In this document: positions 1 through 64,000 of the stretch, one piece after another
Layout: every line of letters starts with the position of its first letter
Position numbering within the stretch: position 1 is the stretch's first letter
Origin: Octopus sinensis
Lineage: Eukaryota
NCBI RefSeq assembly: GCF_006345805.1
Contig: NC_043008.1
Span: 22,754,001-22,818,000, forward strand
Direction of reading: 5' to 3'
DNA length: 64,000 nt
Notes under the pieces: generated by a model
Told to the model about the DNA's origin: nothing
What the model saw: only the letters and a program-made list of their open reading frames with translations
Database searches by the model: none
Position numbers and translations under genes: made by a program

Positions 1-35
1 GGCCATCAATAAACTGAAACGAGGAGCCAATTGAG

Positions 36-476
36 ATGGTTTGCCGAATAGTCGTGGAAGACCATCATGTAACAATCCAGGAAATTACTCACAAAGTGGG
101 AATAAGCATAAGATCAGTGTATTCCATTTTAATGGAGAATTTATGGACGTGGCGTGTCAGTGAAAAAATAAATTTGGATATTTTTGGGACACACCTCGTA
201 ATCCAAGCTTTTCTGGTTAAGAACAACATGCCACTTCCACTTATTCAACTGGCTCCCTATTCTCCCAACTTGGTACCATGTGATTATGGCTTTTACCCCC
301 AACAGAAAACCACTCTGAACGGGAAGTGGTTTGAGTTGCGAGAGGAAATTATGAGAAAAGTGATGGCGGAGCTCCATATCATTCCAGAGGAGGTGTTCCA
401 GAGGTTTTTACTAGCAATAGCTGAACCACTGGAGACGTCTGTGAATTTCCTAGGAGAGTATTTTGACAGCAATTAA
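36..476 (+). mobile_element. Mariner-family transposase relic (internally deleted)
   Basis: The ORF has an HTH-like segment (EDHHVTIQEITHKVGISIRSVYSIL) joined to the mariner C-terminal motif APYSPNLVPCDY (YSPDLAPxD consensus). The central catalytic region is missing. Confidence 0.8.
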
Positions 477-662
477 ACAAAATTTGTGAAATGTACAAAA
501 CTGCTTTTTTTTTTTATACCCAAAGGCTGAATAATTCTGCTAAATGCATTTCACACACACACACACACACAGGCGCTGTGCTAGAGAAAACTTACCAAAC
601 CGAAGCAAATAAGGAAGAACAGACATAAAATAATGACAATGCAGATGAAATACATGCAGATG

Positions 663-703
<41 letters not shown>

Positions 704-1231
704 GCGTGAGTGTGTAAATCAGTCAAAGTACTTGCTGACCAAAGAGACATGAACAGAAGATGTAGAAGACATCATAATGGACATTTTAAGTCTTCATTAA
801 CAGCATGTCACATCGGATTCATTAACTTAATGCAAGTCGCAACATGACTTTATTGTTTCTTCACAAAACTATACAAGACGAAATAGCTAAGTGCAAAAGC
901 ATTAGCGAAATATATTACTTGGCTCTGCCACAAATAAAGCCATGCAGCGCTGCAGCTGTTGCTGGTTAGCCGAAGTCAGCTCTGTTTAGGCAAACCAATA
1001 ACAAAAAGATGGCTGATTATATTTAACTGTTTTTTTTTACTTGTTTTAATCGTTGGACTTATGGTCATGCTGGAGCACCTCATTGAAGAATTTTCGTCGA
1101 ACGACTGGATCCTGGTGCTTATTAAGTCTGTTGATCATTTCAGCTGAACTAAGTTAAGGGGATGTAAACAGACCAACATTGGTTGTCAAGTGATGACGGT
1201 GAGAGAAAACATACATACACACGCATATATA

Positions 1232-1299
<68 letters not shown>

Positions 1300-1300
<1 letters not shown>

Positions 1301-1512
1301 CATCTTTTCTACTCTAGGCACAAGGCCCAAAATTTTGGGGGAGGGGGCCAGTTGATTAGATCGACTCCAGTACACAACTGGTACTTAATTTATTGACCTC
1401 GAAAGGATGTAAAGCAAAGTCAACCCCAGTGAAATTTGAACTCAGAATGTAAAGACAGACAAAACACAACTAAGCATTTCGCCTGGCGTGCTAACATTTC
1501 TGCCAGCTTGCC
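1300..1512 (-). mobile_element. SINE family B (tRNA-like head), degenerate
   Basis: Reverse complement of the gctggcagaa..ttagcacgcc.ggcgaaatgcttag...gagttcaaatt family also seen at 31688, 54003, 59478 and 63146. Confidence 0.7.
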
Positions 1513-1539
1513 TTACATATATATATATATAATAAATAT

Positions 1540-1916
1540 TCTTTTATTTGTTTCAGTTATTTGACTGCGGCCTTTAGTCAAACAAATTGCTCCCAGGACG
1601 TATTCTTTGTAAGGCTAGTACTTATTCTATCGGTTTCTTTTGCCAAACCGCTAAGTTATGGGGGACGTAAATAAACACACCAGCATCGGTTGTCAAGCAA
1701 TGGTGAGGGGACAAATACAAACACAAAAACATACACACCCACACACATATATATATGAAATGGGCTTCAGTTTCTGTCTACCAGATCCACTCACAAGGCT
1801 TTGGTTGGCCTGAGACTATAGTAGAAGACACATGCCCAAGGTGCCATGCAGTGGAGCTGAACCCAGAACCATGTGGTTGGTAAGCAAGCTACTTACCATA
1901 CAGCCACTCCTGTGCC
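1540..1916 (-). mobile_element. SINE family A (~410 bp, tRNA-like head, internal CA/TA microsatellite)
   Basis: Matches the family consensus ggcgcaggagtggctgtgtggtaag...ggttcagtccc...gactgaaacaagtaaaagag, present in more than 12 copies in the window. Confidence 0.8.
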
Positions 1917-2472
1917 TCTCTATATATAATGTATATATATATTCTCTTATTTGTTTCAACCATTTGACTGTGGCCATGCTGGAGCATTGCCTTTTAGTTG
2001 AACAAATCGACCCCTGAACTCATTTTTTGTAACCCTGGCACTTGTTCTGTTGTTCTCTTATGCCGAACCGCTAAGTTACAGGGACATAGGCACACCAACA
2101 TCGGTTGTCAAGCGAAGGTGGTAGGACAAACAGAGACACAAAAGCACACACACACATACACATCATCATCATCATTTAACATCTGTTGTCCATGCTGGCA
2201 TAGGCTGGACAGTTTGACTGGGCTGGCATGCTGGAAGGCTGCACCAGACTCCACTCTGACTTGGCATGATTTTCTATGGCTGGATGCCCCACCTCTCGCC
2301 AACCACTCCAAGAGTGAAATGGGTGCTTTGGCTTCTGTCAGTTTCTGTTAACCAAATCTACTCACAAGGATTTGGTTGGCCCGAGGCTAAAGTAGACGCC
2401 ACTTGCTCAAGGTGCCACACAGTGGAACTGAACCCAGAACCAAGCTTCTTACGACACAACCACTCCTGCACC

Positions 2473-2528
<56 letters not shown>

Positions 2529-2957
2529 ATGACCTTCCGTTCTGTTTCTATCTACCAAAATTCCCTTGCAAGGCATAGGTTGGTTTGGAACTATAATAGA
2601 AGACATTTTCCCAAAGTGCTGCACAGCAGTACTGAACCTGAAACCAAATGGTTCCAAAGTGAGCTTCTTATCCCCACAGCCAAACTATTGTCCTAATGCA
2701 TTCACCATTAACATCTCTAAGATGATATTCGGCAGCCATGAACAGTGACATCCTCCGACACTTTCAATCGTTTCTCTCCTCAGTAACCACCAGGTACATT
2801 AACAGCATCAAACACACTTCCAATTTCAGAAGACCTATAAGGGTCAAAGGTACTGGCCCCTTCTTACAGACTGAGCAAGTAAAAAAAAAACAACAACAAA
2901 AAAGGGTGGGGGTGGGACATCAGCATTACTATAGCAACAAAGTAAAACTATTCCTAC

Positions 2958-3063
2958 CTTCATTATTTCTGTGATCAGAACCATTGATGAAGAACTAAAA
3001 GGAATTTTGCCATCTTTTTCACAGAGATGCACCAATACTGTATAAGATCCATATATGAACACC
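2958..3063 (-). CDS. SLC35A4: SLC35A4-like nucleotide-sugar transporter, internal coding exon
   Basis: Minus strand reads ttttttcttttttccag|G GTG TTC ATA TAT GGA...ATG AAG|gtagga. It encodes VFIYGSYTVLVHLCEKDGKIPFSSSSMVLITEIMK, resembling the SLC35A4 N-terminal motif YGxHxxLxxLCxxDGxxPFxxSSxVLLTExxK (recalled, not searched). Its phase-2 start matches the upstream exon. Confidence 0.85.
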
Positions 3064-3933
3064 CTGGAAAAAAGAAAAAAACATCAACTGAAATTCAAAA
3101 ACAGAATCAACGATAGAATAAGTACTAGGCTTACAAAGAATAAGTCCTGCGGTCAATTTGCTCGACTAAAGGCGGTGCTCCAGGATGGCCACAGTCAAAT
3201 GACAGAAACAAGTAAAAGTAAAAGATATGTCTCTATATCCGTCTTTAAGGGGTTGACCCAGGAAGATGTCGGAAGAAGTGGTGAGAAAAGGTTCTCCGGA
3301 CGCTGGGGCTCACTGAGGAAAATGACAAGGGACTGGGAGATGTGGTGATTTGCTATACTTGAGAAGACGCACCAAGCCAAGTAAAACCACTGTCTTCCAC
3401 ACAAGCAGGCTTGGCCTTTCAGGTGTTGATGCCACTTAAAAAGCCACCTGTGCCAGGTATGCGTTAATACGCCCCATGCCAGCGGCACATAAAAAGAATC
3501 ACCCAGCACACTCTGTTAAGCGGTCGGCATTAGGAAGGGCAGCATCTAGCTGTAGAAACTGTGCCTCAACAGATGGCCAGAGTTGGGACAGCAGATGTAT
3601 GATGATGATGATGAGGAGGAGGAGGAGGAGGGGGAAGGAGGATAGGGAGGATGTGGAGGAGGAGGAGGACACTAAACACTTGCAAAGCTATCCTTTATTT
3701 ATGTCCATTAACTTAGTAATTTCACAAACGGAGATCAAAAGGACCAACCTAAAAAGAGAAAGAACATCTATGAACATTTTGCTGAAAACATGGACATGAA
3801 GGGGTTTAACACTAAAATGTGTAAAATAAACAAAGAAATAAATTACTACCTAATTTTACTGTCAGGTAAAGCAAAATAATTGATGTCTTTTTCCTCTGTA
3901 TTCTGTGTTCGTATTCTTCATGGTTGACAAAAT

Positions 3934-4106
3934 CATCATCATCATTTAACGTCTGCTTTCCATGCTAGCATCGGTTGGACGATTTGACTGAGGTCTGGTG
4001 AACCAGACTCCAATCTGATCTGGCAGAGTTTCTACAGCTGGATGCCCTTCCTAACGCCAACCACTCCGAGGGTGTAGTGGGTGTTTTTACGTGCCACTGG
4101 CATGCA
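3934..4106 (-). mobile_element. 5'-truncated RTE LINE 3' end flanked by a long direct duplication
   Basis: (CAT)n tail followed by tttaacgtc..catgctagcat..., matching the 3' end of the full RTE at 42777. The flanks 3801-3933 and 4107-4221 are near-identical. Confidence 0.8.
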
Positions 4107-4287
4107 GGGGGTTAACAGTAAAATAACCAAAGAAATAAATTACTACTTAATTTTACTGTCAGGTAAATTGATGTCTTTTTCCTCTGCATTCTGTGTTCAT
4201 ATTCTTTATGGTTGACAAAATGTTTATTAGATTAGAACGTTATCCCTTGAGAACCCAAGAGAAATTCTAAAGAAAAGATTTACTTAC

Positions 4288-4379
4288 CCAAAAAGAAGCA
4301 TAATCCGCCAAAGGCATCCATTAACAAGTTCTTTGCCATTCTTCTCATCTCCTGATAGTGGAATATTAACAGTTGTATC
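4288..4379 (-). CDS. SLC35A4: SLC35A4-like transporter, upstream coding exon
   Basis: Minus strand reads atcttgcag|GAT ACA ACT...CTT TTT GG|gtaagt and encodes DTTVNIPLSGDEKNGKELVNGCLWRIMLLF-G. The phase-2 donor splices in frame to the 3063 exon, giving WRIMLLFGVFIYG. An in-frame ATG at 4406-4404 could alternatively be the start. Confidence 0.8.
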
Positions 4380-4786
4380 CTGCAAGATATTCCAAGAGAT
4401 ATTCATTTCAGAATGTTAAACCAAACATTGAATCAAATGATACATATATATGTAATTGATTTCTTTCAGTTTCTGTCTACAAAATCAACTCACAAAGCTT
4501 TGGTTGGTCTGAGGCTATAGCAGAAGACACATGCCAAGTCACCACACAGTGGTACTGAACCAAGGACCATGTGTTTTGGAACAAAGTTTCTTACCAGACA
4601 GCCACACCTGCACCTATGTATGTGTGTGTTTGTGAGTGTGTGTGTGTGTGAGTGTATGGGTGTATATATGTATGCATGTATATATGTGTACATATTACAT
4701 GTATATCTATACATATATACCTACACATGTACATGTATACATATACATCTATACATATACTTGTATATATATATTTTGTGCAGATG

Positions 4787-4820
<34 letters not shown>

Positions 4821-5484
4821 ACACACACACACACACATATATATATATACACATATACAAGATATATATATATATTATATACATGCATGTATGTATATAT
4901 GTATGTATGCCTGTATATATGTGAGATAAGTTTCACTTTAATAGTTTCAGTATTAAAGTGAAAATATCTGACATTACAATAGAGATGTTATTGTTTGGCT
5001 TTTGACACATAATACTGAAATAGTGGAGGAGATATGATATTGCTCTGAGCTCGCACTAGGCAAGAAGTTAAAAATATTTTTGGCCTATGACACTACACGA
5101 GTAAAATTTGAATGAAATTGGTTGTGTAGTTCTCAAGTTTTAGGGATTCACACAGACAGACAGACATTCTCATCTTTATATATATAGATTGAAAATTTAT
5201 GAATTTTCACGGAGGCCTTGCCCCCTTAAAGCCATCTCAAATTGAAACTGAACATACTGCATTATACCCATCCTTATGCATTGATTTTTATATAATAGAT
5301 ATAGAGATATGAATATGCACATATACATACATGTATGTATGTGTTTGTATGGGTGTATATACGTATGCATGTATATCTATACATATACATCTATATCTAT
5401 ATACATCTATACATATACATATATACATGTATATATATGTATATATATATATATACATTAATATATATACATTTGTGCAGATGT

Positions 5485-5522
<38 letters not shown>

Positions 5523-6668
5523 TTATATAATATATACATTATAATTGTATGTATATATGTATGTCTATATATGTGAGATAAGTTTCACTTTAATAGTTTC
5601 AGTATTAAAGTGAAAATATCTGACATTATAATAAATATTGTTTGGCTTTTGACACATAATACTGAAATAGTGGAGGAGATATGATATTGCTCTGAGCTCG
5701 CACTAGGCAAGAAGTTAAAAATATTTTTGGCCTATGACACTACATGAGTAAAATTTGAATGAAATTGGTTGTGTAGTTCTCAAGTTTTAGGGATTCACAC
5801 AAACAGACAGACATTCTCATCTTTATATATATAGATTGAAAATTTATGAATTTTCATGGGGGTCCTGCCCCCTTTAAGCCATCTCAGATTGAAACCGAAC
5901 ATACTGCATTATACCCATCCTTATGCATTGCATCTAAGCTCCAAATATCATAAAAGATCCATTCAGTAAATTTTGGTCCATGAAATTGTATGAAACACAC
6001 AGCATTACCCTTCTCCCTAGGCTGGGATTTTATGCTCTAAATTTCATCAGGATTGGTGCAGTAGTTTTCGAATGTATAAGTAACACATGAACACACATAA
6101 AGACATTGACTTTTATATAATAGATATGAATATGCATATATACATACGTGTATGTGTGCGTGTGTATTATACACACTCACACACAGACACACACACACAC
6201 ACACACAAAGAGATTGATAGATACAACTGAGTTGGCAAACAAAAGTATGAGAAACTGTCTAGTGCTTTTTTTTATTTTGATAAGCCTGGTATTCTATCAG
6301 TTTCTTCTTGTCAAACCAGTAAGCTATGGGGGTGTAAATAAACAAACAGCAGTTGTGAAGCAGTGATGAGGGAGAAACACAGAGACAAAGACACACACAT
6401 ACACTTACATATATACATAAATAAATATAGAATTGATTTCTTTCAGTTTCTGTCTACAAAATCCACTCACAAGGCTTTGGTTGGTCTGAGGCTATAGCAG
6501 AAGGCACATGCACAGTGGTACTGAACTGAGGACCATGTGTTTTGGAACGAAGTTTCTTACCACACAGCCACACCTGCACCAATGTTTGTGTGTGTGTGTG
6601 TGTATGGGTGTATATATGTGTAGATATTACATGTATATCTATACATATACATATATACATGTATATAT

Positions 6669-6890
6669 GTAGGGAGAATTTACGAAAAAACAAAAGTCGA
6701 AGACAGGTGGTGTACAAAGCAAACAGATGTATTAGTATAACGCTCAGGAATAGAAAAAGTCTTTTACGTTTCGAGCCTATGCTCTTCTACAGAAAGGGAC
6801 ACAGAAAAAACAAGGAGAGAAAAAAAATGTGTGTAGTGGCTAACAATCTATCATGGTGTGTGACCCTCGGACATAAGGGTCACACACCAT
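6669..6890 (-). mobile_element. Penelope-like pLTR fragment with variant hammerhead-like motif and terminal 15-bp foldback
   Basis: Same family as 13240-13408. It ends in (TA)n, has a hammerhead-like motif at 6796-6760, and has a perfect 15-bp inverted repeat at 6853-6867/6876-6890. Confidence 0.55.
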
Positions 6891-7045
6891 ATATTAGCCA
6901 ACCGAATATGGCTAGGGACAGGGCAGGGTGGTGGGGGTGTTACTGTTGCATTTAGCCCCAGGCGAACATCAACGTCACCAGATAGGCCTGACGCCATCAC
7001 GGCGTCCTTTATCTTGCAAAGGGAGATCACCCACCAAGAAGCCGA

Positions 7046-7099
7046 TACCACACACGGACCTAGGTTTCAAGGTGTGTTGCCTATTATCAACGTGTGGTA
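7046..7099 (-). ncRNA. Hammerhead motif, inverted copy of 7454-7507
   Basis: Reverse-complement copy in the inverted arm (ttatcaa at 7084-7090). Confidence 0.7.
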
Positions 7100-7453
7100 G
7101 GCATCGCTTCTCGATGAACGACCAACTTTGCAAGATACATATAAGGATTTTCAAGTAAATACATTTACTGATTTCGAAAATCCGTTCGACAGCAATAATA
7201 ATTCTCTAAATGAGATATAGACAGTGACTGCTCCGCCTGGGGCTAAATGCAACAGTGACACCCCCACCACCCTGCCCTGTCCTAGCCATATTCGGTTGGC
7301 TAATATCCCTTATATTACGGAGCAGTCACTGTCTATATCTCATTTAGAGAATTATTATTGCTGTCGAACGGATTTTCGAAATCAGTAAATGTATTTACTT
7401 GAAAATCCTTATATGTATCTTGCAAAGTTGGTCGTTCATCGAGAAGCGATGCC

Positions 7454-7507
7454 TACCACACGTTGATAATAGGCAACACACCTTGAAACCTAGGTCCGTG
7501 TGTGGTA
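7454..7507 (+). ncRNA. Type I hammerhead ribozyme motif, U3:A8 core variant
   Basis: cacacg UUGAUAA u-agg-caacaca-ccu-u GAAA ccuagg UC^ cgugug. Stems I and II pair, stem III is palindromic (ACCUAGGU), and the GUC site predicts a cut after 7496. Confidence 0.75.
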
Positions 7508-7796
7508 TCGGCTTCTTGGTGGGTGATCTCCCTTTGCAAGATAAAGAACGCCGTGATGGCGTCAGGCCTATCTGGTGACGTTGATGTTCGCCTGGGGCTA
7601 AATGCAAGTGACACCCCCACCACCCTGCCCTGTCCCTAGCCATATTCGGTTGGCTAATATCCCTTATATTACGGAGCAGTCACTGTCTATATCTCACTTA
7701 GAGAATTATTATTGCTATATATATATACATCTATATATATACATTTGTGCAGATGTATACATATATACATACACACACACACACATACATATATTA

Positions 7797-8097
7797 TCAT
7801 CATCATCGTTTAACGTCCGTTCTCCATGCTAGCATGGGTTGAACGATTCGACCGGGGATCTGGGAAGCCAGAAGGCTGCACTAGGCTCCAGTCTTATCTG
7901 GCAATGTTTCTACAGCTGGATGCCCTTCCTAATGCCAACCACTCCGTGAGTGTAGTGGGTGCTTTTTACGTGCCACCTGCACAGGTGCCAGGCGAGGCTG
8001 GCCGTTGCCAGCCTCGCCTGGCAACGGCCACGGTCGGATTGGTGTATTTTACGTGCCACCGGCACGGAAGCCAGTCGAGGCGGCCCTGGCATTGGCC
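7797..8097 (-). mobile_element. RTE LINE 3' fragment
   Basis: (CAT)n tail and high identity to 42777-43065. Confidence 0.85.
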
Positions 8098-9079
8098 ATA
8101 TATATATATATCATAATTATAATATATATATATATTATGTATATATATATACATAATATATATATATTATAATTATGTTTGTATGTTTGTATATATGTGA
8201 GATAAGTTTCACTTTAATAGTTTCAATATTAAAGTGAAACTCTGACATTACAAAGTGAAAATATCTGACATTACAATAGAGATGTTATTGTTTCGTTTTT
8301 GACATGTAATACTGACATAGTGGACGAGATATGATATTGCTCTGGGCTCCACCTACCAAATCCACTCATAAGGTTTTGGTTAGCCCAAGGCTATAGTAGA
8401 AAACACCTGCCCAAGGTGTCACACAGTGGGACTGAACCCAGAACCATGAAAGCCTTTTACCTCACAGCCACTCCTGTGCCTATTGTAAATAAATAAATAT
8501 AAACATTTTCAATATCAACTGGTATAAAAATTCATGGTTGTCAACAAGTAGAAGTGAAGTGGAGTGGCATGGAATTTGTAGAATTTCTCTTTGAGGATGC
8601 TTGTCAAGCCTTGAAACATTTATGGATGCCTAAGACGATCAGGTTGGGTGCATAAAATATGAGGTGAAGTGGAGAGTCCACACTAAGTAAGGGAGTAAGG
8701 GGAGGAGGGCGTTGTTCTCTCAAGAAAGCGTATAAAACAGGTGAGTAAAAATAACTGGAGGTTAGATGTGGACAGTGGAATCAAAAGAACCAGTTTAATG
8801 ATATTCAAGGAGTTTTATCTTGTTCTTCCTAGATGTATGATGTAGTTTTAATTTAAGACAGAGAGAAAAATGAAAGATGGGGTTAAAATATTAACCCTCT
8901 AGCATTTAAATCGGTTATGTCCAGCCCAAATATTCTCCCATTTTATGATCAAACTGGCCAGATCTGGTCTCTAACACCGAAACTACAATTAATTCAAAAC
9001 AATGAAAACAAATAATTTTTGCGTTTGACAGAGTTATGTGAAAGCTAAAGAATTAAACTAATTTTTAGAATCGCCCTCT

Positions 9080-9485
9080 CTTTTACTCTTTTACTTGTTT
9101 CAGTCATTTGACTGCGGCCATGCTGGAGCACCGCCTTTAGTCAAGCAAATTGACCCCAGGACTTATTCTTTGTAAGCCTAGTACTTATTCTATCGGTCGC
9201 TTTTGCTGAACTGCTAAGTTACAGGGGACGTAAACACTCTAGCATCGGTTGTCAAGCAATGTTGGGGGGACAAGCACAGACACACAAACACACACAGACA
9301 AATATATACATATAAATATATACGACAGGCTTCTCTCAGTTTCCGTCCACCAAATCCATTCACAAGGCCCTGGCCGGCCCGAGGCTACAGCAGAAGACAC
9401 TTGCCCAAGGTGCCACGCAGTGGGACCGAACCCGGAACTATGTGGCTGGTAAGCAAACTACTTACCACACAGCCTCTCCTGCGCC
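9080..9485 (-). mobile_element. SINE family A, full length
   Basis: Matches the family consensus, with a (ctctttta)n tail. Confidence 0.85.
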
Positions 9486-9911
9486 ATTTAAACATTTCTA
9501 GACCAATTGCACCCCTTCTCCTTCTCACACAAAAACACAAAACTCACACATAGAAAGAAACAGATATATACACTCACATAACATAATTGTCAAATACAAA
9601 ACACAGGTGTTTCTCAAGAATATGTTTTCTCATTCACTCTTCTACATAACTTTATTTACCTCATACACTGGAGACATCACAGTTAATACTCTCTAGCAGT
9701 TCCCAACGACATTACTGCACAAATAACTTCAATGCAATAAAAACTGCATAAAAATCTGGCTCCAAATAAGCAGACTAAAAGTAGCACCTACCAAGCTGAC
9801 CGTCTTCCTTCTTGGCAATAGCACCATAAACTGATATATGATACAACACCATCGCTAACAAAAACATACCACATACAACACACAAGACAAAAATAACAGT
9901 TATTACATACA

Positions 9912-10301
9912 CTAGCAGTATAGCCCAGCATTGCTCGGGCTTGTTTTCTTTAGAATAGGAATTTTTGAAAAGCAAAAATTTTGCATTATGTAGCTTGTTA
10001 TTCTCTTTAAGTGAACATTTTTCTGATTGAAATACACTGAAAAATGGCGACACAGCAGCAAAAAAAAAACGTAAAAAATAGGGATTTTCATAGAAAAAAA
10101 GCACCTTTATGATGTAAATAATTTTTGGTCTTAACATGGTCCAATTTGAATTTTTTCTTCTATGGAAGGAAGAGCAAGCCTTCTTCTATCATACTCTCAA
10201 TTTTGGTCAACTTGCGCCGCAGGGTCTCGGAGGAGATAGTGTTAGTTGAAGGCTACCAAACCTTCCATACACAGACAACTTCAGCTTTATATATAGAGAG
10301 A
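9912..10301 (-). mobile_element. Non-autonomous Helitron
   Basis: On the minus strand it has 5' TC(TCTATATATAAAG), a subterminal hairpin gcccgagcaatgctgggc and a 3' CTAG, inserted between A and T. Same family as 29537-29928 and 52903-53180. Confidence 0.8.
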
Positions 10302-10832
10302 TTATTCAAAAGAAACTTTAAAAAAACAACAAAGCAATGCATCTATGCACTTAAACCACTCACAAGCAACACATTTTCTTAACTGAAAGGAACACCAGCA
10401 CATGTACAGGAAACATCAAATCCACCATGGAATAATAGTTGCCCCATTTCAGTAACAAATTACAAGCTACACGCCACTCCCACCCACCCAAGCGGTACAG
10501 TTTGCATTATCACAGAACTGCACACAGACCACCCAGGGTATAAACTAACTTCACTCCAAAATGACATTTCTGGGACACAATCAAGGAATAAACTGCCTGC
10601 CTTTATATGTTCAACTTATGAAAAACGTCCTAGCAACATATACAATGACACTATCTTCAAAACTTCAAAACGCAGTCCAAATAATTACAGTATTAATATC
10701 AGCAGTATTAATGAACTCATTAACTGTGTTGGTATGTTAATGATTAGTTCAGAAGAACAACAATTCTCATTCTTCAAATTGTCATCGTCATGGTTGAGCA
10801 TGTGTACATGTTTATGTATATATATATATATA

Positions 10833-11236
10833 CTTTATTTTAAGCAGCAGAAAATTCAACAAAATCTGTTACTCTGAGTTTCTCGTTGCCGTTCATCAGA
10901 CAGTTTTTGCTAGAATGGAACTTATATATTAATTCAATCTATACTCTTACAAACGCTACACCTTTAAAAAGAAATGGACTTGTTTGATTGGCCCCTTAGA
11001 AAAAACGGTCAATCAAACAAGTCCATTTCTTTTTAAAGGTGTAGCGTTTGTAAGAGTATAGATTGAATTAATATATAAGTTCCATTCTAGCAAAAACTGT
11101 CTGATGAACGGCAACGAGAAACTCAGAGTAACAGATTTTGTTGAATTTTCTGCTGCTTAAAATAAAGCATATTACTCTACCACTGGTATTTGAGTACTCT
11201 TTTTTCCACCTTGTTTCACATTTATGTGTTTACTCC

Positions 11237-11239
<3 letters not shown>
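10833..11239 (+). mobile_element. Penelope-pLTR-like foldback element in (TA)n
   Basis: 158-bp inverted arms at 10833-10990 and 11010-11167 plus a unique 3' tail. Flanked on both sides by (TA)n and carries a hammerhead motif. Confidence 0.8.
11093..11139 (+). ncRNA. Type I minimal hammerhead ribozyme motif
   Basis: cugu CUGAUGA a-cg-gcaa-cg-a GAAA cucagag UA^ acag. The canonical core is at 11101-11107, GAAA at 11118-11121, and the cut is predicted after 11130. An inverted copy lies at 10861-10907. Confidence 0.8.
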
Positions 11240-11277
<38 letters not shown>

Positions 11278-11780
11278 TATATATATATAATATATATATA
11301 CATGTGTATACACACACACACATACACACACACACACAAAATTAATAAAAACAGCTAAGTTGATGTATATATACCGTATGTATTCATGTAAAAAGTTGAA
11401 TCTTTTAGGCCATTTTTGAAGGTCAAATTCATGGGGGTCAACTATAACATGGATACTACTTTTGAGGGGCTGAAATTCAAGCTAGAAGCAGAGTTTCTAC
11501 AGCTGGATGCCCTTCCTAATGCCAACCACTCCGAGAGTGTAGTGGGTGCTTTTATGTGCCACCCGCACGAGGGCCAGTCAGGCAGTACTGGCAAGGGCCA
11601 CACTTATGTGCCACCTGTACAGGAGCCAGTCAAGCGGCACTGGCAACGACCTCGCTCGAATGTTTTTTCACATGCCACCAGCACAAGTGCTTGTAAGGTG
11701 ACACAGGTAACGATCACGCTCGAATGGTGTTTTTAATGTGCCATTGGCACGGAGGCCAGCTTGTTGCTCAGGCAACAATC

Positions 11781-11817
<37 letters not shown>

Positions 11818-11819
<2 letters not shown>

Positions 11820-12052
11820 CTCTTTACTCTTTTACTTGTTTCAGTCATTTGACTGCGGCCATGCTGGAGCACCGCCTTTAGTCGAGCAAATCGACCCCGG
11901 GACTTATTCTTTGTAAGCCCAGTACTAATTCTATCGGTCTCTTTTGCCAAACCGCTACGTAACGGGGACATAAACACACCAGCATCGGTTGTCAGGCAAT
12001 GCTAGGGGGACAAACACAGACACACAAACACACACACAACATACATACATAT

Positions 12053-12098
<46 letters not shown>

Positions 12099-12261
12099 TA
12101 CGACAGGCTTCTTTCAGTTTCCGTCTACCAAATCCACTCACAAGGCATTGGTTGGCCCGGGGCTATAGCAGAAGACACTTGCCCAAGATGCCACGCAGTG
12201 GGACTGAACCCGGAACCATGTGGTTGGTTAGCAAGCTACTTACCACACAGCCACTCCTGTG

Positions 12262-12263
<2 letters not shown>
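11818..12263 (-). mobile_element. SINE family A, full length
   Basis: Matches the family consensus. Confidence 0.85.
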
Positions 12264-12315
<52 letters not shown>

Positions 12316-13199
12316 ATATTATATATATAAATGTAAGATCCAAGGATCACGTAGTAGGAAGAAAGTTAGCTTTGAGCAATCCATAGTGAATATAAAAAAA
12401 CAACTTTTAGGAACAATAGTGGTTTATTGAGATGGAAGGTTACATATTTTTTCTTTTATTGAAAAAAAGTTCTTTTTATATTCCTCAGTAGGCAACCAGG
12501 GTTGCTGAGTGTGCAAAAATGAATACATGAGTTACAGAATAGAGCATAGAAATCTGAGCTACATGTGCTTCATAGCGAGTGGAACCCCAGAAATGGTAAA
12601 ATCCAAGTGAGGTGTGTACTGCTGGCTATTTTTCAGGCCAAGGATATCTTGATCAGATTAAAGGCTACCTTGTCGCAAGGAGGTACATGTTGACACAAAG
12701 ATTCAATCAGAATGTGTGGAGGGCACAGTATGTGAAGGGTATATAAATAAGGGGAGAAATAAGTAATAGAAGGGAAGAAGAGAAAGAAGAATAAATAAAA
12801 TAAAATATTGGGGAGTAAGGAAAAAGAGGAATTGGATGGGTCGGTGGTAGATAATATAGTAGTTTTAGCTTAATCACAGAATTCAGTAATGGAATTGGCA
12901 TTTGAACAGAAGAGAAATTAAAGGGAAGAGGGAGAAATAATTTTGGTCCTGGAGAACAAAAAAAAAAAGTATGTATGAATAAAGCAAGGTAGGGTGGGGA
13001 GTTTAAGCTCCTAATTTATGTTCAAAAAGCATAAATTGGTACAAGAAAAGAAAAACACAGGAGCCAGTTTAGCGGCACTGGAAATGACCTTGCTCAAATG
13101 TTATCTTTCATGTGCCACCGGCACAAGTACTAGTTAGGCGACGCAGGTAACGATCGCACTCGAATGGTGTGCTTTACGTGATACAATTCCCTGCTACCA

Positions 13200-13239
<40 letters not shown>

Positions 13240-13242
<3 letters not shown>

Positions 13243-13408
13243 GCATTTTTTTCTCTCCTTGTTTTTTCTGTGTATCTTTCTGTCGAAGAGCGTAGGCTCG
13301 AAACATAAAAGACTTTTTCTATTTCTATTCCTGAGTGCTATACTAATACATTTGTTTGTTTGTACTCCACCTGCCTTCGTCTTTTGTTTATTTTCGTAAA
13401 CTTTCCTT
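13240..13408 (+). mobile_element. Penelope-pLTR-like fragment with variant hammerhead-like motif
   Basis: Lies between (TA)n tracts. Reads ucuuu CUGUCGA a gagc-guag-gcuc GAAA ca UA aaaga at 13275-13312. Homologous to 6669-6830. Confidence 0.55.
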
Positions 13409-13421
13409 TTATATATATATA

Positions 13422-14070
13422 TCATCATCTTTTAATGTCCACTTTCCATGTTGGCATGGACGACTTGAGTGAGGACTGGTGAGTCAAAGGCTGCACCAGT
13501 CTCAATCTGGTCTGGCAAAGTTTCTACAGTTGGATGCCCTTCCTAACACCAACCGCTCCAAGAGTGTAGTTGGTGCTTTTTACATGCCACCGCACAAGGG
13601 CGAGTCAGGCAGTTCTGGCAATGGCCACGCTCACGCTCAAAAGGTGTTTTTACATGCTACCTGCACAGGAGCTAGTCCAGTGGCACTGGCAATGACCACG
13701 CTCAAATGTTGCTTTTCACACGCCACCAGCACATGTGCAGGTAAGGCGATGCTGGCAACGATCATGCTCGAATGGAGCTTTTCATGTGTCACAGACACGG
13801 GAGCCAGTCCATGGCCCTGGCAACGATCATGCTTGGATGTGCTTTTAATGTTCCAATGGCACGAGTGCCAAGCACATGGTACTGTCATTGGCCACATCAG
13901 CAATTTTGATTTTGATTTGATTTTGATTTTACTTGCCTCAATAGGTCGTCACAAGCAAGGTTTATTGTCCAATGAATGAGGGGTGCTCGTAAGTGGGCTG
14001 GTCACACCCACTGGCATAGGCCATGGGCTATGGCCTCACTTGGCTTGTCGGGTCTTCTCAAGCACAGCAT
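13422..14070 (-). mobile_element. Older RTE 3' UTR/ORF-end fragment
   Basis: Contains ggatgcccttcctaa, the repeated tgccacc modules and gtgggctgg...gtcttctcaagcacagcat, as in the RTE 3' region. Confidence 0.75.
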
Positions 14071-14173
14071 ATAAGATCCAGGGATCAAGGTTTAGGAAAA
14101 AAGTTAACTGCAACCAATTTGTAGTAAATATAAAAAGCCCTTTCAGGGACAATAGTGGTTTACTGAGACAGAT

Positions 14174-14597
14174 ACTCTTTACTCTCTCTTTTACTCTTTT
14201 ACTTGTTTCAGTCATTTGACTGCGGCCATGCTGGAGCACCGCCTTTAATCGAGCAACTCGACCCCGGGACTTATTCTTTTTGTAAGCCCAGTACTTATTC
14301 TATCGGTCTCTTTTGCCGAACCGCTAAGTAACGGGGACATAAACACACCAGCATCGGTTGTCAAGCAATGCTAGGGGGACAAACACAGACACACAAACAT
14401 GCACACACATACATATATATATATATACATATATACGACAGGCTTCTTTCAGTTTCTGTCTACCAAATCCACTCACAAGGCATTGGTCGGCCTGGAGCTA
14501 TAGCAGAAGACACTTGCCCAAGATGCCACGCAGTGGGACAGAACCCGGAACCATGTGGTTGGTAACAAGCTACTTACCACACAGCCACTCCTGCGCC
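14174..14597 (-). mobile_element. SINE family A, full length
   Basis: Matches the family consensus and interrupts the unclassified repeat. Confidence 0.85.
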
Positions 14598-15276
14598 TGG
14601 ATGGTTGTAGATTTTTCGTATCAAAGTACAATAAGCTGAAAAAAGTTTTTTTTCATATTTCACAGTAGGCAACCAGCGTTGCTGGGTGTGCGAAAAAGAA
14701 TGCAAGTGTTACAGAATTGAGTAGATAAGATCTGGGCTACATATGATTCATAGCAAGCGGAACCTCAGATGTGATAAATATCCAAGTGAGCTGTATACTG
14801 CAGGCTAATCTTTGGGCCAAGAATATCGTGATTAGATTAAAGGCTACATTGTAGCTAGGAGATACATGTTGACACAAAAATTCAACCAGAATGCATGGAG
14901 GGCACAATATGTAAAGGGTATATAAATGAGGGGAGAGATAGGGACACCATATTTACAGTATTTATTTAACGTGTATTTGGACATTTAAAACCCTCCCTGT
15001 ACTGTTAACAACCCATCCATTACTGTAGTCTATTAATAACAGGGACAACTGTTAAGCAATAACACTTAAGATTTTAAAACAGGCCAGATTACAAAATAGA
15101 ATGTTGTGATTCGTCGTCTCTCTCTCCATTGCACCAATCACAGCCCGTCTTAAGTTCAAATACCCTTGTATATGCTTTTTTGCTATTTTATGCTTGTTTT
15201 GTTGTTCCTAGACTAGGAAATAATATTTATTATTATTTTAATGGATTTAATGAAAAATTTTAGATGTTCATATATA

Positions 15277-15520
15277 TCATCATCGTTTAACGTCCGGTTT
15301 CCATGCTAGCATGGGTTGGATGGTTCAACTGGGGTCTGGGAAGCCAGAAGGCTGCACCAGGCCCAGTCTGATCTGGCAGTGTTTCTACGGCTGGATGCCC
15401 TTCCTAATGCCAACCACTCCAAGAGTGTAGTGGATGCTTTTTACGTGCCACCTGCACAGGTGCCAGACGAGGTTGGCAAATGGCCACAATCGGATGGTGC
15501 TTTTTACGTGCCACCGGCAC
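15277..15520 (-). mobile_element. RTE LINE 3' fragment
   Basis: (CAT)n tail and RTE 3' UTR identity. Confidence 0.8.
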
Positions 15521-16233
15521 AAAAAATCTGCGAAGTCGTGAATCTGCGATAGTTGAATCGCAAAGTAGCGAGGGATCACTGTACTCTATTTCTGTGTCTT
15601 CCACACAGCTTGCCAGCAGAATAGGAACAAGTAATATATAAATGTAAGATCCAGAGATCGAAGTATAGGAAGAAAGTTAGCTTCAAGAAATCTGTAGTAA
15701 ATAAAAAGAAACAACAACCTTCAGGATCAATAGTGGTTTATTGAGATGGATGGTTGTGGATTTTTATTGTATCGAAGTATGATAAACTGAAAAAAGTTCT
15801 TTTTAATATTTCATGGTAGGCGACCAGGGTTGCCAGGTGTGTGATTAAGAAAAGAGTTAAGAAATGGAGTAGATAAGATCCGGGCTACATATGTTTCACA
15901 GTTAGCAGAACCTCAGAAGTAGTAAATATATCCTCTTCAGGCAAAAGTTATCTTGATTAAATGAAACTTTACATTAAATGCGAGTGAATCAGAAAGGAAT
16001 GCAATTTTTATTTGCATTGCAATCTGATTTACTCTTGTATGCGTGTATGTAAAAAGATTATATACAATGTACAGAATATGGAACTTGTGGTAAATGACAC
16101 TCACTCCCCAAAACAGTATCATCCAGCTTCGACCTTAACATGCAAACAACACTGCAGCTGGGAAGCATAAATCATGGGACTATCTTCAAAATCCTGTTGT
16201 CAACTGGAAATATCTACTAAGTTTTGCCTTAAA

Positions 16234-16460
16234 TTAACCCTTTAATTACTGTATTTATTTTGAGGTGCTCTGTGTTTCTTTCAATTACTTTAAATATAAC
16301 AAACAATTTACTAAAATAACTTTGTTATCATTCAGCTGGTGTTAGGAACATAAATTGTGACTAAGGATTTGGTGGAAGATTTTAATTCAAAACTTATGAA
16401 AACAAGACTTTTGTACTCAGAGCCAGAGCCAGTTTCAGCCAGGTTGGTAACAAAAGGGTA
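16234..16460. mobile_element. piggyBac-type MITE (TTAA-CCCTTT...AAAGGG)
   Basis: Starts ttaacccttt and ends aaagggtaa. It is a reverse-complement homolog of 30239-30458. Confidence 0.65.
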
Positions 16461-16997
16461 AGGAAAGGACACATTTGATACTGTAGCCTTACACATATCA
16501 CCAAGACAATGAACGGATGATCACAGCTAGAAGGCCTGGAACACCTTTACACACAGCTCCATTCATTCATAGTTCAGCTGGAGCTAATTGGTAACAAAAT
16601 ATGCTAGCACAGCAACTTAATGACCAAACTACAATCTGTACTTTTTTTTTTGTAATTATTTTTGTTATTATTGTTACTAGCATCATGCACACAGCTAATT
16701 GTATGATGGACCCAAATAGAACTCCTACAATTACTCCAGCATTTGGAGACAATTAGCAGCTTTATCCCTTGTCCCACCCCCATCCCTACCCACTCTCATC
16801 CCATCCCATCCCATCTCACCTACACCTAACTAAAAATATGCTGTCACACACATTGACCTCAATCAATGGCATAGTGCTAATAACAGTGCTCCAGCTTGAC
16901 TTTAACTATAATAGATAATGAGTCAGTGAAGGGGCTGCCTCAACACTGTCACTCAAGTTGCTAGAAATAGTGGCCAGTACTCTCATAAAGCATTACT

Positions 16998-17422
16998 CAT
17001 CATCATCATTATCATCGTTTAGCGTCCGCTTTCCATGCTGGCATGGGTTGGATGGTGCAACTGGGGTCTGGGAAGCCAGGAGGCTGCACCAGGCCCAGTC
17101 TGATCTGGCAATGTTTCTACAGCTGGATGCCCTTCCTAACGCCAACCACTCCATGAGTGTAGTGGGTGCTTTTTACGTGCCAGACGAGGCTGGCAAACGG
17201 CCACGATCGGATGGTGCTTTTTACGTGCCACCGGCATGGAAGCCAGTCGGGGCGGCGCTGGCAACGGCCACGTTCAGATGGTTCTCTTATGTGCCACCGG
17301 CACTGGTATCACAGCTACAATTTCCATTGATGTTGATCGATTTTGATTTTGATTTTCACTTGCCTCAACAGGTCTTCACAAGTAGAGTTTTGTGTCCCAA
17401 GAAGGAAAGGTATGCATAAGTG
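16998..17422 (-). mobile_element. RTE LINE 3' fragment
   Basis: (CAT)n tail through to ...gtccaag.aggaaagg.at..ataagtgg, as in the full RTE. Confidence 0.85.
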
Positions 17423-17659
17423 GAAAAGAAGGATAGATGGAATAATGTAGTTCAGGGTTAGCTGTTCCTGAAAAAATTGAAAATTATTCTATGTATGCAC
17501 CATATTTCCTGTTATTACGAATACTAGCAAAAGTATGCTTTCAAAGGTATCTCTCATGATCGGTAACAGTCTTGTATTTGTATGTGTGTGATATCTACGT
17601 GTGTGTGTGTGCGTGTGTCTGTGCACGTGTCATATATATGTATGTATATATTTGTGTCA

Positions 17660-17705
<46 letters not shown>

Positions 17706-18464
17706 GGCTTAGTAAAATAAATTACTTTGCCACATACTGAACTCATTAGAAATAGTAGCCAAAAAAAACTTTTTTAAAACTATTTCTAATACTTAAAGAA
17801 AATCTCTCTCATATAGTGTTTGCTCAATTCAACTCACGAAAGTATGGGGGTAAAGACATTAAAAAATCAAATGCAAAGGTTATTTGAGAACGTACGTTTC
17901 TAGATTAGTCAAATCGACATTTCTTTCGTCAGCTCATCTAGAAACGTACGTTCTCAAATAACCTTTGCATTTGATTTTTTAATGTCTTTACCCCCATACT
18001 TTCGTGAGTTGAATTGAGCAAACACTATATGAGAGAGATTTTCTTTAAGTATTAGAAATAGTTTTAAAAAAGTTTTTTTTGGCTACTATTTCTAATGAGT
18101 TCAGTATGTGGCAAAGTAATTTATTTTACTAAGCCCTTTTATATAATGTAATAATTTGAATTCGCCTTAAATGGTCCCTTTGCATACTGAATACTTGGTG
18201 AAATTGATTAATAATTAATTAATTTTACCCTCAATTGTTGAAATTATAATTCATCTCTCTCTATTTAATGCTTCGGATTTTACCGAAAAAGCATAGTGTT
18301 TGCTGATTTTAACCCACGCTGGTGGAAAGGGGAGAGCAGAAATTCTTCGCTTGCATATCTTGAATTTGCTGGCACTGATAGTTCGAGCAGATCTTCAGAA
18401 GCGATAAGAAGCCGAAAGGGTATGCTCCCACTTTCAGTGTTTTCAAATCCAAACCAAGGAGTTC

Positions 18465-18516
18465 TGAGCTGACGAAAGAAATGTCGATTTGACTAATCTA
18501 GAAACGTACGTTCTCA
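18465..18516 (+). ncRNA. Type I hammerhead ribozyme motif (copy 1)
   Basis: ugag CUGACGA a-aga-aau-guc-gauuu-gac-uaa-ucu-a GAAA cguacg UU^ cuca. Stem III is palindromic (ACGUACGU) and the cut is predicted after 18512. Confidence 0.75.
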
Positions 18517-19022
18517 AATAACCTTTGCATTTGATTTTTTAATGTCTTTACCCCCATACTTTCGTGAGTTGAATTGAGCAAACACTATATGAGAGAGATT
18601 TTCTTTAAGTATTAGAAATAGTTTTAAAAAAGTTTTTTTTGGCTACTATTTCTAATGAGTTCAGTATGTGGCAAAGTAATTTATTTTACTAAGCCTTTTA
18701 TATAATGTAATAATTTGAATTCGCCTTAAATGGTCCCTTTGCATACTGAATACTTGGTGAAATTGATTAATAATTAATTAATTTTACCCTCAATTGTTGA
18801 AATTATAATTCATCTCTCTCTATTTAATGCTTCGGATTTTACCGAAAAAGCATAGTGTTTGCTGATTTTAACCCACGCTGTGGAAAGGGGAGAGCAGAAA
18901 TTCTTCGCTTGCATATCTTGAATTTGCTGGCACTGATAGTTCGAGCAGATCTTCAGAAGCGATAAGAAGCCGAAAGGGTATGCTCCCACTTTCAGTGTTT
19001 TCAAATCCAAACCAAGGAGTTC

Positions 19023-19074
19023 TGAGCTGACGAAAGAAATGTCGATTTGACTAATCTAGAAACGTACGTTCTCA
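19023..19074 (+). ncRNA. Type I hammerhead ribozyme motif (copy 2)
   Basis: Identical to copy 1, 558 bp downstream. A third, minus-strand copy lies at 17885-17936. Confidence 0.75.
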
Positions 19075-19358
19075 AATAACCTTTGCATTTGATTTTTTAA
19101 TGTCTTTACCCCCATACTTTCGTGAGTTGAATTGAGCAAACACTATATGAGAGAGATTTTCTTTAAGTATTAGAAATAGTTTTAAAAAAGTTTTTTTTGG
19201 CTACTATTTCTAATGAGTTCAGTATGTGGCAAAGTAATTTATTTTACTAAGCCCTTTTATATAATGTAATAATTTGAATTCGCCTTAAATGGTCCCTTTG
19301 CATACTGAATACTTGGTGAAATTGATTAATAATTAATTAATTTTACCCTCAATTGTTG

Positions 19359-19417
<59 letters not shown>

Positions 19418-20504
19418 AAGTCAAATATAAGTTTAAGAATTAATGTTTAGAAAATAAATGTTAAAGACAGCATCGGAACATTATTTCAGAGTAAATCCCA
19501 GGTCATGCGTCTGCAGAGCATATTCATCATTTATGGCTACTGGGGGCATCATCAGCGATACTTAGCAGACATTGATGTAATAATTCCAGGACATCCAAGA
19601 TGGACGTAAGGTATATATTAAAGATAAACAGAGACCTAACAATTGCCAATATTTTGTGTGAGTGACATGTGCATAAACATATGCATTGATACATGCATTT
19701 TCTGCGATTGATATATGCACACGATGCATAAATGTAAATATATATTGTCTTTATGCAACTTTAAACATTCATAACCTTGAATGTATACAAGAGAAACACA
19801 CTATAAACCACATCTAGAAGCTTTATTTATAAATACTTTTAAACATTGGCGTTCTTAAAATACTGGAAATTGATTATAGTTTATTTTCAGGTACTTGGAT
19901 TGCAAATGGCAATAGTGGAAGATGTAAAGTCTAAAATGTATGCCATAGATTAAGAAAGTGAAGTCTATAACAGCTGTGAAAAGATTCTCTGCTTAGTGGA
20001 AGAAAGAGGCATCAAATAGGGATTCAATAAGAAATTGGATGGAATGTTTGAAGAACTAAATTCTGTGAATGACAACTCCAAAACTGGGAGGCCACTGCCC
20101 AGTACATATCTGTGATCATAGTCCAGAAAGCATTTGATGAGAGTCTAAGAATATTGCTGTGATGTGTATCAGCTGGACTAAACCTTCTGTCATCAACTGT
20201 GCACAAAATTCTGGAAGTGAAACTGAATGTGCATATATGATTCAAGTGGTTGAAATGTTACTGAAAGAAGACAACCATGGAAGATACAATTCTCTCCTCT
20301 ATTCCACCCCTTTCTATCTATAATGAGTGGGCCTTTGGATGTTTGAGAAGTAGGGCAAATGATGGTTCAGGTAAGCAGTAGTATTTAATAGCTGCTTGTG
20401 CAACTGTTATGCCTGCTGGCAAGCATCTATGCAAACCCTCCTTTCCAAATGCTGAATGCTGTTGCCCATCTCCTTGTTCATTCTTGTAACCCATCCACAT
20501 CCGC

Positions 20505-20780
20505 AGAGTTGGCACAGTCAATGTACCTACATTGAAAGATAGATCTCATGAGAGTGTTGAGATGATAGAACAGAGGCATGTAAATGTGTGTTGAGTTCAG
20601 GAAGTAAGGTGGAGGGGAGTATCAGCCAGGTTCCTCACAGGCAAAGACATAGGTATAAAATCTTCTGGGAAGGCTATAGTATTGGGGTAGGGGGTGTGGG
20701 CATAATTTTAGCTGAGAAATGGGTGGATAAGATGATTGAGGTATTTAGAGCATTCAATAGGATACTTATTCTTAGAAGTT
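20505..20780 (+). mobile_element. Degenerate RTE AP-endonuclease fragment
   Basis: Reads TVNVPTLKDR..VEMIEQR..QEVRWRG..HRYKIFWEG..GVGIILAEKWVDKMIEV, homologous to the N-terminus of the full RTE. Confidence 0.8.
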
Positions 20781-22622
20781 GATATGTTTTTCTCTGAAAC
20801 CTAGTGGTTAGGGTAATAAACCTCATGACCTTGAACAACACACTTCATTTCACATAGCTTCATATAGCTTCAACAAAAAATTAATAACAATTTTGTGGTG
20901 GCACAGCTCTCCTCCCTCTCTCTCACTCTCTCTTTATCTGTCTCTCCTCCCTCTCTCTCCAGTTAGTCACATTCTGTTTATGTTCCACTGGTTCATAGGT
21001 GGTAGAACAGTAAACTGCATCCAGGTCTGCCCACGACTGCACAGACACCTAAAACAATTTAGCGAAAGCATGGAAACATACTGCTTTGGTTATTTTCTCA
21101 CATAACACCTTTTCACATCAATGTTAAATTGAAATGTCACAACTGTTTGGTGTGGGGTGGGGTGGGGTTTGGTGGGGGAGAGAGAAATAAATCTCAAGAA
21201 GTCTGGCACCATATTACACACAATTAAGGCTGCAGAAAAACTTTATAACTTTCCCATAGCTACTTCTTTAGTCTGTCCAGGTTTTTGTCAGTCACTGCAA
21301 TCCCCACTCCCTACCTGTACCTTCTTGGCAACACCTGATTGCATATATTACGACCTCTGCACCTCTCTCTTCCTTACTCTACCAATCACATCTATGCTCT
21401 GTTCTTTCTTACCTGTGCGTATACCCTGGCACTTCACCATCTCTCTCCTGCTTTCTCTTACACTTTTGCTGTTCCCTCCTCTCTCTTTCCCTCGCACTTC
21501 TCTCTGGCTGGGTAACCATAAATCTCCTCTACAGCAGCACACCTATCTCTGCCTTCATTATCGATCTCTCTCTCTCCTCTTGTTTTTCCTCTGACTAGAT
21601 CACCAAATATCTCCTTTACATCAGGACACCTGTTTCTGTCCTCTTTCTTGTACCCCTCCATCTCTCTCTCCTTTCCTCTTCTCTCTCTCTATCTTTCTTC
21701 TCTTTCTCTCCCTCTCACTAGGTAACCATGTACCTCCTCTATACCTGTTTCTGCCTCTATTTCTCTGTCATGCTCTCACTTTTCATCATCTGATATTGAA
21801 CCACCTCCTCCAATGCTCCCACCATTATAGCAAGACACCTGTTTCTACTTTTCTGCCTCCGTCACACTCTAACCTTTCATCCTCTGACACAAGTTCCCCT
21901 TCTCAAATTCCCCTGCCCCTCTCATAATTCCTTGTTTTGCGAGTTACTTGGTTACCCTGCCAGTGCTGGTGCCACTTAAAGAGCATCCAGTCCACACTGC
22001 AAAGTGGTTGGCATTTGGAAGGGCATCCAGCTGTAGAAATCATCCCAAAATTAACCTCGCCTGTGCTAGTGCTACATAAAAAGCACTGAGTCCACTCTTC
22101 AGAGTGGTTGGTGTTAGGAAGGGTATCCAGCTGTAAAAACCCTGCCAAAACAGACCCAGTATCCTAGGGTAGTTTTTCTACCTGGCTGGTTCCTGTCAAC
22201 TGTCCTACCTATACATGCATGGAAGATGGATATTAAACGATGATGATGATGAGTTATGTCTATTTATCACCGAATGAGATACATCTGCAGTGCTGGATGC
22301 TCCTGAACCATTTGTCAAGTGTCCTTCCCCGCCGTGAGGGAACAATGCTAGATGTGTCAAAACAATTGTCATGATTTATGATAAATTCTCGTATATTCCA
22401 TCTTCCATATTTCATTCACCATATATACATACACACAGATAGATATACAGGTGGGTGGGTGTTTGAATAATTATGTGTGTGTACAAGTGAGCATACACAT
22501 GGATTGTTTATGCATATAATATACATATACATCTGTGTGCGTGGGGAGGAATATAGATACGCACACACAAACATATGTACAGGTATGATGCCCTACAGTT
22601 ACACTTATGTATGTGTCTAAGA

Positions 22623-22841
22623 CAGTGCTTTTCAAACTTTTTGCTGAAGTGGAACCCCAAGGAAACGTTCCACTGGCTCGAGGAACTCCTGTGCAATAAT
22701 TTAATTGTCTTATGCACACATATCTGCACAGGAGAATTAAAAATTACTGTCGATTTTAGCATTTTTGTAACTTCTTGCGGAACCTCTGGACTGTACTGGC
22801 GGAACCCTAAGGTTCCGCGGAACCTTGGTTGAAAACCACTG
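22623..22841. mobile_element. hAT (Charlie/Buster-like) MITE
   Basis: TIRs cagtgcttttcaa / ttgaaaaccactg, with an 8-bp TSD gtctaaga at 22615-22622 and 22842-22849. Confidence 0.9.
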
Positions 22842-22917
22842 GTCTAAGACAATATGAATATAGATTAAACATGCTGAAAAACTACAAGAGATCTCCTATA
22901 GATACTCCTGGAAACCT

Positions 22918-23195
22918 TGTTTCCAGGATGCATGTGTACAAACAGCTATGCTACATGGCAGTGAAACATGGGCTGTGACTGCTGAGGGCATGCGTAAGCT
23001 TGCAATGAATGAAGCCAGTATGGTCCGCTGGATGTGTAATGTCAGTGCACATACTCGACAGAGTGTAAGAGCCTTGAGAGAAAAGTTGGACCAAAGAAGC
23101 ATCGGATGTGGTGTACAAGAGAGAAGACTGTGCTGGTATGGTCAGGTGGTGAGACTCACTTGGCTTGTCGAGTCTTCTCAAGCACAGCATATAAG
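22918..23195 (+). mobile_element. RTE ORF C-terminal fragment
   Basis: MLHGSETWAVTAE.MRKL..NEASM.RWMCNVS matches the ORF at 43596-44060. Confidence 0.85.
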
Positions 23196-23532
23196 ATCCA
23201 GGGATCAAAGTTTAGGAATATTTACCACTTCTGAGGTTCTACTTGCTATGAATCATGAAACACAACCAAAAACCAGCTTTTTTTATATAAGCAATCTCAT
23301 GACTCCAATCCGATACTCCTGTCCACAGCCTATAATCAATTTCCCAGACATACACATACCAAGCCTAATTAACTGTCTCCTACAGAGCTGTATCTACCCC
23401 AGAAAAACAAACTCATTGAAAACTGCACAAAGCTAAAAGGAACCCAAGTGTAGTAATTGTCCGATAAAAAGCTTAGCCGGCTGAAACTTTTAAATTATAT
23501 TGTTGTCCCTCTTCTTGCAAAAGTTTTATACA

Positions 23533-23962
23533 TAGGCACAGGAGTGGCTGTGTGGTAAGTAGCTGGCTTACCAACCACATGGTTCCGGGTTCAGTCCCAC
23601 TGTGTGGCACCTTGGGCAAGTGTCTTCTACTATAGCCTCGGGCCGACCAAAGCCTTGTGAGTGGATTTGGTAGACGGAAACTGAAAGAAGCCCGTCGTAT
23701 ATATGTATATATATATATATTGTGTGTGTGTGTGTGTGTGTGTGTGTATGCATGTATGTTTGTGTGTCTGTGTGTGTCCCCCTAGCATTGCTTGACAACC
23801 GATGCTGGTGTGTTTACGTCCCCGGCACTTAGCGGTTCGGCAAAAGAGACCGATAGAATAAGTACTCGGCTTACAAAAGAATAAGTCCCGGGGTCGATTT
23901 GCTCGACTAAAGGCAGTGCTCCAGCATGGCCGCAGTCAAATGACTGAAACAAGTAAAAGAGT
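23533..23962 (+). mobile_element. SINE family A, full length
   Basis: Matches the family consensus. Confidence 0.85.
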
Positions 23963-24419
23963 ATGTACCCTACAAAAACCCGTTGTCTAATTCTCATTAA
24001 AGTGAAAATACATATATAGGAAAGACTATAAAACTATATGTAAGCATGCATAAAGTTAATGACGCACAAGAATTTTATAATCTTCCTATACACACACACA
24101 TATACTTAGATATGCAGATACATGTATTACAGACACACATAAACATTCATACACACTATATTCTACCCAAAGTTAAATAGGTCAATTTGGTCATTATTGA
24201 GATGAGATTGGTTTAAATTGGTAACTGCCAGCAGTTGCAAAAAGTATTATTATCAGAATATATTTTACTGCTGTGTTGTGGCCTGCTATCATGTTTCACG
24301 ACCCTAATGATAATGGATTCATAAACTGAAATCTACTGAGTGAGAGACTCTCTGGCTAAACATTAAAAAAAAAAAGGCCAGCGTGGCTGCACCAAGCTAA
24401 TTGGAACAAGAGACAGATA

Positions 24420-24965
24420 GACGGAAGGAAGGAAAGAAGGAAAGAAAGAGGAGTGAAGGAAGAAGAAAGAATGCAAAAAGAGGAGAAAGAGAAACAAAGG
24501 GGAAAGGAAGAATGACAGGAAAAAGGAAAGAAAGAAAGAAAGAAAGGAATGAAGAGAGAAAGGAAGGAAGGAAAGAAGGAAAGAAGGAAGGAAGGAAGAG
24601 GAGTGAAGGAAGAAGAAAGAATGTAAAAAGAGGAGAAAGAGAAACAAAGGGGAAAGAAAGAATGAAAGGAAAATGGAAAGAAAGAAAGAGAGAAAGAAAG
24701 GAAGGAAGAGAGAAAGGAAGGAAGGAAGGAAGAGAGAAAGGAAGGAAGGAAGAGAGAAAGGAAGGAAGGAAGGAAGAGAGAAAGGAAGGAAGGAAGAGAG
24801 AAAGGAAGGAAGGAAGGAAGGAAGGAAGAATGTAAAAAGAGGAGAAAGAGAAACAGGGGGAAAGAAAGAATGAAAGAAAAAAGGAAAGAAAACAGGGGAA
24901 AGGAAAGAAAGGAAAAAGGAGACAAAGACAGAAAAAAGAAGAAAGGAAGGAAGAAAGGAAAGGAA
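24420..24965. repeat. Polypurine (GGAA/GAAA)n low-complexity tract with internal duplications
   Basis: About 550 bp almost entirely purine on the + strand. The block aagaatg.aaaaagaggagaaagagaaaca occurs three times. Confidence 0.9.
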
Positions 24966-25714
24966 GCTGATTGGATGAACTGGTGGCTGGATGTGGGTGG
25001 AAGGATGTGTGTGTGTGTGTGTGTGTGTTTATATATTTGTTTTCTGTATGTTCAATACAGTTGCAACACAGTTATCTTTTTTACTTCTTACTTGCGGGTC
25101 AGGCTGGGGCCTTGCTTTGCCTGGCCTGGCAGGGTTTGCTCAAATGAATCGACCCCAGTACCAATTTTTGTAAACCTGGTACTCAACGTCTCTGTCAAGA
25201 GGAAGTTGAAGAATGAATTTCTTAATAAGAAAAGAACTCTCTGGCCAAACAAAAAAGGTCGGCATGGCCACACCAAACTCATTGGAACCAGTAAATAAAT
25301 AAAGCAAGAAAAAGGAAGGAAAGAAATAGAAGAAAGAACTCATAAGTGGTTGAGTATTCCAGATACATGTGTATCCTTAAAGGAAGCCTCAGGCAGGGAT
25401 TAGGACCCCATATGAGAAATCCATATCAGGCCAATTACCCCATTAGGACAATTTCCCCCAACAACAACAGCAACCCTCAGGACAATTACCCCCACCTGGA
25501 CAATTACCCACTCTCCAAAATATTAAGAAGTTTTAAATCATCATCTAAAGGTTCAAATTATATGCAATTCCTTGCAAATATTGTATCACATTTATGTTTC
25601 CATAATTGTTAATTACAGCATTAATAAGGGTTGAAACACCTAAATATTTCTCTCTAGATGGCTGTTTAGCAAATCCCGTCAAGGATCGAGTCTATAAAAC
25701 ACATTGGTATTTAA

Positions 25715-26160
25715 CCCTTTAGCATTCAGATTATTCTATCAAAAGTAATGCTTATTTATTCACATAGTTTTAAATTAACCCTTTAGTGTTCAGATTACTC
25801 TGTTAAATCTAATACTTTTCCACTCAAATTGTTTTGAATTAATCATGCATTATCTTATAGCTTTGAGGTTTCAATGATGTGGTTGTTTATTTTTAGAATG
25901 TCAATGTAGGTTAGGTGTGAGAGGCTAGATTTGGCCAGTTTGAATATAAAATATGTGGAATATTTGGGCCGGATATGGCCAGTTTAAACACTAAAGGGTT
26001 AATCCTGCATTATCTTGTAGCTTTGAGATTTTGAAGAAGTAACTATTCATTTTTAGAATGATATAGTAGGGCTGGTGTGGGGGGGCCAGATCTGGCCAAT
26101 TTGAACGTAAAACAGGGGAGAATATTTTGGCCGGATGTGGCCGGTTTAAATGCTAAAGGG
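25715..26160. mobile_element. Nested piggyBac-type MITEs (self-insertion)
   Basis: The outer element is bounded by TTAA at 25711-25714 and 26161-26164. A related inner copy (25779-25998) is bounded by TTAA at 25775-25778 and 25999-26002. Both have CCCTTT/AAAGGG ends. Confidence 0.8.
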
Positions 26161-27588
26161 TTAAGCTGCAGAGCCAAATTTTGGGGAAAATTTTGGCTTT
26201 ACCACACGTTGTGGTGCACCTGAGCACTGTATACAATAATTTCATTATTATTATATTATTATAAATCACACTGGTGTCGAAAGAGCACCAGTATCTAAAA
26301 GACCAATAAAGCTATGGGTCCACAGCTAGCTTTTTTGTTGTTGACATGTATGTAGCTTCAAAATGCCTTATCTTACAACTATGAAATGTATTGTTATTGT
26401 TATGATTTTTTTCTTAAAATAATCAACAACAAACACATTTCGTCAATATAAAACTTTTTATCAGATTAAAAATATTATCAAAACATGAAGGTAAAACAAA
26501 ACAAATATGCTTTGGGCACCAATGTTCTGTAGCAATAGTCTTTCTCACTGTTCACCAACCGACCTTTCCTCAGATAAAAGTGGAATCATTCAATCTCCAT
26601 ACTCAAATCATTTTCCTCCTGAGTTTTATAAAAAATACACATTAGGTGCACCTTTCTCTAAGCCACATACTAAATTTCCCAGGTGGAAAATAGCAGTTTA
26701 TATCCTGGAAAATACAGGACACATCAGGGGTTAACTGTTTAGAGGTAATTGTCCTAGGGGGTTGTTGTCCTCAGGGGTAACTGTCCTGGGCGGGGGGGTA
26801 TTTTCCATGGAGGGTAAATTTCCTAGACTCGATAAACTAGACTGGAAAATGTAATCTACAGTGTGATGCTCCATTAAGTGAAACTATGGTTTGTCTTGCA
26901 CAGTGGGGCAAAGGATTCTCACACCATTTTGGAATTACTTAAATACAGGGCAAGGTGAATATATCGTCTAAATTATACTAAAAATTGACACCCAAACACT
27001 CTGAAATGTTCATACTGAAGCTTCCAGCACCAAAGCCAAGCAGTACAGCATGTCATTTCCAAATTTCTAGCTGAGTGAATTGCGCCATTGCAGCATGGTG
27101 CTATTTTACTCAAAGATGGTGCCCAGCTGACCCTACTATACTGTGTAGTTGACAAAATCAAAAACAAATAATGCGCATGCACGAAATAAAAAATATAAAA
27201 TGGCAACAACTCATTCAGAGTTGACTTGAAACTAAAAGTTAGCCCAAAAGGATACTATGGATAGAACATGTTTGATACTCTTTTACTATTTTACTTGTTT
27301 CAGTCATTTGACTGCGGCCATGCTGGAGCACCACCTTTAGTCGAGCAAATCGACTCCAGGACTTATTCGTTGTAAGCCCAGTACTTATTCTATTGGTCTC
27401 TTTTGCTGAACTGCTAAGTAACGGGGACGTAACCACACCAGCACCGGTTGTCAAGTGATGTTGGGGGACAAACACAGACACACAAACACACACACATATA
27501 TACGATGGGGTTCTTCTCAGTCTATCAAATCCACTCACAAATCCTTAACCATTCAACCACACTGTTGCCAACTGAATACATGAACAAT

Positions 27589-28013
27589 AGGCGCAGGAGT
27601 GGCTGTGTGGTAAGTAGCTTGTTTACCAACCACATGGTTCCGGTTCAGTCCCACTGCATGGCACCTTGGGCAAGTGTCTTCTACTATAGCCTCAGGCCGA
27701 CCAAAGCCTTGTGACTGGATATGGTAGACGGAAACTGAAAGAAGCCCGTCGTATATATGTATATATATATATGTGTGTGTGTGTTTGTGTGTCTGTGTTT
27801 GTCCCCCCTAGCATTGCTTGACAACCGATGCTGGTGTGTTTACGTCCCCGTTACTTAGCGGTTTGGCAAAAGAGACCGATAGAATAAGTACTGGGCTTAC
27901 AAAAGAATAAGTCCCGGGGGGGGGGGGGGAATCGAGTTGCTCGATTAAAGGCGGTGCCCCAGCATGGCCGCAGTCAAATGACTGAAACAAGTAAAAGAGT
28001 AGAAGAGTAAAGA
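27589..28013 (+). mobile_element. SINE family A, full length (a partial opposite-strand copy lies at 27277-27540)
   Basis: Matches the family consensus. Confidence 0.85.
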
Positions 28014-28563
28014 GAATGTATCTGACCTGGTGGCTAAGTAATGATGATAGAGACGAGTGTGTGTGTGTATGTGTGTGTTCGTGTGCATATCGTGTGTATG
28101 TGTGTGCGAGTGCATATCACTTCAAGGTCACTTGCCATTTTTCTCTTCTCCTTTCCCACCACTTTTAGCTTTAGCTGTGATCATAGATGTGTGTGTGGTG
28201 ATGGGGGAAAATAGGGGGCATTGGGTTTGAAAGCATTGTGGCCTTATTGTGCTTGTTCTCTCTTTCTCTGATGACACATTTCAGCAAAACAACTCAAACA
28301 ATAAACTAAACTAAACTAAACTAAAATAAAATAAAATAAAACAAGTGCTTGTCAATGGTGAGTTGCTAATCAAAGCTGTTCTGATGTTGTTACAAAATGG
28401 ATTGTGTAGGGTGGCAGGGAGCAGTCAAAGTCAGAAATAGAATCACTGATTTCAAATAAAGGGAATATGTGTGCAGAATGTTGTGAGTAACCACATTTGT
28501 AATGGGCACTCGCCATGCATGCCTACCCTTACTCATTCAGTGCTTTGCCTACCATTAACGTAT

Positions 28564-28975
28564 ACTCTTTACTCTTTTACTTGTTTCAGTCATTTGACTG
28601 TGGCCATACTGGAGCACCGCCTTTAATCGATCAACTCGACCCCCCCGGGACTTATTCTTTTGTAAGCCCAGTACTTATTCTATCGGACTCTTTTGCCGAA
28701 CCGCTAAGTAACGGGGACGCAAACACACCAGCATCGGTTGTCAAGCAATGCTAGGGGGACAAACACAGACACACAACACACACATGCATATATATATATA
28801 TATACATATATACGCCAGGATTCTTTTCAGTTTCCGTCTACCATATCCACTCACAAGGGTTTGGTCGGCCCGAGCTATAGTAGAAGACACTTGCCCAAGG
28901 TGCCACGCAGTGGGACTGAACCCGGAACCATGTGGTTGGTTAACAAGCTACTTACCACACAGCCACTCCTGTGCC
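28564..28975 (-). mobile_element. SINE family A, full length
   Basis: Matches the family consensus. Confidence 0.85.
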
Positions 28976-29536
28976 ATTCAAGCAGACATATAATCAAAAG
29001 TTATCCAACTGTGACCACCACCACAGTGTTGTTCTTCTTCTTGGTGTTCAGTCATATTTTACAGCAGCTGACCCTATCCAATACATTCTCATTTTAAGAT
29101 AGTACACAGGGTGTAGTTTCAGGGAGAATTAGCTGCTAATTTTAACATGTCAAGTAACCTCACACAGGGTCCATCATTGGCACCATATATGCATGGAAGA
29201 ATGCATCCATACATTCATAGCACCAATGAGAAACCCTGTGTAAAGTCACTTGCATATTGGGCAAGTAGGCAGGTATTTAATATGCTACAATCAGTAAATC
29301 AATATAGAACCAAGCCTTCTTCTCTTGTCTTGCCTATTGACTTCCTCACATGCAGCATTCTTTAATGGCTTTTTGTTGTGGGGAAAGTTCAAAAGACCAG
29401 TTGTAAAATGCAGTGAGCTTCAATGGCAACAGTTACTTCCTCGAAAATTTTATAAAAGATTTTGTAAGTCAATATTACTTTGCATTTACAGTCTACTAAC
29501 TCTATCGTTCAATAATCCATACACAAGAATAAGAAA

Positions 29537-29928
29537 TCTCTATACATATAAAGCCAAAGTTGTCTGTGTGTGGCAGGTTTCGTAGCCTTCAACTAACACT
29601 GTTTCCTCTGAGACCCTGCAGCATAAGTTGACCAAAATTGAGAGTATGATAGAAGAAGGCTTGCTCTTCCTTCTGTAGAAGAAAAAATTCAAATCAGACC
29701 ATGTTAAGACCAAAAATTATTTACATCAAAAGGTGCTTTTTTTCTATGAAAATCCCAATTTTTCAATGATTTTTTTACTGCTGTGTCACCATTTTTCAGT
29801 GTATTTCAACCAGAAAAATGTTCACTTAAAGAGAATAACAAGCTACATAATGCAAAATTTTTACTTTTCAAAAATTCCAATTCTGAAGGGTTGAAACAAA
29901 CCCAAGCAATACTGGGCGATACTGCTAG
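29537..29928 (+). mobile_element. Non-autonomous Helitron
   Basis: Reads A|TCTCTATACATATAAAG ... ccca-agcaatac-tggg hairpin ... CTAG|T. Confidence 0.8.
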
Positions 29929-30238
29929 TACTATATATTTTATCTTTTATCTGTTTCAGTAGCTGAACTGTGATCATGCTGGGCATCATCTTGAAGAGTT
30001 TAGTCAAACAAACCGTCCTCAGTATTTTATCGGTCTCTTATTCCAAACCACTAAGTTATGGCGAAGTAAGCAAACCAACACCAGTAGTCAGGCAGTGGTG
30101 GTGGCAATGGAACAAAGAAAAGGACACACATGCATACATTATCTGGTTGAAAAATTGCATAAATGACTCACAGCCCTAGAGTTGTTTATGTATCATGTCA
30201 GCTGATTAAAATACATATATATCCTCATCAATGTTTAA

Positions 30239-30749
30239 CCCTTTCATTACCAACCCGGCTGAAACCGCTCTGGCTCTGAGCACAAATGTCTTGTTTTCAT
30301 AAGTTTTGAATTAAAATCTTTCACAAAACCTTAGTCACAATTTATGATCCTAACACTAGCTGAATGACTACTAAGTTATTTTTACTAAATTCTTTGTTAT
30401 ATTTAAAGTAATTGGAAGAAATACAGAGCATCTCAACAGAAATATAATAACGAAAGGGTTCAGGTGATCTAAGTTAAAAACCTTCCTTCAAAATTTTAGG
30501 TTAATTTATATTACAAACACCTGCTTAACCCTTTTGATACCAACCTGGCTGAAACCGCCTCTGGTTCTGAATACAAATGTTCTGTTTTCATAAGTTTTGA
30601 ATTAAAATCTTTCACAAAACTTTAGTCACAATTTATGATCCTAACACTAGCTGAATGACAACTAAGTTATTTTTACTAAATTCTTTGTTATATTTAAAAT
30701 AATTAAAAGAAACACAGAGCATCTCAAAATAAATACAATAATGAAAGGG
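30239..30749. mobile_element. Two adjacent piggyBac-type MITE copies
   Basis: 30239-30458 and 30529-30749 are similar, with CCCTTT...AAAGGG ends. The second has TTAA on both sides. Confidence 0.75.
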
Positions 30750-31429
30750 TTAACAGCCATGCTCCATGTTGGTTTGGGTTGGACAGTTTGACAGGATTCA
30801 ATGGAACTGAGGACTGCAACATGTTCCAGATGTCTGCTTTGGCATGGTTTCTATGGCTGGATGTCCGTCCTAACACTGACTCCTTTATAGAGTACACTGA
30901 GAACTTTTTTTGGGGTATCTGCTCTAATCAGATAATGTGGCGCACAAGTATAAAGAGCACCTTCTAATGGGTATGAGTAGGAGACATGGGTAGCCACCGT
31001 TAAGTAGAGGTGTTTGTAGAGTGATGGGCAGTAATTTTAACCAATGGTATATCAACAATTATGCTTGTTTGGGCAAACGACCAATACATCACATTGCTGC
31101 CTTTTATGACTTACTACAGACCAATTATGACTGGACAATTTGAGATGTTGAAATACCTATTTCATCAGACAAAACTTGATTGGTTGATTTAAGATGATGG
31201 AATATTGCATCTGAACTATGCAGCAATGAATAATGTAATTTATTTCAAAGGTATGTTTCTATGATGTAAATGAAATAATGCATACACGTCATTAATTGGA
31301 ATTTCTGTATAATGCATGAGCTGCAACCAAAAAACTTTCTTATCTTGAAAACTGTGCATGACGTCAAAGAACTGTTTGTATTTTTGTATATTTTCCATGA
31401 GTATCTTTCATAGGCAATGGCATGAAGTA

Positions 31430-31997
31430 AAAGATGCTTTCAATTGGATATGTGAGAACTTCTTGGGAAACAAGAAGGCAATGGGCTACAAGGCTGGCAT
31501 CAAGAATCTTCTGAAATGATACTCAGCAATGGGTTGTCATATGTCACTGACAGTTCACTTCTTGGACTCCCATCTGGATTTTCTTCGCAGATAGCCTTGG
31601 AGCAGTGTCTGATGAACATGGTGAAAGATTTCACCAGAAGATTAGTGCTATGAGGAAACAGTACCAAGGCTTCTGGAGAGACGGTATGCTGGCAGAACCA
31701 TTAGCACGCCGGGCGAAATGCTTAGCGGTATTTCGTCTGCCGTTACGTTCTGAGTTCAAATTCCACCGAGGTCGACTTTGTCTTTCATCCTTTCGGGATC
31801 GATAAATTAAGTACCAGTTACGCACTGGGGTCGATATAATCGACTTAATACCTATGTCTGTCCTAGTTTGTCCCCTCTATGTTTAGTCCCTTGTGGGTAA
31901 TAAAGAAATAGGTATGCTGGCTGACTACTGCTGGACACTTTACCGTGATCAACCAGATCAGGAACACCACAGGAAATCCAAACCACAATGTTTCTAA
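31430..31997 (+). mobile_element. Chapaev-like (CMC) DNA transposase C-terminal relic, interrupted by a SINE
   Basis: Reads ENFLGNKK...MGCHMSLTVHFLDSHLDF..LGAVSDEHGERFHQKISAMRKQYQGFWRDGMLA|DYCWTL, with a stop and a frameshift. The family assignment is from a recalled motif. Confidence 0.75.
31694..31910 (+). mobile_element. SINE family B with 11-bp TSD
   Basis: TSD ggtatgctggc at 31683-31693 and 31911-31921. Removing the SINE restores GMLADYCW. Confidence 0.9.
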
Positions 31998-33819
31998 CTC
32001 TGTTGTTCTAACTTTGTTTTGTCTGACCCATTTTTTGTGTATTCACTCTTTGTAGAATGAAATTGATGATTTTTAACTCAATAAACTCATTTACTTTCTA
32101 AAGACAATATGTCCTTATTTATTGCGTTTCATATATACAAATATGTAAATATCTGCATGTATCTAATGAAAAAACCGATACGTGCTGCATACAAATGGAG
32201 TGAAATTTTGAAATCAGCATGAAAAACGAGCCTATAATAGTTGGTTTGCATTCATAATGAGTATAATAAACCAGTGTAATTATCTATCCATGTGTTACAA
32301 TATGGATCCTCGTTCACTTGTACGTTGTTGTTGGCACTGTAATATTCTTGCTGCCACTATTATGGTACACGCTTAGATAAGTACATACACGCATATATGC
32401 ACACTAACATAGTATACATACATACAGGGACAAAACCAGATATACATGCATGTACATATAAGGAAAGCCAAGTATTGAAGGGAATGTTGAAATTTGAAAA
32501 TGCTATTAAGGAAATATACTTCATAATGTAAGAGGAGACGGTATAGATAAATAGGGAGGGGGAAGATAAAGCAAAGTTAAAAGAGAGAGTGGGGAGAGGA
32601 GCAGGTGCGATTGGATGGATAAAGGAAGGGAAGAAAGAAAGAATGGAGGAATAAAGGTTACTGGGAAGTAAGGATAAATAATAAAGAAAAAATAAAGAAA
32701 AAGTAAAGGATAATTTGCAGAAATTATTGTTAGGTGAGGGGTAGACACTATGTGAAAAAAGCAAAGGAATGTTTACATCTGTAAACTCGCTCTGTAAACA
32801 AGTTCACCAGATTATGTTTGGAAAAGAGTATTGAAAATTGTTCCTCCATGCAAAGTGGATAGAAAGATTTCCCTTTGTCATAGGGAAATGATATAGATAA
32901 AATTTTCCAGTGTAAAGAAAGTTTTCCAGTCTAAAGAAAAAAACTTGTTAGAGTCTTATTTAGGACATATTTTGGATGCATCCATCGAAACATATGTAGG
33001 AGATATGAAGATAATAATGATTTAATAACATCTTGAACGTTTGTCTCCATTTTCTATTTTTTCCTATTTCTCTACTAAATACATCTTGTTTGTTCCCAGA
33101 TTCAAATCCCACACGTGTGTGTCCATTGTTTCCTAGGACACTTAAGCAACATTTAGCTACCTTGGAATTATTCCCTCGGATCCTTCCTATATATTGTACA
33201 CTTATGTGTGTGTGTGTGTGTGTGTGTGCGTGCATGTGTGAGTGTGTGTTACTGTCACCTTGCCTTGATATCATGGGACAGTTGTAAATAATTGTCACTA
33301 TCATAAAAGTCATGTCCTTCATTTCCAATGTTCTGTGAAAATATGTCTGGCCATGGGGGAAATATTACCTTACGCGGAGACAGGTGAGGGTTGGTGACAA
33401 GGAAGGATATCTAGCTGTAGAAAATCCCGCTCAAGAAAATTCAGTCCATGCAAGCTTGGAAAGTGGACATTAAGATGATGGTGATGATGATGATACGCAT
33501 TGTTGAATGCCATTTGCATTTACCTCAATATTTGAGTTGCAAATATAAGAAATGACAGGTAACAGCCAGTATTTGTCATAGGTCATTGGCCGTTGAAGGA
33601 ATAAACAGTCAGACAATTAACTATAGATAAAAACAAGCAACTGTGGGTGTAAATGTTATCAGATGGTCACATGAAATCTTTTCATTACAAATGCAGAAAA
33701 CAGATAACAGATACTTGCCTGTTGGAGACTCACTTCTTATCAGGAATTAAATAACAAGCACCCCTCTGCATTATCTGTGTCTGGTTCAAAACTTTAAAGC
33801 TGTTTTGCCATCATTGTTG

Positions 33820-34550
33820 ATATGATTAAAGCCGAGAATTTTTACAGACGATGGAGGTGGGACAGGGTGGAGTTTGGTAGAGAGGGCTGTGTACAAGAGA
33901 CAAGGTGCAGGAGATTACCTCGGACAGACTCAACACAGGCAAAGAACAAACGTACAAATTCTTCTGGTTGGGTACCATGATGGGGTAGCCAGTGTAGGTA
34001 TATCGTTCCACTACACTCTTGGAGTGGTTGGCATATTAGGAAAGGCATCCAGCCGTAGAAACCTTGCCAAATTGGACTGGAACTCGGTGCAGCACTCCAG
34101 CTTACCAGTTTTCAGTCAAACCATCCAAATCATGCCAGCATGGAAAGCAGATGTCTGATGAGGATGATGATAGAAATAGATAATAAAGGAAAATGAGGTT
34201 ATCAAAATATGTGATAAAATAACTTAATTATAGACATTACAGTGACTATTATGTCTGCATATGCACTGGCAGTTGAACACAACTGCTTTTTTGAATCTAT
34301 ACTGTAAACTAACTCCATAACAAGCAACAGTAGACTCACTATCAAGGTCAGCAATTTTAGCAGCAATGTTGAACAATATCATGATGGCTGCTCTTGCATA
34401 CATGGAGGTTACAGATGTGATGCAAAAAATTAGGCTGGACCACAGCTCCTAGAAGGATCAAAGTCTCTGGAGGGACCAAGGCTCTCTGAAGCAAACGACT
34501 TCAGGAAATTAAACAGCAATCTGATCACCTGGTAATCAGGTGAGCACACA
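33820..34550 (+). mobile_element. Highly degenerate RTE endonuclease region, interrupted by an RTE 3' fragment
   Basis: Reads TGKEQTYKFFWLGYHDGVASVGI, and later HGGY...LLE...NDFRK..NLITW*SGEHT, paralleling the ORF at 45903-46600. Confidence 0.65.
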
Positions 34551-34558
34551 CTGTAGAC

Positions 34559-34759
34559 CAGTGGTTTTCAACCAGGGTTCCACCAGTACAGTCCAAGGGT
34601 TCCGCAAGAAGTTACAAAACTGCTAAAATCGGCAGTAATTTTTAATTCTCCTGTGCAGATATGTGTGCATAAGACTATTAAATTATTGCATAGGGGTTCC
34701 TCGAGCCAGTGGAATGTTTCCTTGGGGTTCCGCTCCAGCAAAAAGTTTTAAAAGCGCTG
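34559..34759. mobile_element. hAT MITE, same family as 22623-22841, opposite orientation
   Basis: TIRs cagtggttttcaa / ttaaaagcgctg, with TSD ctgtagac at 34551-34558 and 34760-34767. Confidence 0.9.
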
Positions 34760-35829
34760 CTGTAGACACTTCATACTCCCCAAGAAATGGAATAGATAGA
34801 GACAGATGGCTGAAAATACCAATTCTTTTTCTCGGAAGAGGAATATGCCACATTGAGTGACACATTGTAAATTATGACTTCAAAATAAGAGTTAAATAGA
34901 GTCAAAGACAGAGGACAACCTGAAAAAAGAAGACATTAAAGGTAAAAGAGTCCTTGACTAGTCACAGACTCTGAGAAACTTGAGTCGACATATTTAACAG
35001 AATAGAGTAGGAGACAGGAACTTAGAACATAGAGGATCAGTGGCATTTTCTTTTTTGATGGCACACTAAAATCCCCTTCCCTTTGGCCTTCACAAAACAA
35101 CAGTATGTTCTTTTTATTCTTGCTTGTTCTTGGAGAAATTCCCCAGGTAAGGAGATAGATACGTACATCTGCCTTTACACTATGAATGTCTAAATCAACG
35201 ATGGACTCTCCTGTCAAAGACAGCATATGAGTGATCAGCTTTCTTGTTGAATGACCTGCACGAATGATTCGCTTATAGTGATCAAATGAATGTGCTGTAC
35301 ATTAACTCATTCATCATCATCATCATCATCATCGTTTAACGTCCGCTTTCCATGCTAGCATGGGTTGGACGAATAACTGAGGGCTGCTGAACCAGATGGC
35401 TGCACCAGGCTTCAATCTTGATCTGGCAGAGTTTCTACATCTGGATGCCCTTCCTAACGCCAACCACTCTGAGAGTGTAGTGGGTGCTTTTACGTGCCAC
35501 CGGCATGGGGCCAGTCAAGCGGTACTGTATGTCAGGTGTACCGTATGTCAGGTGTCAAAGTGATTGCACAACCATGTGAGATGAAGCGTTTTGCTTGAGA
35601 ACAAAAGACACCACCCAGTCGAGGAATTGAAACCATGATCTTGTGATCACGAGTGCAACACTAACTGTTAGGCCATACTGTCACTATTTTCAGCCAAAAT
35701 CATTATCCTTTTCCTTTGTGTACATGTCTAGTTGTTCAATGTTGCTACCTTCAGTCCTTTTTTGTTTTGTTTTTTTCATTTTTGTTTTCACCTGTTCGGT
35801 GGCTCTTAGTTAAGATAGTATATCTGCAG

Positions 35830-36250
35830 ACATAATGAAATCCACAATTACGTGGAAACAAAAAGCAATAGAAAAGTATGACACCAAACCAAACTGGTTA
35901 CAGTTATCTAGAATATGCCTGTCTAGAATGACAGGCAAACTGAGGCAAAATGTCAAGATACAATTATCAAAGACAAATAGAAAAAAATCTCTGTATTCTG
36001 TTAGACATGCAGAGTCCTTCTGACCAAAACATTACCCAGGAATAGGTAAAGAGACTGTCAAAGGAGAAGGATTTTCGAATCAAACTAAGCAAGACGTAAA
36101 CTATGAAATTGAAAACAGCACCAACAAATAATACTCGGAGTATTTTAAGTATGATAGAGAATATGCAAACATAAAAACAATATCAGGGTTCATAACTGTA
36201 CCAGGTACTAAAAGTAGCCCTTTTAAGCACACCTAACTTCCCATTTAAGA
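35830..36250 (+). mobile_element. Degenerate R4/Dong-like LINE C-terminus (restriction-like endonuclease)
   Basis: Broken translation DTIIKDK*KK..CILLDMQSPSDQNITQE*VKRLSK...LKVALLST resembles the PD-x-D..K..KY RLE domain. Confidence 0.55.
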
Positions 36251-36289
36251 TACTTTCAATTCAATGGTACAACCCCCACCATTTTTTTG

Positions 36290-36588
36290 TTCCTTCTAGT
36301 GCCATCCCTGGCTCATTAGGGCCGGTTTCCCGGATTCCTTGGCGTATAGGTTCCCCACCTGGACGGGACGCCGGTCCGTTGCAGGTGAGCTGCAAGATGC
36401 AGGAGGAAAGAGTGAGAGAACGTTGTGGCGAAAGATTCAGCAGAAGTTCGCCATTACCTTTTGCCGGAGCCGCGTGGAGCTTAGGTGTTTCGCTCATAAA
36501 CACACATACACATCGCCCAGTCTGAGATTTGAACCCATGATCCCTCGACCGCGAGTCCGCTGCTCTAACCACTAGGCCATGTGCCTCC
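36290..36588 (-). mobile_element. SINE family C (tRNA head)
   Basis: The minus strand has an A box (tggcctagtggttag) and a B box (ggttcaaatct). Related copies lie at 47805-48052, 51925-52256 and 56447-56775. Confidence 0.8.
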
Positions 36589-38710
36589 AACCCCCACCAT
36601 TCCATGCAGTATACTCTCTGCACGACTCACACAGCACACACCCCACACCAGTTGTTCTTGGTCTCTGGTAGCTCAGCCTCCACTTTTACCAAAAAAACAT
36701 TTTACAAATGTCCCCAAGCTAATTATTCTGCTAATTATTCTGTGTAGTTGTTTATTATCCAATATGTTCTGTTACTAATTCCATCCAGTAAGTATTATTC
36801 TTTTACTTGTTTCAGTTTCAATCATTTGACTGCAACCATGCTGGAGCACCGCTTTAAGTCAAACAGGTCGACCCCAGGACTTATTCTTTGTAAGCTTAAT
36901 ACTTATTCTATAGGTCTCTTTTGCCAAATTGCTAAGTTATGAGGATGTAAACACACCAACACCAGTTGTGAAGCAATAGTGGAGAGGACAAACACAGACA
37001 AACTAGCATATACATACACACACATATACAATGGGCTTCTATCAGTTTCCTTCTACCGAATCCACTCACTGGTTGGCCTGAGGTTATAGTAGAAGACGCT
37101 TGCCTGAGGTGCCACACAGTAGGACTGAACCCGGAACCATGTGGTTGGGAAGCAAGATTCTTAACACACAGCCCACAGCCATGCCTGCACCTACTGTATT
37201 TTTTAGACGGATGTGTTGAATAGTTCCCCTATGTTAAGTTTTTATAGAAATTACTAAAGACAGTGAGAATATGTATAATGAAATAACATTGGACCTAGAC
37301 ACGTCTTCAGTTATGCTTCTGCTTACATTCTAGTCTCACCAATGATTTTTTTTAACAGAAAATCTTTTTAAAGTATAAATATTGTTTGTACCTGGTTTAA
37401 ATATTTTATTTCTAAGAAACAAAAATCACAAGCACCCCATAAACACCCAACACCTCTCTATAGTACCCCCTTTGTACTTGCTGCTCCTTTAATAGCTCAC
37501 AATATTCCCAAGGAGGCCCATACAGCCAGGTTAAAAAACCCAATGCTCTCAAGAATTACCATTAAATAAGATAGCACAATCCACATAGCCCATAGTCTCT
37601 TAAAGAGAGTTCTTGAAGAATTCCAAAATTTCATGAAAAATGGTAAAAATTCAATAAAATTCTTTGTTATAAAACAATTGCTATTCACTATTTTCAAAAC
37701 AACAAATTGCCTTTCTTTTTTTATATAAATGAATAAATTCTCTCTCCAAGACAATTTTTGTTTAATTTAATGTATTATTAAAATCAAGGTGGTGGTGGTA
37801 GGGTTACCTATAAGACAGGTGAGGGTTCTGTGACTTGTAGGAAATTGTACAAAATTTTGGGAACCAGCGCTAAATTACTTTCTTCTTCATATATGTGTAT
37901 ATATATATATATATAATTACAACTACTACGTATGTGAATTAAACAGGCTTAATATATTACAAATTTGCATAGGCTGACATCTGATGCTGTACTCAAGAGG
38001 AGGAGGAATATTTCAATAAAGACTAAAAGTTACATCTTGAAAGAAAAAAAAAAGAAAACCATCAGATGGAAATATCAATAAGTCTCAAATTTTTGTTTCA
38101 TTTTTATCCTATTTTTTTTTTATTTACCAGCAAATAATTTTTAATCACCAGCAAATAATTACTAGAATGCATTCATTAAAATACATAACGTGAAATATTA
38201 AAGAGAATTGATTAGGTTAGTTAGCATTAATTATTAGTAATGACCATTGATTAGCTTAAAGTCAGCTCTGATTGAGTATGCCTATAATCCAAGCCACTCC
38301 AGCTATGGCGACCCAACCAATTTGTATATTGAGGACTACGTTGTCCAATGTCTTCTTCCTTTTAAGGTGGCAGGGTGAAACTTAGCTGCTATTTCTAGTT
38401 GTTTGAGCAACCATATACAGTTTGGGCTTTAATTAATAATGGTTTCTTAATTTGGTAACAAACCTGTTAATGTTGTTGTTTAACCCCAGGTCAACCAGAG
38501 GTTTGGATTCATATTATCCATTATCATCTTATATTTTTTTTTTGTAAAGGGTTCCCAAGACTACATTATCTGATGTTACTTTCTGCCTTTGTAAAGACGG
38601 TAGGATGTGACTTGGCAGGTAATTTGGTCGCTGTTTCTATCGGGTCAAGCAACAAAATGTTCAGAGAGGCCTTTCAATGACAACAAAGGTTTAAAGAAAA
38701 AAAAATATAT

Positions 38711-39116
38711 AGGCGCAGGAGTGGCTGTGTGGTAAGTAGCTTGTTTACCAACCACATGGTTCCGGGTTCAGTCCCACTGCGTGACACCTTGGGCAAGTGT
38801 CTTGTACTTTAGCCTCGGGCCGACCAAAGCCCTGTGTGTGGATTTGGTAGACGGAAACTGAAAGAAGCCCGTCGTATATATGTATATATATATGAGTGTA
38901 TGTGTGTCTGTGTTTGTCCCCCTAGCATTGCTTGACAACCGATGCTGGTGTGTTTATGTCCCCGTTACTTAGCAGTTCGGCAAAAGAGACCGATAGAATA
39001 AGTACTGGGCTTACAAAAGAATAAGTCCCGGGATCGAATTGCTCAATTAAAGGCGGTGCTCCAGCATGGCCGCAGTCAAATGACTGAAACAAGTAAAAGA
39101 GTAAAAGAGTAAAGAG
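38711..39116 (+). mobile_element. SINE family A, full length
   Basis: Matches the family consensus. Confidence 0.85.
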
Positions 39117-39638
39117 TATATATAAAAGAAAAGAAAAAAGAATAAAAATGAGGAAAATTGTTTCAAGATTGTCTTATTACATTGTTGCTGAACCAAATTC
39201 TCTTCTTTTCCAGGTGCACCAGGCACAGATGGAGCCAAATCTTAGCACTTTCTTTTCCTAAATGAACCAGATAAGATATTAAATGGCAGCTGTCTTTCAG
39301 GAATGAGAGCATTGCTTTCAACTGTCATTTGCATGTGCACATTGTGGTGGTGGGGGAGGAGTCTATCACTACTGCTACCACTGCTGTTGCTTTTTGTTGG
39401 TCAAGCACAATTGTTGCCTTTAGAGATCCACTGTACACACACACACACATATTGGGGAAAGCAAGATAATCCACCAATACCACCCACAAAAATCACAGTA
39501 AACTACAGAAAAATAATTGTTTCTTGCGATGACGACAACGACGACAATGATGATGAGGAGGGGAATTTCAACTTTCTACCGCAAGGGCAGCATAGGGGAG
39601 GGGGAGATGAGTTGATTAAGTTTATTGAATTTTTAAAC

Positions 39639-39797
39639 TCCAATTTCTCGCAAATTTAAATATTCACTGCGTCCAATTTGTCACAAATTTAAATATTCAC
39701 TGCGTCCAATTTGTCACAAATTTAAATATTCACTGCGTCCAATTTCTCGCAAATTTAAATATTCACTGTGTCCAATTTGTCACAAATTTAAATATTT
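39639..39797. repeat. 33-bp minisatellite, ~4.8 copies
   Basis: Unit tccaattt(g/c)tc(a/g)caaatttaaatattcactgcg. Confidence 0.9.
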
Positions 39798-39964
39798 ATT
39801 GCATTCACTGTGGAGTATTCCATTTTCATTTGCAAAGTCTCTCACTTTCTCTTTTAAGTTTTAATTCGCTATTAATGTATAGCACAATACACAAAAGGCG
39901 GTGCATCAGCATGGCCACAATTATGAGCTGAGACTGCAGCCAAAAAAAAAAATGTAATCGTTCA

Positions 39965-40325
39965 ACATCAATGGAAATTGTAGCTGTGATACCAGTGCCT
40001 GTGGCACGTAAGAGAACCATCCAAACATGGCCGTTGCCAGTGCCGCCCCAACTGGCCTCCGTGCCGGTGGCACGTAAAAAGCACCATCCGATCGTGGCCG
40101 TTTGCCAGCCTCGTCTGGCACCTGTGCAGGTGGCACATAAAGAGCACCCACTACACTCTCGAAGTGGTTGGTGTTAGGAAGGGCATCCAGCTGTAGAAAT
40201 ACTGCCAGATCAGACTGGGCCTGGCGCAGCCTTCTGGCTTCCCAGACCCCAGTTGAACCGTCCAACCCATGCTAGCATGGAAAATGGACGTTAAACGATG
40301 ATAATGATGATGATGATGATGATGT
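39965..40325 (+). mobile_element. RTE LINE 3' fragment
   Basis: RTE 3' UTR ending in (GAT)n. Confidence 0.85.
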
Positions 40326-40693
40326 ATATGTAATGTAAAAACATTACTTATTGAATGAACATTTTTTTAAATACCTGTATAATTTTTGAATGCGGGATAG
40401 CTATGAGAAGAGCCTAGAAAGTTGGGTAGTTACTATTAGAAAACAAAGAGTAAAAAACAAAGAGTTACCAACAAGTACTTGAAACTTGCACCTTATTCAC
40501 AGATTCCAAACAATTTAACAGTGACACATGCACACACCAATACACACTTGCGCACACACACAGATACACATACACACAAATGAAAAGCAATGAATGAATG
40601 TGTGTATGTGCGTGCATATGTGTGTGTATGTGCGTGCATATGTGTATGTATGTGCATGCATGTGTGTGTGTGCTATTCACTGACAAAACTTTT

Positions 40694-41213
40694 AACCCTC
40701 CTCGTTTCTTTATCACTCTTGCATGTATTGATGCTTTTCAATATTTTTTTCCCATAAATATATTTATGTGCTATAAAAGAAATGTGGGAAATTATGAATT
40801 TTTTGCAACCCCACTCCCTGCCCCCGATTGTTTCTCTTTAGAAATTAAAGTATTGGAGAGCCTGAGGAGGTGATTGCTGGCATTTATCTACAGTGATTTA
40901 AAAAAAAAATTATGGAGATGTACTTGCATGGCAAGTGACTTGATCTGAGATTGTGTGCTGAAACAAAAACAATTGTGTGAAAATATTTTTGTTGTTGAAG
41001 TTTTGTGAAGTTTTGCCAGTGAATAGATTGCAGTTTCAAAACAACAAAAACACCTCCATAATTTTCTAAAGAGAAACAATCAGGGGCAGGGAGTGGGGTT
41101 GCAAAAAATTCATAATTTCTCACATTTCTTTTATAGCACATAAATGTATTTATGGGAAAAAAATTTTGAAAAGCATCAATACATACAAGAGTGATAAAGA
41201 AACGAGGAGGGTT
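40694..41213. mobile_element. Foldback/MITE-like element with ~150-bp inverted arms
   Basis: 40694-40844 is the reverse complement of 41063-41213, with a ~220-bp spacer. No clear TSD. Confidence 0.7.
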
Positions 41214-43060
41214 GTCTTTGGATGTACTTTTAGTACCAAATCACACTTAAATCACTTTTCCCTCCACTTTTTTTTATTCTCTTACCGAAAATGCTCTTCT
41301 CATGGTTTTAAAGTGCAAAAAATGTTAGCCAAAATAGGTCTAGAGTGGGATGATGAGGGAAGGGGGTGTAAAAAAAAAAAACGAATTTCCAAAACAAAGA
41401 TGCCCCCCAACCCCATCATTTCGGAAGCTGTGGTTTAAAAAAAATGGAGAAAATCCTCAAAAAAACTTTCCCTACAAATTTTTTTATAATCATAATCTAT
41501 GTCGCTTGAAAGGGATTTATATAAATTTTCATTAAAAGATACCCGTCTTCCTGAAAGTTAGGGAAAAAAAGTCAGATCATGTGAATTTTCTGAAACTTCT
41601 CTCTCCACCCCCTTGCAAATATTCTTTCCCATAAATCTCTATATACTCCGAAGCAACAACATCTAAGTGGTACTGGTAGAAAATTTTGTTAAAAAGTATC
41701 CATTTTTCTGGATGTTATGAGACAACAAAGTCAGTGGTGTACATATCTGTAGTAATGCCCCTTTATTTATACGATTTTTAAAATAATTTCATGTTCATTT
41801 CATTCATTGTTTGCTGTAAAGGGTTGCTGTAAAGCTTACAGATGGGCTGCTGAATTGAAATCTCTATGTTGCTTTGAGGGGATGGTAAAACTTGACAAAG
41901 TGCTTTTCCCTCTGTTGTTGGACTACTGTGATGTTTGTTTAAAAAAAGAGAGATTATGACTGTGATAAAATAATGAAAGCAATATTTACTAAGCAAGCGA
42001 ACACTATTATGCAAAGAAATAATTAGATGTACAACATAAAAATTATTAGAAATTGGAATAAAATGTGAAAATATTATCAAGGGGCTAGCAGAAAGACAAT
42101 ATCTAGAATTACATGAAGTAATTTGTTCTAAGAGATAAATGACACCACAAAAGCCAGCCCAGTGAGATTACTATGGCTGGAACTTTCTCAGGGTTAAATA
42201 GCAATGACAATACACTCCTCTTATCAGTGGAAGGCCATAAACAATTCTTTATCTTCTCTCCTCTTTTTATATCTTCAGTCACTGGACAAAAATAAAACAA
42301 ATAAATCAACTCCAGTAACATCTTTTTCTTTTCAAGCTCCCCACCCACCCACACACACACACACACACTACCACCACCATACTTAATTTCAATGGATCTC
42401 TTTTGCAGAACAACTGAGTAACAGGGACAAACAAATGAACACCCAGTTGCCAAGTGATGGAGGAAGAGGACAAAAACACACATACACACACACGAACACA
42501 CACACACACGAACACACACACACACAAAGGTAAAAGAGCCCTTGACTAGTCACAGACTCTTTTACTTGTTTCAGTCATTTGACTGCGGCCATGCTGGAGC
42601 ACCGCCTTTAGTTGAGCAACTCAACCCCGGGACTTATTCTTTTTGTAAGCCCAGTACTTATTCTATCGGTCTCTTTTTGCCGAACCGCTAAGTGACGGGG
42701 ACGTAAACACACCAGCATCGGTTGTCAAGCAATGCTAGGGGGACAAACACAGACACACAAACACATACATATATACATCATCATCATCATCGTCGTTTAA
42801 CGTCCGTTCTCCATGCTAGCATGGGTTGGACGGTTCGACCGGGGTTCTGGGAAGCCAGAAGGCTTCATCAGGCTCCAGTCTTATCTGGCAATGTTTCTAC
42901 AGCTGGATGCCCTTCCTAACGCCAACCACTCCGTGAGTGTAGTGGGTGCTTTTTACGTGCCACCTGCACAGGTGCCAGGCGGGGCTGGCAACGGCCACGG
43001 TCAGATTGGTGTATTTTATGTGCCACCGGCACGGAAGCCAGTCGAGGCGGTGCTGGCATC

Positions 43061-43510
43061 GGCCACGAGTCGGATAGTGCTTTTTACGTACCACCAGACC
43101 AGGGATCCTGGCTGCTTCAATTCGATTTCGATTTCGCTTGCCCCAACATGTCTTCACAAGCAAAGGGGGTTGGCATGGGTGCCTGTCGTACGGTCGCATT
43201 GGAGTATTTTACGTGCCACGGCCACGAGTCGGATAGTGCTTTTTACGTACCACCAGACCAGGGATCCTGGCTGGTTCAATTCGATTTCGATTTCGCTTGC
43301 CCCAACATGTCTTCACAAGCAAGGGGGTTGGCATGGGTGCCTGTCGTACGGTCGCATTGGAGTATTTTACGTGCCACGGCCACGAGTCGGATAGTGCTTT
43401 TTACGTACCACCAGGCCAGGGATCCTGGCTGGTTCAATTCGGTTTCGATTTCGATTTCGCTTGCCCCAACATGTCTTCGCAAGCATGGGGGGTTGGCATG
43501 GGTGTCTGTC
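43061..43510. repeat. ~159-bp tandem repeat (~3 copies) in the RTE 3' UTR
   Basis: ggccacgagtcggatagtgc occurs at 43061, 43220 and 43378. Confidence 0.9.
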
Positions 43511-43595
43511 GTCAGATGAGGTTCTATATCGACTTCGCTTGCCTCAACCGGTCTTTGTGTCCAAGGGAGGAAAGGCATTCATAAGTGGGCTGGGC

Positions 43596-46500
43596 TCACT
43601 TGTCCTGCCTGGTCTTCTCACGTACAGAATATTTCCAAAGGTCTCGGTCTCTGGTCATTTCCTCAGTGAGGCCTAAAGTTCGAAGGTCGTGCTTCACCAC
43701 CTCCTCCCAGGTTTTCCTGGGTCTACCTCTTCCACGGGTTCCCTCAACTGCTAGGGATTGGCACTTTCTCACACGCCTATCTTCATCCATTCTCGCCACA
43801 TGACCATACCAGCGCAATCGTCTCTCTTGCACACCACAACTGATGCTTCTTAGGTACAACATTTCTCTCAAGGTGCTAACGCTCTGTCGAGTATGTACAC
43901 TGACATTACACATCCATCGGAGCATACTGGCTTCATTCCTCACGAGCTTACGCATGTCCTCAGCAGTCACGGCCCATGTTTCGCTGCCATGTAGCATGGC
44001 TGTTCGTACACACGCATCATACAGTCTGCCTTTTACTCTGAGCGAGAGGCCTTTAGTCACCAGCAGAGGTAAGAGCTCCCTAAACTTTGCCCAGGCTATT
44101 CTTATTCTAGCAGTTACACTTTCAGCGCACCCACCCCCACTACTGACTTGGTCACCTAGCTATCAACTACTTCTAGTTTTTCCCCCTGGAAAGTGACGGA
44201 AGTTGTTTTCTGCAGATTTTCGGAGGTTAATGCTCCCGAGCATCTGCCACATACAAAAACTATCTTCCCAGTTAGCCTACCTTTGACATTGCTGCACCTC
44301 TTATGTGTCCATAGCTTACACTGGGTACATCTTATAGAGTTTCTACCTACACCTTTTCTACAGATCGAGCAGGGCCATCTTCCTGAAGATATTTGTGGAT
44401 TGTCTACCTTTCTACTTATTAGTACTTTGGTTTTAGCTAGGTTGACTCTAAGGCCCCTTGATTCTAAACCCTCCTTCCACACCTGGAACTTCTCCTCCAG
44501 TTCTGATAGTGATTCAGCAATAAGAGCAAGGTCGTCAGCGTAGAGGAGCTCCCAGGGACAGCCTGTCTTGAATTCCTCCGTAATTGCCTGGAGCACTATG
44601 ATAAATAGGAGGGGGCTGAGTACTGAACCCTGGTGGACCCCAACCTCTACTTTGAATTCTTCTGTGTACATGTTGCCAACCCTAACCTTACTTACGGCAT
44701 CTCTGTACATGGCTTGCACAGTCCTCACCAGCCATTCATCTATCCCTAGTTTCCTCATTGACCACCAGATAAGGGATCGGGGGACCCTATCAAAAGCTTT
44801 CTCCATGTCAACGAAAGCCAGGTACAGGGGCTTATCTTTGCTAGGTGTATTTCTCCTGCAGCTGCCTTACCAGGAATATAGCATCAGTGGTACATTTCCC
44901 TGGCATGAACCCAAACTGCATCTCATCTAAACTAACTCTCTCTCTAATTAGTTGGGCTATGACCCTCTCCGTAACCTTCATTACTTGATCCAACAGCTTG
45001 ATACCTCTGTAATTATTTGTATCTAGGGCATCACCTTTACCTTTGTAGCAGTTGACTAGTATGCTGCTGCACCCAGTCTTGGGTATGACTCCTTCGTGTA
45101 TCACCTGGTTGACTATACGGGTGACTAGGTTATAGCCGACACTGCCAGATATTTTGAGCATCTCTGCAGTAATTCCTGATGGGCCTGGGGCTTTCCCTGT
45201 CTTCATGCTTCTAATTGCCTTAGCTACCACGGAACTATCAACTCGGATAGCTGGTCCCTCTGTAGGGTCAACATTTGGCAGACTCTCTTTATCCCATTCA
45301 TTTTCCTCATTCAGTAACCTTTCATAGTGGCGTCTCCAAGCTTCTCTCTTTGCATCCTCATTTAGCGCAAGTGAACCATCCTCCATGCGAACACATTTCT
45401 CTCCTACCACATCACGATTCTCTCTCACACACTGTCTTGCAACACGAAATACCTCAAGTCTTTCATCCTCACGGCGCAGGACATTGGCAAATTTTCTCTT
45501 ATCTGCTTCCCCTCTGGCTAGATAGACCTGTCTCCTAGCTTCCCTTCTGGCAGTCTGATACCCTTCCCTGCTACCACCACGTTCTTCCAGGCCTTCCAAG
45601 CCTGTTTCTTTTGTCTAATAGCCCTGTCAACAATATTGTTCCACCACCACGTTATTTTGGGTCTTAAGGGACTTTGCACCAGCCACAGATCTGGTCAGCG
45701 GCTTTCAGCAGGTTGTCCCTCAGAAACGTCCAGTTGTCTTCTACCCCATGTGTAGCTATACCCCCTTCCACTTCGTCAAAGGCTTCAAGTAACATATCTC
45801 TAAATCTCTGTCCATTCGCAGGGGCTTTAAGCTTCCAGACCCTTCTTCTCCATGTTGGTCGTCTTCTAGTCGCCCTCTTAGTCCTGATCCTAAAGTCACT
45901 AACTACCAGTCTATGTTGTGGGGTGCATTCTCTTCGCCTGGGAAGGTTTTGGCATTTATAAGCAGCCATCTTTCCCTTTTTCTGGCAAGGATGTAGTCGA
46001 TTTGGCTAGTATGCCGGCCCGATCGGTAGGTGACCAGGGGGCTTGTTGGTTTCCTGAAGTTAGTGTTGCAGACCATAAGACTATTCGCATCGCAGAACTC
46101 CAGCAGTCTGGTTCCCTCCTCGTTGCGGGAACCATAACCGTAGCCTCCATGTACGCCATGGAAGCCCCCAGCATGTCGTCCAACATGCCCATTGAAATCA
46201 CCAGCCACAAAGAGAAGGTCCCTGTCGTTCGTCGAAAACTGTCTTTCTGTCCATCGGGTAGCCCTGGCTGAGGGGCATAGGCCGATATAATGGTTGCTAA
46301 TCTATTATGAAGCACTATTCTAATCTTAAGTATTCTGTCACTTACTCTGATTACCTCAATTACTCTATCTATCCATTTCTCAGCGATAAGTATACCCACG
46401 CCATCAACCCCGTCAGTGTTCCCTGCCCAGAAAATCTTGTACCTGTGTTCCTTGCCTGTGAGGACCCTAGCAGATCCTCCTCTCCACCTTATTTCTTGCA

Positions 46501-46669
46501 TACAACATACATCAACACGTCTCCGTTCAAGCATCTCGACTATCTCGCCAGACCTACCTTTCAATGTGCCAACGTTGAGGGTGTGGGAGGTGTGGGCCTC
46601 TGAGACCCTGGGATGAGGGACAGCAGTGTTATGTACCTGAAAAGAAAGCTTGCATTTGCCAGATATCAT
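43596..46669 (-). pseudogene. RTE ORF: AP endonuclease, reverse transcriptase and PHD finger, split by about five frameshifts
   Basis: EN motifs TLNVGTL, QEIRW, GDFNGHVG and SQIDY. RT motifs KAPGPSG, NYRGIKLL, QFGF, EKAFDRV, GVHQGSVLSPLLF and YADD (44531-44542). C4HC3 finger at 44240-44371. C-terminal RLRWYGHVARM and RGRGRPRKTW. Confidence 0.95.
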
Positions 46670-46826
46670 ACTGAGACTCTAGACTACAACCTGCATAAAT
46701 TTCACAGTTTTTGCGCTATATGATCACAATAAACCCTACATAGGGGTGCGGGGGGGGGGTCAAGAAAGATAGAAAACAGAAACTTCCGGTTCCGGTTCTG
46801 GTGGATGGTGGAGGGTGGGGTCACCT

Positions 46827-47300
46827 CGAAGGAACAACAGGTTTTAAGTTAATACGTAGGGAATTTTCTGCAACAGAAATTACTGAACATCTAGGAACTT
46901 CGGGGTTCGAGAAGAACGTAATATAAATAAGAGAGAGAGAAAAAATTTCGTAGGGAATTTAGGGTATCTTTGGGGAAAGGAATAACGACGAAGGAACAAC
47001 AGGTTTTAAGTTAATACGTAGGGAATTTTCTGCAACAGAAATTACTGAACATCTAGGAACTTCGGGGTTCGAGAAGAACGTAATATAAATAAGAGAGAGA
47101 GAAAATATTTCGTAGGGAATTTAGGGTATCTTTGGGGAAAGGAATAACGACGAAGGAACAACAGGTTTTAAGTTAATACGTAGGGAATTTTCTGTGACAG
47201 AAATTACTGAACATCTAGAAACTTCGGGGTTCGATTAAAACATAATATAAATAGGAGAGAGAGAGAATATTGTAGTGAATTCTGGGGATGGAATAACAAC
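46827..47300. repeat. 162-bp tandem repeat (~3 copies) in the RTE 5' UTR
   Basis: cgaaggaacaacaggttttaag occurs at 46827, 46989 and 47151. Confidence 0.9.
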
Positions 47301-47804
47301 GGGATGACACTGAAATTAAAGGAGGAATTTAAAATGCATGACAGACAGGAAGCCATGCATACAAGATGGCGAAATAAATAATAGAGAAACGGGATTTAGA
47401 GTTACGAATCAACGCTTAAAAAATGAATATGAATGACAGGTTGTAAGTTAAATTCGCTTAGCTGGTCATTTTTCGAGTCAGTGTTTTGTCAGTAAGATGT
47501 AGAATACATATATACGACAGGCTTCTTTCAGTTTCCGTCTACCAAATCCACTCACAAGGCACTGGTCGGCCTGGGGCTATAGCAGAAGACACTTGCCCAA
47601 GATGCCACGCAGTGGGACTGAACCCGGAACCATGTGGTTGGTTAGCAAGCTACTTACCACACAGCCACTCCTGCGCCTATTTTATTCTTTTATTCTTTTA
47701 TTCTTTTTTTGTTTTTGCGAGAAGACTAGAATGGGTAACGAGAGAATGACTAGTGAGTGTTAATTAACCAAGTACAAATTGAGTCTACCATATAAATAAG
47801 ACAA

Positions 47805-48052
47805 TGTTTCCTTCTTGAGCCATGCCAGCCTAATGAGGGCCAGTTTCCCCGTTTCTGTGGCGTATATATTCCCCACCTGGATGGGACACCGGTCCGTCGC
47901 AGTATTGTTCATTTCTGCCAGCTGAGTAGACTGGCGCAAAACGAAATGAAGTGTTTTGCTCAAGAACACAATGAATCACCCAGTCCAGGAACTGAAATCA
48001 CAATCTTAAAATCATGAGTTCGACACACTAACCACTAAGCCACGCGCCTCCA
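47805..48052 (-). mobile_element. SINE family C
   Basis: tRNA-like head followed by the gtgttcttgagcaa.acactt core. Confidence 0.75.
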
Positions 48053-49158
48053 CTATACTGTATAAACGGTTCAAACTGAATTTATTAAAGTAAGCATAAG
48101 CATACAATATTTGCTGGTTACAAAAAACGAGAAACAAGGGAGGGGAGAAACAGATAATATACAGAACAAGATTTGAACCAATGAGAGAAAACAAATTTAA
48201 GGCTGCTTGATTTGCTAGAAATAACAGCTAAATCTACCATCTTCAAAAAGATGAAAGGCACAACTGGTGAAACCGCTGACTTCCAAGGAGAGTGTACCTA
48301 TGCAGAAATTTTTAATTTTATTCCACTGTCATAGTTATTTCTGGGTATTATTGTGTCCCCCACCCCAAAGAAAAAGGACCAGTAGTCATAACTAGAATGT
48401 GTTTGAGATCATAGATGTGTCCTCAAATTAAACAACAAAATATGGCTTAATTAATATAATGTATTACATCACAATACATAGACAATGAAGTGTGTGTGTG
48501 TGTGTGTGTGTGTAAAGACAAAACAAAACAATGGTGATGATAATAATATCAATAACAACAACAATGATAAATGAAAAGCTTACTTTAGCTTCACTGCTTG
48601 ACATGTTAGCCATAAGAAAACAAGGAAAATAGTCTCTTCACTTTAGAGAACTAAGATTTATATTTTTAAGACACTAGACAAATGCACACACACACACAGA
48701 CACTCACACATACACACTCGCTCATGCACATATGAGTTTTGAAAGAGAAAAAAATAGAGAAATGAGAACAAGGCAGTAAGGCAGGAGGAGGAGAGTAAGA
48801 AAGAGAGAGGTGGGTGAGAGGGAGGGGTGAGAGGGAGAGAGAGGTGGACTAGAGGGAGGGTTGAAGCAGAGAGGGGAGAGGGAGTCTTTAGGAGTGTGGA
48901 AAAGCAAAGCTAAGAAAGTGAGTGTTATAAAGGCATACTTACATAAATATGCCCCGCAAACTTTGTTTCCTCATAAATTACAGAAAAAATGTTTTTTTGT
49001 TGTTTTTTTTTGTTTTTGAAATTTTCTACAAAGTCACTTTAGATGGTGTAGATTCCAATTATACTGGAATCTGTAGTGGAAACAATTTTTTGAGGTGGGC
49101 GTAGGAGTTTTGGAAAATTCACAGAAGTCAGATTTGTTTCCTCAAAACTTTCAGAAAT

Positions 49159-49547
49159 ACTCTTTTACTTGTGTCAGTCATTTGACTGCGGTCATGCTGG
49201 AGCACTGCCTTTTAGTCGAGCAAATCAACTCCAGGACTTATTCTTTGGAAGCCTAGTACTTATTCTATCGGTCTCTTTTGCCGAACCGCTAAATTACAGG
49301 GACGTAAACACACCAGCATCGGTTGTCAAGCGATGTTGGAGGGACCAAACACAGACACACAAACATATATATATACATATATACGACGGGAGTCTTTCAG
49401 TTTCCGTCTACCAAATCCACTCACAAGGCTTTGGTTGGCCCGAGGCTATAGTAGAAGACACTTGCCCAAGGTGCCACGCAGTGGGACTGAACCTGGAACC
49501 ATGAGGTTGGTAAGCAAGCTACTTACCACACAACCACTTCTGTGCCT
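49159..49547 (-). mobile_element. SINE family A, full length
   Basis: Matches the family consensus. Confidence 0.85.
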
Positions 49548-51357
49548 ATAAATAGGAGTATTTTTGAGTGAAATTTTCTACAAACGCCTTTCAGATGGTG
49601 TAGATTACAATTATATCAAAATTTAATAAGTGAAACAAAAATTGGTGGGTGCACACATATACATACTGATACACATCACATATGTGATGGTATGATCATG
49701 TGATGACTGTAACCAAACTGTGCTGGTATGGTCAGAGACTGAGACACCTGGTGGCTTGCTGTGCTTGAGAAGATATGTCACGCTGAGTGATATCATGGTT
49801 GTCCTTGCACACAAGCATATCCCCTATATCCCTCCTCATCTGAGCATTCCTAATCTTGTTGTTGTTAAGCAACAAGACAGGTAAGGGTGATTAGGTGATG
49901 GGCTAAGGCTTAGGGGTGGGAGACCCCAGACCTTGGAAAAAAAAAAAACCTTGGAAAAAAAAAAAACTTTGGTCATCTTATCGTGGTCGAGGGCTCTTCG
50001 TTGACGCCCGACACCACTGGGAGGTGGCCCTCGAAGTCGCTGGAAATGGAGATCTCCAGGTCCAAAATTCTTGGACAGCTTCCTAATCTTGTGGACCCAT
50101 GGGTGCTGGTGCCATGTAAAAAGCACTCATACTGGTTTCACGTAAAAGTGCTCACACTGGTGCTGCATAAAAGCAACCAGTACACTCTGTGAAGTGGTTG
50201 GCGTTAGAAAGGGCACCTAGCCATAGAAACCAATCCAAAACAGACATAGGGTTCAGATAGTTCTTCAGCTGGTCAGCTTTTGTCTAACTGCCCAACCCAT
50301 ACCAGTAAGGAAAATGGATATTAAATGATGATGATGATGATGAAAGTCATCATCATCATCATCATCGTTTAACGTCCGCTTTCCATGCTAGCATGGGTTG
50401 GACGGTTCTACTGGGGTCTGGGAAGCCAGGAGGCTGCACCAGGCCCAATATGATCTGGCAGTGTTTCTACAGCTAGATGCCCTTCCTAAGGCCAACCACT
50501 CCGTGAGTGTAGTGGGTGCTTTTTACATGCCACCGGCACGGAGGCCATCTGAAAAAATTGTGATATGCATCAGAATATATGTGTGTATGTCTACCATTTT
50601 TTCCTTCCACATTAAATTCCAGCATAATCATAATCGATACAACCTGAAAGATATATATTTTTTTATTTTTTATAATTTTTTTAGTTGTTTCAGTCATTTG
50701 ACTGTGGACATGCTGGAGCACCGCCTTTAGTCGAACAAATCAAACCCCAGCACTTGTTCTTTGTAAACCCAGTACTTATTCTATCGGTTTCTTTTGCTGA
50801 ACCACTAAGTGACGGGGAGGTAAACACACCAATATCAGTTGTCAAGTGATGGTGGAGGGGTAAACAGACACACTAATACATACACACACACACGCACACA
50901 TACATACACACACACACATACACTAGCAGAGAGATACCCGGCCTTGCTCGGGCTTAAAATGGCTAAGTTTTTTTTATTGTTTTACTTGTTTCAGTCAATG
51001 TGACAGTGGCCATGCTGGGGCACTGCCACCGGTTGAACAAATCAACCACAGGATTTATTCTTTGAAAGCCTAGTACTTTTTTTTATCAGTGTCTTTTGCC
51101 GAACCACTAAGTTATGGGAACGTAAACACAACAACATTTGTAGTCAAGGAATGATGGTGGGGAGGGTACAAACACAGACACACACACAGAGAAATATACA
51201 CATATATACGACAGTCTTCTTTCAGTTTCCGTGTACGAAATCCACCCAAGTTAGGGTGCTAAAACCACATGTTATGTGTTGAGGACTAAAATCCCTTTTG
51301 CATGAGTAATATGGTGGATAAGAAGTCCTGATTTTTTAAGTAAGTTGAGGCTCACAT

Positions 51358-51622
51358 GCGCCGCCCCGACTGGCCTCCGTGCCGGTGGCACGTAAAAAGC
51401 ACCATCCAATCGTGGCCGTTTGCCAGCCTCGTCTTGCACCTGTGCAGGTGGCACGTAAAAAGCACCCACTACACTCACGGAGTGGTTGGCATTAGGAAGG
51501 GCATCCAGCCATAGAAACACTGCCAGATCAGACTGGGCCTGGCGCAGCCTTCGGGCTTCCCAGACCCCAGTTGAACCGTCCAACCCATGCTAGCATGGAA
51601 AATGGATGTTAAATGATGATGA
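51358..51622 (+). mobile_element. RTE LINE 3' fragment
   Basis: RTE 3' UTR with a (GAT)n tail. Similar fragments lie at 35310-35526, 50345-50547, 56034-56350 and 60225-60665. Confidence 0.85.
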
Positions 51623-51924
51623 AAAGACTGATATAAGATCCTGGACCTTCTATAAGAGTTTAAGGTTAACTTAACGTAAATCTGAACTCCAAAGTATTCG
51701 CAAGTTAAGAGGAGGTGAGGAGGTATACTGAGAAGTTAAAACTTGTATGTAAGTAGTATGTATAAATGGAGTTGGATTGTAAGTAAGTATATCTATGCAG
51801 GAAATCCTGAATTGAAAATGCTTGAGAAATAAAGTGCACTTCCCTATTTAAAATCTGAAACGCTAAGGAATTAAGACAATGAATTGAAATAACAAGTTTT
51901 AGCAAATCAAAGCAATGCTAAATT

Positions 51925-52256
51925 GGGGAAACCCCCTTCGGTCATGAATGACCATAGGATTGCACCTAGAATGTTACCCTCCCAGGTACAAGTCCGGGCA
52001 AGATTATTTATGGAAGGCCAGCAGTCGCCCATGCATACCAGCCTCCCCTCTCTGCACCACCGATGTTATCCGAGGGAAAGGCAAAGGGGCCAATACAGCT
52101 TGGTACTAGTGATGTCGCAACTCATTTCTACAGCTGAGTGAACTGGAGCAACGTGAAATAAAGTGTCTTGCTCAAGAACACAACACGCAGCCCGGTCCGG
52201 GAATCGAACTCACAACCTCACGATTGTAAGCTCTACGCTCTAACCACTGAGCCATA
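51925..52256 (-). mobile_element. SINE family C (tRNA head, Nin/Deu-like core)
   Basis: Minus strand reads tggctcagtggttagagc...gagttcgattccc, then gtgttcttgagcaagacact...cactcagctgt. A plus-strand copy lies at 56447-56775. Confidence 0.8.
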
Positions 52257-52902
52257 CCGTTAATAAGAGGTCTCCTTATAGCCATGAAACATTTTTTTGT
52301 CAAATTTCGACATTTTTCAAAAATTTTAAATCTATATTAACGAGTAGGACCAATTTGACAAAAAAAAAAAATGAGCTGAGTCTGATAGCGAATCTGTCTC
52401 ATTGTTATTTTTGTGCATGGGTGTAAAATGGTGAAATTTTACGCTTTAGGGTAGATTTCGTGAAATCGACGTCATGGCAGCTAGTGCACAAAATGCCTAA
52501 ATTGGGTTTGAGAAATAAAATGCACTTACCTATTTGAAACCTGAAACGCTGGGGGAATTAAAACAACAAATTGAAACACTAAGTTTTAGCAAATCAAAAC
52601 AATTCGTATTGATATGAAGAATTAGTAAATACTGAATAGATTACTGTTAATAAGCTGTCTGTTTATACCATGAAACATTTTTCGTCAAATAGATGTCACG
52701 GTGGCTAGTGGGAAAAATGCCAAAATTTTATGATATTTAAAAAATCAATGTTGATTAAAAGTCGATTTTTAAAAAATTCCAAGTGCATAAGCCACCACAT
52801 GGGTAATAAGCCCCCCACACATGCTAAGCTTCATCAAGGTCTGTTGGATAGTCTTGTAGGAGTTAAAGTAACAAATTCACTAACTTGCCATTTATTATTA
52901 TT

Positions 52903-53180
52903 ACTAGCAGTATAGCCCAGCGTTGCTCGGGCTTGTTTTCTTTTCGACCCTTTAGAATTGGAATTTTTGAAAAGTAAAAATTTCGCATTATGTAGCTTGT
53001 TATTCTCTTTAAGTGAACATTTTTCTGGTTGAAATACACCGAAAAATGACGACACAGCAGTCAAAACATCGTGAAAAATAGGGATTTTCATAGAAAAAAA
53101 GCACCTTTTTGATGTAGATAATTTTTGGTGTTAACATGGTCTGATTTGAATTTTTTCTTCTACAGAAAGAAGAGCAAGCC
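52903..53180 (-). mobile_element. Non-autonomous Helitron, 3' part
   Basis: Has the CTAG end and the gcccagcgttgctcgggc hairpin, matching 9912-10180. Confidence 0.75.
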
Positions 53181-55161
53181 TTTTGACCCATAGACAAAAA
53201 AATGGTTGAGAACCTCTGCGTTAAGTGAACCATGTAATCGAAATTCTAAAGTGGAAGTGAACTGTACAGATTATGTAATGATTCATTTAAAATGCATTTG
53301 AACACCTGCTTTACTTGTGATAAGCACACCCATTTCTCTTCCACCCTCATTTGATATGTTAAACCAGATTTTTAGTAACTATTCAAGCTATGGAACTGCC
53401 ACTTCTAGTATTATGTGCCTTAGATATATACAAAATACTACCAATGATAGAAAACAATCTATTAAACCTGGTACTCAACTTTATTATCTTTCAAGTATCT
53501 GTGTAATCACCCTCTCAGTGGCTGACTATATTTGTGATGTAAAGTCCACTGAGGTCGACTTTGCCTTTCATCCTTTCAGAATTGATAAATTAAGTACCAG
53601 TTGCATACTGGGGTTGATCTAATCAACTGGCCACCTCCCCAAATTTTGGGCCTTGTGCCCAGAGTAGAAAAGAACATCTGAAATGGTTCAAATTGTGCAA
53701 CTACATAAAATGGCTTTCTTTTTGCCTTGTGTAGCTTTTAATTTATAGTTAGTTGGTGGTGGAGTTTCTACAAGAAACCATTAGATCAAACAGTGCTGGA
53801 AGGCTATAGTTACATTACACACCTATGTACATGCAGTTTGAATTTTAGAGATGACAGAGAGTTGGTTGAAGAAGATGATGACTACAGAGAGGCAGGTCAA
53901 AGAATTCTAGAACAGCACTCTCCCCACCCTCTCTCTCTCATACATGTGACTTATTTACTTAATCTAAAGATTATAATGGTTATTATTATTTTAAGGATAA
54001 TAAGGTGGCGTGCTGGCAGAATTGTCATAACGCCAGGCAAAATGCTTAGCAGTATTTCGTCTGCCACTACGTTTTGAGTTCAAATACCGCCGAGGTCGAC
54101 TTTGCTTTTCATCCTTTTGGGGTCGATTAAATAAGTACCAGTTACGCACTGGGGTCAACATAATCCGGTTGTCTGTCCTTGTTTGTCCCTTCTGTGTTTA
54201 GCCCCTTGTGGGTAGTAAAGAAATAGGTATTTCATCTGTCACTATGTTCTGAGTTCAAATTCCGCCAGGGTCGATAAAATAAGTACCAGTTGAACACTGG
54301 GGTCAATTGCATTGACCGGTCACCACCTCACCCAAGCTGCCCTTGTGGGAAAAAAAATTTGAAATTATTATTATTTTGGGGACAATTTTGCTGCTAATTT
54401 TCAACAAGTCAATCAACTCCACTGAATTCCTCTAAATATTCCATAGAGTGGTCATGTTTCAAAGACACAAATGAACTTAGGCTTGTGTGGATACCTGGTT
54501 GCTATTTTGAGCATACAAGGTGTGCACGCACGCACAAAGGTAGTATATTTTTGCCCACTGTCTCAGAGCGAAAGGCTTTAAATTAGTAAATTTCAATGAC
54601 AGCACTGTTAGGTAGCCAGCTAGCCAGTAAAAGTAGCAATTAAGGAAAGCTAGCAAGCTTGCTGCGGCTGATGCTATTACAGAATAATACATGTAGAGGA
54701 AAAGCTACTGTGTGTGTGTGTGTGTTTTCCTCCAAAATTTATTGATTTCGGTCAGAACCAGAATTTGCTATTTGTTTACATTGGTGTTAGACAAATAAAT
54801 TCTACAGCATACTAAAATAATCTAATTCCATGTGAAAATAGCAGCTTTTTTAAAATCAAGGAAAAAAATATTACATTAAAATCTGGTTGTAAATAAATTA
54901 CGTATATTTGCTTTCCATTTATGCATACTTTTAGTTAAACTGTAGTCTGTTTGCTTTAATTTAACCTTCGTTTTTTTGTTGTCAGATGTTTACCTAACAC
55001 CCTATCCACAGAACCTGAACATTTTTGCAGATTTTAGCATGAACTCAAAACTATTTTATTTTTTTCATTTCAAAGGAGATGCTCTATTTTTCATAATCTG
55101 TCAGCCAAGATATAAAGTCAGCATTCTGTCCCACAACCTATAAATCTGACACCTCAGTAAC

Positions 55162-55198
<37 letters not shown>

Positions 55199-55315
55199 TT
55201 ATGGAAATTATTGTATACAGTGCTCCGGTGCACCACAAAGGACAAATTTTAATTTAGTCGGCCTTTAAGACTACTAAACAAGACTTCTTACCACCAAATA
55301 AAACTACAATCCAAT

Positions 55316-55346
<31 letters not shown>

Positions 55347-56363
55347 TATTAGTCAGCTCATCTCTCACCTTTCACATCACTTTACATTGTTGTAGAGGGA
55401 AAATTGGGGGTGGATGGGGTGGATTGAAGATCATGACAAGCCTTTGTATGACCAGGGTTTTGATTCTGTGTTGAACCTATTCAACTTGACTCAGATACTA
55501 CAGGTAATATCCTTGGGGGCAGTCATCAAAATCACAGCTATGATTTCCAACAGGAAACTATTTTAGTCTGCACACATGCGCGCACACACCATACACACAC
55601 ACACACACACACACACTACCAACATAATTATCATTACAGCAAAGCAGCAACAGGATATACTATTAAACAAACAATAACATAATTTTATACATCAGGCCTG
55701 GTAGTAGCTACAGGTAACTTCAACCCTCCTGTGCTGTGCCTACCTCAAGTTACAAGACTTCGCACCTATGGAAGTTATAAGGTACAACCAGTTTCAGGAA
55801 AGCCAGTAATTTCACCCTTAAAGAAACTTGTATTGCATAGTTTTGAATTGTTAGCAATTTATGAAAGTATAGTTGCTTCCCAACTCAATGGCCAACTACA
55901 TTTTAGTTAAGACTAATGAATAAAGCTAACAATTTGAAAAGTTATCATCACATTATAAACATTCATGCATACATCTATTTGTAATGTGCATAATGTGGAG
56001 TGTGCGTATGTATGTATGTATGTATATTATATATCATCATCATCATCGTTTAATGACTGTTTTCCATGTAGGGTTGGATGGTTCAACCGGGGTCTGGGAA
56101 GCCAGGGGGCTGCACCAGGCTCCAGTCTGATCTGGCAGTGTTTCTACAACTGGATGCCCTTCCTAACACCAACCACTCCTTGAGTGTAGTGGGTGATTTT
56201 TATGTGCCACCGGCACAGGTACCAGGGGAGGCTGGCAACAGCCATGATCGGTTGGTGGTTTTTACATGCCACCGACACGGAAGCCAGTCAAGGCAGCGCT
56301 GGCATTGGCCACATATGGATGGTGCTTTTTACATGCCACCGGCACTGGTGCCTGGGTAGATGG

Positions 56364-56429
<66 letters not shown>

Positions 56430-56446
56430 GATATATAGATATGTGT

Positions 56447-56775
56447 GAAGGTGCATGGTTCAGTGGTTAAAGCATTGAGCTTACAATTGTGAAGTTGTGA
56501 GTTTGAATCCCGGACCGGGCTGCGTGTTGTGTTCTTGAGCAAGACACTTCATTTCACGTTACTCCTGTTCACTCAGCTGTAGAAATGAGTCGCGATGTCA
56601 CATGTGCCAAGCCGTATCGGCCCTTGCCTTTCCCTTGGATAACACTAGTGGCATGGAGAGAGGAGGCCGATATGCATGGCCGACTGCTGGTCTTCCATAA
56701 ACATCATTGCCCAGATTTGTGCCAGGGAGGGTAACTTTCTAGGTGCAATCCCAGGGTCAGTCATGACCGAAGGAG
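56447..56775 (+). mobile_element. SINE family C
   Basis: Reverse-complement homolog of 51925-52256. Confidence 0.8.
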
Positions 56776-57429
56776 TCTCAGCAGCAGTATATATATATAA
56801 ATGTGCAAGTGTATGCTTCTGTCATCAACATTAACATCCCACAGTAGTATATAGTCTATTTTGAATAAAAACATATAAAGTGGAGTCCTGGCATATTTTA
56901 AAAGTTAAATGAGATGTCTTTGATCTTAGGTCTATGAGGACTGACTTGAGACTAAACAGCCACGTTGCGTATGAATGGTAACACATAAATGTGGGACAGG
57001 TTGAAACCAAGGTATCAGTGGCGAGGCGGGGCTCGTGGGATCCGAGCTAAACCCGTCCCCCCACTCCATCCGTAACGTCTTCCGGTCTGTCCTATCATCC
57101 GATTTTTCGATTTTATTGTATTAAAATTTTTAATTCATCATATATGTAAAATCATCCGCTAATCTGACCCCAAAATCAGATTGTGTTGTCCCCTCTTTGT
57201 TCACCCCTTGTGGGTAATAAAAATCAACCATTACTACCATCTAAATCAATGCAATGCACATCAGCCCTACTATCAACCCACCAACTTTCCAATTCAACTG
57301 ACCACAAGCTGTATGCCAGTGTGTGTGTGTGTATGCATGTGTGTGTATGTTTGTGTATGAGTGTGTATGTGTGTATTTGTCATCAGATATGCAAGGGGTG
57401 AATTGCCTTTAAAATCAGGTGCCCCTTAA

Positions 57430-57605
57430 CCCTTTAGTGTTCGCATTATTCTGCCAAAATTAATGCTTCTTTATCCACATTGTTTTGAGCTAATCATGCA
57501 TTATCTTATAACTATGAGATTTTGATGTGGTAGCTGTTAATTTTTAAAACAATATTGTAGGGTTGGTGTGAGAGACCAGATATGGCCAGTTTAAATGCTA
57601 AAGGG
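57430..57605. mobile_element. piggyBac-type MITE
   Basis: Reads ttaa-cccttt...aaaggg-ttaa and is homologous to 25779-25998. Confidence 0.8.
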
Positions 57606-57844
57606 TTAATCTAACTGTTATCATACAGAACTTTCTCTTCCTCAGTCCGTCACCTTTTCATCTCATTTTCATTATTTTACATCAATGAGAATAAAACAAT
57701 TTTCTGTTCTCACAAAGCAAATCTTTCCTAGGTCAATATTTTTATTACATATTTGTTGTGGATAATTAATCACCATTGCTGTTGGATTTGCCTTTCAATT
57801 TAAGACGCCTGGAAAGAAGCTATCAAGTAAACCAAAAAGTAATA

Positions 57845-58410
57845 GCACGAAAAGGAACCACAAAGGGATTACATTGGATATTGAACTTGATGTTTTAAAA
57901 AGACTTGATGCAGAAGTAAAACTAAGCTATACAGCCATGATATTCATCATCATAAGTGGACTGGTAACACCCCTAGCATAGGCCACAAGGTTATGGTCAA
58001 ACTTGTGCTTGCCGAGTCTTCCGCAGCACAGCATATTTCCAGAGGTCCCGGTCACTAGTCATTGCCTCAGTGATTTTTACAATATCTACAGTGGGAACAA
58101 TATGTAACAACGGAGAGAAATTGATGTCAAGTGCCCAAGAAACTACTCAGCTAACTGCGCAGACCCTATTTTCCCCACAGATGTAATGTAATGCTTAAAA
58201 TGGAACAACTCTTGAATGTATGGATGAAGGATTAGAATCAGTGTAAAGTGCCAATAAATACGATGATAATTCAAGAAAAGCCATGATCATTTGCAGCAAA
58301 GGGAAAGTGAAACTTATAATGAAAAACTCTTTTTGGCAAGTAAAGGCTAGTTCGAAAGGCTTAAGAAGTGCATGACGGGTGAAAATGTGAGGGCTGATAC
58401 CAAAGCTGCC
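57845..58410 (+). mobile_element. Tigger/pogo transposase N-terminal relic (CENP-B-type HTH)
   Basis: Reads KRNHKGITLDIELDVLKRLD...STVGTICNNGEKL...MEQLLNVWMKD*NQCKVPINTMIIQEK...FLASKG*FERLKK, with stops and frameshifts. Confidence 0.75.
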
Positions 58411-59477
58411 ACTATAAGTCCTGGGGTCGATTTACTTGACTAAAGGCAGTGCTCCAGCATGGCCGCAGTCAAATGGCTGAATCAAGTAAAAAAGAGTATG
58501 CATTTACTCTTCAATATTCACAACTATCTTGAACAACCATCACATGACGAGTCAATAAGGGAGAGTCTCTATCTGGCCAACCAGCATGCTAGAAACAGCA
58601 ATGGAATCTTCTTCAGATCATACCCTCTTACTAGGGTCTTGCTTGATCATGACTCACTGTGGTTTTCTGCACATGGAAAGTTCCTCTCAATGGCACAGAC
58701 CAACTAGCAGCTGCTGATACATATAGGTCTCCCTTCTCCCTGTCACCGATGATGCTCATAGGACAAGTAAGGGTTGATACAGTATGGCACCAGTGCCATC
58801 GTGATTGTTGCTGTCAGAATGTATAGTGCAAGGCATCCTCTCAGAAAGTTTAACAGTTCTAACATTCCAATGCCCTAGATTGGGACTTTTTTTTTTTATC
58901 AAACCTAAAAGGATAAAAGGCAAAGTTGACTTAGATGGGATTTGAACTCAAAATGCAGAGAGCTGGAACAAGCAGTGAAGTATTCTATCCAACTTTCTAC
59001 TGACTCTACAAATCCACCACCACAGCCATAGCTTAAATATAGAGGATATTAGATAATACTGCTGCACATAGCCCTTAAAAAACAAAAAATGATGGTCACA
59101 GCTGGACTGCCTTTCATTAAAGGTCTACCAGATAAAGGTTAATATAGAGCTATACAACAACAGTCTTCATGAGAGCACTTAGCCAAATGGATAGCAAAAT
59201 AACGTATTATCTGATATACAAGTTAAATTTTCCAGACCAAGCTGTGCACTTAATATACTATGACAACTTTGGAGGACCAAGATCTCCATGTGAAATGCAG
59301 CAGGATTTGATAAGATAGTGACTGTGTTTGTATGTTTACACTACATGTTTTCACTATAAACTACATCGACTTGTATTCTGGAGAACTTTATAGACACAAA
59401 ATACTATCTCTGCCAAACATGCAAATGAAATAATCGAATGCTTGAAAGCTAAGTACATGGATTATTTCCAAAACAAA

Positions 59478-59705
59478 TACCTATTTCTTTATTACCCACA
59501 AGGGGCTAAACACAGAGGGGACAAACAAGGACAGACATAGGTATTAAGTCGATTACATCGACCCCAGTGCGTAACTGGTACTTAATTTATCGACCCTGAA
59601 AGGATGAAAGGCAAAGTCAACCTCGGCGGAATTTGAACTCACAACGTCACGACAAGCGAAATACCGTTAAGTATTTCGCCCGGCGTGCTAACGTTTCTGC
59701 CAGCT
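59478..59705 (-). mobile_element. SINE family B
   Basis: Reverse complement of 31688-31915. Confidence 0.8.
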
Positions 59706-61782
59706 CATACCATATAACTCAGGGTTCTTGGCAAAAATTCCCATGGGACAAAATACAACATACCTTTTGTCCTACAAAACATCTATGGTTAAAGTTTTTC
59801 CAACAAAGGGGTTTTACATTTTTTCCCCTTCCCTTTCAAAATATTGTTCAAGTGAAATAAAACACTTTTTAATGCTCATTCTTCATGTCTCAATAATTAT
59901 GTTCTCCTCAAAATTCATAAACTATAAACTTCTAATGAAATGGTTAATATGTGTATGCAATGGTTCAATAATTATGTCTTCCTTATTACAGCCTCATCAT
60001 ATATGCCAGCCACCTCCACTGCTGATTACATTACCTAGGTAACATAGCTAGATTACGTTACCTAGGTAATTACTTCTAACAAACGTTCCAGATAGTTGAG
60101 AGACAGTGTATCATAGGTTTCCTGGCAGCAGGCTAATTACTAAAATTTGTATAATTATTATATTGAATATTTTTTTTTATCCTTCTTCAGAAAATTTAAT
60201 TAGTACATATACCTTTGGGATTTTCATCATCATCATCACCATCATTGCCATCGTTTAACATCTGCTTTCCATGCTGGCATGGGTTGGATGGTTTGACAGA
60301 GAATTGACAAGCTGGGTTGCTGCACCAGGCTCCAATTTGATTTAGCAAGGTTTCTACAGCTGAATGCCCTTCCAAATACCAACCATTCCAAGAGTGTAGT
60401 GGGTGCTTTTTATGTACCATTGGAGCCAGTCAGGTGACACTGGCATCGGTCATGCTAGAATGGTCTTTTGACATGCCACCAGCACGGATGTCAGTCAGGC
60501 GGCACTGGCAACAGCCATGCTCGAATGGCACTTTTTACATGTCACTGGCACAGGTGACAGTCAAGCAGCACTGGCATTGGTCACACTTGAATGGTGCTTA
60601 TTATGTACCACTGGCACGGGTGCCAGTCAGGCGGGACTGGCATTGGCCACGCTTGAACGGTGCTTGTCTTACTTTATTATTAAGATGGTATGCTTTGACA
60701 GAGTGATGCATAAAATAGATAGAAATAATGGGTTAAATACATTTATATATTTATTTATTATAGGCTTACAGCTGTTTCAGATATGCATTTGGGTATAAAT
60801 CCTTAAATCCTTAAAAATGTTTTAGCCCGAAGGCTGCAGCCATGTTGGGGCACCACCGTTGAATGTTCATCATTAGAGCTTAACAATTGATTGATTGACT
60901 GAGGCTATAGGGAACTACTCCCCCAAAGTAGTCCTCCTCAGAACCAAAACAAACCAACTGCCAAAGAAAAAGAAAAGAAAAAGTGCCTATTTTAAACACA
61001 CACATACATACCATCCAGATAGAAGACTATCCTAGGTTACTGTGTCTGTTTTGGCAAGGTTTTTACAGCTGGATACCCTTCCTAATACCAACCATTCTGC
61101 AGAGTGGACCGAGTGCCTTTTTTGTGTGGCACCAGCACAGGTAAGGTCAGTTTGGCATGGTTTTCAGAGTTGGGTGCCCTTCCAAATGTGAGACAGAGAA
61201 ACAGAAATAGGTGTCTTGCTATAAAAGAGGTACATGGTTACCTGGCCAGAGAGAGGGGGGGAGAAAGAGAAGGCGAGTGAGAAGAAGAGAGAGAGGTACA
61301 AGAAAGAGGGCAGAAACGGATATTTAGTTACCTAGCCAGCAGGAAAAAGCAAGAGAAGATAAGAGATAAAGTGGTCAAGAATGAGGGCAGAAACAGGTGT
61401 GCTGCTGTAGAGGAGATACATATCTACCCAGGTAGAGGGAAGAGCAAGGGAAAAAGAGAGAGAGAGCGAGAGGGGGAACATCAAAAGTGCAAGTGAGAGC
61501 AGGAGAGAGATGGTGGTGAAGTGCACACAGGCCCATATAACAAAGTAGAGATTGTTTGTGTTGAAATGTGTTTCAAAACCTGAAACTGAAGTCAATAAAA
61601 TGATTGCAGTTTCAATGTAGCAAATCAACCCTTCTGATGTTACAACACATTTCCCACAGTGCCATACAGTGGAATTGAACTCTTCAACTACCCAGTCAGT
61701 CGTACCTGCATTCTTCAGCTAAACCTTCAAACCCCCCACTACACACACACAAGTCATAAGAGACAATCTTTAGAATCTAAAG

Positions 61783-62040
61783 CAGTGGTTACCAAACGTT
61801 TTTGGGGTTGCCACCCTCTTGACACCCAGGCCACATTCCTAGTGCCCTCACCCCAACTAATCATCACAAATGCAGACCCCTTTCTGAAGCAAATTCAAAG
61901 CAACTGCATTTTACAAATAAAACTTAACCTAATGAACCTTATTATTTTCTTGTTTTTACATGAATCACTACCCCATTATCACCCCACTTTTCTTCCAACA
62001 CTCCTTTGGAACTTTCTACTGCCCACTTTGGGAACCACTG
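61783..62040. mobile_element. hAT MITE (second family)
   Basis: TIRs cagtggttaccaaa / tttgggaaccactg, with TSD atctaaag at 61775-61782 and 62041-62048. Confidence 0.85.
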
Positions 62041-62214
62041 ATCTAAAGGAATGCCCACAGAAAAGCATGATTCGGATCTGGTGCACAGTAATTAAAGTAA
62101 ATGGGGGAAATGTTAAAAACTGGACAGGCCAAAGCAAAAGGAAAGAGAGGAGAGAGGAAAGAAGAGAGACAAAGAGACACAGACAAATATTAAGTTGCTG
62201 TTATATAATTTTAC

Positions 62215-62249
<35 letters not shown>

Positions 62250-62659
62250 TTGGGTGTTGTGTGTTTTGTTGGTTTCTGGAACTATCAAACAATAATAATA
62301 ATAATAATAATAATAATCCTTTCTACTGTAGGCACAAGGGAGGGGACTAGTTGATTACATCGACCCCAATGTTTCACTAGTACTTAATTTATCAACCCTA
62401 AAAGGAAGAAAGGCAAAGTCAACCTTGGCAAAACATGAACTCAGAACATAGCAACAGGCGAAAAACCGCTAAGCACTTCATCCAGCGATCTAAAGATTCT
62501 GCCAGATCACTGCCTTAACAACAACAACAACGGCGACGAGGATGATGATGATGATGATTCCTAATCTAGGCACTAGGCCTGAAATTAGGGGAGGAGGGGC
62601 TAGTTAATTTCATTGAACCCAGTGTTCAACTTTGATCTGAAGGTCCTTTGGAAGAGACA

Positions 62660-63130
62660 ACTCAACTGTTCTTGCCAATGCCCAGAGACAATCCTAGGCC
62701 ATCATCACTCGTCCCTTCAACTAGTCCCCTATAGAAATCTTGGGTTATTTTGCGGCAAACAGTTTTGGGTAGCTGATGCAATGCAGTGAGCGTGTGGCTA
62801 CACTCTAGATGCCAAATGCCTAATCTTGGTCTATGCTTGATCAATGACTGCAGCTCCATCAATGCAATGAGCTGCGGAAAAATGTGTCGCATGAAAGACA
62901 CTCACACCAAGTTTACTCTTGTTTTTGTTGCTGTCATTCACACCATTTCAGTGATTTAAACATTTCTGCAGGTGTGTCAGCTTCAAAGCGTGGCACTGCA
63001 TCATCAAGGATAGCATCTCGATACTACCACCAAGTGGGTGTTGGCAGCAGATGAATTTTCTGACCAGCAGAACTTGAACCTTCCATAAGAATTGGAAAAG
63101 TAAAATCTGGTTTCTTTGGACATGGTACAA
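62660..63130 (-). mobile_element. Highly degenerate RTE/BovB-like RT fragment
   Basis: Broken reading LDDAV..EADTPAEM...SSIDQD*AFGI resembles the RTE region downstream of YADD. Confidence 0.4.
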
Positions 63131-63145
63131 CAGCTAGGCAGTAGT

Positions 63146-63368
63146 ACTGGCAGAATCATTAGCACACCGGGTGCAATGCTTAGCGGTATTTCGCTTGTCT
63201 TTACGTTCGGGGTTCAAATTCCACCGAGGTCGACTTTGCCTTTCATCCTTTCTGGGTCGATAAATTAAGTACCAGTTACGCACTGGGGTCGATGTAATCG
63301 ACTTAATTCCTTTGTCTATCCTTGTTTGTCCCCTCTATGTTTAGCCCCTTGTGGGCAATAAAGAAATA
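63146..63368 (+). mobile_element. SINE family B with 10-bp TSD
   Basis: TSD aggcagtagt at 63136-63145 and 63369-63378. Confidence 0.85.
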
Positions 63369-64000
63369 AGGCAGTAGTGCACACTGCACTCAGCCTTTCA
63401 GAGACATGACCTCTTCCCAGTGCCTATCTACCTGGAGATCTGGTCCAAACCAGACTGAAGTTCTTTCACCAAGACCCCCCCCCCGCATTCCAAACAACAA
63501 AAAATTGCTGCCCTCCACCCCCCACCCCCACCCATTTCCCAGAAGGATGAAAGAAAGCAAAGTTGATCCCATTACAAGTTGGATTTAAATTCAGAAAGAA
63601 AACAAAAGAACACTAATGATAAAGTTTTATAGTTTTCAGATTTTTGAAAGCATGTCACAGAATGAACTAAACAAAACAGTCATATGCCAGTGGGGGAAAT
63701 GTCAACGCTTCAGAACAAGAGGTCCTATTTATGTTATTTCCTGGGCAATGCTGCCTACCTTCTGAGCTGCATGGTATTTCAGAAATGTTCATACTCCATT
63801 CTGACATTTAATTACTTGCCTAAAGTTCATATTTTCTTCTTCTTCTCCTCAACTGTCTACCACTGTGAGACAGAGGGATGGGTGGCCTGCGTGATTGTTT
63901 GACCTGCTAAAAATAGCTGCCAAATCTCTTGTCTTAAATTAGGAAATGACACGTTCTGTCTTTTTTTAAAGAATGTCGTTCTAAATAAGTTATGTCAGTA

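What the first reader, a model, noticed from the sequence alone, without database searches (positions are those of the whole stretch)
6891..7715. 355-bp viroid-like unit with a U3:A8 compensated hammerhead core
Seen: the core is UUGAUAA (7463-7469) instead of CUGANGA, so the C3:G8 tertiary pair is swapped to U3:A8, while GAAA, the GUC site and stems I-III are intact. The motif is enclosed by further helices: gaagc/gcttc and a perfect 12-bp helix tatcttgcaaag (7416-7427) with ctttgcaagata (7532-7543). The rest of the unit is rich in hairpins (agtaaat/atttact inside ggattttc/gaaaatcc, tagcca/tggcta, acgcc/ggcgt, cagtgac/gtcactg). The copies are head-to-tail and circularly permuted. Known: the 3:8 pair tolerates compensatory swaps. 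Inference: the double change points to selection on activity, and the 1.35-unit permutation fits reverse transcription of a structured circular RNA.
Basis: partly seen in the sequence, partly recalled or inferred. Interest (0 to 1): 0.85.

Follow-up and report, generated by a model that had tools for sequence, protein, structure and literature searches.

The report
Penelope-driven retrozyme with shifting hammerhead core
This is one copy of a family of over a thousand short repeats, likely spread by Penelope-type retrotransposons, whose predicted self-cutting RNA motif carries a normally fixed base pair in four different states, including unpaired ones, which makes it a natural test of whether cutting is needed for such elements to move.

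Summary
The motif is real: a type I hammerhead with UUGAUAA at 7463-7469, GAAA and GUC, in a 355-bp unit. The layout was misread: 6891-7235 is an inverted copy; only 7236-7716 is tandem. The element belongs to a dispersed family with at least 1,143 motif matches in this genome. It has the Penelope (PLE) signature: two fixed 3' ends 45 nt apart, (TA)n targets, inverted 5'-truncated partners. It is best read as a non-autonomous, PLE-driven retrozyme, not a viroid-like replicon. U3:A8 is already published for PLE hammerheads. The ribozyme still looks selected, on other evidence: eight other core positions show no inherited change (P about 0.008) and stem III stays self-complementary through seven sequence variants, as a dimeric hammerhead needs. 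Cleavage, expression, circles and the cognate driver are not shown. This locus has one hammerhead per strand and is probably a dead-end copy. The interest lies in the four-state natural series.

The parts
6891..7235 (-). Inverted, 5'-truncated copy of the unit (unit positions 83-355 + 1-71); its outer end lies 11 nt short of the family's usual short 3' end
7057..7090 (-). Hammerhead core of the inverted copy (U3 at 7090, C17 at 7057), identical to the forward one
7236..7590 (+). One full 355-nt unit (start is this copy's truncation/inversion junction, not a natural end)
7591..7716 (+). Second partial unit ending at the family's long 3' end (unit position 127); the last 45 nt are the PLE-type tail; followed by a TA repeat
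7416..7543 (+). Long interrupted hairpin arm that extends stem I (12-bp closing helix 7416-7427/7532-7543); pairs covary across 172 copies
7457..7502 (+). Type I hammerhead: stem I 7457-7462/7497-7502, core UUGAUAA 7463-7469 (U3, A8), U·U mismatch 7470/7484, stem II 7471-7473/7481-7483, GAAA 7485-7488, predicted cut after C7496
   Evidence: cleavage not tested
7488..7495 (+). Self-complementary stem III/loop III (8-nt palindrome), predicted to pair between two copies in a double hammerhead
7717..7744 (.). TA-rich microsatellite abutting the long 3' end, the family's usual target
6853..6890 (.). 15-bp inverted repeat of flanking DNA (6853-6867/6876-6890) at the left junction, in place of the usual TA repeat; likely a repair filler
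   Evidence: read; flank

Best explanation
The element is one copy of a dispersed family of 355-bp hammerhead-bearing repeats with the insertion signature of Penelope-like elements, and is likely a non-autonomous retrozyme that a PLE reverse transcriptase/GIY-YIG protein would copy into TA repeats. Shown: two fixed 3' ends 45 nt apart, TA flanks, tandem plus inverted copies, no PLE-like ORF joined to the unit in the loci examined, an invariant catalytic core apart from positions 3, 7, 8, and a self-complementary stem III. Inferred: multi-unit transcripts fold as double hammerheads through the stem III palindrome and cut slowly; the monomer may be ligated to a circle; the PLE protein nicks a TA repeat and starts reverse transcription at either of two internal sites, reading through uncut or re-ligated cleavage sites, which gives more-than-unit copies; cDNAs from the two target ends join as an inversion. 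The 3:8 pair is under relaxed constraint (pyrimidine at 3, purine at 8): U3:A8 is a tolerated, probably slower state reached from C3:G8 through U3·G8, and lineages have moved back toward G8 and C3 several times. This particular locus has one hammerhead per strand and a read-through transcript is predicted to bury it in a 301-bp duplex, so it is likely a dead-end copy.
For: Ends: 104 of 111 3' ends in 72 insertions fall at unit 75-83 (50) or 123-128 (54); 95 of those 104 abut TA repeats; 41 of 72 insertions have both orientations, 31 with one short and one long end. This matches the PLE layout in PMC8557442 and the two RT start sites in PMC11167929. RT + GIY-YIG PLEs with open frames of 775-777 aa exist in this genome and show two ends, TA flanks and a similar U·U, palindromic hammerhead-like motif. 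Core constraint: G5, A6, A9, G12, A13, A14, A15.1, U16.1 show 0 inherited changes against a mean of 0.90 per column in 334 other columns (P 0.008); 4.96 expected on U3:A8 branches alone (P0 0.007). Stem III is self-complementary in 163 of 176 copies across seven recurrent sequences. Stem I and its extension covary. 3:8 census; stepwise paths.
Against: No cognate driver found: the one PLE family examined has no similarity to the unit. Cleavage is untested; in a pairwise mutant scan of another hammerhead only the G3:C8 swap rescued (PMC9901934), and 8 of 9 predicted Xenopus retrozyme dimers did not cut. No pile-up of 5' ends at the cut site: 17 matches without C17 against 598 with GUC, most of them point/indel variants or stem I microhomology junctions, so nothing in the DNA shows a cleaved template. 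Part of the unit outside the ribozyme (near the 3' ends) is as invariant as the core, so constraint is not unique to it. The root rests on a long outgroup branch, and an earlier, smaller sample could not order U·G and U:A (AU p 0.23). The 172 copies are a non-random sample of at least 1,143.
Confidence: 0.75

Rival explanations
1. Same PLE-driven element, but the hammerhead no longer needs to cut: the motif is kept as a fold or protein-binding site, and uncut multimeric transcripts are the template, so 3:8 drifts freely.
For: C3·A8 (25 matches) and U3·G8 (533) amplified; no excess of copies starting at the cut site; HHR mutants did not affect PLE insertion in vitro (PMC11167929); the C3/G8 single mutants were of low activity in PMC9901934.
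Against: Catalytic positions G12, A13, A14, G5, A6, A9 never change on inherited branches; stem III palindrome is rebuilt repeatedly; all 7 inherited 3/8 changes keep pyrimidine-3/purine-8 (chance about 0.05 from the 65% transition share). Power on U·G and C·A branches is low (1.56 and 0.38 expected), so this rival stays open for those lineages.
Confidence: 0.17
2. One reading: an endogenised viroid-like circular RNA in which the U3:A8 swap is a strictly compensated, selected double change.
For: 355-nt size, circular fold z -4.7, multimers of up to four same-strand hammerheads whose units differ by only 1.4% on average; metazoan retrozymes of this size do form circles (PMC7229834).
Against: Uncompensated states are common; one polarity only carries a hammerhead-type core; fixed PLE-type ends and TA targets; fold signal confined to one arm; tandem units are no closer to each other than to the nearest copy elsewhere (1.37% vs 1.02%).
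Confidence: 0.05
3. The unit is the detached pLTR of an autonomous PLE and the copies are merely its 5'-truncated insertions.
For: Same architecture as truncated PLEs; Xenopus retrozymes are sister to pLTRs.
Against: Upstream of a unit lies another unit or an inversion, up to 3-4 units, in the insertions mapped; PLE-like ORFs near copies were separated from them by TA repeats or unrelated DNA where read.
Confidence: 0.03

Closest known systems
Metazoan non-LTR retrozymes (Cervera and de la Pena 2020, PMC7229834; Li et al. 2026 preprint 10.64898/2026.07.22.740005)
   Same: 170-400-nt non-coding unit, type I hammerhead, tandem copies, stable predicted fold, proposed PLE dependence; mussel and axolotl units are about 350 nt.
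   Different: Here copies are dispersed 1-4-unit insertions with inverted partners and two fixed ends, and the core is mostly non-canonical; the 2026 pipeline used canonical and minimal type I models. Expression and circles are shown for those, not for this family.
PLE pLTR hammerheads, including the U3-A8 variant of Schistosoma mansoni Cercyon elements (PMC4209133)
   Same: U3-A8 core (about 1,300 hits there), short palindromic stem III, dimer requirement, pairs of motifs 100-700 bp apart on opposite strands.
   Different: No ORF between repeats; long extended stem I; U·U at 10.1/11.1; U·G and C·A states amplified in the same family, which the parts of that paper I read do not describe.
Penelope-like elements (layout: PMC8557442; mechanism: Anolis PAc, PMC11167929)
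   Same: Partial tandems, inverted 5'-truncated copy, optional tail, AT-rich/microsatellite targets.
   Different: Non-coding; tail 45 nt rather than 30-40; cognate protein not identified.
Natural hammerhead core variants (Perreault et al. 2011, PMC3088659; saltern U3..G8 variant as cited in PMC7151607)
   Same: U3-A8 covariation and U10.1-U11.1 mismatch both reported in nature; one U3/G8 variant with a 2-nt insertion.
   Different: Those are isolated motifs; here all four pyrimidine-3/purine-8 states occur as amplified subfamilies linked by single steps.
Avsunviroidae / viroid-like satellite RNAs (recalled)
   Same: Size, hammerhead, dimer-type stem III as in ASBVd.
   Different: Hammerhead in one polarity only; spreads as DNA insertions.

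Membership tests
Type I hammerhead ribozyme | Three stems around C3U4G5A6N7G8A9 / G12A13A14 / A15.1-U16.1 / H17 | tested here: met
   All present with U3:A8 in place of C3:G8 and U·U at 10.1/11.1, both reported natural variants; Rfam score below gathering
Type I hammerhead ribozyme | Obligate Watson-Crick 3:8 pair | tested here: inconclusive
   Met in this copy; not met in 533 U·G and 25 C·A matches of the family
Type I hammerhead ribozyme | Self-cleavage after H17 | not testable with these tools
   Needs in vitro assay
Non-LTR retrozyme | Non-coding 150-400-nt unit with type I hammerhead in tandem copies | tested here: met
   355-362-nt units, up to four same-strand hammerheads; this locus itself has only one per strand
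Non-LTR retrozyme | Expressed as linear and circular unit-length RNA | tested here: inconclusive
   Not shown either way; see Tried and rejected
PLE-mobilised element | Two 3' ends separated by a tail | tested here: met
   104 of 111 ends at two sites 45 nt apart
PLE-mobilised element | Partial tandems with inverted 5'-truncated copy; AT-rich/microsatellite target | tested here: met
   41 of 72 insertions inverted; 95 of 104 ends abut TA repeats
PLE-mobilised element | Shared 3' sequence with an autonomous PLE of the same genome | tested here: inconclusive
   One PLE family tested, no similarity; 150 of 17,197 candidates were scored
Autonomous PLE | RT + GIY-YIG ORF between pLTRs | tested here: not met
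   No PLE-like ORF within or joined to units in loci L001-L144
Viroid / viroid-like RNA | Ribozymes in both polarities, RNA-to-RNA replication | tested here: not met
   Relaxed core scan finds a hammerhead core on the plus strand only; other ribozyme classes only by Rfam; replication untested

The most novel reading that the evidence does not exclude
A young retrozyme family whose hammerhead stays catalytically selected while its core 3:8 tertiary pair walks through every pyrimidine-purine state (C:G to U·G to U:A, then back to C:G once through U·G and once through C·A), each state active enough, as a dimer or with PLE protein help, to found tens to hundreds of insertions. This would be a natural, tree-resolved crossing of a fitness valley in a ribozyme active site that mutagenesis says is nearly impassable.
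Probability: 0.35. Interest if true: 0.62.

Novelty: new variant of a known kind. Interest (0 to 1): 0.42.

Why it matters
Whether hammerhead cleavage is needed for PLEs and retrozymes to move is open: the motif is conserved, yet mutants insert normally in vitro (PMC11167929). This family supplies near-identical natural pairs that differ at the core (U:A loci L082/L083 against U·G locus L065, about 1% apart; C·A against C:G sister clades), each with a known copy-number outcome. Measuring their cleavage either shows that 'dead' core mutants are active in a dimeric, long-stem-I context, or that cutting is dispensable. It also means canonical CUGANGA descriptors miss about 95% of this clade (61 of 1,143 matches are C3:G8, only 23 of them with U4), so retrozyme counts are underestimates.

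Tried and rejected
RNA evidence: no RNA holder listed on record; laying three guessed-RNA contig sets and one run of unknown kind gave low-depth contigs over the unit and no informative joints; contigs cannot show strand, ends or circles, so this is not evidence either way. Driver search: PLE family found from a neighbouring ORF has no similarity to the unit (local score 26 vs shuffled 26.1); two same-strand hammerhead pairs 1.3-2.1 kb apart (L141, L142) were duplicated insertions, not pLTR-ORF-pLTR. Circle versus linear multimer: within-insertion divergence and cut-site truncation did not discriminate. First census (234 U:A, 82 U·G, 0 non-U3) fixed U4 and U7 and undercounted; replaced. First trees lacked divergent subfamilies and suggested U·G was only derived; replaced. 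In one search two hairpins were mis-indexed and the whole-window motif scan was faulty (it missed the known motif); both are disregarded; blastn found no other unit copy in the window. No earlier scan finding matched. Przybilski and Hammann 2007 and Lunse et al. 2017 were not held; I saw only their titles in reference lists. Supplements of the Cervera papers were not read and may list this family or U·G variants. I guessed a cephalopod host from recall of the repeat landscape and used 'octopus' as a paper-search term; no call establishes the host.

Full report
Observation. The sequence claims hold: UUGAUAA at 7463-7469, GAAA at 7485-7488, GUC at 7494-7496, a perfect 12-bp helix 7416-7427/7532-7543, and a 355-nt unit (7236-7590) followed by 126 nt of a second unit (7591-7716). 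The layout was misread: 6891-7235 is an inverted copy, giving 301-nt arms at 98% complementarity. The hammerhead is type I with a 6-bp stem I extended by a long interrupted arm, a 3-bp stem II closed by U·U, and a 2-bp stem III with a palindromic loop. Rfam finds nothing at gathering score and HH9 at 19 bits on both copies. The arm folds at z -7.3 (0 of 200 shuffles); the circular unit at z -4.7 (0 of 60), the remaining 227 nt at z -1.6, the minus strand at z -3.5, and 3 of 25 random stretches of the window did as well as the unit. A transcript of the whole locus is predicted to pair the forward core with the inverted copy.

The family. The window lies in a 2.7-Gb genome. A context pattern around the core matches 1,143 times: U3·G8 533; U3 with non-G8 516, of which the first 100 listed are all A8; non-U3 94, which I tallied by hand as C3C4:G8 37, C3A4:G8 1, C3U4:G8 23, C3·A8 25, other or chance 8. 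Matches are motifs, not insertions; many insertions hold two or more. A sister family with CUGAUGA, the same stem II and full-length homology to the unit (global score 112 vs shuffled -70 +/- 14) accounts for most of 116 matches; a more distant relative with CUGAGGA for most of 74.

Insertion signature. In 72 insertions (loci L001-L030 and L061-L110, 8 overlapping loci removed) 104 of 111 3' ends fall at two sites 45 nt apart, 95 of the 104 abut TA repeats, and 41 of 72 insertions carry an inverted partner, 31 with one short and one long end. 5' ends are scattered. This is the PLE layout described in PMC8557442 (passages), and the tail equals the distance between two internal RT start sites in the Anolis PLE (PMC11167929, parts 1-2 of 4). 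The genome holds PLEs with open frames of 775-777 aa, RT and GIY-YIG domains, two ends and TA flanks, but that family has no similarity to the unit. The driver is therefore inferred, not identified.

Is the ribozyme selected? I aligned 172 near-full copies (a non-random sample chosen to span subfamilies) with 4 sister-family rows and built a tree without columns 3 and 8. G5, A6, A9, G12, A13, A14, A15.1 and U16.1 show 0 inherited changes against 0.90 per column in 334 other columns (P 0.008), with 10 tip-only changes. On U3:A8 branches alone 4.96 were expected (P0 0.007); on U·G and C·A branches only 1.56 and 0.38, too few to judge. Stem III is self-complementary in 163 of 176 rows through seven recurrent sequences; 11 of the 13 exceptions are singletons; the intermolecular duplex is worth -8.9 to -11.4 kcal/mol for the five variants computed, whereas the monomer's active fold is 6.1 kcal/mol above its minimum. 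Stem I, its extension, the 12-bp helix (11 of 12 pairs at 85% or more, one at 52%) and the acgcc hairpin keep pairing with double-sided changes; on 9 representatives 21 of 81 pairs change on both sides (structure derived from those rows, so biased). Caveat: the stretch before the short 3' end is as invariant as the core.

The 3:8 pair. Position 8 has 5 inherited changes, reached by only 6 of 334 other columns, and position 3 has 2. All 7 are single transitions: U·G to U:A at the base (SH-aLRT 100), U:A to U·G three times (96, 43, 73), U·G to C:G once (96, with U4C), and U:A to C·A to C:G once (99, 99). The constraint looks like pyrimidine-3/purine-8. The basal order depends on a long outgroup branch; a smaller sample did not resolve it (AU p 0.23); recombination between subfamilies was not modelled.

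Circle or not. Multimers reach four same-strand hammerheads and units within an insertion differ by 1.4% against about 9% median to other loci, which fits either a circle or homogenised linear multimers. Only 17 matches lack C17 against 598 with GUC; 8 are point/indel variants, 2 deletions, 3 stem I fold-back junctions and 4 other junctions (my reading), so templates usually run through the cut site, uncut or re-ligated. Circles are shown for other metazoan retrozymes (PMC7229834, passages) and remain untested here.

Known versus new. U3-A8 was reported in nature by Perreault et al. (PMC3088659, passages), along with U10.1-U11.1, and about 1,300 times in S. mansoni PLE hammerheads (PMC4209133, parts 1-2 of 4). 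Retrozymes as non-autonomous PLE derivatives is the thesis of a 2026 preprint (parts 1-3 of 5). Dimer dependence of PLE hammerheads is reviewed in PMC6765202 (passages). A pairwise mutant scan found only the G:C swap rescued at 3:8 (PMC9901934, passages), and a cricket satellite hammerhead keeps C3 and G8 nearly invariant (PMC2837043, passages). One saltern U3/G8 variant is cited in PMC7151607 (passages). PMC3884650 (passages) and PMC2920678 (part 1) state that tolerance of core changes depends on context. I found no report of one family amplifying all four states in searches; that library lacks most subscription papers, two key papers were not held, and supplements were not read.

Verdict. 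A real hammerhead-bearing, probably PLE-driven retrozyme; the headline U3:A8 feature is known and the viroid framing is not supported. What is worth following is the family-wide, tree-resolved series of core states. Interest 0.42; new variant of a known kind.

Noticed in passing
L150, L175 and 31 loci among L145-L177, about 500 nt downstream of the ORF stop: A young RT + GIY-YIG PLE family (775-777-aa open frames) has a hammerhead-like motif with a C3-C4 core (U4C), U·U at 10.1/11.1, 4-bp stem II and a GUAC palindrome; two 3' ends about 30 nt apart and TA flanks.
   Followed up: partly
L235, L240, L246-L249, L254, L256: A subfamily reached C3:G8 together with U4C (37 matches), the same core variant as in the autonomous PLE.
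   Followed up: partly
L195, L199-L202, L236-L263, L274-L283: The U10.1·U11.1 mismatch alternates with G·U and the canonical G-C pair among subfamilies (117, 14 and 39 of 172 rows).
   Followed up: partly
window 6900-6970 and 7590-7650; read laying depth: The stretch before the short 3' end is nearly invariant in the clade, conserved in both sister families, and carries far more contig depth than the rest of the unit; a likely RT-binding site shared with further families.
   Followed up: no
L111-L144 and L031-L060: Two homologous retrozyme families with canonical cores (CUGAUGA, CUGAGGA) and the same two-end, TA-target layout.
   Followed up: partly
L123:3-1320 and L136:1-1260: Retrozyme copies inserted in TA repeats directly beside PLE copies of two different families (45% protein identity).
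   Followed up: partly
window 5000-5283/5647-5930; 5444-5700/7716-8349: Local duplications around the element (284 nt at 97%; shorter pieces at 87-98%).
   Followed up: no
window 43060-43512, 46827-47271, 39639-39796: Young tandem repeats of 158, 162 and 33 nt period (94-96% matches).
   Followed up: no
172-copy tree: Inherited substitutions lean to A>G (67) and T>C (55) over G>A (53) and C>T (35); depends on rooting, not tested for an RNA-editing origin.
   Followed up: no

What the first reader, a model, noticed from the sequence alone, without database searches (positions are those of the whole stretch)
17700..19365. 558-bp tandem unit with two same-strand hammerheads, predicting release of a unit-length RNA
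Seen: identical CUGACGA...GAAA-CGUACG-UU motifs at 18469 and 19027, a partial one at 17937, and an antisense copy at 17885-17936. The inversion breakpoint falls within the ribozyme region. The units differ by only a few 1-bp indels, so the insertion is young. Known: a palindromic stem III (ACGUACGU) lets minimal hammerheads cleave as dimers. Inference: a read-through transcript would excise a 558-nt monomer (18513-19070) able to circularise.
Basis: partly seen in the sequence, partly recalled or inferred. Interest (0 to 1): 0.8.

Follow-up and report, generated by a model that had tools for sequence, protein, structure and literature searches.

The report
Penelope-mobilised hammerhead retrozyme repeat family
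This is one young copy of a non-coding repeat family (about 4,000 hammerhead-ribozyme motifs in this animal genome) inserted into TA microsatellites; it is likely copied by a Penelope-like retrotransposon from a self-cut, probably circular RNA, which makes it a new member of a known class whose many copies record how such elements integrate.

Summary
Two intact type I hammerhead motifs lie 558 nt apart (predicted cuts after 18512 and 19070), with a partial motif and an antisense arm, all inside (TA)n. The locus is not unique: the genome holds 4,068 copies of this ribozyme motif. Insertions end at two fixed 3' ends about 98 nt apart. Of 87 mapped insertions 64 are inverted, and 53 of 56 resolved ones pair a long end with a short end, never two alike. 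This is the signature of Penelope-like elements (PLEs); Neptune-type PLEs with the same target and end rule occur in the genome, but none of 118 PLE loci shares the unit's sequence. In vivo cleavage has indirect support only: 8 of 48 long arms stop just 3' of the cut site (1.2 expected). Against it, the window's ribozyme has A·A at the usually paired 10.1-11.1 position, covariation is weak, most arms cross the cut site, and no RNA data could test it. The breakpoint inside the ribozyme is incidental. [quoted passage not shown]

The parts
17668..17701 (.). Left (TA)17 target microsatellite
17696..17936 (-). Inverted arm (unit positions u513-u560 + u1-u193; u1 = first base after the cut). Its 3' end is the family's short end and overlaps the TA run by TATATA
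17885..17936 (-). Antisense-strand hammerhead: full core, stems II and III and the 4-bp proximal stem I; the distal stem I 5' strand is missing
   Evidence: sequence
17937..17952 (+). 5'-truncated hammerhead remnant (3' half only), start of the long arm
17953..18512 (+). Unit 1 counted from cut site to cut site, 560 nt, non-coding
18456..18525 (+). Hammerhead 1 (type I): stem I 4+4 bp with internal loop, CUGACGA, A·A at 10.1-11.1, stem II 3+3 bp, GAAA, palindromic stem III ACGUACGU; predicted cut 18512/18513
18513..19070 (+). Predicted 558-nt monomer, 33% GC; as a circle -149.9 kcal/mol, z -7.2 against 40 dinucleotide shuffles
19014..19083 (+). Hammerhead 2, identical to hammerhead 1; predicted cut 19070/19071
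19071..19366 (+). 3' partial unit u1-u296 ending at the family's long end; 19269-19366 is the roughly 98-nt tail
19363..19417 (.). Right (TA)28 target microsatellite

Best explanation
The feature is one young insertion of a non-coding tandem-repeat family with a hammerhead motif in each roughly 560-nt unit, likely mobilised in trans by a Neptune-type Penelope-like retrotransposon from a unit-length RNA that is predicted to be released by paired hammerheads and probably circularised. Inferred cycle: (1) a multi-unit copy is transcribed; (2) two hammerheads pair through the palindromic stem III and cut, and the monomer is ligated to a circle (predicted, untested); (3) the PLE endonuclease nicks both strands of a (TA)n tract; (4) reverse transcription starts from one strand at u296 and from the other at about u198, likely on the same RNA, and runs around the template, giving tandem units; (5) the two cDNA ends are joined, which leaves an inverted arm and a tail at one end only. 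Shown here: anatomy, copy numbers, end rule, target, array homogeneity. Inferred: cleavage, circularisation, identity of the helper, twin priming. Rough odds: PLE-mobilised retrozyme 0.9; some in vivo cleavage 0.7; circular template 0.55.
For: Family: 4,068 ribozyme motifs; 1,214 exact long-end and 1,027 exact short-end junctions with TA, controls 0. End rule: 64 of 87 insertions inverted; partner end short in 46 of 48 resolved long-anchored cases and long in 7 of 8 short-anchored cases; no like pairs. Autonomous RT + GIY-YIG elements with a CxxxxCxxC linker, a hammerhead in the 3' UTR, (TA)n ends and two 3' ends exist in G000; the 3 inverted copies seen in family F each pair a tailed with an untailed end. 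Both arms stop at the same template point in 18 of 53 resolved insertions (permutation mean 3.9, maximum 13 in 20,000). Long arms stop at u1-15 in 8 of 48 at risk against 1.2 expected (p 4e-5), the highest of 18 bins. 88 of 151 arms cross a cut site, and 166 of 180 junctions are exact. Arrays are subfamily-pure: 6 mosaic of 1,641 locus-by-column tests, with 3 noisy loci left out. One array has 7 full units within 1 substitution of each other. In 190 unfiltered ribozyme segments, pair 18465-18516 occurs as U-A 166, U·G 9, C-G 10 and never C·A; N7, H17 and loop positions vary. Literature: PMC7229834 (circular retrozyme RNAs), PMC11167929 (two RT start sites define the tail; both strands are cut and extended), PMC8557442 (inverted copy, tail, TA bias), bioRxiv 10.64898/2026.07.22.740005.
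Against: No cleavage, circle or strand-specific expression was shown. 10.1-11.1 is U·U 128, A·A 33 (window), U-A 18, G·U 11 of 190, never G-C; U4C occurs in 21 and A6 changes in 9. Covariation does not exceed shuffles (76 of 500). The active fold (-5.3) is less stable than the local minimum-energy fold (-9.8). The u1-15 stops could be RT pausing at stem I, and a second cluster lies at u37-56. No helper with a homologous pLTR was found among 118 PLE loci. In PMC11167929 hammerhead-dead RNA inserted normally in vitro and no RNA-seq reads ended at the cut site. Rfam gives no hammerhead match even at E 10.
Confidence: 0.65

Rival explanations
1. Same family and helper type, but the template is an uncleaved or partly cleaved linear multimer. 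The hammerhead is weak or protein-dependent and largely a passenger, and arrays are kept uniform by template jumping or gene conversion.
For: Non-canonical 10.1-11.1 and a propagated U4C variant; 40 of 48 long arms that reach the cut site pass it; PMC11167929 found unprocessed RNA to be the dominant substrate; 8 of 9 Xenopus dimers were inactive in vitro (bioRxiv 10.64898/2026.07.22.740005). Some arms stop at u3-4 after crossing two sites (L003, L030), as a partly cleaved multimer would give.
Against: Linear copying cannot lengthen arrays, yet subfamily-pure arrays of 5-7 full units persist. Junctions are precise in 166 of 180. Pair-preserving changes in stems I and II suggest selection on the fold.
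Confidence: 0.25
2. The inversion arises by fold-back (self-priming) of a single cDNA rather than by priming of both target strands. This concerns the integration step only.
For: In 24 of 64 inverted copies the two arms begin within 15 nt of each other (p 2e-14), often at small palindromes. Self-priming was proposed for PLE junction palindromes in PMC3846280.
Against: It does not explain why the second arm stops at the short end and never at the long end. In 22 of the 36 remaining copies the short-end arm reaches further along the template than the long-end arm. PAc extends both strands in vitro (PMC11167929).
Confidence: 0.3
3. The units are the pseudo-LTR of an autonomous PLE not yet found, and these copies are its 5'-truncated or locally amplified ends.
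For: 24 of 57 Xenopus retrozyme families match known repeats, nearly all PLEs, at their pLTRs (bioRxiv 10.64898/2026.07.22.740005). The anatomy (hammerhead, then 3' end, then tail) equals that of local PLE 3' UTRs.
Against: None of 87 mapped insertions showed the unit running into ORF sequence (flanks inspected, not translated). The 4 of 118 PLE loci with unit-like DNA hold it as neighbouring insertions, in L053 and L275 seen to be separated by TA runs. Units are joined head to tail with no ORF remnant.
Confidence: 0.1
4. Assembly artefact, or an ordinary satellite with a chance motif.
For: The units are nearly identical, and their 1-nt indels look like long-read errors. Copy number at this locus was not checked with spanning reads.
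Against: Thousands of dispersed copies, subfamilies 87-100% alike, fixed ends, and the window copy obeys the long+short rule.
Confidence: 0.03

Closest known systems
Non-LTR retrozymes of animals (Cervera & de la Peña 2020, PMC7229834; Li, Clavereau & Pollet 2026, bioRxiv 10.64898/2026.07.22.740005)
   Same: Non-coding low-GC tandem repeats, one type I hammerhead per unit, thousands of copies, predicted self-paired monomer, co-existing PLEs.
   Different: Unit about 560 nt (170-400 nt in the 2020 paper; within the 51-972 bp of the 2026 preprint); dispersed 1-8-unit insertions with PLE-type inverted arms and two fixed ends; non-canonical 10.1-11.1; no parent pLTR found; expression and circles not shown here.
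Pseudo-LTRs of EN+ Penelope-like elements, Neptune/Nematis type (PMC8557442, PMC3846280, PMC11167929)
   Same: Partial tandems, inverted 5'-truncated copy, tail at one end, palindromic junctions, (TA)n targeting, hammerhead upstream of the 3' end.
   Different: No RT or GIY-YIG ORF; tail about 98 nt instead of 30-40 nt; the whole element is the repeat unit.
PLE 'minimal' hammerheads (Cervera & de la Peña 2014, PMC4209133)
   Same: Type I, long helix II, palindromic short helix III predicted to need a dimer.
   Different: Lacks the conserved G10.1-C11.1 pair; has an extended stem I with an internal loop and a 2-bp stem III with a tetraloop.
Non-autonomous Chlamys elements such as MRC1 (passage in PMC8557442)
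   Same: Non-autonomous PLE derivatives with pLTRs and multicopy head-to-tail insertions.
   Different: Those usually share their 3' end with an autonomous family; no such match was found here.

Membership tests
Type I hammerhead ribozyme | Core CUGANGA...GAAA and NUH cut site | tested here: met
   CUGACGA, GAAA, GUU in the window; in 190 unfiltered segments G8 and G12 are invariant, H17 is never G, U4C occurs in 21 and A6 changes in 9
Type I hammerhead ribozyme | Three helices with open stem I | tested here: met
   All 168 cells pair in 14 haplotypes; one compensatory pair; not beyond shuffles, 76 of 500
Type I hammerhead ribozyme | Paired 10.1-11.1 (usually G-C) | tested here: not met
   A·A in the window; U·U, A·A, U-A and G·U in the family
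Type I hammerhead ribozyme | Self-cleavage at NUH | not testable with these tools
   Indirect only: excess of 5' stops at u1-15
Type I hammerhead ribozyme | Match to an Rfam hammerhead model | tested here: not met
   No hit at gathering threshold or at E <= 10
PLE minimal hammerhead | Palindromic short helix III that needs a dimer | tested here: met
   ACGUACGU; hairpin +2.4, duplex -9.8 kcal/mol; dimer action itself untested
PLE minimal hammerhead | Extra nucleotide between 9 and 10.1, then G10.1-C11.1 | tested here: not met
   An unpaired base lies on both sides of stem II; there is no G-C
Non-LTR retrozyme | At least two consecutive tandem units, each with a complete type I hammerhead | tested here: met
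Non-LTR retrozyme | Non-coding, GC below 45-50% | tested here: met
   Longest stop-to-stop frame 81 aa; 33% GC
Non-LTR retrozyme | Highly self-paired monomer | tested here: met
   Predicted only: 62% paired, z -7.2
Non-LTR retrozyme | Expressed as linear and circular unit-length RNA | not testable with these tools
   Only assembled contigs were available
Non-LTR retrozyme | No primer-binding site or polypurine tract | not tested
   No tRNA complementarity scan was run
Penelope-like element (insertion signature) | Inverted 5'-truncated copy next to a partial tandem | tested here: met
   64 of 87 insertions
Penelope-like element (insertion signature) | Tail at one end only (30-40 bp in the literature) | tested here: met
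   53 of 56 resolved; length about 98 nt, outside the published range
Penelope-like element (insertion signature) | Microsatellite (TA)n target | tested here: met
Autonomous Penelope-like element | RT + GIY-YIG ORF | tested here: not met
   None in the element; present elsewhere in G000
Non-autonomous derivative of a named PLE | Sequence homology to the pLTR of an autonomous family | tested here: inconclusive
   None among 118 PLE loci, a small sample of thousands of candidates

The most novel reading that the evidence does not exclude
The family is a genomic record of concerted two-site integration: one PLE RT dimer primes both nicked strands of a (TA)n target on a single RNA at two sites about 98 nt apart. 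That RNA is mostly a ligated hammerhead circle and sometimes the cleaved linear monomer, and it is cut by a hammerhead variant with a free 10.1-11.1 position. This would explain the PLE inversion, the one-sided tail and the tandems by one mechanism and would be the first genomic footprint of in vivo hammerhead cleavage in a PLE cycle.
Probability: 0.3. Interest if true: 0.72.

Novelty: new member of a known kind. Interest (0 to 1): 0.42.

Why it matters
The class is known, and its link to PLEs is in print. What this family adds is numbers on two points that the PLE literature leaves open: how the tandem and inverted structures form (PMC8557442) and whether the hammerhead cuts in vivo (PMC11167929 found no sign). 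The strict long+short pairing, the co-terminating arms and the excess of stops at the cut site give testable predictions. A hammerhead that works without a 10.1-11.1 pair would widen search descriptors, since Rfam misses all these motifs in the window.

Tried and rejected
Helper search: blastn of the unit, and finally blastn plus nhmmer with family units, against 118 loci of GIY-YIG/RT elements from about eight families found only neighbouring insertions. RNA evidence: no RNA holder was listed; 20 of 24 listed runs hold part of the unit, under five organism labels, all as contigs with RNA status only guessed. Laying 4 of them gave no start or end sites, and contigs cannot show ends, strand or level; not used as evidence. 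'Private variants fixed across all units' (18 in 11 of 25 multi-unit loci) was dropped as evidence: the window's apparently private ribozyme variant occurs 129 times in G000, so privacy reflected sampling. One search used a mis-registered structure string; one search is the valid count. One search crashed at output and was rerun, where 13 of 100 loci were dropped as duplicates of the same insertion. Rfam miRNA hits over the inversion are just the long hairpin. A Pol III promoter reading was rejected by inspection (T8 run on the ribozyme strand). No host gene was recognised by eye among the window's ORFs of 90 aa or more (not scanned against Pfam). Not-in-print check: searches for retrozyme/hammerhead/Penelope, octopus or cephalopod with hammerhead, and Penelope/twin priming/pLTR showed no paper on this family or on strict long+short pairing. 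The library lacks most subscription papers; the supplement of PMC7229834 could not be read and bioRxiv supplements are closed, so a listing there is possible.

Full report
Observation. The element spans about 17696-19366 between (TA)17 and (TA)28. It is a 241-nt inverted arm followed by a direct arm of 560 + 558 + about 308 nt. The only differences are two 1-nt deletions in unit 2; there are no substitutions. I number the unit from the first base after the predicted cut (u1 = 17953). The longest stop-to-stop frame is 81 aa. Rfam finds no hammerhead.

Ribozyme. Read by hand it is a type I hammerhead. Stem I is UGAG/CUCA plus AAGG/CCUU around an internal loop; the core is CUGACGA...GAAA; stem II is AGA/UCU and GUC/GAC; stem III is ACGUACGU; the cut follows GUU. 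Stem III is unstable as a hairpin (+2.4 kcal/mol) and stable as an 8-bp duplex (-9.8), which fits the dimer model in PMC4209133 (parts 1-2 of 4 read). Position 10.1-11.1 is A·A here. Among 190 segments from 76 loci taken without a motif filter it is U·U 128, A·A 33, U-A 18, G·U 11, never the G-C that the same paper calls highly conserved. The A·A form has spread: the exact 50-nt motif occurs 129 times. The widespread changes in paired positions keep pairing, including U-A, U·G and C-G at 18465-18516, but a formal count on 14 haplotypes does not exceed shuffles (76 of 500). U4C is carried by 21 segments. Selection on the fold is suggested, not shown.

Family. A search of the own genome G000 (2.7 Gb) gave 2,413 candidates, of which 39 were scored, with best copies 95-100% identical. 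A degenerate ribozyme pattern matches 4,068 times. Subfamilies range from 87 to 100% identity to the window unit. Copies end at two fixed places, about u198 and u296, each running into TA; exact junction patterns match 1,027 and 1,214 times, reversed controls 0. The nearest relatives of the window unit differ by 5 substitutions, so the insertion is young. The host is likely an octopus; this is my recollection of its repeats, and no call names the organism.

Insertion anatomy. I took 70 of the first listed long-end matches and the first 30 short-end matches on contig C1 and dropped 13 duplicates, leaving 87 insertions. 64 are inverted. Where the far end was resolved it was short in 46 of 48 long-anchored cases and long in 7 of 8 short-anchored cases; like pairs never occurred. 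The window copy follows this rule. In 24 of 64 the two arms begin within 15 nt of each other; in 18 of 53 resolved cases the arm lengths differ by 98 +/- 20 nt (permutation mean 3.9). Only 3 of 64 have both breakpoints in the ribozyme, so that feature of the window copy is incidental. An inverted truncated copy, a one-sided tail, junction palindromes and TA targeting are the published PLE signature (passages of PMC8557442 and PMC3846280). PMC11167929 (parts 1-2 of 4) shows that a PLE protein cuts and extends both target strands and that two RT start sites define the tail. The simplest reading of the strict pairing is that the two strands are primed at the two sites together (inference); fold-back of one cDNA remains a rival.

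Template. 88 of 151 arms cross a cut site and 166 of 180 junctions are exact, so the template is usually circular or uncleaved. Arrays are subfamily-pure (6 mosaic of 1,641 tests, 3 noisy loci excluded), and four long arrays hold 5-7 full units. This favours regrowth from one unit, as a circle allows. Long arms stop at u1-15 in 8 of 48 at risk, 1.2 expected (p 4e-5), the top bin of 18; in 6 such insertions both arms stop there or within 3 nt. That is what a cleaved 5' end would leave. It could also be RT pausing at stem I, and a second cluster at u37-56 shows that other hot spots exist. Against cleavage as a requirement: hammerhead-dead PAc RNA inserted normally, with no RNA-seq ends at the site (PMC11167929), and 8 of 9 Xenopus dimers did not cleave (bioRxiv 10.64898/2026.07.22.740005, parts 1-3 of 5). 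For it: coral, mussel and axolotl retrozymes are abundant circles (PMC7229834, passages and sections 14 and 17). The monomer is predicted to be strongly self-paired (z -7.2). For this copy, a transcript starting upstream carries an antisense arm predicted to pair with 19023-19263, so release would need internal initiation or cutting before that pairing forms.

Helper. G000 holds many elements with RT and C-terminal GIY-YIG domains and the CxxxxCxxC linker that PMC8557442 ties to the Neptune and Nematis clades and to microsatellite targeting. Families A, B and F carry hammerhead motifs about 70-170 nt upstream of (TA)n-linked 3' ends; A and F have two ends 35-45 nt apart. None of 118 such loci shares the unit's sequence except as a neighbouring insertion. 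The helper type is inferred; the family is not identified.

Comparison and verdict. It works like a non-LTR retrozyme and meets the sequence criteria; expression and circularity are untested. It bears the PLE insertion signature but is not an autonomous PLE. My searches found no description of this family; a recent octopus repeat annotation mentions no ribozyme (PMC13282606, term search and 3 passages). An unchecked note from this scan describes a similar TA-targeted, PLE-type repeat in another genome (e1-7810660). Verdict: new member of a known kind, interest 0.42. The value lies in the pairing rule, the 98-nt tail, the stop excess at the cut site and the unusual 10.1-11.1 position.

Noticed in passing
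window 18455-18512 against L222-L230, L097: The window unit is 9-12 substitutions from the L004/L008/L010 lineage, but its ribozyme (N7 = C, A·A) matches a clade 26-55 substitutions away: a possible ribozyme-cassette swap between subfamilies, or convergence.
   Followed up: partly
L201-L212 (for example L061:5880-6305): A second hammerhead repeat family: unit about 479 nt, 3,942 candidates, two 3' ends about 79 nt apart, A-U at 10.1-11.1, sharing the AAUAAC loop and UAA bulge with this ribozyme.
   Followed up: partly
L189-L200 (for example L053:2615-2860): An older sister family, 66-88% alike to u100-u315 in local matches, mostly short palindromic insertions.
   Followed up: partly
L061:674-5450; L241-L265; L266, L277: Neptune-type PLE families. 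Family A has two ORFs (479 and 781 aa). Families A, E and F carry hammerheads with the U3-A8 core variant in their 3' UTRs.
   Followed up: partly
L063, L065, L082, L084, L204, L209: At least six further type I hammerhead families with different palindromic stem III sequences occur near PLE loci; the genome appears rich in them.
   Followed up: no
unit u37-56: A second cluster of 5' stops, often with both arms ending together; possibly a transcription start or an RT pause.
   Followed up: no
window 43596-46678: Broken LINE-like element on the minus strand with endonuclease- and RT-like frames, RTE-like by recall.
   Followed up: no
window 17008-17400 and many other places: A very abundant SINE-like repeat flanks the element.
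   Followed up: no
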